Below are positions 1 to 64,000 of a stretch of 64,000 nucleotides of DNA, piece by piece; position 1 is the stretch's first letter; the number at the start of each line of letters is the position of its first letter. The stretch is taken from positions 8,308,001 to 8,372,000 of the forward strand of contig NC_090364.1 in assembly GCF_035084215.1 (NCBI RefSeq). Direction: 5' to 3'. This stretch comes from Heptranchias perlo. Lineage: Eukaryota. Under the pieces are notes generated by a model, which saw nothing but the letters and a program-made list of their open reading frames with translations, did no database searches and was not told where the DNA came from. The position numbers and the translations under genes are program-made.

Positions 1-2689
1 TTTACTTGGTCTTATTAAATTAGAAACTTACAGCAATCCCTAGAGGCCCAAGTCTTTTGATGAGCATGTTAAAACAAGCTTCTATTCACATTTGCCATTT
101 TGAACACCATGCACTTCAGTTTTTTTATTCCTTCCCCCTTTGTCTACTTCCCATCATGTCGTGAAGAAATTGACTACTTGCTGGGGCATCTCATGCAAGT
201 GGCCGTTGTTTGTGAGAATCTAGACAGTGTGTAGACAGGCTAGTCAATGACAAGGGACAGCATACCCAAGCCCCAACCTTTGAGAGTTTAGCAGCAGGCA
301 TGATGTCACTTATCTGTGTGTTTGCCAGTATTAAGGGTCACGGATCCCTCATTTAATCCCTCAATTGCCCTCAGGGCAATAAATGCTGGCCTTGCCAATA
401 ACGCCCTCATCCCATGACCAAACAAAAAATTTAAACAGCAGTGAGCTTGCTCCTCCCAACAATGGAAAGCAGGGTTACCAGTTAACCACTCTGATGTGGA
501 TATATTTTATGTGCTGTATCAGACTCATTTCAGTGACACCCAAATTTAAAATAATTCAGAAACAAAGAAAACAACACAGCCCCCGATGGCTCAATGTCAC
601 GGTACTGAGTCATTCGCGATCACAAGGTCCCAAGTTCGATCTCCGATCTGAGCTGATCTAGCTGGGGCAGCAGAGAGAGCACCCGGACTAGGGATGGAGG
701 GGGGAAAAAAAATCAAGCCTGTTTCCAACTCTTGATCACTTTCCTGTGCCCAACGGAAAATGTGGCTGCGGCTGTGACACCCACCACAGTCAAATAGCCT
801 GCCAACACTCGCTGCCTTCACTTACACATGAAGGATGGCCTCAAGGGCAAAACATTGGATGGCTATCTTCAGAGGGAGAAAACCGGAAGCAAGAATGCCT
901 GGTAAGTGTCAGCCATATATACACACAAATCGACTTTTCCTGGTGTTTACATGAGGTGGTAGGGGATGGAAAACTGGTGTACTTGTTGTTAAAACGTTTA
1001 TACATCAGTCGATCTCCTGTGGCATTGCTCGTGGATTCACATGGATTAGGCGCTTACCTATGGCTGCTGGTGGCAGGCACTCAGCATATAGTGATTGGAA
1101 CTGAAGTCCTTGCTCTCTCTCAGCTTACTCCGTTCCTTTCTTTTCCCTCTGACCTAATTCCATGACCCGTGCTCTCCAGCTGAGTTTATAATTCCTTGTC
1201 TGCACTCTACAGCTGTGTCATGGCATGACTAGCTGCACCCTTGTATTTCTGGTTGCTATTCTGCTCTGCTTTGTTTCTTTTCCTCAACCAGATGTTTTAA
1301 GAAATAATTAAAAGGGGCAAAATTCAACTTTAATCTGTTCCTGATTTTCTTTCTAGTGAACTCTCAACTTCAATTATTTTTCTTCAAAATGGCAGGTACA
1401 TAATCCAACAAGGCAATTTGTGGGTATTTGACTGACCCAGTGTCACATGATTAGTAGAAGCCTATCACTAATGTGACAGGCTCACAACAGTATTAGGCAA
1501 GATTTTTAGACACAACCACAATCTACAAAAAGCATTCAGCAGAATAAATATGGGTTGGTACCCAGCCCAACATTTACAACTATCACCTAGCATGGTACAA
1601 ATGTTCCAATAAGATTCAAGCAACACTCCTGCACTGCCATCCCCAAAAAACAGAAAATAAGACAGTGCTTTGGACTACTCTGGCCCAATATACCATCTGC
1701 ATAGTTGCTGTAAGTTCCCTGAGACCTAGAAGGGAGATTGGGAGGTGCATGCAATCTTTTCAAATTTTCTTATCATCCCACCACACAGATTTTCTCCCTT
1801 AACCACATCTCTCCTGAAAGTGGTGGTTCATGTAGGGATAGAGAGGCAGTGGTATTCCTCCAGTTCGTTACTCTAATTGTAATTCATCACCGGTGAGCCT
1901 ACATTGTGAATTTCAAATTTGGGGGGGGGGGGGGGGGGGGGGGGAAAGAGTGGGAGAGAGAGTAAAGTGTTAATTAAAAGTCAAAATCCTGCTTTTACCC
2001 CATATCTACTCCAATCAGGGTCATGGCATAGCAATCAGGAGCAGGAATGGTAGATTTCCCCCCCCATGCTTGCCTAAGCAATGCCATGGACAACTATGCA
2101 GCTGCTGGTGATGCTGCAGGCAACAGAGGTACATGATCACTTGTCTACCTCTCCTTAAGAAACAGGGAAAAGGAAAGTCTTTGGAGGCTAGTCTGTTACC
2201 TCACTGCTTTTATCCTTTACCATTTTGTCAATAATTAAACTGATTTTGTGTCAAAATAAATCTTTGTAAAGCACTTCATCTAACCTGAAATCAGCAGCAA
2301 GCAAACCCTTCCTTTTTAAAAAAAATTCGTGAATGGGATGTGGGCGTCGCTGCCAAGGCCAGCATTTATTGCCCATCCCTAATTGCTCGAGAAGGTAGTG
2401 GTGAGCCGCCTTCTTAAACTCCTAACCATTGCCTATATGTCAAGTTGTAACCATTTCTCTTCCTTCCTACATACCCTTGTTCAACATCTTCACTGACTCA
2501 CTTTTCTTTTAAAAAAAACACTACCTCCTCCGTTTTCAAACACGGACACTTTGAGCTTCTTTAGTACCCTTGCCCACCTACTCCAATCAACACAGCTCCA
2601 ACCAACCTTTCCAGTCTAATCACTTCATTGGCCAAAATCCATTAACCTATTATTAATAGTACAGAAAAACTTCTCGTCAGACCAGTCAA

Positions 2690-4450
2690 ACACTCTTAAG
2701 CGAGTCTCATCCTTGGAGGTTGTTAAGAGTTTGTGGTCTGTAACATTTGTCTTATATGCAGTTCAAGGCAGTTTCCTAAAATGGGATCTATTGCTCCTAA
2801 GCAATTTCCTTGTCTCACCTCAGCTCGAGCCTTCTCTAACACAAGGATGCGAGCAGGGACGTGGGGTTGAAAAATTCTGCTTAGCCCGTGCAGGCACTCA
2901 AAGCTAAGGACTAGGATTTTGAAACTAATGGGCAGCAACACAGGAAGCCAAGCAAGAACCAGGGTAATGGGAGTGCGGGGGTTTGAATGGGTAGGAAAAA
3001 GTAAGGCAGTCTTGATGAGTTATGATTTATTGAGAGTGGAAGCTGGGTGGCCCTTTAGGAGAACGTTGCAGAAGCCACGACTCGACGCGACAAAGGCGGG
3101 GATTAAGAGTCTCGTCAGCAGTGGGGAAGAAGGAAGAACAGGTGTAGGTGATGTTTCAACGGTGCAGGGCAGCAGTGACGGAACCGAAACGGGGGGAAAA
3201 AAACTCAGCTCCAGAACAAGTAATATGTCACGGGTTTGTACAATCGGATTTTGCCTGAGAGCAATTAGGGAGGTTGAAATTAAGGGGAGAGACATGTAGG
3301 AGCTGATCGGCTTTTAAAAGTATGGCTTCAGTTTTGCTTACCTTGAGCTGAAAATTTTGATTCATCCAAGACTTGGAACAGGCAGTTCCCAAGTCTTGGA
3401 ATCAAGAGGTGGCAGAATAGTAAAGCTGGGTATTATCGGCATTTATATGGAACCTGACCTTGTGCATCCATTTGATGCCACTATAGGGGCAACATATAGA
3501 CAACGAAAAGGAAAGGACCAAGGATCAAACCATGGGTACACTACTTATGACCATGCAAGCGAGAATCCATTGAAATATTTAATATTGCCTTTGGTACAAG
3601 TATGAATGGAGCTAATGGTGAACAAGCTCATGATGTTAGGATGGTAAGAAGAAACATTGGAGGAGGCTAAAATGAGCAACAGTATCAAAGGCAGCGGAGA
3701 GCTCGCGGAGGATAATAGGATGAAAATAGCCATGGTGACTTTGACCACAGAAGTCTGTGTTTTGAGCAGGGAAGAAATTATACTGAAGAATCCCAAACAA
3801 GGAGCAATGGGAGGGGTGGGAATGTAGTTCCAAGGCAGCAATAGTTCTGGAAGGAAAGGGAAGATTTGAGATAGTGTAATAACAGGAGTGGATTAAGATT
3901 GGTTTTAACAAGTTGCTTCAAAGGAAGTAGAAATGTTGCCAGAGATAGGCTGATAATGTCACCAAGCAGAAGGCGAAGGAGGAAAGTTGGGCGGTAAGGA
4001 GTAGGGCGAGGTCATGACAGCGGGATTTTATGAATAAGGTGATAGCAATAGGAGAGAAGAGGAAAAAAACTATGGAAGCAGGATAGGGTGGAAGGATGGA
4101 TCGAGCATGGGGTTAGAATCGGGAAGGAGGTGCAGATGCACAACTATGAAAAGCCACAATTTTGGATATAAAGTCCACGACTTCTCATATTTAGAATGGG
4201 AAGAAAGGATAGCAGGAGCAGAGGGGGATCATGATGATGGGCTGGTAGTGGAGGATCTAAGCTTAGAATTGGTAGTGGAACGAGAAGGGACAGGATACAT
4301 CCTCAACAAGGAGGAAAGAGTTGCCATTAGCGATACAAGTTTCTGCAAGGCTGATAACATTGGCATATGTCTTTCCAACGACCTGGCCAATGTTGAAGGA
4401 CTTCATTAGCCAAGGAAGCACACATTTCAAGGATAATGCAAAGGAAGGGG
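2690..4450 (-). mobile_element. Old degraded L2-clade LINE
   Basis: RT remnant ILRELSAAFDTVAH (L2 LLDLSAAFDTVDH) near 3690. Many stops. Confidence 0.65.
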
Positions 4451-7185
4451 TGTCAATTTTGATTTGGCGGAGGGGAGAGAGATGGTAGAAGGAGACACAG
4501 GGGACACTGGATAGAAGAGGTAAAACCTGCAGTTTTCTCATCAAACCACTCATTGTCATTGGTGGAAGCCTAGAGATGTCTGTTTGTGCCAACTCAGCCA
4601 TAGCTCAATGTGAGCAGCACAGTTCGATGCAAGTATATGTTGTTTGGGGTAATACCACCAAACTGCATTCTAAGCATGGCTAACCAGTGCATTGTAGAAC
4701 CTTAACATAACTGTCCTGGCTATATAATCTGACATTTCTTTAAAGCTTTTAAAATTGCTTCACCACATTGTCTTGATATTGAAAGTGACGATCTACGGTT
4801 ACTCCCAGCTCCCTTTTTAACTCCGCAAGTGCTACTTCAACGTCATGCACTGTATACTTATGTCCCAGATTTTTTTCATCTATGTGGAATACTTCACATT
4901 TATCAGTAATAAATGTAGTGTGCTCAGTTCAATAGCCAATCTTTGCAATTTTTATGCCGCATCCTTCGTCTTCACTCCTCTAACTTTGTGTCATCAGTAA
5001 ACTTAAACAGCTTATCACAAAGCAACCCCTCCAAATACGCCCATTCCACAGGAAAAGTGCCTAACCTTGGCTCAAGACATCCCCCAACAGGTCTGCTCAG
5101 AGGGCACTCATTGTGTGGGGAAATCGCAGGCCCAAACGCCTAAGCAGCTTAGGCAACGCACATACTTTATAGTTAACAATTCTGGCACAGTGCCATACAA
5201 CAGCAGTGCACTGTGCCAAGAATGTTCTACTTTAGATATAGTGGATGCTGCAAGCGCATGATTCCATATTGTTACCAAGGTAATTTTTTGTAATGTTTTA
5301 CAAACAAACAAGGAAAAAAAAAGATTTGTTCAGGTAAGAGTGTTTGAGGAACCAGCTGGTCAGCGTGTGAAGCAGGTAAGGAAATATTTACTTCAGCTTG
5401 TTTTCTCTCCTGGTCTCCTGTAAGTGCTGACTCTTGATGGAATATAGTCACCCTCTGGTATCTTGCCCAAGTGGCCATTCTTCATGCACAAGCCAAGGCA
5501 GTGAGTGCCAGTGGGTTATTCAACCACATTGAATCACAAACTCATCCAATGCCCGTACATGTGCACCTTCTGACCAGAATCACTGGACAGCAATGAGGAG
5601 TAAGAATCCAAACTGATTTGCCCCTCTCTTGCTGCAATGGCACTGAAGCCAATTATACCACAAGTACTGCCACAAATTCTGAGATCAGATAACTCAGCAT
5701 AGATTGGGAGTCAAACCTGGGATCTTTTAGTCTGCATGAATCAGTTAAAAAGTGCCATCAACTGAGCCATCGTGAGAGCAGAGTTTTAAGAGTACATTTT
5801 AAAAAATTTGTTCATGGGATGTGGGCATCGCTGGCAAGGCCAGCATTTATTGCCCATCCCTAATTGCCCTTGAGAAGGTGGTGGTGAGCCGCCTTCTCGA
5901 ACCGCTGCAGTCCGTGCTGTGAAGGTTCTCCCACAGTGCTGTTAGGAAGGGAGTTCCAGGATTTTGACCCAGCGACGATGAAGGAACGGCGATATATTTC
6001 CAAATCAGGATGGTGTGTGACTTGGTGCTCCATCCTTCAAAGCTGCACACCTAATTATCCTCCAACAATTCCCTCTAGCTGGCCACCTCCTACATCAGCT
6101 GAGATGGGATGTAACTAAAGCTTCATAACAGAGGATTTGGCAGTGCAGTGTACCACCGAACTGCCATGGAGTGTTTGGGCACAGGTCCATATCTGCAATT
6201 GTTCGGCTCCTGGCTGGGCTGCCACAAAGTGGCAGAATTAAAAACAAGTCACTTCTTCATGGGGAAAACGTTTTTTTTTAAAAAAAGGGAAACAATGAAG
6301 TAAGGGAAGTCTGGAAGATTTCTTTTTACACACAAAGGGTAAGAGAGTTGTGGAATAAGTTACCAAAGAAATCCATTGAAACAGTATAAACAGGTTCAAA
6401 ACATTCATTGAGCAGGGATTACGTGATATGATAAGACAAGTGGTAGGTGGGGTTGACATCTTTCCAAATGGGGTGGCCTTAGTGGGTCTAATCTTCTCTT
6501 CCTAAAAGTTGTTGGGAGATTACACTACACGCTTGTTATACACAGCACTGGGCAGTCACTCTCCTAAGGTACGCAGGCTGGGAGACCAAAGAAAGGGGGG
6601 GGGGGGGGGGCGGGAGGAGCTTAATCAACACACATGCCGTACATTTCAGATTACTACTGAGTTATTTTTATTTCGTCCCCACAAGATTTCAGATCACAGA
6701 AATTCCTTCTTCAGCTGGGCAACAGAATGATATTGTTACAGGAGGTATAACCAGATCACTGTCAATTAGTCAAACTGCAACAACACGTTTTACCACTTCT
6801 CTCACGAGATAAAAGGGAGCCACTACACATGAAGAAAACTGGGGGATGGTAAACCCTTGTGCAATATTTCCACCTCTCTCCAGAGGGCACAGAAGCACAG
6901 TAGGTTAAGATTTCACATCGACAGGGAGCCCTCCAGTAACTCAGCTAAGTGTTAATTCTTTGTATGTTTACCTGCTCAAAGTGTCGACACGCTATCCAAC
7001 TGCATAAGGCATCACAGCCAAACTTAATCCTGTCCTCCCGACATCCACATGTGCACTTAGCCCAGCGATCATCATCGGGAATCCTCGCTGATCTTACCTG
7101 TCTCAAGCTTGGCAGTCAAATGCAGCACCCTCAAATAATACTGATATCAGCAGAAGGCTGGCATCCTGAATGTCACAATGTCAAG

Positions 7186-7357
7186 GACCAGGCTTTGCTG
7201 AATAATGCTGTGCAGATTCTGAATACATGGAACAAGGATGGTCGAGATCTTGATCCAGAAGCATTCCAACGACTGATAACCACAGCACGTTCCATTGCAA
7301 TGATGCGACCCAACAACCTTGTGCACTGAAGTGTGAAAGCACCACAATCTGATAAAG
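7186..7357 (+). pseudogene. UBR4: Isolated UBR4-derived exon fragment
   Basis: [53 protein letters not shown] versus remembered human UBR4 [55 protein letters not shown]. In-frame TGA at 7327. Ends at AG|gtgagc. Confidence 0.85.
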
Positions 7358-7483
7358 GTGAGCCTGAACACGTGGGTGAGCAAATGCAGAAAATACTGGA
7401 AATATTGGGGGAACTGGGGGAGGGCACCGGTAAGGGCACCAATAAGTGGGGGCAGCCACCAATAAATGGGGGAGGGCACCAGT

Positions 7484-9101
7484 AAGAAAGGAGGAAGAGA
7501 GAAAACAGGGAACTACAGGCCAGTTAGCCCGACATCAGTTGTCAGGAAAATGCTGGAATTCATTATTAAGGAAGTGGTAACAGGGCACTTAGAAAAACAT
7601 AATATGATTAGGCAGAATCAACATGGTTTTATGAAAGGGAAAACGTGTTTGACAAATCTATTAGAGTTGTTTGAGGATGTAACTAGCAGGGTAGATAAAG
7701 GGGAACCAGTGGATGTAGTATATTTGGATTTTCAAAAGGCATTCGACAAGGTGCCGCACAAAAGGTTGTTACACAAGATTAGGGCTCGTGGAGTTGGGGG
7801 TAATATATTAGTATGGACAGAGGATTGGTTAACAGACAGAAAAGAGAGAGTAGGAATAAACTGGCCATTTTCAACTTGGCAGGCTGTAACTAGTGGGGTG
7901 CTGCAAAGATCAGTGCTTGGGCCTCAGCTATTTACAATCTATATTAACGACGTAGATGAAGGGACCGAGTGTAACGTTTCCAAGTTTGCTGACGATACAA
8001 AACTAGGTGGGAAAGTAAGCTGTGAGGAGGACACAAAGAGTCTGCAAAACTGCCTGAAAGGGTGATGAAAGCAGATTCAATCATGGCTTTCAAAAAAGAA
8101 TTGGATAAATACTTGGAAGGGAAAAAAGTTGCAGAGCCATGGGAAAAGAGCGGGGGAATGGGACGAACTGGGTTGGCCTTACAAAGTGCCAGCACAGGCT
8201 CGATGGGCCGAATGGCCTCCTTCTGTGCTGTAACCATTCTATGATTCTATATAGACAGGTTAAGTGAGTGGGCAAGAAGGTGGCAAATGGAGTGCAATAT
8301 GGGGAAATGTGAGGTTATTCACTTTGGTAGGATGAATAGAGGAACAGAATATTTTTTAAAATGGTAAGAAACTATTAAATGTTGGTGTTCAGGGAGATTT
8401 GGGTGTCCTTGTCCACGAAACACAAAGTTAACATGCAGGTACAGCAAGCAATTAGGAAAGCAAATGGTAAATTGGCCTTTATTGCAGGGGGTTGAAGTAC
8501 AAGAGTAAGGAAGTCTTACTACAATTGTACAGAGCTTTGGTGAGATCTCACCTGGAGTACTGTGTTTTGGTCTCCTTACCTAAGGAAGGATATATTTGCC
8601 ATAGAGGGGGTGCAATGAAGGTTCACTAGATTGATTCCAGGGATGACAGGGTTGTCCTATGAGGAGAGGTTGAGTAGAATGGGCCTATATTCTCTGGAGT
8701 TTAGAAGAATGAGAGGTGATCTCATTGAAACATATAAGATTCTGAGGGTGGTTGACAGGGTAGAGGCTGAGAGATTGTTTCCCCTGGCTGGAGTGTCGAG
8801 AACTAGGGGCATAGTCTCAGGATAAAAGATAGATGATTTAGGACTCAGATGAGGAGGAACTTCTTCATTCAGAGGGTTGTGAATCTTTGGAATTCTCTAC
8901 CCCAGAGGGCTGTGGATGCTAAGCCGTTGAATAGATAGATTCAAGAATGAGATCAATTGATTTTGGACTCTAACGGAATTAATGGATATGGGGATCGGGC
9001 AGGAAAGTGGTTCCGGTTGAAGATCAGCCATGACATTAAATGGCAGAGCAAGTTCGAGGGGCTGTACAGCCTACAGCCTACTCCTGCTCTTATTTCTTAT
9101 G
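7484..9101 (+). mobile_element. 5'-truncated CR1 LINE (reverse transcriptase plus 3'UTR) with a nested CR1 3' end at ~8049-8249
   Basis: GNYRPVS, QHGFMKGKTCLTNL, YLDFQKAFDKVPH and KFADDTKL motifs. Frameshifted downstream. Tail tatttcttatgtt. Confidence 0.95.
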
Positions 9102-12100
9102 TTAAACGTGGCGACTGGTTGAGGGTGGGGGGGGGGGGGGAGGTGCTGAGGCGTAGTGGATGAAGAAGAAAGGAATAGAAGGATATGCTGATAGCGTTAG
9201 AAGTAAATAAAATGGGAAGAAGCTTGTGTGGAGCATAAACACCAGCATAGGCCAGTTGGGCCGAACGGCCCGTTTCTGTCCTGTAAATTCTATGCATGTC
9301 TATGTACCTGTTACCTAGATGATCAGGCTGACACAGGAATTCCAGTTGTGCAGTGGGACCATGAGGGCATCACTATAATCAGCAGGGAGGAGGAGGAGGA
9401 GGAATCTACACAATTATCCAACGATTATATATATCAGCTATAAAATCTCTTTCCTTAGTAAATGAGACCATTCCAATTCAGAATATAGAACACACAACAA
9501 AATGTATAAAATTTTCCATGAAATATTGTGTTATTCTGTGTGACATTGCCGTGGTAATTAAAATCAGAATTATGGATGAATGAATGCAGCTCCCACTGTT
9601 AATTCCTGCAACAGTCAGAGATTCCAAAATATTGGGCATGGGCGTTAGGAAAGCTCTCTTCAATTTAATAGCAAAGCTGCAAAGTTAAACTCCAAAAGCT
9701 ACACTCAGGCCTAACTGTACTTTTAATTGGCCCAGCTTTTCCATTACCCACCGTGCACAAATCACACCTTTGCTTCACCACAACCTCACTTCCCTCGCCC
9801 CCTCCCCGGTCAATGCAGATATACCCGTGAAGTTTCCTTGGCCGCATCAACAAAGCGCCAGAGCTGAAGACACAGCTTAGTTATTTGTATTAAATAGTTC
9901 GCACTTCCTGATTAAATATACTCAGCGTCATGAATAGGCACGCAACTACATGACTCTCCAAGAATGTCATCTCATTTGGATTATACTTTTCAAGCAACAC
10001 GTGGAATATTTTTCCACCTGATGACTCAACTAACTGATAAGGACTTTATCTTTCAAGTAGCCAAGTCAACATATGCATCACAAATCACCAACACATTCTG
10101 TACCATAACTGAAACTGTATCAGTGCAAACAAGACAGACAGACTTACATTTATGTAGCACGGATCAAATCTCTCAAATTTCTCAAAGCTTCACGTCGAGC
10201 AAACTGCTTTAAGGTGCAGTGACTACTCTTACTTAAGCAAACTCGGCAGCCATTCTGTGCCAGCAACACCCCATCAACAGCCTCAAAATAAATGACCAGT
10301 TAATTTGTATTTTGTGGTATTGATTGAGCAAGCACACAGAGAATTCTTCTTCAAAACTGCCATGCGATCTTTAACATCGACTGGAATAAAGAGAAAGAAC
10401 TGCAGTTTGAAGTCTTATCTAAAGGACAACTCTGACAATGCAGCACTCCCTCGGTACTGCACTTGCGTGCCAGCCTAGTTCAGGAATGTCCAAGTTTTTG
10501 TCTTTTTTGATATGTACCAAGAAGCCTCAGGCCATATATAAAGTTAAAATAAATACTCCCATTAATTTGTATATATCTACACCTGTTGATACTAAATGAT
10601 CTTGACGTTCTGACCTAGAGTCTATGCATTAATTTTTAGAGCCGCCTGCTTTTACTGCAAAGTGTTCATCAAATGTAACTTTTTGCTGCAGAGCATGACA
10701 CAATAATATGTGTAGTGAGACACCAAACAATTTTGAAGTGCTTCAAATAATCTGTCATATTACATCACTTACAATCCAAAGGACCTGCATCACTCCAAAG
10801 CTTTATCACTGTGTACATTTAATATTTCGTACGTATTTTTCCAAATTTCTCCGTTTTCGTACTACCCCCCTCCCTTTTCTCAGTAATTTTGACCCGTCTT
10901 CCCAGATATTGAATCCTTGCAGAGATACAGTCCCATGGACCTTAGTGCCCTCCAATACCTCACCCAAGTAACCGTTATTCATTTTCATGCCAAGAAAGTG
11001 AGCGTCAAGCGATTCATCCGAGACGGAATGTAGCACCCTTCCCGCTGCCCTACCTGAGATCAGCTGACTCAGCAGAGACTGGGAATCGAACCTCAGATCT
11101 TCCTGATATGTGTGATTCAGCTACCTCACTGGATAAATGCACTGAGACCTCAGGAGTCCTTTTCCCTCCTGAAGGAGGTGATGCTGCAGAGATATCAATG
11201 GGTGCAGCCACCCCTGTGCTATCTTGTCCAAGAGAGACTGTTGGGGTCACGACACAGCTAAGTCTGAATCTATTCCCATGTATAAACATGCAGTTTCCAG
11301 CAGAAGTCACTGGATAGTGGTTAGAAAAGGCAACAGAAAACATATACTTGCAATGGCATGCAACCAAATCCCTTTCCCCCCACACTACTGACAACATTTG
11401 AAATAAAACAGCTTCTATTCCATTAAACAGAGCCCAGCAACCAAAAATAGTTACACTTTAAAGCCTATGTACTTTTAAATTACTTTAGTTATAAAAAGGC
11501 TGTGAACTGTCTCTTCAGTGGCACAGCAGATTGACAAATTATTGAAAAGTTTACAACAGATCCAAAGGAAAACTTTACTCATTGATAATGTTTGGAATAA
11601 TCTGATCAAGGCAAGAGAGACAAAAACACTGAGGTTGTTCAAGATGCAACTGGGTTTCAGGACAGAAGAGCTAATGTACTAGAGGGGATGTTTTCCTATC
11701 CCATCAATGTTTCACCTCCCCCCATCTCCTCTGAACAGACAAACTCCTGCTGAGGTACAGTTCCACATCCTCTGCTACCTCACCCAACTGTTATTCTTTA
11801 TGTATAAGCCTAGACACTCACTGGCAGGTACTTAACTATGGATGGTATCACAGCTGAGCCTGATCCCATTCTCAAACAAAAATAAAATTGGCTGTATGGA
11901 TGTTAAGTACAGGACCACTGGACAGCGATCAAGAACCCTGTTATTGATTTTTTTTTGGGGGGGGGGGGGCTAATTTCCAACCCCCCCCCCCCTCCCTCCA
12001 AATCTGTAGCACTCCTAGCACTGACCTAGCTGAGACCAACTGACCTCTGAACAGACTGGGGATCGAGCCAACAACAGACACCTGAATTTACATGGTGCAT

Positions 12101-12406
12101 TTATTCCCTTGAATTACTTTTGGAGTACAATTACTTTTATTACATAGGGAAGGCCCCAGCTTTGCCAATCTTTATGGCTCAGCAACTGACTGAACCATCG
12201 TGTTCTGTTCTTGTTTTACAATTGTTTTTATATAAATAGGCCTCCCCCAGTCTGTACTTTTAACAGTTAATACTGCAACAGGAACACACACACACACACA
12301 GTTGAGTCAGAAAGTGAATGTAAAAGTATTCACAGCCTGAGGAGACAGTGGAGGGGCTTTCATATAAATGAAGTGACATATAACAAGTTGAGAGGAAGAG
12401 ACTTAC

Positions 12407-12990
12407 TTTTAATCAGTGAGTGGGTAATCCCCACCGCCAGACGGTAATGAACGTGGTTCTTGTTGAATGGAGATGGTGAAACGCGAAGCAACCTGCCGCT
12501 GAGAAGCTGCATTGGGCGCCAATCTCAGCAACCCGTCCCGCCCGGCTTGCCCCTCTCCTGCCCCGGCTACTCTCTCCGAGAAAGCCCGGGGATTGACCTG
12601 TTTCCGCTAGGCCTCGACAGACACAGAGAGAGAGAGAGAGGGGGGGGGGGGGGGGGGAGGGAGAGCGGCTCAAGTTTTGTGTGAAGAAGAAGGACAAAAA
12701 AAAAAGGAGTTAAGGGGGTGGTGGGGGGGGGGGGGGGAGGGAAAGAAAAGTGCGAGGGAAGGCGGCGGGGAGCTCGAGTTGGAAGAGGCGGCACAAAGCG
12801 TCTGCCCTTCCCTGCGCCGCGCCCCGGGCCCGTGTCCGCCTCTCGCTCTCTCCGTTGCTATTTACTATCGCTCACTCGCTCTGGCTCCCTCCACACAACA
12901 TGTCCGCCCGGCTCGGTCCTCCTGCATCCCACAGTGCACCGCACCGCCAGAAGGGCGAGAGTGGTGGGTGGGGGGGGGGAGAGGGCGGAC
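12407..12990 (-). promoter_or_regulatory. CpG island and non-coding first exon of a leftward gene, probably PPP6R1 (synteny only)
   Basis: Strong CpG island with donor AAA|gtaagt (GT at 12406-12405). In human, PPP6R1 lies directly downstream of HSPBP1 on the same strand and has a non-coding exon 1. No coding exon found in 1-12400. Confidence 0.6.
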
Positions 12991-13059
12991 CATCCTGCGC
13001 CTCTGTACCCTTGTTAGCAATATTATTGCTTCACACTAATCTTATAATATTTATATATT

Positions 13060-13450
13060 TATAAAATCTCTGGTCGGGCCTCAGCTGGAGTATTGTGTCC
13101 AATTGTGGGCCCCGCACTTTAGGAAGGATGTCAAGGCCTGGGAGAGGGTGCAGAGGGAGATTTACTGGAATGGTGCCAGGGATGAGGGGCTTCAGTTATG
13201 TGGAGAGACTGGGATTGTTCTCCTCAGAGCAGAGAAGGTTAAGGGGAGATTTAATTAGAGGTGTTCACAATTATAAAGGGTTTTGATTGAGTAAATAAGG
13301 AGAAACTTTTTTATACTGGCAGGAGGGTCGGTAACCAGGTAATTGGCAAAAGAACCAGAGGGGAGATGAGATTTTTTTTTTCTAAGCAGAGTAGTTGTGA
13401 TCTGGAATGTGCTGCGTGAAAGGGTGATGGAAGCAGATTCGATCGTATCC
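13060..13450 (+). mobile_element. CR1 LINE fragment
   Basis: [33 protein letters not shown]. Confidence 0.85.
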
Positions 13451-13574
13451 ATCCAACATCTGTGCACGCCATTCTCCTCGCAGCGATCAGGAAAGTAAAA
13501 CTTTGGGTTTTTTCTTCACTCCATAGCCTGGGTCTAGAGGAGCTGTAAATGGCGACAGCAGTGCTCTAGACCCA

Positions 13575-13890
13575 GCTTTTGTTTCCTAACCTGTCCCATT
13601 ACCACCTTCCTTGCCTTGCGCCATCGTCCCTTTTGTCATTTAATCACTCCTGCCCTCCACCCGATCAAAGTCCTTCCCTTTTGTTCTTTCCTCCCCTCCC
13701 TCCCCCTTTCCCTGGCTCTGTACTTGCTTAAAAACTGTTAACTCTTAAACTTCTTCCAGTTTTGATGAAAGGTCTTCGACCTGAAACATTAACTCTGTTT
13801 CTTTCCCCACAGATGCTGCCTGACTTGCTGAGTCTTTCCAGCATTTTGTGTTTTTATTTCAGATTTCCAGCATTGGCAGTATTTTGCTTC
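13575..13890 (+). mobile_element. Penelope-like element terminal-repeat fragment
   Basis: tttgatgaaaggtcttcgacctgaaac...cagatgctgcctgacttgctgag. Inverted partner at 14112-14240. Other copies at ~26300-26410, 26645-26780, 54460-54550 and 62480-62590. Confidence 0.65.
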
Positions 13891-14204
13891 TAATCTAGGC
13901 TGACACTTCAGTGCAGTACAGAGGAAGTGATGCATTGCAGACCTGCTATCTCCCAAATGAGACGTTAAACTTTGTATGCCTGTTCAAGTCAATGTAAAAG
14001 ATTTCATGGCACTATTTGAAGAAGAGCAGTGAGTTCTCCTGATGTCCTGGCCAACATTCCTCCCTCAAACACCAATGCCAAAAAACAGATTAACAGAGCA
14101 TTCATCTCATAAGCAAAATACTGCAGATGCTGAAAATCTGAAATAAAAACAGCAAATGCTGGAAAAGCTCACCAAGTGAGGCAGCATCTGTGGAGAAAGA
14201 AACG

Positions 14205-14240
14205 GTTAACATTTCAGGTTTAAGACCTTTCGTCAGAACT
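14205..14240 (-). ncRNA. Minimal hammerhead ribozyme motif (Penelope-associated)
   Basis: agtt-CTGACGA-a-aggt-cttaa-acct-GAAA-tgtt-aac. Confidence 0.55.
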
Positions 14241-15298
14241 CATCTGATTGCTGTTTGTGATACCATGCTGTGCACGAATAGGCTGTTGCCTTTGCCTACA
14301 AAGTAACAGTGACTGCACCATCAAAAGTAATTCATTGGTTGTGAAGCACTTTGGGACATTCTGAGGATGTGAAAGGCACCATATGAAGGCAAGTTCTTTC
14401 TTTACCAGAGCTTGTGGAGTGCTACCACAGCAAGGAGTCAGTGCGTTCAGATGAGGGGCAAATATTAGAGGGAAAAAAAATCTCCCCGTAGACCAGGTAA
14501 ACATCAAGGTGATGGGGGGAGATATATGTGAAAATAATGTGTGACATTGTGTGTGAGTTTGAAGTCCACTTCTGGTAGTAGGCGAGAATGTGGGTAATGT
14601 ATTCCTTTGAGTCCCCGAGGGCTGCAGGCCAGCTGCATGACCAGGAGCCAGATATGCTGCAGAGCAACTATCAGTAATAATTCGACAGGGCAGATTCCCA
14701 TTGCCCAGGAACAGCCCAAGCACTGACTGTGGGGGAAGGGTGGCAACGTCAGAGTAGAGCTCAATCCTATCCTCCCTTGTTATCTAAGTAGAAACACTTT
14801 GCAGCAAGGGTTGTTGAATAGTATTCAGGAACAGGAATCCTGGCTGAGTTTTCTCCCATTACCTCCTTCCTGGCTGAGGTCAGCCGACAGCACAGACCAG
14901 TCATTATGCTTGGTGCATTTCTGGTACGCAGGGTTCAGTTCCACACCAGGCCGTGGTCTGACCGACAGGTTTGCCTGCAGGCAGTTAAATGGCTAATCAG
15001 AGGTGAGGAATTCTGAGCAATGGAGTAGTTACTGCAGCCCTAAGACTGCATTACAGTCTTGGCAGTACCCTCCAGTCCGACTCCTGTATATTGTGAGGGA
15101 TATATACATATATTGCAAATGATTTCCTCTACACGCAGAAAAAGTGACGACTCCAGTTAAAAGCAGTGAATGTTGTGTTAATTGAACATAAAAACAACTG
15201 TCTACATATCTGGTTAGGAATAAGATTGAAGGGAATCGAAACTTAACAGCACAGGAGGCGACTATTTGGCCCATCGTGTCTGTGCCGGAAACACAAAC

Positions 15299-15370
15299 CG
15301 TCCAACGTGGGGCTTAAACCCATGACCTGAGATGAAGAATCTCATTCTCTACCGACGGAGCGAGCCGGGC
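15299..15370 (-). pseudogene. tRNA-Lys(CTT)-derived pseudogene or SINE head
   Basis: Minus strand GCCCGGCTCGCTCCGTCGGTAGAGAATGAGATTCTTCATCTCAGGTCATGGGTTTAAGCCCCACGTTGGACG has about 9 differences from vertebrate tRNA-Lys-CTT. T-loop TTCGA has become TTTAA. Confidence 0.88.
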
Positions 15371-15753
15371 CTCTATCGATAAATAACGAGCTACACGGTT
15401 TCAGTGCTGCTGGAACCAAAGAAATGTCATCTGTGCAAAGGAACTGGCCAACTATGAATGAAGACAATGTAGCTAAATAACGTGGAGTGATGCACAACTA
15501 TAGATGGAGTCGGAAATTTTCCAAAGTTTCTCTCAGATGAGTGTCTCAACAAATGTATAACTTGTCTAATATAAAGCTGGTGATCGTTTAATGTAGAGTG
15601 TGACCATTATAAAGTGCATAATTGTCCATTACAGAGCCATTTTAGAGACAGGTGAAGGTTAGGTTTAAAAAAACAAATAAGAAAATCTGTGCCATTCAAA
15701 CCATGACACTAAAATACAAGAGAAACTCACAGATTGGAACATTCAAATATCAC

Positions 15754-15759
15754 TTTAAT
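15754..15759 (-). terminator. Likely HSPBP1 polyadenylation signal (ATTAAA)
   Basis: ATTAAA on the minus strand after a U-rich tract, with GU-rich sequence downstream. Implies a ~1.3 kb 3'UTR. Confidence 0.5.
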
Positions 15760-17065
15760 TTTTTCACAGAAACTGAATCTAACCTTTTACAGCAAAAACA
15801 AACTGCTTAACAAAACAACACCAGGTTATTACAGTCATATTGTGTTCACTTTTTATAAACATGGTAACATCAATATTCAATTGACTGCTTCTGAATTTCT
15901 GAATGCTGCGTGGAGCGATCAACACCATATTTAGTGCTGTGCATCCTCCAGGGTCAGCACTGGGATTGCCTTGCAGTCAGAGTGGAGACCTGCAACCACC
16001 ACCCACCCCCCACCCCCCCCACACCTCATCAGAGCTGCATCTGACCCTCAGAACCGTAGGTAGAGGGTCAGACCGCAGTCCCTCGTCAGAGACAGAGCAG
16101 GTCGGCAACCCTCGAGGCCAGCAACGCCTTAATGGATCATACCATCCTGTCATGTTATAAATGTATCTTCCCCCATCTCCATTAATGGTTTCAGTTTTCC
16201 ACATTAGCTTGAAGATTAAAACGTTTGTGCAAGATAACAGGGTTTAAAAATACCCCACCCCCAAATTAAAAATCAAATTATTTCTCGTTAACAATTAGAA
16301 TAATTACTACAGCGAGCACTTCAAATTGCAGACCAGGGCGCAGCAAAGGCGTTCCGATATCAGAGTGGGGTAATTATTCAGCAGCTTCACCACTTTGAAG
16401 TCATTCATCTGGGTTTGTACCTCACATCAGCAGTCACGAGATCAATACCCAGAGAGCACAGACAGTCACTCGGAAACAAACCTCACATCCCTCGGGGAGG
16501 GGAAGGGGGAGAGGGGAGAAAAGAGGCTGTTGATGGCAGGCAAATCCCCACAACACATTTGCTCATTGCAGTTCTATTGAGTCAGGAATTCCACAGAAAA
16601 TAACTGACTATAAATCTCTACCTCGCTTGGCCTTTCAGCGACTTAATCTATAAACAGAACACGTGCACCAAGAAAGATTTTAAACAGCAAGTGACTGAAA
16701 TTGTAAAATGGCTGGTCACAGGCTGTGATTGTATTTATCCCGCTGACCGTTAAAAATAAACAAATGGAGGAAATTGTACACAGAGCAGAATTTCAATGAG
16801 AAGGGTAACTGGGAAATGTTCTGGACGGATTGGTGCGCAAATGTTTAGGATCAGGTACGAGTCCACCTCGAATTGACATTAAAAGATTAAATAAATGTTT
16901 GTTAAACGGTCCTTTTATAAGTGTAATATATAGGCTGGTTCAAAACACACCAAGCTTTCCAGCCTTTACAGATCCCAGTAATAGGAAGCCATTTGAAAAT
17001 CAGGTAACTTCTCTCCTACAACGCAGCATCAAAAGAAACCACTGCAGGGCAGCCTTCACAGACCA

Positions 17066-17140
17066 TCACCGATCCATCCCATTCTCCTCTGGTTGGCTGA
17101 AGCAAATTCGGAGTAGTTGTTCACAGAACTCCAACTCTTC
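17066..17140 (-). CDS. HSPBP1: HSPBP1 last coding exon (EELEFCEQLLRICFSQPEENGMDR*)
   Basis: tgcag|GAA, TGA at 17068-17066. C-terminal MDR as in human. Joined CDS is 978 nt = 325 aa. Confidence 0.95.
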   Translation of the reverse strand, partial: EELEFCEQLLRICFSQPEENGMDR

Positions 17141-18419
17141 CTGCATTTAGCCAATTAAAAATAAAGTAAGACAGAATTCATTCTTTTTTTCTCTCTGCCA
17201 ACCCTTCCCCCCCCCCCCTTTCTTCTCCTGAAGGGACATGCCATCCTGTGGTAACTCGCCCAAATGGTCATTCATTATTGGTGAGCCTGGAGAAGTAGTG
17301 TCAGGCTATTTGACTACAGAAGGCATCACATTCAGGCCCCAATCCAGTCCTCATATGATGGCCAAACACAAAGACACACGCGCCAGTTTTCCAACTGGGG
17401 CCAACAGAATAGCAAACGAAAGCTGGAACCCTGATTGATTTTCTCTCCCGACCTAGTGGTGCTGAGCCCAATCGCAGTGACCTAATGCTTGACTAAGAGC
17501 AAATAACTCAGCACAGACTAGGACATGGCAGAGGCATCAAAGCTGGTGGCTTGTGCCCTTTTGGCTGTAGTAAAGTGTGGAGTGAGGTTGCAAATACTGA
17601 AATAAATAGAGGGCTAAACGTTATTTGCAATAATCACCAATCCAATAAGCAAGAAAGTGTATACAGCTTCTTCAATGAGGCAACGTGCATGCAGCATTTA
17701 CATACAAAAGGGCCTCAAACGACAAATTATATTACTGTTGCAGTACCATGGAATTGTGGCAGGGGTGATGTGATCCATTTGACACAGTGTGTACACCTCA
17801 AACCTTAACCTCTTTACTTGATGGACCTGCTCTGACAATGAAGGACTCAGCCCAATATATGCCCAGCAACACCACCAACAGGGACCTTGTGGTACTGCAG
17901 CTGTTTGTAAAGCTTTTAGAATATAATTTGCAAAATTACAAAATGGTCAGAAATGTTATTTTTGAAGTGTAATGAATAGAAAGAAAATGGGGTCTGGTAA
18001 TTTGCAGCAGGCTCAGAGAATTCCACACACTACCAATGAAAGCAAAAAGTACTGACTTTCAAATAAGAACAAAAATGCAAAAAAATAAATCTATATTATA
18101 AAAAGAATAAAGAGGCACTGGAGAAGGTGCAGAAAAGATTTACAAGGATGATACCAGAACTGTTATAACTATCAGGAAAGACTGAATAGACTGGGACTCT
18201 CTTCTCTAGTTAAGAGACGGCTGAGGGGTGACCTAATAGAGGTCTTGATAGGGTCTCCACTAGTGGGCACGTTGATGAGGTACCAGAGGGCTACCTGTGT
18301 CAGCACAACCATGCCATCTTCAGGGAGGAGAGAGAGTAGAAAGAAAAGTTTCCAAAACTTTTACAAATCTAGTTACAAATATTCTATGATTGTTCTGGAG
18401 CTGCCCTCCCTTGTAGGAA

Positions 18420-19020
18420 TAACAACTTGCATTTATATAGCGCCTTTAACACAGTAAAACGTCCCAAGGCGCTTCACAGGAGAGATTATCAAACAAAATT
18501 TGACACTGAGCCACATAAGGAGATATTAGGACAGGTGACCAAAAGCTTGGTCAAAGAACTAGGTTTTAGGGAACGTCTTAAAGGAGAGGCGGAGAGGTTT
18601 AGGGAGGGAATTCCAGAGCTTAGGGCCTAGACAGCTGAAGGCACGGCCGCCAAAGGTGGAGCGATTAAACTCTGGGATGGGAAAGAGGCCAGAATTGGAG
18701 GAGTGCAGAGATCTCGGAGGGTTGTAGGGTTGGAGGAGGTTACAGAGATAGGGAGGAGCAACGCCATGGAGGGATTTGAACACAAGGATAAGAATTTAAA
18801 AAGAGGTGTTGTCAGACCGGGAGCCAATGTACGAGCACAGGGGTGATGGGTGAATGGGACTTGTTGCGAGTTAGGATACAGGCAGCAGAGTTTTGGATGC
18901 GCTCAAGTTTACGGAGGGTAGAAGAAGGACGGCTGGCCAGGAGAGCATTGGAATGGTCAAGTCTAGAAATAAGCAAAGGCATGGGTGAGGGTTTTGGCAG
19001 CAGATGAGCTGAGGCAGGAG
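18420..19020 (-). mobile_element. L2-clade LINE 3' portion
   Basis: FKSLHGVAPPYLCNLLQPY...GGRAFSCLGPKLWNSLP, with tail gcgctatataaatgcaagttgtt. Related copies at ~50690-51150 and 53930-54350. Confidence 0.85.
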
Positions 19021-19092
19021 GTGGGAAATAATAATGACCAGCTTATACCCAATATTCCCGATGTCAGGCTTGCCCCAAAATCTGATATGCAC

Positions 19093-19204
19093 CTGAAATT
19101 CTTCCTGATCTTTCAGCATCCGTGATCTCTCGATCAGAATATCCTCCAGGCCCAGCTCCGGTTCTTGACACTGCTTCACTCCACGAGGGAAATCCGTCAC
19201 CAGG
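19093..19204 (-). CDS. HSPBP1: HSPBP1 coding exon 6 (SLVTDFPRGVKQCQEPELGLE...QEEFQ)
   Basis: cag|C ... CAG|gtgcat, 112 nt, phase 2->0. Confidence 0.95.
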
Positions 19205-21721
19205 CTGCAGAGGAAAGAAACATTCAGACGAGTCGCACAAAGAAACCACGTCAAGGTCCTTTCACACAACGTACATGACCCTCCCTTTGCCACTGTGGGA
19301 AGGTGTGGCACAAACTGCATTTTTGCCTACTTTGGATTTTTAACATGTATTTTGCATTGTTGAAAACAGCCAAGTTCACTCAGGTTATTTCTCAACAGAA
19401 AGGCCATCAGTTCACACCAGACAAGTTGGCTGCAGAGGGCTCCACAAGAGTTTGTTGTTTAATTGACCCGAGCCATTACATTCAATCACACACATCTTTG
19501 CCATTGTTGATCCAAGGTAATTATGAAAGATGCAGTCAACTTCTGCCTTTTGTTTCAGTATAACTTCAAGAGGTTTGGATCATATTTTTGTGAGTGAGCC
19601 TGACTGCAGTGACGATGCCAAGCCACCTTGGCCCAAATCAAATGGGCCCAGTCAGGCCCATCCTGGGACAGTGGACTTGATTGACAGGTGTGTTAGAGCT
19701 TGGAGAAGGTAATAGGGTCATTGATTGGCTCTAGTCCTCTTTGACAGACAGCTCAGGGTCAGGGATCTTGTATTACGAGGTTATATTGGGCGTCATGTGA
19801 GCAGTCGACAGCCAGTGTTTCAAGCTTGCAGCCAGCAGCCCCAAGAGCTGTGTCATTAAACTTTGTACTGATTCAGCAGAGGAGCTAGATCAGACTGAAA
19901 CTAGAGCAAACCACCTTCTAAAATCTATGTTTACAGAATGAGAGTGGCGTCTTATTTTCTTCTTGAGGAGTGCAGAGAAATGCATGTTTCACCGTGTTAT
20001 ACCGTTTAATGTTCATTCATCGATCTTATGTAAATTAAACAACTTGTTGATTCAGATTTTTCAAAGTGAGGAGAATCACGTGGTGGCACATGATAGATTC
20101 CAGTAGCTGGTGTAGAGTGTAAGGGTTCTCTTACAATCCATGGTCATGCTAGATTTACCTAGATTTTGGGCAGAAAAAGGTACACACCAGATCGAAGGGG
20201 GACACAAGGTCCGTCTGCCGGAGTGGCCGGTGACACACAAACCGAGAAAACAATCGAGCGTAAAACTCCAAAAGAATGACAGAAGGCCTCTCACAAATTA
20301 CAACTTGTAGCCACTTTAAACTACAGGCTTTCAAACTCCTCCGGATTAAACGTCTGCTGTGGATTTGTGTTTATCATTTGTTGGTCCCCACGTTAGATCT
20401 GTTACTAAGTCCACCAACTTCCACTTCTGGAACATTGCCCATTACGCCCCTACTGCACCCCCTCTACTGCCGAAATCCTCACCCACACCTTCCTTACTGC
20501 AGGATTATGTCTCAAATGCTCTTTTCCTTGGCCTCCTGACATAAACTTCAGCAAATCTGCAACTACTTACCCGAGTCCCCTCCCACACACCCTGATCCCT
20601 GTCTCCATTGAATCGACTTCAGGATCCCTATCCTCACTTTCATATCCCTTTTCCAGCCTTGCCCTATCCTAGTTCATAGAATCATACAGTGCAGAAGGAG
20701 GCCATTCAGCCCATCGTGCCTGTGCTCACTCTGAAAAAACGATCCAATTAGTCCCACTCCCCCGCTCTTTCCCACTAGCCCATATTTGGGAATTCTTTGC
20801 CAGCCACCCCATTCCTGCTCCAATTCTCAGTTTCTCTAACTCTGGATTATTAGTAGCCCCCCACCTCCTCCATCAGGGGCAGATCCTTCAACCACTATGT
20901 TCCTACCTTTCAACTCTCTTCCTACATCATTTGTCCTTGCTATCTCTCTTTCTGCCTTCAAAAGCCTCTTTTATAAACCTCTCCCTATAACCATGCTAAC
21001 AGTCTCTCCTGCCCAAGTGCCTTTAGAAATCATAGAATGATACAGCACAGGAGGAGGCCATTCGGCCCATTGTGTCCGTGCCGGCTCTTTGAAAGAGCTA
21101 TCCAATTAATCTCACTCCCCTGCTCTTTCCCCATAGCCGTGCAAATTTTCCTCCTTTACTTCATGCTTGGCACCCACCTCCCAAGTTATGAGGAGCACTG
21201 TAGAAACACAAATTGTTGCTGTACATATAGGTCTGGAATGCCCCAATCATCCCAGTCAGAAAAGCAACGGCGAAGGGAGGGAGTACAATCGGATTCGGTA
21301 CTCCTGGGGTGGGGGTAAATCAAAGATGGCCACTTGCTTTCTCCTCTTGCACCTCCAGAAAGTTCCAGATATGCCCACCGTACACAGATTTTGCTCCTCC
21401 TTGTATTAAAATCAAGACTCAATGCACCAGCTTCCCCTTCAGCTCATTTGTTTCTGGCTAATCGGGGGCCCCTGCTGGAAAGTGTGTGGATGGTGAGCGC
21501 GAATAGGATCAGGTTCGACATATGAAGTCCTCCATAGTGAAATAGTCTGCTAACACTCGCTGTGCAGGCTCATGTGAGCAGAATAGCTGCCTGAGTGGGC
21601 AATTGGAGGGAGGCCGATGCCCTGGGATAGTATGTCAGGGCCTACAGTGGAAGAGGAAATAAAAGGAGGCAGTAGAGGCAGACTGGAAGTTCAGAAGGGG
21701 AAGGAGGTTTGTCGTACCTAC

Positions 21722-21818
21722 CTGCACAGTGCACCCAGAACGTGCTCATGAAAGGAATCATGTTCTGTCTGTATGAGTGACACTAACTGCTGCACCATCC
21801 CCATTGAGCATAGAACAT
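21722..21818 (-). CDS. HSPBP1: HSPBP1 coding exon 5 (DVLCSMGMVQQLVSLIQTEHDSFHEHVLGALC)
   Basis: Read by hand (not in the ORF track): cag|AT ... AG|gtaggt, 97 nt, phase 1->2. Near-identical to human LCSMGMVQQLV...FHEHVLGALC. Confidence 0.96.
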
Positions 21819-22304
21819 CTGTGGGAAGGAAAACAGCAAACTTTAATCTTTACTGTTGGACTTTGGTTTGAAAAATTTCAGTGTCCTCGCTGCATTTTAT
21901 TTACTTGTCCCCCGTCTTTTTAGACACTACTCCTGTCTTTCTCTTGTTAAATTATGCTTCAGGGAGCTGCTCGCAAGTCGCCAGGACTGCTTGGAGCACG
22001 GGAAATTTTAATCTGTTGAGAACTCCCTCGCTGCACAAGTGCAGTGCACCTCAGTCTGGCTCTCTCAATGTTTCCATCAAGACGGTTTTTCTCCTGTCCC
22101 CTCCTGAAGCACTGGCTCTTTGCTGGGGTGCAGTTCCACGTCCATCACAATCTCACAACCAAATAGCCATCATTCATGTACAAGTGTTGGCAGTCTATTG
22201 TTACATGGAGGGCCATCACAACCAAGCCCGATCCTGCCTTTACCCGAGGTCCATGCAGATGTACTTCCAACAATGATGGGAACAGAGGCTCAGTGTAGCC
22301 TATG

Positions 22305-22816
22305 AACATAAAATATAGGAGCAGGAGTAGGCCATACAGTCCCTCGAGCCTGCTCCGCCATTCAGTAAGATCACGACTGATCTTCGACCTCAACTCCACT
22401 TTCCCGCCCTATCCCCATATCCCTTGATTCCCTTACAGTCCAAAAATCTATCGATCTCAGTCTTGAATGTAAACGACTGAGCATCCACAGCCCTCTGAGG
22501 TAGGGAATTCCAAAGAATCACAACCCTGTGAATTTCTCCTCATCTTGGTCCTTAATGGCCGACCCCTTATCTTGAGACTATGATCCCTAGTTCTAGACTC
22601 TCCAGCCAGGAGAAGCAGCCTCTCAGCATCTACCCTGTCACGCCCTCTAAGAATTTTATACGTTTCAATGAGATCACCTCTCATTCTTCTAAACTCCAGG
22701 GAATATAGGCCCATTTTACTCAATCTCTCCTCATAGGACAACCCTGTCATCCCAGGAATCAATCTAGTGAACCTGGGTTGCACCCCCTCTAAGGCAAGTA
22801 TAGCCTTCCTTAGCAA
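22305..22816 (-). mobile_element. CR1 LINE 3' fragment
   Basis: LEGVQPRFTRLIPGM...RRMRGDLIETYKIL plus CR1 3'UTR. Confidence 0.9.
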
Positions 22817-23730
22817 CCCAACACATAGCAGCTAGCTCAGCATATGCAGAGATTGAAACCTGGGGCTTTCTGGCCTGTGAAGTGAGTAGTGTTGAGGAGG
22901 TGCCTGGATAAGCTTTACTTGATCCTTACTCTCACTGGCATGAGAGGAACAAAACTACCAGCAGTGCATCGACACACTGTGCTGCTATTACGGCTCTTAT
23001 CTAAGGAAACTTCATACATCCATAGACCAGGAACAAATGCCTCAGCATCAAACTGCATTAATCCAAGCTCCCCCCCGCTGACAAGTTTAGCATCAGTACC
23101 AAGTGGTTTTGGCTTTGCACTGACGCTAAAGTTGTGGAGTGTAAATCGTGTGAAGGCCTAAACTGTCTCCCTCTTTACTCCTATGTCAAGGCAGGCCCTG
23201 GCTGCATTTTCACTAGAATGACAGTGTCGGCGTGAAGCAAGACCGTTCTGCACTGATTCTACAGCGACTGCGTGAATGCACCCTGAGTAAATGTACAGAC
23301 TGGTGTGCTCCAAAGCCATTTAGAGCAGGAGGTTCCAGATACAATATCTGGTCCACATTGCTTCAGATCTCAGCCTGGGCAGCAGTTGGAGAGCGACATT
23401 TAGCTTCAGTGGCCCTGATAAAAGGGTAAAAAGCACAGATAGGACTCCTGATCTGTGTCCAGCGTCTGCTTCTAAAAAAGTGTGTGTGTGTGTCTCAAAT
23501 AAGGGCAGAATCGAGCTAAGCTAAGAGGTCCCCCATGATTGAATAGCCTGCCAATACTTACTGGGGATAACCGGCCGGTGTGGAACTGTATCCAAGAGCG
23601 AGTCAGCACCTTCAGCAGAGGAGAGGAGAAAAATGGGAGAAGGAAAACATTAAAAACCCTTCGCAGCACATTATCAGCGGGCAAGGTAGACGCCCCTCCC
23701 CACCAAAGTTTTATCACGACAAATTCTGAC

Positions 23731-23886
23731 CTTTGTGTTCAGGGTTGCTGATGAGCAGGTTCTGCAGCAGGAACGCAGCTTTCACCTTCAGCTTCTCAAT
23801 GCCGCTCTGCATGGCTCTCATTAAGACCGAGAAACCGTCGTGGTCGACAAACTCGAGTAAGCCAGCCTCCTGCTCACGCACCAAAC
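23731..23886 (-). CDS. HSPBP1: HSPBP1 coding exon 4 (CLVREQEAGLLEF...NPEHK)
   Basis: cag|GT ... G|gtcaga, 156 nt, phase 1->1. Contains DGFSVLMRAMQ and KLKVKAAFLLQNLL. Confidence 0.97.
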
Positions 23887-25087
23887 CTGAAAGGGGTGGG
23901 GAAAAAAAAGAGTTCAATTAACATTATCAACTTTCAAATGCTGTTCAGCATTACAAACACCAATTACTGTAGTAAAAGTATACATCCAGCACAGCAGATA
24001 CTTGGATCTGAGCCTCAGCCCAATTCTTAAGGTATGAGTAGGCTATTCGACTATCGAGGCCATCACACACAAGGACAGCCATGTCTTCCAGAAATGTCCA
24101 TATACAGGCACACTTTTTCAGCAGGAGACACTAAATAGTGATTAGGAGTGGCTAATCCCCTCCCCCCCCCTACAGACCAGGGATACTGGGGCTAACTCTA
24201 ACACCCCAGTGAAATCAACAAACTCAGCACAAACCAGGAATCAGAAGTGGGAGTTTTTGGTCTGCAGGGTTCAGCACTATTATCTGATGGTGTCTTTATC
24301 CACTAGTCCAACAAAGGTACTAAGCTGGAATTTCCCTCACCCATTGCAGTCTGTGGCATTTGAGAAACGGAACGGGTTTAATGCCAACGCAGTGAATCTG
24401 CTGGACACATTCTCATTTAGATTGTTTAAGTGGGCTCCCGGGGTAACCCCTCCCTGCCTGCACTTTGGAGCCCGCCACCTGGTCAGGAGGGGGCATGAAA
24501 CAGGTGCCTCTGCAGGATTCTTCCTGATGTCTAATTCCCTTCGTGGCCTCGTCCCTCCCTATCTCTGTAAACTCCACCCCCCCCCCCCCCCGAACTGTCC
24601 GCACCTCTGACTCTGACCTCTGGTGCATGCCCTGACCCTTTGTGCCGCCATGCCTTCAGCTGCCTAGGCCCCCTGCTCGAGTTACCTCCCTAAACCTCCT
24701 CTCCGCCTTTAAAACCCACCCATTCAACCAAGCATTTGCTTATCCCTCTTAACATCTCTGATTTTGGCTTGGTGCATTCTTTTTTCTTTCACCTACGGAC
24801 TCCTTTTCTACATGAAAGGCGCTATATAAATGCAAGTTGTTGTTGTAAGGAGTCCCCACCCAATTTTCCACCCCGTGCACCCCAACACATCTGGAAGACT
24901 GGGGCTAACAGAGGAAAATCCTGCTTGCCTTCTCATGAGAAATAAAGCTACTGTCTCCCTCCTCACCTACCACTCTCTCTCTCTTCCCCACCCCTCTCCA
25001 TACAGAATCTTACAGCACAGAAGGAGGCTGCTCGGCCCATCGTGCCTGTACTAGCTCTCATGATCACGCAAGGCTAGCAGCACTTAC

Positions 25088-25312
25088 ACGACACAGCAAA
25101 GAGAGCCTTGATTCGAACCATGTCGTTGTCATCGCTGTTCAGAAGCTCCAGGAGTTTGGGCATCGTGCCCAGGTTCAGCACGTGCTCCTGGACGAAGGGG
25201 TTGTTCTGGCTGCACGTGCCAATGAGGTGTGCCGTCCGCCAGCGCAGCCCGGGGTCCGGACATTCCAGGAAGTTCTCCACCACCATCTGCATGCCAGACA
25301 GCTTACAGAAAT
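25088..25312 (-). CDS. HSPBP1: HSPBP1 coding exon 3 (DFCKLSGM...RIKALFAVS), armadillo-like repeats
   Basis: cag|AT ... T|gtaagt, 225 nt, phase 1->1. Contains LRWRTAHLIGTCSQN and KALFAVS motifs. Confidence 0.97.
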
Positions 25313-25449
25313 CTGAACAAAGCAAAGAGAACGTTAATAAGCCTGCCTCAATTGGCCCCGGGGTAGTGAGTGGAGAAAATCAGCAATGGCTCCCACTCCC
25401 AATCGTGTCCTACGTTACAACAGTGACTACACATCAAAAGTGATCACTT

Positions 25450-25848
25450 GAAGGTCGTGAGTTCATGCCCCACTCGAGACTTGAGCCCATAATCCAGGCT
25501 GACACTCCAGTGCAGTACTGAGGGAGTGCTGCACTGTCGGAGGTGGCATCTTTCGGATGACACATTAAACAGAGACCCTGTCTGCCCTCTCAGGTGGATA
25601 TAAAAAATTCCATGGCATTATTCAAAGAAGAGCAGGGGACTTCTCCCCAGTGTCCTGGTCAATATTTATCCCTCAACCAACATCACTAAAATAGATTACC
25701 TGGACACTTGTTTGTGGGACCTCGCTGTGCATAAATTGACTGTCTCATTTCCTACATTACAACAGTGACTACACTTCAAAATTACTTCATTGGCTGTAAA
25801 GGGACGTCCTGAGGTTGTGAAAGGCACTATATAAACGCAAGTCCTTCT
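25450..25848 (+). mobile_element. Deu-domain SINE (SacSINE1/AmnSINE1-like)
   Basis: tRNA-like head, core cagtgcagtactgagggagtgctgcactgtcggagg...tatttatccctcaaccaacatcact and L2-like tail. Assigned from memory of the consensus. Confidence 0.75.
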
Positions 25849-25905
25849 TTAAGTCTGAATAAAATCGGAAAATGAATCCCAAGCCTCACGGACAACTTCA
25901 CTTAC

Positions 25906-26092
25906 CTCCTGCATTGTCGAGATTTTCGCACAAATCCGCCACAGTATCGAGTGCATTCCATCTCCTCCCTTCCTCGTTTGCATCATCCTCGCACGTTTCG
26001 TGCAGGATTTGAAGACAATCTTTGATCTGCTTAAGTTCATCCAGCTGTCCGTTAAATGCATCCGACAGCGCGTCCTGTAACCACTGTCTGCG
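25906..26092 (-). CDS. HSPBP1: HSPBP1 coding exon 2 (RRQWLQDALSDAF...LCENLDNAG)
   Basis: cag|CGC ... G|gtaagt, 187 nt, phase 0->1. Matches human RRQWLQEAMSAAF...LCENMDNA. Confidence 0.96.
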
Positions 26093-26373
26093 CTGAGGGG
26101 ACACAGAAAGAGATCGCAATTAAATGGCAGGAATACGTGCTCTACACAGAGAAGCAGACGGCTTCTGTATCATTGGACTAGAGAATTGGAACAATGTCTC
26201 CTCCCACACTGATAAAGCAGGATATAACCGAGCTACATAATCCAGAGGTTCCCTGGCCCGATCCCTGGTCTATGCTGATATCAGTGATGATAAAACGACA
26301 AGACTACAGATGTTGGAAATTTGAAATTAAAAAATGGAAATACACAGCAAGTCCATCAGCATTTGAAAAGACA

Positions 26374-26409
26374 AGTTAATGTTTCGGGCGGAGACCCTTC
26401 ATCAGAGCT
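26374..26409 (-). ncRNA. Minimal hammerhead ribozyme motif in HSPBP1 intron 2 (sense strand)
   Basis: agct-CTGATGA-a-ggg-tctccg-ccc-GAAA-catt-aact. Confidence 0.5.
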
Positions 26410-26961
26410 ACCTGAGATGACCCTACTATATCATCCAGTAGCTCACTTTTTTTTTTCAACAGATTTTTTTTAAAAATGCATTCACAGGCTTTTAAACCCA
26501 TTACCTGCTTCTACTAGGTCTTAGTATTTGTTTTTATTTCAGTTGTGATACTGCCCTCCAAGATCACATCCTCACTGCACATGCACTTTCCAGCAGGAGT
26601 CACTGGTTTAAAAAACTGGGACACTGAATGCCCCTACTAACAAACACAGAAAATGCTGGAAACACTCAGCAAGTCAGGCATAGTTCTGATGACGGATCAC
26701 ACCTGTAACGTGAACTTGTCACTTGACACTGTGCCTGACTTGCTGAGCGTTTCCAACATTTACTGTTTCTTGTTTCAGACTCCCAGCTCACGTCAGCTAG
26801 CTCGGTACAGACCCGTGATCGAAGGTAAAACCGTACGCACAGCGCAGTGCCATACTGGGCAAGCCTTTAAACAGTGGACCATTGGGGGGGGGGGGGGGGG
26901 GGGCGGTGAGAGAGAAAGAGAGAGAGAGATGTCAAGTTGTAACCAGTGGATTCAAACTTAC

Positions 26962-27087
26962 CTCTTCTGGCATAGGGTGTAATTCAGGAGCTGTGTCACC
27001 CACTGACCCTGCCTCCACTGCGAGTCTCAGCAGACCCTGCAGATTGTTTGGGTGTTGCCTGTTTCTCTCCGGTCCACCGTCCGCCAT
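26962..27087 (-). CDS. HSPBP1: HSPBP1 coding exon 1 (MADGGPERNRQHPNNLQGLLRLAVEAG...PMPEE)
   Basis: Acceptor ttttccag before 27104, ATG at 27087 (aaaATGG), donor GAG|gtaagt. 126 nt. NLQGLL..A..AG matches the HspBP1/Fes1 N-terminus. Confidence 0.95.
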
Positions 27088-28145
27088 TTTAAAGAAACCT
27101 CAATCTGGAAAAAAAAAATCACCCTTATATTCATTAAGCAACTAACGTGCATGGGGAAAACCTTCAAAGCCGAACCAAATTCTTTCCACCACTCCATAGA
27201 AGTGGAGTACCCCATTGCTTTTGGAAGTAGCACGGATACCTGGGCAGGAGCTAACTTATTCCTAACAGAAGCAGTGGCATGGTATTACAGATCAGGTAGG
27301 TCCCAGGTCTGATCTGAGTCAGCTAATCTGTCAGAATGGTACGGACGGTACTAAAATTGACTGGGGGAGGGGAGGCGAAAGGAAACAAAAAAAAAGCAGT
27401 GATGTTTGTTGGAAGACACGAGTGTGCCAACGACAGGAGAGAGCGGACTCAGGTTTCTTTGTGACACCCCCTCCCCCCTCGCTCAAACAGCTAACGTTTA
27501 TAGGCTGGGTTCATACCTACAGAATGGCCACTTGAGCAAAGTATCAGAGGGCAACTGGTGTCTGAGGAACATTACCCCAGCCAGTAGAGGAAGGGCAAAA
27601 ATTGGCCAAAAAAATCATTTTAAATATTAACTACACTAACATCCAGATTTCAGAATGGTCCCGCTCTCATTTTGTGAACCTTTTATCTTGCTCACAATAT
27701 CATGTGTTTTTAACCATAAAACACCAAAAAACTGACACAGTAACGTGCAGCATGAAGAATATTCCCATTCTTATACCTTCACATACAAAAGTTCCAATAA
27801 ATGAAACAGTGTGCAGAGAAATAAGAACATATTACCATATCAAGATCAAATTTCATTCTGAGCTTTCAATCAGCTTGGCTCAGTTGGTAGCACTCTCACC
27901 TCGAGTCAGAAGATTATGGGTTCACACCTCAGTCCAGGACATGAACACATAATCTAGGCTGTCAGGTCAGTGCAGTACTTGGAGACCCAAACTGAGGCCC
28001 CATCTGTCTACTCATCTCATTTGCTGCTTGTAAGACTGGGATTATGCTTCAAAAGTAATTAATTGTCTGTTAAGTATTTTGAGGATGTGCCATAAATGTG
28101 AGCTTTTCCTTTTCCTTTCTTAATTTGGAATGAATAATTCAAAAC

Positions 28146-29017
28146 ACAGGTTTTCAAATTGAGGTCCCTGGAATCCTAGAGGATCTATGAGGTCATCAGC
28201 TTTCTAATGCTTGTCAAATTACCATCACGTCATTTCTGTTGCTTTATACTGATACAAACAAATAACAGCAGTTGCCTTTTAACAATGGGACAGAAAGAGG
28301 CCATTCAGCCTCTCAAGCCTGCTCAGGCACTCAATTAAGTCATGGCTGACCTGTACAGCAACTCCATTTACCCACCTTTGCTCCATATCCCTTAATAACC
28401 TTGCCTAACAAAAATCTATCAATCTCAGTCTTGATCATTCCAACTGTCCCAGCATCCACAACCTTTTGGGGGAAGAGATTGCAGATTTCTACCGCCCTTT
28501 GAGTGAAAAAGCGCTTCCTGATTTTCCTCCTAAATGGCCTGGATCTAATTTTATTACGCCCCCTCGTTCTTGATTCCCCCAACAGAGGAAATAGTTTCTC
28601 TGTACCGACCCAACTGAATGCTTTTAACATTTTAAACACCTTGATCAGATCACCTCAATTTCCAATGCAAGGCCACTATTTCTCAGAATTCTATCTCTTG
28701 TTCCTTATCAGCTCCAGATACCCAGTCCTACACACTCCTCTCCTCTTCTCTGAATCCTCATTGTACTATGATTTGAGCAGAGGTTCATCTGTATAGCCCG
28801 AGTCTTAAGCATCCCATGGATGGGGCACAGAGCGGGACATATGGCTACTACCCTTCGTGTGAAAAAATGCTCCCTGATTTCTCTCCTGAAAGGCCTAACT
28901 CTAATTTTAAGATTAACACTATTCTTTTGAAAGTTAGGTCGGGTTCCCAGGAGTCTGTGGATATTTGCAGGGTTGGGGGGGGGGGTCCCCCAATACAGCT
29001 CAGTTTGAAAACCAGTG
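28146..29017. mobile_element. Possible old hAT-type remnant with nested CR1 fragments (28290-28650 and 28850-28940, minus strand)
   Basis: Imperfect terminal inverted repeats cacaggttttcaaattg / cagtttgaaaaccagtg. CR1 peptide EKLFPLLGESRTRG inside. Confidence 0.4.
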
Positions 29018-29141
29018 TAGAAACTATACTGAAGAGCATTATTAATATCAGAACAGTGTCTAGTCATGGTGCCCCAGTCAACACAGTGTGTGGGGCAGCC
29101 TGTCAATTTTGTATGTCCCACTGTAATGCCTCTCACTACAC

Positions 29142-29178
29142 TCACCTGACGAAGGAGGAAGCCTCCGAAAGCTTGTGA
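29142..29178 (+). ncRNA. Minimal type I hammerhead ribozyme in a Penelope-like repeat (~29135-29262)
   Basis: TCAC-CTGACGA-A-GGAGG-AAG-CCTCC-GAAA-GCTT-GTGA: intact core, stem I TCAC/GTGA, palindromic stem III AAGCTT. Confidence 0.75.
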
Positions 29179-29399
29179 TTTCAAATAAATCTGTTGGACT
29201 ATAACCTGGTGTTGGAAGACTCCTTACATTTGTCCACCCCAGTCCATCACCGGCATCTCCATACAATGAACATGTCAGAATGGACCTGTAATTTGCCTCA
29301 CTTTTTTTTTTGTTATAAACCTCCCCGTATTGTTGACGGCCGAGTATAAATATAATTCCCTCTGCTATTTTCCCCACACAGACCGTCATTGAACATAAT

Positions 29400-29860
29400 A
29401 TCCGCACAGAGCGATCTCCGCCGACACCTGCCCTCTCCAGCATGGCGGCCGCCGCCTCCCAAACAATCACAGGCTGCACTCCCCCCACCACCCCGCCCGC
29501 GTTAAATGTACTTTTAAAAGACCATGAAGACCTCTCTTACCCACTCTCGCTGTCTCCGTCCTCGACGGTGGGAACTTCCCGCTGCCCTGTTAAGCCGCTG
29601 TCCTCTCCCACCCAGAAGCTTCTCCACTTTTCCAGACTCTTCCAGCGTTCAGTCCATGGGCGCCACCATCTTACCGGAAACCGCGTCATCCGGCCGTTGT
29701 CCTCCGCCTCTGTGGCGTCAGATAACCGGAAATGACCCAATTGCAGGGCAATTGGGTCGCTGCCGTCGCTGCGCCGCCATCTTTGAAAACACTGCCCCGC
29801 AGGACTGTTTGTGCATTTTCTCACTAAAACCATAAGGTCGACGCTGGGTTGCTCCAGTGT
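29400..29860. promoter_or_regulatory. CpG-island promoter of HSPBP1 with YY1 and ETS motifs
   Basis: High CpG density. CGCCGCCATCTT (YY1, ~29772-29783). CCGGAA sites at ~29674 and ~29726. Confidence 0.8.
29541..29680 (-). other. HSPBP1: HSPBP1 probable non-coding exon 1 (5' end approximate)
   Basis: Lies in the CpG island and ends at GGG-rich donor G|gtaaga (GT at 29540-29539). The next exon carries the ATG. Confidence 0.7.
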
Positions 29861-30089
29861 CATCAAATAAAAGTGCTCCCTTTTTTAAATGAGGGTAACA
29901 ACCAACAAGGAACTAAACCATAAAACAAATGAAGCTTATTAAATTAAATAATATTACACCTAGTGTCCAGTATGCCCTCCAGTCCCTGTCTCTAGTCACA
30001 TTCATTTCTCCCCCCTTTCTGCTAAAGGCATGAACTCTTTTCTGGCACATGGTTCCACGGGCACCGACCTGTCTCCAGTGGCCATTATG

Positions 30090-30337
30090 TAGGGTTGCCA
30101 ATTCTCTTAGGAATTAAAGGTTAATCTACTGGACACTGCTGCGAGCAACCCGGAGAATAATCGTAGCGGCGTTAAAAAAAAAATCATTTTCTTTGAACAA
30201 TTTTGCTTATTAGTTATAAAAAGAATATAGCTCTGTGTGGGGGGGGGGGGCGGAAAGGCTGTTTGACTGGGTGGGGCGGATGGGAGATGGTGTGATGAAA
30301 CCTCCAGGAATACATCCAACCACAGATGGCAACCCTA
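30090..30337. mobile_element. hAT (Blackjack-like) MITE, copy 1
   Basis: Perfect 11-bp TIRs TAGGGTTGCCA / TGGCAACCCTA. Confidence 0.8.
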
Positions 30338-30469
30338 CGAGTGAATGTAGGCAGAGTATTTGATTGTGAGACAGGGCAGCACTGCCGAAAGAGCCCACCC
30401 TCACTGAACAGGCACGCACGCCTACCCACACCTTCCAGCAGGGAACAGTGATCAGAAGCAGGAACCAAG

Positions 30470-30914
30470 TAGGGTTCCCAACTGTGGTTGGACATGTTCC
30501 TGGAGGTTTCAGCACATGATCCCCAACCGTCCCGCCCAGTCAAACAGCTTTTCTTCCCCTATCTCCAATATTTTTATAACTACTAAACAAAAGTGTTCAA
30601 ACAAAATGATTTTTTTTTAATGTCCCAAAGCTTTTTCTCCCAGTTAGCTTGCAGCAGTGTCCAGGAGATTAATTTTTAATTCCTGGAGACTCCAAGACAT
30701 AAGAACATAAGGAATGGGAGCAGGAGTAGGCCACACAGCCCCTCGAAGCTGCTCTGTCTTTCAATAAGATCATGGCTGATCTTTGACCTCAACTCCACTT
30801 TCCCACCCTATCCCCATATCCCTTGATTCCCTTAGTGTCCAAAAATCTCTTGATCTCAGTCTTGAATATACTCAACGACTGAGCATCCACAATCCTGAAG
30901 GGTTGGCAATCTTA
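30470..30914. mobile_element. hAT MITE, copy 2 (inverted relative to copy 1), interrupted by a CR1 3' end at ~30698-30892
   Basis: TIRs TAGGGTTCCCA / TGGCAATCTTA. 8-bp target-site duplication gaaccaag/gaatcaag. Confidence 0.8.
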
Positions 30915-31237
30915 GAATCAAGCCCAATTTATCCCTTCCTCACCCAAAATTATCTCCCCAGGGCATCTACCACTTGGCTTGGATGAGCTAATGAACCTAA
31001 GCTGCCATGAGTCATATGTGAGCTGAGATAGTGAGTGGGAGAAGGCTATTTGACCAGGGTATCTCAGCCAAGCTCCAGTCAGTCCATCCTTCAAAACCAT
31101 CCCCCAGGAAGAGACAGCACCTCCAGGAAGGGAGGGGGAAGGTTTCTGCACCTCAAAAACAAAAAAAACATAGCACAACAGACAGAATGCAATTTAGAAA
31201 CATTCCTTTTAATTCGACTGGGGAAAAAAATACAAGT

Positions 31238-31243
31238 TTTATT
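31238..31243 (-). terminator. Likely KMT5C polyadenylation signal (AATAAA)
   Basis: Minus strand reads TTTTGTAAC...TGTATAAATATGTCCTG-AATAAA, a typical mRNA terminus with TGTA elements. A second signal (ATTAAA) lies at 31208-31213. Confidence 0.6.
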
Positions 31244-33200
31244 CAGGACATATTTATACAGTATGTGAAATGTTACAAAAGATCAGGTTTCACAGTTCTT
31301 GGAAAAGAATAATTCTAACAAGCACCTCTTCGAGATAAGAGCAAAGTTGTGGGGGTGGGGGTGGGGGTGGTGACACAAAAAGATCTCCACAGTTTTTTAA
31401 AAAAATACAATAGTACTAATGAGAAAAAGATAAATTAAAGCTTAATCGTTAGAATCTATCCTCTGTGAATTTTATCCACACAAGTGCGGAGAGACTGTGA
31501 TCTCCAGGGGCTGCCGCTGCCAGTTTATCTTTACCAGATGCACATCGCAGCCATCGGCTCCACCGTTCAACCGTGCGGAATAGGAACCTTGCAAACTATT
31601 TCCACCAGTGCTGCAGGCTTTTAAAGCCAAGTGCCGCCTCTTATCTTTTATTAATGATCAGTTCTCCCTTTCTCTTCTGAGGACACCTACCCTTGGTGGG
31701 GTACAGTTAGTGCCCCCAAGTTGGCATTCTCAGTTTGTAAGCCAAGGGAGGGAGGTTCGGCTATGTGAGGAATCACAGCCGAGCCGATTCTGTTGTTTCA
31801 CATGCACACTTTCTGGGTTGGGTCGGTCGGGGGGTTGTTCTCTGCTCTAAAGGCCTAATGGGTAAAGGTGACATCTGTTATGGCACACATCTGAAAGTCC
31901 TATGTTCGATTCTTGGTCTATGCTGAATTAGCTGAGGCAAGCACCAGTCAAATTTTGGGGCATTACAATTGGCCTCATTACCCTTGGGCTATGACAGGGG
32001 GGGGGGGGGGAGGAAAAAATTAGTTGGGGTTCCTGCCCCTGATCACTATCGATGCTACAGTCTTAAGAAACACAGGCCAAACCGAGTACAGTATGTGCGA
32101 CTCCAATATGTGTTTTTCATCGGTAAACAACAGTCCAGACTGGTGAAGGATCACTGGCTGTAGGCCTCTTAAGGGGTACCTGGGGGTGAGAAGTGCCGCT
32201 TTGGAGGGCTGTCAGTGCCCTCTGCTGGTATTGGTTTACAGGCTGCATGTGCAATGGACACCTCTGTGGAGTCTCAGTTTCTCCAGACAAGATTGGGTGC
32301 GTGGAGCCCAGAACAACTGCAAGTTTAAACAGTCCTTCTCGGTTAGGAAGCTGGGACTTCTCATGTCACATTCAGGTCTATAATCCTTAAAAGATCCCAC
32401 ATGAATGATCCCACAACAACATCCCATTTAGAGTATGTGTGCTGGCAAGTGTGGTAATGCTACAGCATCGTAATGTTTGAATATTGTGCCACAACCTCCA
32501 CTGGGCATTCTGGTGGTTATTCATCACCTGAATTGTGAAAGTTCTTTTGCTGATTACCTGCCTCCCCCCACCTCCTCTTGAAGGCGCTGACTTTTGTTGT
32601 GGGACGGTTTCACGGACACTGACAGCAACCTCACCTCTTTGGTCATTCTTTATGTTTGAACCTAGGCACTGGCTGTCAGCAGGCATTTCAACGACGAAAA
32701 GCGTTACAGCCGACAGAAGCACAGACGGTAATCAAGACAGGGTCCCCTCCAGCTCAGGAGTGATGACGTCAACTGCAGCCCACCAGCCGCTGTCCCAGCT
32801 GATATCAGCGAACTCACCACAGACCATCCATCAAACTTATCGTCTGTACGGGTTAGTACCAAGGCAGTGCCTTCATTCATTGGGCTGTGGAGGTCCGGGA
32901 AGAAAGAGAGAAATTCTTCTGGTAATGTCACCTGCATTGCTGCTAAATCCACAGCAGTTTCAATGTGATCTAATTCCCAATATTGGAATGGCTTTTTCTC
33001 AAGCTCCTGGTACATGACTGGGTGCAGCTCTGTGACACCCTCAATCCAGCGCTACTGGGGGTATATAACCCAAACAAGAAATTCGTTCATTTTGTTTGTT
33101 TTTCGAATTTCTTTTGGCGGATATTGTCCTTAGCGACCAGGTAAGTGAAGTTATTGAGCATCATTTGTCTCAGGTACACACAAATTATATATATAAAAAA

Positions 33201-33231
<31 letters not shown>

Positions 33232-34219
33232 GCTAATGAGGAGAATGTTAGTTTAAGACAATGTAGATTTCACAAATTGACTTTTGTGCATGGGCAAACC
33301 AGTCCTTTACCAGACATCAATTTAGTTTAACTGTTCAAGATCAGTTCGAGAACTGGGAACAATGGTCAAGGTAAGTGTTGTTGGTCTGAATGAGATAGCT
33401 CCTAATGCAGAGACAGATGAATATCTGAATAATTCCGTACTACTTTCCTGATCTATTTGGAAGGATTGCAGAACATCTGGCCTCCGATGATGCAGGTAAC
33501 CCTCCTGCGCGTAGATCTGGACAGAACAACAGATCATTGCAGTTGAAAGATTTGCCTGCAACATCATAAAGCCAGCACAGGTGAGACTTGGAAGGTACAA
33601 TATCCTGGGCACCACAGGGTAGCAGGCTGCGGTTTTGTACCTGGGACTACCTACATGGCACATTCCTAATCTCAACTGCATTGTTATGGAGTGGCAGGAA
33701 ATGTATTTGCTACTAGGCGGCGGGGTGGGACGGGGGGTGGGGGTGCGATGGGGAGGAACAGGGGCAATAAATATGAACAGGCAGGCAGCCCATCTTGCTC
33801 TCAGGAATCTCCTTGCACTTTGCACTGGCTCGAGGGCAGACCAGCAACATGTCCTCCTGCAGGCATGTTGCACCGTGTGCAAGCAGGAAGAATATAAACG
33901 GAAAATAAACGATAAAGGTCTGAATCGCTCTCCAGCTGCAACACTTTTGGGACAGCTCCAAAAATGCACTGCCTCATTAATTTATTTTGCAGCATTTCCT
34001 ACTTAAGCCTTCCCCTCCCGGGCCTCGGCCAACACCTCTCACATCACAGGGTAAGTGTAAGTAGCCTGGGACAACTCTCCCACTCCGTTTCCTCCTTGCG
34101 ACTCCTGTCCTATACTGGTAGGAAGAACCTCGGACTCCCCACCCCACCAAAACACACACAAAAAAAAAGCCTGGTCAAAATCAAAGACGTGTCCCACCAT
34201 TCCAGGGCTCTGAATGCTG

Positions 34220-34530
34220 CTACACTAGGACTACTTTTGGATGAGACGTTAAACCGAGCCCCATCCGCCCTCAAGTAGACGTAAAAGATCCCATGGCACT
34301 AGTTCGAAGAAGGACAGGGGAGTTCTCCCCGGTGTCCTGGCCAATATTTATCCCTCAACCAACATCACTAAAACTTATCTGGATATTCTCTCATTGCTGT
34401 TTGCGGGAGCTTGCTGTGTGCAAATTGGCTACCGCATTTCCTACATTACAACAGTGACTACACTTCATTGGCTGTGAAGCGCTTTTGGGATGTCCTGAGG
34501 TCGTGAAAGGTGCTATATAAATGCAAGTTG
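34220..34530 (+). mobile_element. Deu-domain SINE in the putative KMT5C 3'UTR
   Basis: Same core and tail as 25450-25848. Confidence 0.75.
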
Positions 34531-34644
34531 TCTCTTTCTTTACTGTGCAGCAATTGTCCATCTTACATCTTTTTCTATCTCCCACCCGAGGCAGAAACCA
34601 TGCCCTGCAACTATACGATCCACTTTTATCTTGCAGCCATCTGT

Positions 34645-35035
34645 CCTCCTCTCCTGAAGACGCTGCCTCTTGCTGCGGGCATGGGTGGCACAGGCACTAG
34701 ACAGAACCAGTGGCCAGTAGTACTCACAGGTGGGCTTAGACAGTTAAGTGTCAGCAGGCTGGTGCACTTTGGAGGGCATCGCCACCAAGCCGAGTCCTGC
34801 CACCACCCAACATCCGAATGCACGCAGTTTCTCCATGCTGGGATCACAGGATGGCGGTCAGGTGTGAACTCGGGCCGAGTTATTTCCCAACTCCCGCACC
34901 TCTCTAACCCTGGGGCTACAAAGGCCTGGTGTAGCGCTCCTTAGACCAAGTAGCTCAGCAGAGACTGGGCTCAAGCTTGGAACGTGTCTGACCTCTGTAG
35001 CTACACCAGCTGATGCATTTACTGACTGAGCCATC
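34645..35035 (-). mobile_element. LF-SINE-like element (representative of ~30 copies)
   Basis: Matches the remembered LF-SINE consensus (ggctcag...tctctgctgagctac...cagcctgctgacact...cttcaggagagagg). Confidence 0.65.
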
Positions 35036-35754
35036 TGGGGGGGGGGGGGGGGGGGCGGTGGGGGGCTAGAGGTAACTTTCATAAACAGTAGTGTTACGGT
35101 GAGGAAAAAATGACCATTCCTCCCAAACAAGTGACTGAGGTCAGGTGGGTTTTAATGCAGGGCAGGTAGATAGTTTCAAAGTCCATGACATAGTAGCACA
35201 CACAATAAATTCCTGCGTTTACCTTGATTCCTGTTTTTATGTGGAGACTATCCTTAGTTGTACGGTACATTCAAGAAGCAGCAATTTAACATCCTTATTT
35301 CATTGTTCCCGGAGAACAGGTAGGAGGACACAATTGCCTATCTGTGGAAGAATTTTTAAAACCCACCCCAGACCGGGAGAGGGAGCGCTCACACACACAC
35401 GCACACATACGTACACTCATACACGCACGATATTTTCACCCTGCGTTCTACAGCTCCAGAACCAGTGTTGTCACGAGGCATATTTACTGCATTGGTACCA
35501 GTAAGCTATAAAGAAAACACTTTAGCCATACGCTTTAATGTTGTGACCCATCTGCTTCATGTGATACTCTTAAATCATCACTTCGAATTACTCCCACCCA
35601 GTGACAGACCCATACCTACCAGTATTTCAGCCTAATGTTATACAGTCTACTCTCTGCAGACACAACCCACGTTTGGAAGGTCTGAATCTATAACTGTACC
35701 GCTGAGCGTTTCCCATATCACGCCCACCATTACACTTTATCAAAACTACACTTT

Positions 35755-36035
35755 AAGATAATTGCCAAAAGAACCGGGGGAGGGGGGGGGGTCGACGAGG
35801 AGATTTTTTTTTTAACGCAGCGAGTTGTTATGATCTGGAATGCACTGCCTGAAAGGGCGGTGGAAGCAGATTCAATAATAACATTCAAAGGGGAATCGGT
35901 TATATACTTGAAAAGGAAAAATTTGCAGGGCTATGGGGAAAGAGTGGGGGAGGACGGTTAGTTGGATAGCTCTTTCAAAGAGCCAGCAAAGGGACAATGG
36001 GCTGAATGGCCTCCTTCTGTGCTGTATGATTTTAT
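35755..36035 (+). mobile_element. CR1 LINE 3' end
   Basis: gatctggaatgcactgcctgaaagg...gaatggcctccttctgtgctgtatgatt. Confidence 0.85.
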
Positions 36036-37115
36036 GAAATTACCCATTCCCCATAGGCAGGTCTTAGACGTCAGACTTGTGAAATTTTCAGACCTAGTTA
36101 GAACCATTTAAGAGAAAGAAAATGCACAAAACTCCTTGTAGACTTCAGACACAGAAAAAAAAACTTTGCTTTTAAAAAAAAAACATTTTTACTTCTCTCT
36201 TATGAGGAAGGATATCAAGCACATCAGCCAATCGATAAGCACCAAAAGTTGTTATCCTGAGGTTATATGAAGCTTTACATATTGTCCCTGGGGCAGTGTT
36301 GAGAAGGTGTGAGAGCACTTCAAATTCTACATAAAGGAATACTCAAAGGAAAGTTCAAACAAATCTCACTTTTGTGAGCTGTTCCTTATATATTACATGA
36401 CTTGCCAGTTCATGAGCTACTTGCTTTAATAACCCACTGTTCAAACCACCCAGCAGGACAGTCACAGCCACTTCCTAGTTTGCACATCAATTTATTTTTG
36501 TTCCTCTAATTTCCCTCCTCTCATGACTCCTGCTGGGGTACAGTTCCAAGACACTAGCAGTTCTCGGGTACCTCTCCCAAGTGCCCTGTTAACCCGGGCA
36601 GTCAGTGTCAGCAGGCTATTTTGACTATGGAGGGCATCCCAGCTGATTCTGTTCTCATTCGGCATCTGCAGGTGCCTTTTCCAGCAGGGGTCGCTGGACA
36701 GCGATCAGGAGAGGAAACCCTGGCTGATTCTTACCCCCCACCCACCCACCCACCCCTCCCCACCCAAGGACACGGAGGCTGCCTGCAGCGCCAGTCACCT
36801 CTGCCCCAGTTGAGATCAGGTGACATCCGCACATATTGGGTATCAAACCCATGGGCCTTCCAGGTGGTTAAGGCTCAGTTCCACACAGGGGAGTGAAACC
36901 GATGCCCCATCATCACGATGCAGCAAAAATCATTGTGCAAACCGGGAAACAGCTACAGTTCAACCACTGAGCTAATCAAGAACATAAGTAGGAGGAGGGA
37001 ATTTTACATTATGTCTGTACGTGAGGGAAGGATCAGAAATAAAAGGTTTTTTTTTGTGTGCCTTCCACAGAATATTCCTTTAGAGAAAAAAAAACTTCCT
37101 GCCCCAATGTAATGC

Positions 37116-38764
37116 TCAGATGGAATCGTCGCTCGTCGAAGAGGAGATATCGAAGTTTATGGAGCCGTGGCTGACCACCAGACGCAGACGCTTGGATCGA
37201 GCAAATGGCGTGAAAGCCGCAGCTCTTTTGCCATCTTCAACCGAAGAAACGAAACAGTTGTGCGACAGCACTCCCTCGCCGTGCGAGGGCCCCAGCCCCA
37301 TCACTTCTGAGCTACAGAGCCTCGTTTCCTGCGGGGAGCTCGCGAAACTCCTGAAGCGCTTACACTGGGGTGCGTTACCGGCTGCCGAGCCCAGTCCATT
37401 AGCCGTTTCTATTCCCTCGTCGTTGTTCCCCCTCCTTTTGACGGTTTGCTTTGGTAACTGCCGACCGCCTGTTTTCTGTCTGTTAACCTGCCGCTTGTTT
37501 CGCCTCGCTGGTTTGCTCGCACGGGAGCACAGCTGAGCACAGCGTAAAGTCCTCAATGATCCGTCATCTGTTATCTGGTCAGATGCCATTTTGGAATCCA
37601 GCAGACTGCTCCCTCCCTCTCCTTCCATGCTCAACCTTGCAGCCAATCTCCTCCTAACATACCATGTGCGAGTGGCAGACTCGCAGATCTTTGAAATGTC
37701 TTCCAGAACGACGCGGACATCTCGAATTTCCGATGAGGGTGCAACTCCATAACTCTCGTCCGCTGAGACCCGTGGGCCTTGACTACAGTTTTGCTGAGGT
37801 GTCCCGTTGCCTTGTACTGAGCTCTGTGCTTCATTCTTGACACTAGTTACAAGGACAGCATCCTTGCTCAAATCAATTTTCACAAAATGGGTCAAACCAA
37901 ACGCTCTTCCTGGCAACACCTCTGGGCTTGGTAAGCTCTTTCTCTTTTGATTCATCCTCTTTTTCAACATCCTCTTCCGCCTCCTCCTCCTCTTTCTTAC
38001 CAGGATGCCACCAGACACCTTCTCACTGCCAGTTTGCGAATCAAGAGGAAACTGGCCTGGAGAAAAGGCTTCATGTGTGCTCTGTGGTTTGGATGGTGTC
38101 TTGCAGCCAAATGCTTGGTCTGGTGAAGGAACGTTTGCTTCAGTTTTTAAATCAAGAGCATTTAAATTCTTCAAACTTGGCTTCAGTGACTTCCTAGGGT
38201 TGGGTTCAGATGCTGGAGCTCCATTGGTGCTCACAGGAGCTTTCTGATTGGTCACCTCTTCTGGTCGCTGAGAAGCAGCTAGGTCCAGGTCGGCCTCCGG
38301 ATTGTCCCACAAATATCTCCCAAGGTTTCTTGCAGCTGCTTCATTCAAGATGGTCAACGTCCCAGCTAGATTTGCGCAATCGTACAGATCCACTCGTAAG
38401 TCTTTCAAGACGACGCCTTCCGGCATCAGGAATGTTGCAGGCATTTCAGGATTGGTTTCCTTAGCTGTAGGCTGGAGCTGCAACGTTGAGGAATACCCAA
38501 ACCCATGGTGAAATCTTTCCGCCATCCTCTTCTGCAATAGAGATTCTGCACCGTGATAAGTAGTCCTGCTCTCATTCTGAAGATACTCCATTGAGCATCC
38601 ATTGCTTGCCACCTTCTTCCCTTTCCCATCGTGAAAGTTCTGCAGCTGCAATGCCACCGATTGAATTGCAGACGATGACTTTGAGTGGGCGCTACGTGGG
38701 GTCCGCCTTTTCCATTTTCCTCGTCTATTCCTCCTTGAAGTTAAGGAGAGTCTTCTGGCTGAAG
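37116..38764 (-). CDS. KMT5C: KMT5C large terminal coding exon (548 aa, ending FTPFARSKRLRLVVSHGSINFDISSSTSDDSI*)
   Basis: ttttctttcttcag|CT, phase 1, inside the 563-aa ORF. KRLRLVVSHGSI is the KMT5C C-terminal motif. Joined CDS is 2538 nt = 845 aa. Confidence 0.92.
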
Positions 38765-39888
38765 CTGAAGAAAGAAAACAGTAAGATTTAGCAATAATGC
38801 TCAGCATTAGGGAGTTCTAACAAGATGAGATCCCAAACCCAGTTTTTTTTTACCCAATTTTGCTCTGAAGGCATTACTCTTGCTGGTATGTCACCCGTGA
38901 GTCTATTCTTTATGTGCAGGCTATTGGACCATGGAGAGCATCACAACTAATTCTGTCCTCATTTGGCATCCAGATGCATATCCAGTAGGGTTCAATGGAT
39001 AGCAGTCAAACTGGATGAATTTTCCCCTCCATATCACAAGGACAATGCCGCCAATTATAGCACTTGCACTGCTGCCTTAATGGGATCATCTAACAACCCC
39101 AGTTTGTTTGATGTGGCGATACTTGGGACAAGTTCTCCATTTACCTTTTGGTATTTTGCACCATTGTTCTTTGTCTGCTTGGACAGCAGAGAGGAATATG
39201 CAGTCTAATCCCAGGCTGCTGTCAACGCCCCCAGTAGAAACCTTTATAACAATGTGCTCAGCCCACACCTTGTGTACTGCGTCCAGTTCTGGTCACCAAG
39301 ACATAGGAGAGTCATTCAAAAATTGGAGGGTGCTCAAAGATAAGAAACAAGACTGATCCCTAGACTGAATTATGAAGAAACATGGGGCTTTGCAGCCTTA
39401 AAGAGAGGCTTCTGTCAAGTTGATCTTACAGAGGTGTATAAGATTTAAATAGTATGGAAAATTACATTAAATTAAATTGCGAGAATAGGTCAAGGGGGAC
39501 ACAGATTGAAATTAGTAAAGGGTAAATTTCGGACTGATATTAGGAATCACAGCGTGATCAATGTATGAGATGGACTTCCAGGAAGAGTAGTGGAGATGAA
39601 AATCCTGGAATCATTTAAGAACCAGTCGGATATTGTAAGATCATTCTGGATGGATGAGCTAAGGTAAGCCAAATGGTCTTCCTCATCTGTAATTATCTTT
39701 TGAGCGACAACATTTTCAACTGGATGACCAATTTTAACGTGTTCGACTATTGTTAGAAGATTCCCGAATCAGGGAACGCATTTGAAAGTTGCATTAGCCA
39801 CCCCCACCCCAACAACAGAACCATAATCCAGATATCCTGACCCTCCGCCAATAAGAGAAGCATAAACTTTCCCTTTGACAGTACTCAC

Positions 39889-40070
39889 TCTGCCACAATG
39901 CCCTTTCAGCGGTTTTCTGATACAAATCTACACATGCTCCCTTGGGCCATCTTCCTTTGCCTTTCTCTTTCATACGGCTCAGGCGACCGTCGGTCTCTCT
40001 CAGTCTGTACTTACAGAGTGCGTCCATCTCAACATCACGCTTCTTCATCCTGAAGGCTCCTTCCCCTCTC
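39889..40070 (-). CDS. KMT5C: KMT5C coding exon 7 (RRGEGAFR...KYRLRETDGRLSR...LWQ)
   Basis: cag|G ... A|gtgagt, 182 nt, phase 2->1. Conserved KY.LRETD.RL.R motif. Confidence 0.88.
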
Positions 40071-40356
40071 CTGGAAAGAGTAAAGATTAACTTTTTTTAA
40101 AAATGGGTTGTCATTAATGGATATCTGGTCATTCACAGCTGCCCAGCCCTCCCACATTTCTCCCTCCTCTCACAAAGGAGTTGACTCTTGCAAGTATATG
40201 ATTCAATGACTGCAGGCAGCCCTTCAATATACTGGCCAAACGCAAGCCTAAAATGTATGTGTCGGCAAGCCACTGCCTGTGATCATGACTTTCAACTAAA
40301 ATTTATGAACACTAAATTAGGAGGTCTGGGGAACCCAGGGTCATTTTATCCCTCAC

Positions 40357-40493
40357 CTTTCACAAGTGTAGCATTCGCACAGCTCGTTGTTTTCACCAAA
40401 AAAACTATCACCATAGTAACAGGTAATCTCATCTCCAGGCTCAATAACTCGAAGTACTTTGACACACGCCCTGTCGCCTTCGGTTGGAACAAA
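40357..40493 (-). CDS. KMT5C: KMT5C coding exon 6 ([28 protein letters not shown]...CECYTCE), SET/post-SET
   Basis: cag|TTT ... AG|gtgagg, 137 nt, phase 0->2. Post-SET CxCxxC zinc ligands. Confidence 0.97.
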
Positions 40494-40617
40494 CTGTGCA
40501 GGAAAAGAAAGAGAAATATGAGACGGATGTGAAACACAAAATGGCAGACCAGTTATGCAATGCACTGAAGTACCGATACCCCGTGTTACAGAGCAGTAGC
40601 TCTGTGCTGTGCGTTTC

Positions 40618-41033
40618 CACTCTTTTTCCCTGGAGAGTAGGAGGTTAAGGGGTGATCTTATAGAAGTCTATAAAATAATGAGGGGCATAGATAAGGTCGA
40701 TAGTCAAAATCTTTTCCCAAAGGTAGGGGAGTCTATAATGAGGGGGCATAGATTTAAGGTGAGAGGGGAGAGATACAAAAGGGTCCAGAGGGGCAATTTT
40801 TTCACTCAAAGGGTGGTGAGTGTCTGGAACGAGCTGCCAGAGGCAGTAGTAGAGGCGGGTACAATTTTGTCTTTTAAAAAGCATTTGGACAGTTACATGG
40901 GTAAGATGGGTATAGAGGGATATGGGCCAAGTTCAGGCAATTGGGACTAGCTTAGTGGTATAAACTGGGCGACATGGACATGTTGGGCCTAAGGCCTGTT
41001 TCCATGTTGTAAACTTCTATGATTCTATGATTC
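40618..41033 (+). mobile_element. Young CR1 3' fragment in a KMT5C intron
   Basis: Uninterrupted ORF2 C-terminus [18 protein letters not shown]...GIEGYGP, with (ttctatga)n tail. Confidence 0.92.
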
Positions 41034-42736
41034 TTAGCTGTGCTGTCTCTGGAATTCCCTCCCTAAACCTCTCTGCCTCTCTCTCCTCTTTTAAGATGCT
41101 CCTTAAAACGTACCCCTTTGACCAAGGGTGGCGGAGAGGACCCAGGGGCTGAGTGGCCGGGTCCTGCTCCTACTTCTTGTGTTCTTTAGATTTGTGGTTG
41201 GGATCAGATCAGCCATGATCTTATTGAATGGCGGAGCAGGCTCGAGGGGCCGATTGGCCTACTCCTGCTCCTATTTCTTATGTTCTTATGTTCTTATGTT
41301 CTTGTCACCTGCCCTAATATCTCCATATATAGCTCGGTGTCAAATTTTGTTTGATATCGTTCCTGTGAAACGCCTTGGGGACGTTTTACTACATTAAAAG
41401 TGCTGTATAAATGAAAGTTGTTGTTGTCGTCATGAGGAAGTGTGAAAGGTCAAGCCATTTTTCCACAGAGGGAAGGCTACTTTCACCCACCTCCTGGTTT
41501 CACAGCTGCTTTAGCAAGACCAGGTACCCCACTTGCCCTCCAGCCTGGCCAACTACTCTGTTTTACATCAGTCTGGTTTCGGATCTGGCCGCTCACTGAA
41601 CCACAAAAGCCTGGTTTTCGACCCAGTTTAAAATGTAAATACACCGGTGAATTGATGCACATCAGCAGAGGTCGGAAGAAAAGCAATTAGCTTTCTAAAC
41701 ATACCCATCTCCCATCACAGTCCCCACCTCCACAGCACAATGACTGGTCCACAGTGTCAATATGTTTGTAATCTCCCAACCCCTGCTCCATGTCTGGATT
41801 TTGGACTCGGCAAATAGTGACAGTCCTACTGCCCACTGAGCCACTGATATCCCTTCAGGTCCCAGTCCCAAGAAAGGGAACAGGGAGAAAGAAAACATTT
41901 AAGGGAATAGTTCACTGACAATTAAAAGTTACCTGAATTGTGAGAAAAGGCACTGTCTGGTGTAATACTGAACCATATAGAGCAGGAAGGTTCCAGGGAT
42001 TGATCCCCATCCTGTATTAAGTTAGCACATCTCAGTCACGGAGGCAATTAGGGCACTTTAATTGGCCTATGGGCTATGTGGGGGTGGGGTAGGACCTAAT
42101 TACAAGTGCATGTGTACGAACATCAAGTGAGCATAGAAAAGCTATTTACCTCCTTGGAACGTGCCAAAACATAGTCGATGAATTACTTTTGAAGTGAAGT
42201 CCCCATTCTTTTGAAGCCAAACATGGCAACCAATTTCCCAAACAAGTTCCCAAAAACAGCAAGTGAGATGAACGACCAGTGACTCGGTTTTGGTGGTGCT
42301 GGTTGAGGAATGAATGTTGACCGGGAGACCCGGAGAACCCTTTTTTTGAATGGTGCCGTGAGAACTTTTATGTCCACCTGATCAGGCAGACAGAACGGCT
42401 TTGTTTAACGTCTCATCCATACAATGAACCTCCAACAGTGTGGTGCTCCCTCAGTACTGCCCTGAAGTGTCAGCCTAGAATATGTGCTCAAGACTGTTGC
42501 AGGACTGAACTCAGAATCTGCTGATTCAGAGCCAAGCTGACACTCCGTCATGATTTGGCATTTTCATGAGAGGAGGGGAGGGGGAAAAAAAGTGAGTAAA
42601 ATTTTAAATAATGTGAATTTTGGAAGTTTTGAACCTAACACTGGAAGTCACAGGGCAAGCTCCTGGGTCAACATGAGGCAACTGCTACTACAATATAAAA
42701 CCAGCTGAGAAAGCATAAAAATGGTCGCTCTCTTAC

Positions 42737-42756
42737 CTTACAGTTTGGTCTGCAGT
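42737..42756 (-). CDS. KMT5C: KMT5C 20-nt microexon (DCRPNCK)
   Basis: Long pyrimidine tract, gaag|AC ... AAG|gtaaga. Required to complete NH-DCRPNCK-F and to keep frame. Confidence 0.93.
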
Positions 42757-43770
42757 CTTCAGGACACAGAGAGAAAAGAGAAATACTATTATTACAATTA
42801 ACTTTATTCAAACATGCACCTTGCAAAAAAAAAAGTACAAACTTTTGAGGAACAATATCTTCAGGAATATCTGACTTGCAAATAATAAATTTCTGTTGAC
42901 CCCGATGACACATGCACTGTAAAGTCTGTTTAGAATAATAACAGCAACAGAACCAAGTTTACCATTTTCATACAGTAAACCTTGATTTGGAACAGTGTTG
43001 GCTGCAAAATCCATTCTATTAGTGTAAAGGACTTTGATATTAATGAGCTGGAAGATGGATAGGCTAAAGGATACAAGACAAATAAATCCCCAGGGATAGA
43101 TGATATTTATCCCAGAGTGCTGAGAGAGGCTAGGGCAGGAGATCGGAGAGGCATTGACGATCATTAGGAGGGAGTTAAGAGACACTGGAGAGGTACCAGT
43201 AGACTGGAAACATGCTAATGCAATGCCCATATTCATAGAGGGAGACAAAGCCGGCAACGATAGACCCATTAATATTACTTCTATACCATGTACAATAGTG
43301 GAATTGATTATTGGGAGTAAACTTGAGGGTAATCCGTACAATAATAAGCAAAGAGAACCCAAAGGCTGAACACCAGTGTCATGGCTGCGTGGTCCATTAG
43401 GGCCAAGAGCATCTAGAGGAGCTTTGAGGTGTCGTGCTGGGTCACCAGCTGACATCGAGGTATTTCGGGATCAGCTGGCTCTGGGTTGGCTCCTAGGCCG
43501 GCCCTAAAGCTGTGGCCTCACGGTTTCCAATGGAGCCACTTCAGAGCACTGAGGACATTCCCTGTCACTGACACGTCACAGAGCAGCCGAGCAGGGGCGT
43601 CCGACCTGGCAGCTCTCCCCAAGACAATTTACATCTTAAAAAAAAATGTAAATGTAAATGATGATGTCTCAAAGTGTATGATTATATAAAATAAAACGGG
43701 TGAATATTTTCCACATAAAGTACCTCCCCTCTGATTTCCCTTCCCTTTTAAAGGTTGGTTATCCACATAC

Positions 43771-43934
43771 CGTGGTTGATGAAGGAAGCAGGCCCCAGCC
43801 AGAGCTGAGCACATTTTTTGCGGGTTGAGTACATTACACTGAAGTCATTCTCCCCTGGACGCAGGAGGGATTCCTCCTCTTCAGAAAGTTCTGCCAAGCA
43901 GCCAACAAGCAGCTCGATCTTATCATTCTCCTTC
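43771..43934 (-). CDS. KMT5C: KMT5C coding exon 4 ([13 protein letters not shown]...[26 protein letters not shown])
   Basis: cag|G ... G|gtatgt, 164 nt, phase 2->1. SUV420 SET signature. Confidence 0.97.
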
Positions 43935-44014
43935 CTGTTCAATATGAACCAAATTGCTGATTAAACCGGTGGGGGAAAAAAGAGAAAGTCGATTGAAGAC
44001 ATTACCACGCGACC

Positions 44015-44370
44015 CCAATGGCTCGATTTGTAAACGCACTTTTGTGTAGAAGTGAGCCATACAGACCAGGACGATCCCAAATTCGATCCACAGACTTTGT
44101 TGTGATAGCTTAACCCATCCAGGGATGCAGCAAGGGCCCGACAATTGGCCTCTTCACCCCGGGGTTAGAGAGGGGAAACATAAAACACAGTCAGGGTTCC
44201 TGTTTTGCCTGCTGGAAAGCACAATAATGTGCGGATGTCAAGCGCAAACTGGATAGGGTTTGGCTCTGATGCCTCCCAAGGTTGAATAGCCTGTCAAAAC
44301 GCACTGGCTAGGCTGACATGCCATGGAACCATATCATATCCTGGTCCGAGTCTCCAGGAGAGAAGGGAAT
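44015..44370 (+). mobile_element. LF-SINE-like element
   Basis: tgagccatacagaccagg...caattggcctc...gaatagcctg...tccaggagagaagg. Confidence 0.65.
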
Positions 44371-45162
44371 TAAGTCATTCCATAACTCTAGACCCAGAAG
44401 AAGGCTGCTTTTACATATTTAACCTGATAGTTTTTCAGCCTATGGGCCACTGGATTCCCGAACTTGCTTCAGGACCTCTGCAGCCAGCAGCTAGGTGTGG
44501 AAAAGCAGTCTAGGGGTAATTTGCTCTTCCTCCAGAGGTGCGCCTTTGTTGCCACTTGGAAGTTTCCTCAGTGAGGTCTAGCTGACATGGTGCCCCAAGG
44601 AAGCAATCAAGCAAAATTAACTTGCAGTTATCACTCAGAGGTACAAGAGGGTTGAAATGGGATGTGAAATACATGCAGCACTGTGTTGGCTTACGGTGGT
44701 CTCTTTATCTTTTGAAAAGGGGAACCAAAAAAATTATAGTCCCCACCACTTACATCGACTGTGCTTATCTCGGGCAGTCACCTATATCGGGCAAATGACA
44801 CTAACCATTTGTCATTACCATTGAATTCAATTACAAAGGTGCTGCTTATAACACATTAAGCGGGCGGGCCATTTCGGGCAATTCAAAAAGATTATCGCAC
44901 CTCGTTAAAGTTACTATTCAGTACTGCACTGAACTATCAGCCTGGGCGATGTGCTCAAGTCCTGGAGTGGGGCTTGAACCAATGATCTTCTGACTCAGAA
45001 GCAAGTGTGTTACCAACTGAGCCAAGCTGACACATTTATCACATTAGTCTGGCTGGACTTCAACCCAAGTTACAGAAGAGAAAGGCCAGCATCTAATCCC
45101 ATTACACCATCTGCTCCTCCACTTTTATCATGTTAAAGACAAAGAAACATGAAGCAGCATAC

Positions 45163-45272
45163 CACTTTCTCAAGGACACAATCTTGGCTCCGTTGGATTC
45201 TGAAGAATATCGATTACACGGTAGAATTTCAAAGCCACTTTCAGGTAGGAATATTCGAAGGTAACGGAATAC
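45163..45272 (-). CDS. KMT5C: KMT5C coding exon 3 ([36 protein letters not shown])
   Basis: Read by hand: tag|GTA ... TG|gtatgc, 110 nt, phase 0->2. Start of the SET domain. Confidence 0.95.
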
Positions 45273-45929
45273 CTAAATCAAGGTCAGAAATCCAGGACTT
45301 TAACCAAGAAATAAACTATTCTGCAAAAGAATTTGCACAGAAAATTCTACTTGTGTCAGTGTGACTGTAGAGCATGTTAACCGGATTACAAAACTAAAAA
45401 CAAGATTTTTAAAAAATACCGATTTAAATTTACAATGAATAAAACAATTTGGTTTGTAAAAGGCACCGTCCAGTGCAGCACTCACCTGAACAGACAAGGA
45501 GGTCCCAGTCTGCACTAAAGCAAATACAACTGATATCAGTGCCTTAGACTGGGCGAGGGGGAAATCAGAGAGGCTGCCTGATCCCTAACCAATGAATCCT
45601 GCTGGTGTGTGGATGTTGACCGAGGACAAAATCGGGCTAGACTGTGATGCCAATGATGGGGTTGTCTGACAATCTTTATTTCTGGGATGGAATAGCTGTT
45701 TGGATAAGGCACCAGAGGGCTGCCAGTGTCTTTGGAGCAGTACTCCAGTATATAACAGTGCCTTATGGACAGCGGAACAAAATGGAACAATTTAGAAATA
45801 CATCATTTAGAATGGATACACTCCAGCTAGATGCTTTATAACAGTTTCTGCACATCATATAAAATGCACATTTCAGTAGAGGGTACTGTCCAAGGGACAT
45901 GTTATATAGTTCTAGCAATTAAATGCACC

Positions 45930-46255
45930 ACAAGGTGTGGGACTGAGGCATACAAACCAGCTGGGGCTGTGGCAGGGCTCCACAGTTGGCCTCAGCACTC
46001 CTGGGTTAATGAGGGAAGAGAGAGAAAAAAAAATCAGCCAGGGTTTCACTGCTGCCTATCCATGATCTGTACTGCAAAATGCATGTCTGGACGTTGGATG
46101 AAGATGGGATGGAGTGCGACCGTGATGACCCCCACAGCTGAATAGCCTACAACATTCCATCTGGGCTCATGCACGAAGAATGGGCACTTGGGCAAGGGCC
46201 ACCAACATCCATGGAACCGTACCCCAGCAAGACTCAGTGCCTTCAGGAAAGGGAG
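45930..46255 (+). mobile_element. LF-SINE-like element
   Basis: ttggcctcagcactcctggg...aaaatcagccagggtt...catggaaccgtaccccagcaagactcagtgccttcagga. Confidence 0.7.
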
Positions 46256-46291
46256 AAAACTGGCAAACAAACGATCCACCTGCTCACTCAC

Positions 46292-46457
46292 CTGAGCTTT
46301 GAATATTTCTTCTTCAAGAGGTGTTTTGTGCAGGAAGTAATGCCAGGCCCAGTCTCCTAATGTCAAGGCCCGATACACAGTCTCCAAGTCTCGTGACTTA
46401 AGAAACTTTTGTAGAATGTCCCTGAGGTATTGGTGTCTCCTTACAACGGGTCGATTG
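46292..46457 (-). CDS. KMT5C: KMT5C coding exon 2 (SNRPVVRRHQYLR...EEIFKAQ)
   Basis: cag|C ... CAG|gtgagt, 166 nt, phase 2->0. Contains YRALTLGDW. Confidence 0.93.
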
Positions 46458-48264
46458 CTGGAATTTAAAAAAAAAACACAGAACCATAGGAAATAAGACA
46501 CATCACTCCAGACCCAAGTTGAACAGGAACAAAAAAATACACAGAAGTTCTGTGCAACTTTGTATCCTCAAAGGCCTAGTGGTCAGCAACTAAAATATAG
46601 TCTCACCAAAAGGAAGTTAACAGCCAGCGATAAGCCACTAAAGAAAAGAACTTGCATTTATATAACGACCTGCAAAGCCTCAGGGTGTACCAAGGCATCT
46701 GAAGTGTAGTCACCATTGTAAAGTAGGAAACGCAGCAGCCAATTTGCGCACAGCAAGGGCCCACAAAGAGCAAGGAGATAGATGACGGCATAATCTATTT
46801 TAATAATGGTGGTTGAGGGATAAATTTTGGCCAAGACAATGGGAAATCCCCCATCATAGGAGCAGTGGATGTGTGCAGGGATGTAATCTTGGAGATCGCT
46901 GAGGCACAGACTGCTAGTTGGGCTTGGCACAGACGCGGGTAATGGGAGGCTGAGACTTTGTATGGGTGAGGACGCGGGCCATGCCATTCTGAATGAATTT
47001 TAACTTGTGGAGAGTATAGACCAGGTAGGAGGGCATTAGAGAAATTGAGTCTCAAGATGATAATGGACTGGGGTATTGGCAACGGTGGGGAATTGGCAAC
47101 GGTGGGGAATGGGGGAGGGGTTACAGAGGTGGAAGAAAACTGTCTTGGTAATGGAACAGATGGGGGAATAAAGCCTCACTCGGGGTTCTAATCTACCTCC
47201 ACACACAGCCTAAAGAGGCAGCCAGGGAGGCTGATGGAGTGCCAGAGGCAGACAGGTGTTTAAAGTGATGGCTTCGGTTTTTGCCGACAAATATGAAGGA
47301 AATTTCGGCTCATCCAAGTCTTAATGTTAGACAGGTAGCTGTGTAGCAAACATCTTGGGGTCAATGAAGAAAAGGGAAAGTCAGACGTCATAGTGTACAT
47401 GTGCAAGCCCCATGCTTCCGGACGGTTTTACCAGGGGTAGCGTATAAATCACGGAACGGGAAATGTTTAGGGAGCAGGTGGTGTAAACAGACAAGATGAA
47501 TGTAATGAAGGCTGGAGGGAAATGGAGCAGGTACGGGCTCGGTTAGGAAAAGGGTAGGAAGGGCAGAAAGGAAAGCTGGAAATTGGGCGGGGACGAGGAG
47601 GACAACAGGGCAGGAGAAGTGGAGGAAATGGGTACAGGAGAACAGAGGAAATGGGGACAGGAGAAACGCAGAAGGCATCAGGAGAAGAAGGTGAAAGAGA
47701 CAGAGGAAGCAGTGTGGATAGTCTAGACTTTGCACATAAACGTTCATGAGTTTCTCATGTTTCAATCCAAACTGAGCCTGGAGCACATCTGTGCTCGCCA
47801 AGTGTTTTAAATTTGAAAAAAAAAACTTTTTCATGCCAAGCCATTTAAATGGTTTAATAGCCTCTTTGTCAGACCCCTGCAGTTCAAAGTCAATTTTGGT
47901 TATGTTAAATATTGAATGGGGTGGCTTCTAGATTAAAGCAGCCATTTTTGAAGAAAAGCAGCTTCCATTCTTGGAACTTCTACTGGACACATCTTTGCTC
48001 ACTAGATAATCCCTGTTTGTGCTCACTAGAAATTATTTCATCTGTGTTCTTGGTCTCCAGATGCATGGAAGTCATTCGGATTTTATTGTCCTCCCTTCCT
48101 GGGCCACGGGTGGTGAGGCCAAATCTACCTACCCCAGTTGCTATTCTGTCTAAGATGAGCCAACTCAGTACAGACTGGGGTTGAATCTGGGAATCTACAC
48201 ATCTGCATGGCTCAGGAACACATAAGACTGTATTTACCAATAAGGTGATATTGGGGGGGGGCAT

Positions 48265-48610
48265 TGGAACATAGGAAAAGGAGGCCATTCAGGCCCTTAA
48301 GCCTGTTCTGCCATTCAATTAGATAATGACTGATCTGTATCTTAACTCCATCCACCTTGGTTCTGTAACCCTTAATACCCTTGCCTAACAAAAATCTGTC
48401 AACCTCAGTTTTGACGGTTTCAACTGACCCCCAGCCTTAACAGCTTTTTGGGGGGACAGAGTTCCAGATTTCCACTACCCTTTGTGTGAAGAAGTGCTTC
48501 CTGACATCACCCCTGAAGGGCCTAGCTCTAATTTTAAGGTTATGCCCCCTTGTTCTGGACTCTCCCACCAGAGGAAATAGTTTCTCTCTATCTACCCTAT
48601 CAAACCCTAT
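48265..48610 (-). mobile_element. CR1 LINE 3' fragment
   Basis: GFDRVDREKLFPLVGESRTRGHNLKI...FFTQRVVEIWNS. Confidence 0.9.
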
Positions 48611-48725
48611 AATTAGCACAGGCAATTTAAATGTTTCCAGTGGAGGTTTGGATGACTGAGCTCGATCAGATTGGCTACAGCTAAGCAGAAGAAAAGCAAC
48701 GGACTGATTTGTTGAAGGTTTTTAC

Positions 48726-48835
48726 CTGATGTTCATCTTGTGGGTTTGAAAGCCCAAGTAAGGGTCCAGCACCAGGCTTGTTGCAAGATCATCGTATTCA
48801 CAGAGATCTCTAGCTGTCACGCGTATGGATTCCAT
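48726..48835 (-). CDS. KMT5C: KMT5C coding exon 1 ([36 protein letters not shown])
   Basis: Read by hand: ATG at 48835, AG|gtaaa donor, 110 nt. Matches the human KMT5C start [35 protein letters not shown] and lacks the long KMT5B N-terminus. Confidence 0.93.
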
Positions 48836-49494
48836 GTCCTGCAATCACCATACTGTTGTTTACTGCATTTAGAAAGAACACATCAGAATAAACAACCACA
48901 CAAAGTAATGACAACATGCTACAGCCTTATAATTAGGGCTGTAATGCAATCCAGATCTTCAAAGCTCTCTTTCTTTCCACCAGGCGCAGAAAGTCAAAAA
49001 TGTTCAGCTTCAAAGCTCTAATCTGACCGATGCTGCAAATTCTTATAACTCCTTGTCACACAATACAAACAAACTGTGGTCAACAGTTGTACAGAGCTTT
49101 CTCGAAGCCTCGGTAAGTACACAGCCTGGTGCAGCACTCCTGAGCCGTGCAGAATGCAAGGCCCCAGGCTCACTTCCCATTCTGTGCTGAGTTAATGGAT
49201 CACAGCTAGGATAGCAGGTTTGGCGCTACAATTAGCCTCAGTGCTCCTGGCTTAAGGAGGGGGGCTCAGTCAGTCAGAGTCCTTGCTCTTGATTGCTATG
49301 TGTGCATGTATATTGAGGAGGACTCAATTAGGTTTGGTTGCGATGCTCCCAGTGGTCAAATAGCCCATCAAAATCATGGCTGAGCTATGAATAATTCGCA
49401 ATAGCCAATTGGATGACATACTGGAGGGTGCTTTACTTTTAAGGCCAACATTTTCTAGCACCTTATAGGTGAGCCAGAGGCCAGAGGCCAGTTT

Positions 49495-50063
49495 CATAGA
49501 ATATCAGCACAGAAACTGGCTATTTGGACCTACGCCTGTGCTTATACTCCACGAATCTCCTCCCTCCTTACCTCATCCAACCCCATCAGTATAACCTTCT
49601 ATTCCTTTCTTCCTCATGTATTTATCTAGCTTCCCCTTAAATGCATCTACGCTATTCGCCTCAAATACTCTATGTGGTAGCAAATTCCACATTCTTACCA
49701 CTCTCTGGGTAAAGCAGTTTCTCCTGAATTCCTTATTGGATTTATTAGTGACTCTCTCATATCTACCACCCCTAGTTTTGGATTCCTTCACAAGCAGAAG
49801 CATCTTCTCTATGTCGACTCTATCAACCATCTTCATAATTTTAAAGACCTCTATCAGGTCACCCCTCAGCCTTCTCTTTTCTAGAGAAAAGAGCCCCAGC
49901 CTGTTCAGTCTTTTCTGATAGTTATAACTGCTCAGTTCTGGTACCATCCTTGTAAATCTTTTTTGCACCATCTCCAGTGCCTCTATATCCTTTTTGTAAT
50001 ATGAAGACCAGAACTGTGCACAGTACCCCAAGTGTGGTCTAACCAAGGTTCTGTACAAGTTTT
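49495..50063 (-). mobile_element. CR1 LINE 3' fragment
   Basis: 166-aa ORF LYRTLVRPHLGYCAQFW...[13 protein letters not shown]. Confidence 0.92.
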
Positions 50064-51826
50064 CAGAGATCAAATTGTGGTATTCGAGCAGGCAAGGGGA
50101 AAGCAGAGAGACTCTGGCACGAGCCCAAACTCTCGTGGAGCATTAAACATCGGCACAAAACTTTTCAATGCAGTCTACATTTTTCTGTTGAAGATACCAA
50201 TTTGTGCAGGATGATGATACCAGCACCGGAGGGTGCCAGCAACCCTCTAATACTTCACCTAAGTGGCCGTTTCTCATTTCCGAGCCTCGACCTTGAGTGT
50301 TGTCAGACTATTTGACTGTGGAGGGCATTGCAGGTGACCCTGATCAGGTCTGCAGCCGATGCTAACATAGCTGCACTTTTCAGTGACTGGATTACGAGTG
50401 CAAACTCCGGACAATTTTCCCTGCCCAAGTCCGTGGTGCTAAGCTCCACTTATATTATCTGTACCAGCTAGTTAAACACAGACCAGTGATTGAACTGGTT
50501 TATATCACTTAGTAGCTCACAGCCACAAAACCATTAGGGCAATCCTGTGGTTTCCTTCTTAACACTGTGCCTCTTAAAAGTTATTTTGTCCAAAGAAAAT
50601 TAGTCCTTTCAACAGGACAGCGATTGGAGCAATACAGCTGGTCTCAGGACCCTTAGGGAGCGGGTGCTCCCATACTTGAGACTATCCAGCAACAACTTAC
50701 ATTTATATGGTGCTTTTAATGTAGAAAAGCGTCTCGAGGCGCTTCACAGAGTCGTGCGGTACACGACAATGTGTCAAAGAGGGAAAGATTAGGAGGGGTG
50801 ACCAAAAGCTTGGTCAAAGGGGAGGGTTTTAACAAGAGTCTTAAACAAGGAGATAGGCAGAGGGGGGGTTCAGGGAGGGAAATTCCAGTCAGTGGGGCCT
50901 AGGTAGTTGAAGGGATGGCCACCAATGGTGGGAATGGGGCGCGGGGGAAGGATGCATAAGAGGCTGGAGTTAGAGGAATGACTTCAGGGGGGATTGTAAG
51001 GCTAGAAGAAGTTATATAGGGGGAGGTCATGGAGGGATTAATAAACAAGGACAGAAATGTTAAATTTGAGGTACTGAAGCTCTTTGAACCGGTGTAGATC
51101 AGCGTGGATGTGGCAATGGGCAAGTGGGGCTTGGTGTGATGTAGTTGAGGTGAATACCATAGATGCCTTTAAGGGGAAGCTAGATAAGTACATGCAGGAG
51201 AAAGGAATAGAAGGATTATGCAGAATTGGGAGTTAAGTCAGGTGGGGAGGAGGCTCGCGTGGAGCTTAAACACCGGCATGGACCTGTTGGGCCGAATGGC
51301 CTGTTTCTGTGCTATAAATTCTATGAAACTGGCCTCTGGCTCACCTATAAGGCGCGAGGCGGACGGGCCAAGGCAGGGGGCTCCGGCCGGAAGATGCGGG
51401 CGTGCCTGTTACACTCCCCTACACCTGAGCAGCCCGCTGTCACTCGCTGTCCAGGCTCACAGATGGAGAAGGGCCACTCACCATGGGATATCGGGATGAA
51501 GGGGGTGACCAGCACCCCTGAAACCGCATCCAGCAGAGAACAGCGGCCCTCAGCGGAGAAAACTGGAGTAGGGGGGAAAAAAATACAAATCACAAAAATT
51601 AGCAGCTGTGATAATCTCCAATAACTCAACAAGGAATTAAGCAGTAAGTGTAAAAAGGGCTGATATTGAGGGACATTTACAGTATGTTTGTAAACAAAGA
51701 GCAATAGCTTAGATTTCCATTTTTAGGATCTGAAATTATTTTTTAAATGTCTAGAACATCCCAAACCTACTTTTGACGTTTTAAATGTTAATATTTTTTT
51801 TTAAGAAATGATCCCGCAAAGCTTAC

Positions 51827-63956: not shown

Positions 63957-64000
63957 ACTTTCTCTGACGGAAGTTCAAGGCTTTCTAAATGGAAACTCTT

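What the first reader, a model, noticed from the sequence alone, without database searches (positions are those of the whole stretch)
7171..9101. Stray UBR4 exon with its splice donor joined to the 5' end of a truncated CR1
Seen: 7186-7357 encodes ~57 codons closely resembling a central UBR4 segment. It is disabled by small indels giving TGA at 7327 and ends at a donor AG|gtgagc. About 125 nt of intron-like sequence follows, running directly into a 5'-truncated, same-strand CR1 at ~7484. No other UBR4 exon is visible, and the piece lies antisense inside another gene's first intron. Known: UBR4 is a ~100-exon gene on human 1p36, not a neighbour of HSPBP1, and LINE reverse transcriptases can switch templates. 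Inference: CR1 captured UBR4 pre-mRNA, or a UBR4 exon+intron+CR1 block was copied here at DNA level. CR1 is usually considered stringent for its own RNA, so capture would be notable.
Basis: partly seen in the sequence, partly recalled or inferred. Interest (0 to 1): 0.75.

Follow-up and report, generated by a model that had tools for sequence, protein, structure and literature searches.

The report
Half-spliced UBR4 RNA fossil on CR1
A dead 240-letter copy of part of the UBR4 gene sits at the head of a truncated CR1 jumping gene, apparently with one intron already removed and the start of the next one kept, so it was likely copied from a half-spliced UBR4 RNA when the element's copying enzyme jumped templates: a rare form of a known accident.

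Summary
The UBR4 piece is real (human residues 2543-2590, E 1e-17) and is a broken second copy. DNA contigs of one sample show two versions of the exon; the RNA contigs carry the other version. The same-strand, 5'-truncated CR1 starts at 7483/7484.

(1) The UBR4 mRNA matches from 7173, while the parent's genomic match starts at 7184, the splice acceptor. So about 13 letters of the previous exon are joined on, with the intron between them gone (chance 1e-4 to 2e-2). (2) Only 55 letters of the next intron (7358-7412) are shared with the likely parent contig; 7413-7483 is repeat-like filler of unknown source.

The template was therefore most likely half-spliced pre-mRNA, and a DNA-level copy is unlikely. 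A template jump by CR1 reverse transcriptase is the best reading (0.55). Read-through from a CR1 once lying in that UBR4 intron is not excluded (0.22). There is no informative target-site duplication, and the host-gene context is unverified.

LINE template-switch chimeras are known; my searches found no paper on CR1 with protein-coding pre-mRNA. This scan noted a similar ZFYVE1-CR1 case in another genome.

The parts
7173..7185 (+). Likely 3' end of the upstream UBR4 exon, joined without its intron (or a few letters of it plus imperfect microhomology with the target)
   Evidence: mRNA contigs of X5 and X6 align from 7173; the parent's genomic contig starts at 7184 by depth-table arithmetic in both DNA runs; upstream exon ends in YHNHK in L001 and P0010, window reads CHNVK
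7186..7357 (+). Broken copy of one internal UBR4 exon (from human residue 2544), 172 nt against 175 nt in the parent, ending at its splice donor
   Evidence: exon of 175 nt with the same ends in L001
7327..7329 (+). TGA stop inside a small complex change (net 3 letters fewer than the parent)
   Evidence: tables 3-4
7358..7412 (+). First 55 nt of the downstream UBR4 intron (parent assignment of the matching contig is inferred)
   Evidence: records 4 and 12 fit 7336-7412 with 3 differences, then run on 90-97 letters unlike the window
7413..7483 (+). 71-nt G-rich filler of imperfect 12- and 20-nt repeats; source not found
7484..9103 (+). 5'-truncated CR1-type LINE (RT to 3' tail), about 1.4 kb without the nested piece
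   Evidence: table 7, 34, 35, 52
8050..8250 (+). Nested 3' fragment of another repeat family with an ATTCTATG-type tail, inserted into the RT frame (inferred later event)
   Evidence: RT relatives stop at 8056 and resume at 8251; copies elsewhere in the window
9044..9103 (+). 3' stem-loop and short tail of the CR1
   Evidence: fold z -3.27 for 9020-9103, 0 of 200 shuffles as good, helped by a private 7-nt duplication; tail shared with 5 of 5 window copies aligned
9099..9102 (+). 4-letter motif ATGT, also at 7170 and 7178: possible tiny target-site duplication or microhomology, at chance level
   Evidence: a shared 4-mer is expected in 33% of random pairs

Best explanation
The piece is a dead second copy of one UBR4 exon with 55 letters matching the likely next intron and a likely spliced-on end of the previous exon, lying just upstream of a 5'-truncated CR1; it likely arose in one insertion in which CR1 reverse transcriptase copied its own RNA, then likely jumped onto a half-spliced UBR4 pre-mRNA. 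Inferred order: priming at CR1's own 3' tail; about 1.4 kb of CR1 copied; stall at 7484; 71 nt of filler made by slippage or short jumps; landing 55 nt into the unspliced intron; copying through the exon and across the already spliced upstream junction; joining to the target about 13 nt later. It then decayed (TGA, later nested insertion). It has no likely function.
For: Second copy: two contig arms over 7197-7365 in both DNA runs, one identical to the window, one with 14 substitutions and 3 extra letters that the mRNA contigs share. Left junction real: a contig with 0 differences spans 6650-7218 in both DNA runs. Spliced upstream junction: mRNA aligns from 7173 (17 places in bin 7160-7189), the parent's genomic contig from 7184 (5.98 and 5.88 places); the intron position is seen directly in L001 (495-nt intron), and 25 of 29 exon-bearing hits have Q (acceptor codon) before the exon's D. 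Chance of the 11-letter extension: 1e-4 to 4e-3 by binomial, 8e-4 to 2e-2 with free stopping. Downstream intron retained: 55 nt. The likely parent contig leaves the window's sequence at 7412 and no joint to CR1 is listed (tables 5, 8). Same orientation as the CR1, as expected for template switching (PMC13174262, passages). Decay of the two parts does not differ significantly: 9 of 86 conserved RT residues changed, against 2 of 47 to 4 of 61 UBR4 codons; Fisher p 0.21-0.40 for the 10 of 86 count. Extra 5' nucleotides attributed to template jumps are common in L2-clade inserts (PMC2666801, PMC4760211, passages).
Against: No informative target-site duplication ties both parts to one event. The filler has no detectable source in the flanks, the CR1 or the window. 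The likely parent contig ends after 167 and 174 letters, close to the 178 expected if it ran into a CR1 at the same distance; its unaligned letters were not shown. Assigning that contig to the parent rests on its 3 differences and on depth in X2 (6.75 against 6.5 parent, 3.8 copy); X1 is ambiguous (28.6 against 21 and 34.5-48.7). The mRNA letters at 7173-7188 were not shown, only a total of 17 differences, 3 more than the DNA arm. Point estimates make the CR1 look older (3' end 19 of 137 from the majority of three window copies). Copy-parent differences are 9 synonymous to 2 non-synonymous, more skewed than a neutral copy predicts (p 0.004-0.02 without a CpG term). All runs come from one sample.
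Confidence: 0.55

Rival explanations
1. 5' read-through (transduction): a truncated CR1 with its filler first inserted 55 nt into this UBR4 intron; the half-spliced UBR4 pre-mRNA carrying it was then primed at the CR1 tail by an active element's enzyme and copied in one run into the exon. The source allele was lost, or the parent still has a CR1 there behind a changed spacer.
For: Needs one RNA and respects 3'-end stringency (PMC3747384, passages). Explains the filler as an older 5' junction. Parent contig lengths of 167 and 174 are near the 178 predicted for running into a CR1. The CR1 looks somewhat more decayed than the UBR4 piece (not significant). A lost intronic source is one model given for human L1-mRNA chimeras (PMC13174262, section 13).
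Against: The likely parent contig is unlike the filler after 7412 and no joint to CR1 is listed, so a lost allele or a rewritten spacer must be assumed.
Confidence: 0.22
2. Two separate events: a UBR4 pre-mRNA fragment was inserted on its own (by another LINE's enzyme or as an RNA-templated repair patch) and a CR1 landed next to it, before or after.
For: No target-site duplication spans both; 71 nt of unexplained filler separate them; CR1-type pieces are frequent in this window, so adjacency is not rare.
Against: Same orientation and abutting position; no poly(A) or repeat tail of its own on the UBR4 piece; similar decay of both parts.
Confidence: 0.14
3. DNA-level copy of an exon-plus-intron block from the UBR4 gene (small duplication or repair patch), with the 7173-7183 match being chance.
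For: The extension is short, has an inferred 2 mismatches in 11, and lies in a small tandem-like stretch; under harsh scoring its chance is 2%.
Against: The parent's genomic match stops at the acceptor AG (7184) while mRNA goes on to 7173; no upstream intron letters are shared; the stretch before the exon is only 52% pyrimidine.
Confidence: 0.05
4. The donor was a diverged UBR4 duplicate, or the exon copy stayed under protein-level selection for a time before it broke.
For: 9 synonymous against 2 non-synonymous differences; all 4 arginine-codon CpGs are kept in the copy while 4 parent third-position CpGs are absent.
Against: The intron part differs at only 3 of 55; only two exon versions are listed in the DNA runs; small numbers, and CpG effects were not modelled.
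Confidence: 0.04

Closest known systems
LINE template-switch chimeric retrocopies (U6-L1; U6-L2, U6-RTE in platypus and lizard; one unresolved U6-CR1 in turkey: PMC4476161, passages; fungal bi- and tripartite chimeras: PMC2104539, abstract)
   Same: A cellular RNA copy in sense orientation at the 5' end of a truncated LINE; for L2, 5'-truncated partners and only small target-site duplications
   Different: The partner is an internal piece of a protein-coding pre-mRNA in a half-spliced state, not a small RNA; a 71-nt filler intervenes; no target-site duplication is demonstrable
Human L1-mRNA 5' chimeras (Law and Burns 2026, PMC13174262, section 13)
   Same: mRNA exons fused in sense to the 5' end of a LINE, often with no source LINE left in the parent intron
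   Different: Those are mostly first exons ending at a donor and joined to near full-length L1, read as cis- or trans-splicing; here an internal exon keeps 55 nt of intron and the LINE is a 1.4-kb CR1 3' part
PittSINE, a CR1-mobilised SINE proposed to have gained a tRNA head by template switching (PMC5729268, passages)
   Same: CR1 reverse transcriptase proposed to switch to a cellular RNA
   Different: tRNA partner that founded a family; here a single dead copy from pre-mRNA
5' extra nucleotides of L2-clade inserts (PMC2666801, PMC4245944, PMC4760211, passages)
   Same: Extra sequence at the 5' junction of a stringent LINE, attributed to template jumps
   Different: There the templates are said to be flanking genomic or LINE DNA; here the filler has no local source and the longer part comes from a distant gene's RNA

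Membership tests
CR1-clade LINE | Non-LTR reverse transcriptase related to CR1 RTs | tested here: met
   PF00078 E 7e-21; named hits among the best 120 are bird, turtle and elephant-shark RTs, up to 64% identical. That these are CR1 is my recalled knowledge; the records do not say CR1
CR1-clade LINE | 3' hairpin followed by an octamer microsatellite tail (PMC4316615, passage) | tested here: met
   Stem-loop z -3.27 here, -2.08 and -2.54 in two other copies; tail shared with 5 of 5 copies, repeated in some, little more than one unit here
CR1-clade LINE | Heavy 5' truncation | tested here: met
   Loose ends of other copies continue upstream of 7483/7484 in all four runs (table 7)
CR1-clade LINE | Placement in the CR1 clade on a tree with named CR1 and L2 references | not tested
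   No named references were fetched
LINE template-switch chimera | 5' partner copied from a cellular RNA | tested here: met
   mRNA match crosses an exon junction that the genomic parent interrupts; chance 1e-4 to 2e-2
LINE template-switch chimera | Partner in the same orientation as the LINE | tested here: met
   Both on +
LINE template-switch chimera | One target-site duplication around the whole unit | tested here: inconclusive
   Only 4-letter repeats, chance 33%
LINE template-switch chimera | No such LINE at the partner's own locus | tested here: inconclusive
   Likely parent contig departs at 7412 with no listed joint to CR1, but ends at 167/174 letters and its other letters were not shown
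LINE template-switch chimera | Both parts arrived together (empty site in relatives) | not testable with these tools
   No genome held; only one sample holds the stretch; decay is compatible
Spliced L1-mRNA 5' chimera (PMC13174262) | Exon donor joined directly to the LINE; first exons; near full-length LINE | tested here: not met
   55 nt of intron kept, internal exon, 1.4-kb LINE part
Processed pseudogene | All introns removed, mRNA 3' end with poly(A) | tested here: not met
   Intron start retained; 3' end is a CR1 tail

The most novel reading that the evidence does not exclude
In cartilaginous fishes CR1 reverse transcriptase recurrently jumps onto nascent, half-spliced pre-mRNAs and scatters internal exons with intact splice donors through the genome: an exon-shuffling route for a LINE thought not to move host genes, each insert being a fossil record of splicing order in the germ line.
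Probability: 0.25. Interest if true: 0.6.

Novelty: new variant of a known kind. Interest (0 to 1): 0.38.

Why it matters
CR1 is described as unable to make ordinary retrocopies because it recognises its own 3' end (PMC5470649, passages). This insert shows how host coding sequence can still move with CR1: at the 5' end, from nuclear RNA caught between two splicing steps. One dead copy has no function. If such inserts are common, screens that look only for intron-less, poly(A)-tailed retrocopies miss them, and CR1-rich genomes have an uncounted supply of donor-bearing exons.

Tried and rejected
No own genome was held, so copy number and the parent locus could not be read from an assembly.

The window's own version of 7366-7482 is covered by no listed contig in the two DNA runs laid, and the four holders have 0.81 of the words. 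This is a hole, not evidence either way. A short branch next to a very deep repeat may be pruned in contig building (my recollection of how such assemblers work). The join of the UBR4 piece to the CR1 therefore rests on the window's assembly alone.

No RNA holder was listed. The two RNA-guess runs show only the parent's letters on the exon and no cover on most of the flank; this does not show that the copy is silent.

Other searches that led nowhere:
- Protein search for longer relatives found nothing, being capped at 2000 residues.
- First metagenome scan: 0 of 598 stretches confirmed. The second gave 4 loci of 256 stretches, none matching as closely as the sample's own parent.
- Pfam has no model for this UBR4 part. 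Rfam: 0 matches in the window.
- Filler source: 6 nearby regions scored no better than random stretches (shares 0.16-0.93) and there is no other copy in the window.
- Target-site duplication: nothing above 4 letters.
- Host gene: 107 frames of 50 aa or more in 1-13000 gave RVT_1 plus four weak hits below their cut-offs, taken as chance.

Rejected: a live UBR4 exon spliced to exons outside the window (stop codon; the mRNA carries the other version), and a processed pseudogene.

Literature searches found no report of this insert or of CR1 fused to protein-coding pre-mRNA. The library lacks most subscription papers; the 2015 J Mol Evol note on CR1 stringency was seen only as a citation. Supplements, including Table S5 of PMC13174262, were not opened.
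Full report
Observation. The + strand frame at 7177-7326 matches human UBR4 residues 2543-2590 (E 1.2e-17) and ends in TGA at 7327. A LINE reverse transcriptase follows on the same strand (PF00078, E 7e-21). Named hits among its best 120 relatives are bird, turtle and elephant-shark RTs, up to 64% identical, with unnamed records up to 73%; I read the element as CR1 and the host as probably a cartilaginous fish (inference; the CR1 label is recalled). The element's 3' end aligns with 5 of 5 other window copies up to about 9103 and folds into a stem-loop (z -3.27). RT relatives break off at 8056 and resume at 8251, and the gap is a repeat fragment found elsewhere in the window, so a second element is nested inside. 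HSPBP1 and a KMT5B/C-type gene lie further along. The claim that the piece sits in a first intron could not be verified.

It is a second copy. No genome was held, so I laid contigs of two DNA runs and two RNA-guess runs, all from one sample, on 6650-7540 at 80% likeness. Both DNA runs show two arms over 7197-7365: one identical to the window, one with 14 substitutions and 3 extra letters. Contigs of 8936 and 12002 letters from the RNA runs carry the second arm's letters and stop at the donor, 7357. They are taken as the mRNA of the working gene. A contig with no differences spans 6650-7218 in both DNA runs, so the left junction exists in the reads.

The upstream intron appears to be gone. The mRNA contigs align from 7173, 13 letters before the exon start at 7186. 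The parent's upstream genomic contig was not listed, but the depth table can be solved for it: it covers 5.98 (X1) and 5.88 (X2) places of bin 7160-7189, so it starts at 7184, the acceptor AG, against 17 places for the mRNA. The intron position is conserved. In locus L001 an exon ending in YHNHK is followed by a 495-nt intron, then a 175-nt exon with the same two ends as ours. Of 29 exon-bearing protein hits examined (of 53 found), 25 have Q before the exon's D and 4 have K. The window reads CHNVK there. The mRNA letters at 7173-7188 were not shown; the total of 17 differences is 3 more than in the DNA arm, one inferred at 7188 and two at 7180-7181. The chance of such an extension is 1e-4 to 4e-3 by binomial and 8e-4 to 2e-2 with free stopping. 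It may be 13 copied letters, or fewer plus imperfect pairing with the target; both need a spliced template.

The downstream intron is kept, but only 55 letters of it. Records 4 and 12 fit 7336-7412 with 3 differences and then run on for 90 and 97 letters unlike the window. I assign them to the parent from those differences and from depth in X2; X1 is ambiguous, and depth is a weak guide. The next 71 letters (7413-7483) are G-rich imperfect repeats with no source in six nearby regions or elsewhere in the window. Loose ends of other CR1 copies place the truncation at 7483/7484. No target-site duplication above 4 letters exists, and 4 letters is chance level (33%).

Mechanism. Shown: a second, broken copy; mRNA match from 7173; same orientation; truncation point. 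Derived by arithmetic: genomic match from 7184. Inferred: a half-spliced pre-mRNA template, and co-insertion with the CR1. The best reading (0.55) is a template jump. The enzyme primes at CR1's own tail, copies about 1.4 kb, makes filler, lands 55 nt into the unspliced intron, and copies across the exon and the spliced junction. The main rival (0.22) is read-through from a CR1 that once lay in that UBR4 intron; it predicts the same anatomy. For it: the parent contig ends at 167 and 174 letters, near the 178 expected on entering a CR1, and the CR1 looks a little older. Against it: no joint to CR1 is listed and the contig is unlike the filler. Separate insertions (0.14) and a DNA-level copy (0.05) follow. 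Decay is compatible with one event: 9 of 86 conserved RT residues are privately changed, against 2 of 47 to 4 of 61 UBR4 codons (Fisher p 0.21-0.40, computed on the 10 of 86 count; p 0.09-0.20 at the loosest conservation threshold).

Unexplained. Copy and parent differ at 9 synonymous and 2 non-synonymous sites in 7186-7326, more skewed than a neutral copy predicts (p 0.004-0.02 without a CpG term). Four of the nine are at parent CpGs, yet all four arginine-codon CpGs survive in the copy. The CR1's 3' end differs at 19 of 137 sites from the majority of three window copies, a crude yardstick that mixes subfamilies.

Comparison with what is known. Template switching is reported for L1, L2 and RTE with U6, plus one unresolved U6-CR1 case (PMC4476161, passages), and for a fungal LINE (PMC2104539, abstract); it is proposed for a CR1-mobilised SINE (PMC5729268, passages). 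Seventeen human L1-mRNA chimeras are mostly first exons on near full-length L1 and are read as splicing products (PMC13174262, abstract, passages and section 13); ours fails those features. Extra 5' nucleotides are frequent in L2-clade inserts (PMC2666801, PMC4245944, PMC4760211, passages). Stringency is defined for the 3' end (PMC3747384, PMC5470649, PMC4316615, passages), so a 5' passenger does not contradict it. PMC4494074 (passages) adds template-switch additions to crocodilian SINEs. Eight searches found no paper on CR1 fused to protein-coding pre-mRNA; subscription papers are largely missing. An unchecked note of this scan describes a ZFYVE1 exon plus intron on a CR1-like element in another genome (e1-7805861); it is a lead on recurrence, not support.

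Verdict. Real, dead, and a new variant of a known kind: a LINE 5' chimera whose passenger is most likely a half-spliced coding pre-mRNA. Interest 0.38; 0.6 if it proves recurrent.

Noticed in passing
window 7147-7167 (+): Reads in pieces as Q-Q-K and L-A-S, recalling QQQTKSLLASL of the upstream UBR4 exon in P0010 and L001. The mRNA contigs did not align here, so it may be chance; if real, the insert starts about 25 nt earlier with internal gaps.
   Followed up: no
window 8050-8250 (+): Nested 3' fragment of a second repeat family with an ATTCTATG-type tail; at least a dozen related pieces in the window.
   Followed up: partly
window 9065-9081 (+): Private 7-nt tandem duplication in the CR1 3' stem-loop; it forms an 8-pair inner stem in the predicted fold.
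   Followed up: partly
window 6980-7069: Short high-copy repeat fragment in the left flank, hit by many contigs in all four runs.
   Followed up: no
window 12400-13000 (-): GC-rich promoter-like stretch with a donor-like motif at 12406; no downstream coding exon recognised within the window, so the gene is unidentified.
   Followed up: partly
window 41150-41320 and 59790-59965: Two CR1 3' ends share an unusual 5' part that repeats a tail-like segment before the usual end: possibly a small CR1-derived subfamily.
   Followed up: no
window 37116-38816 (-): 566-codon open frame without a Pfam match, downstream of the SET-domain exon at 40356-40667; probably the long last exon of the KMT5B/C-type gene.
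   Followed up: no
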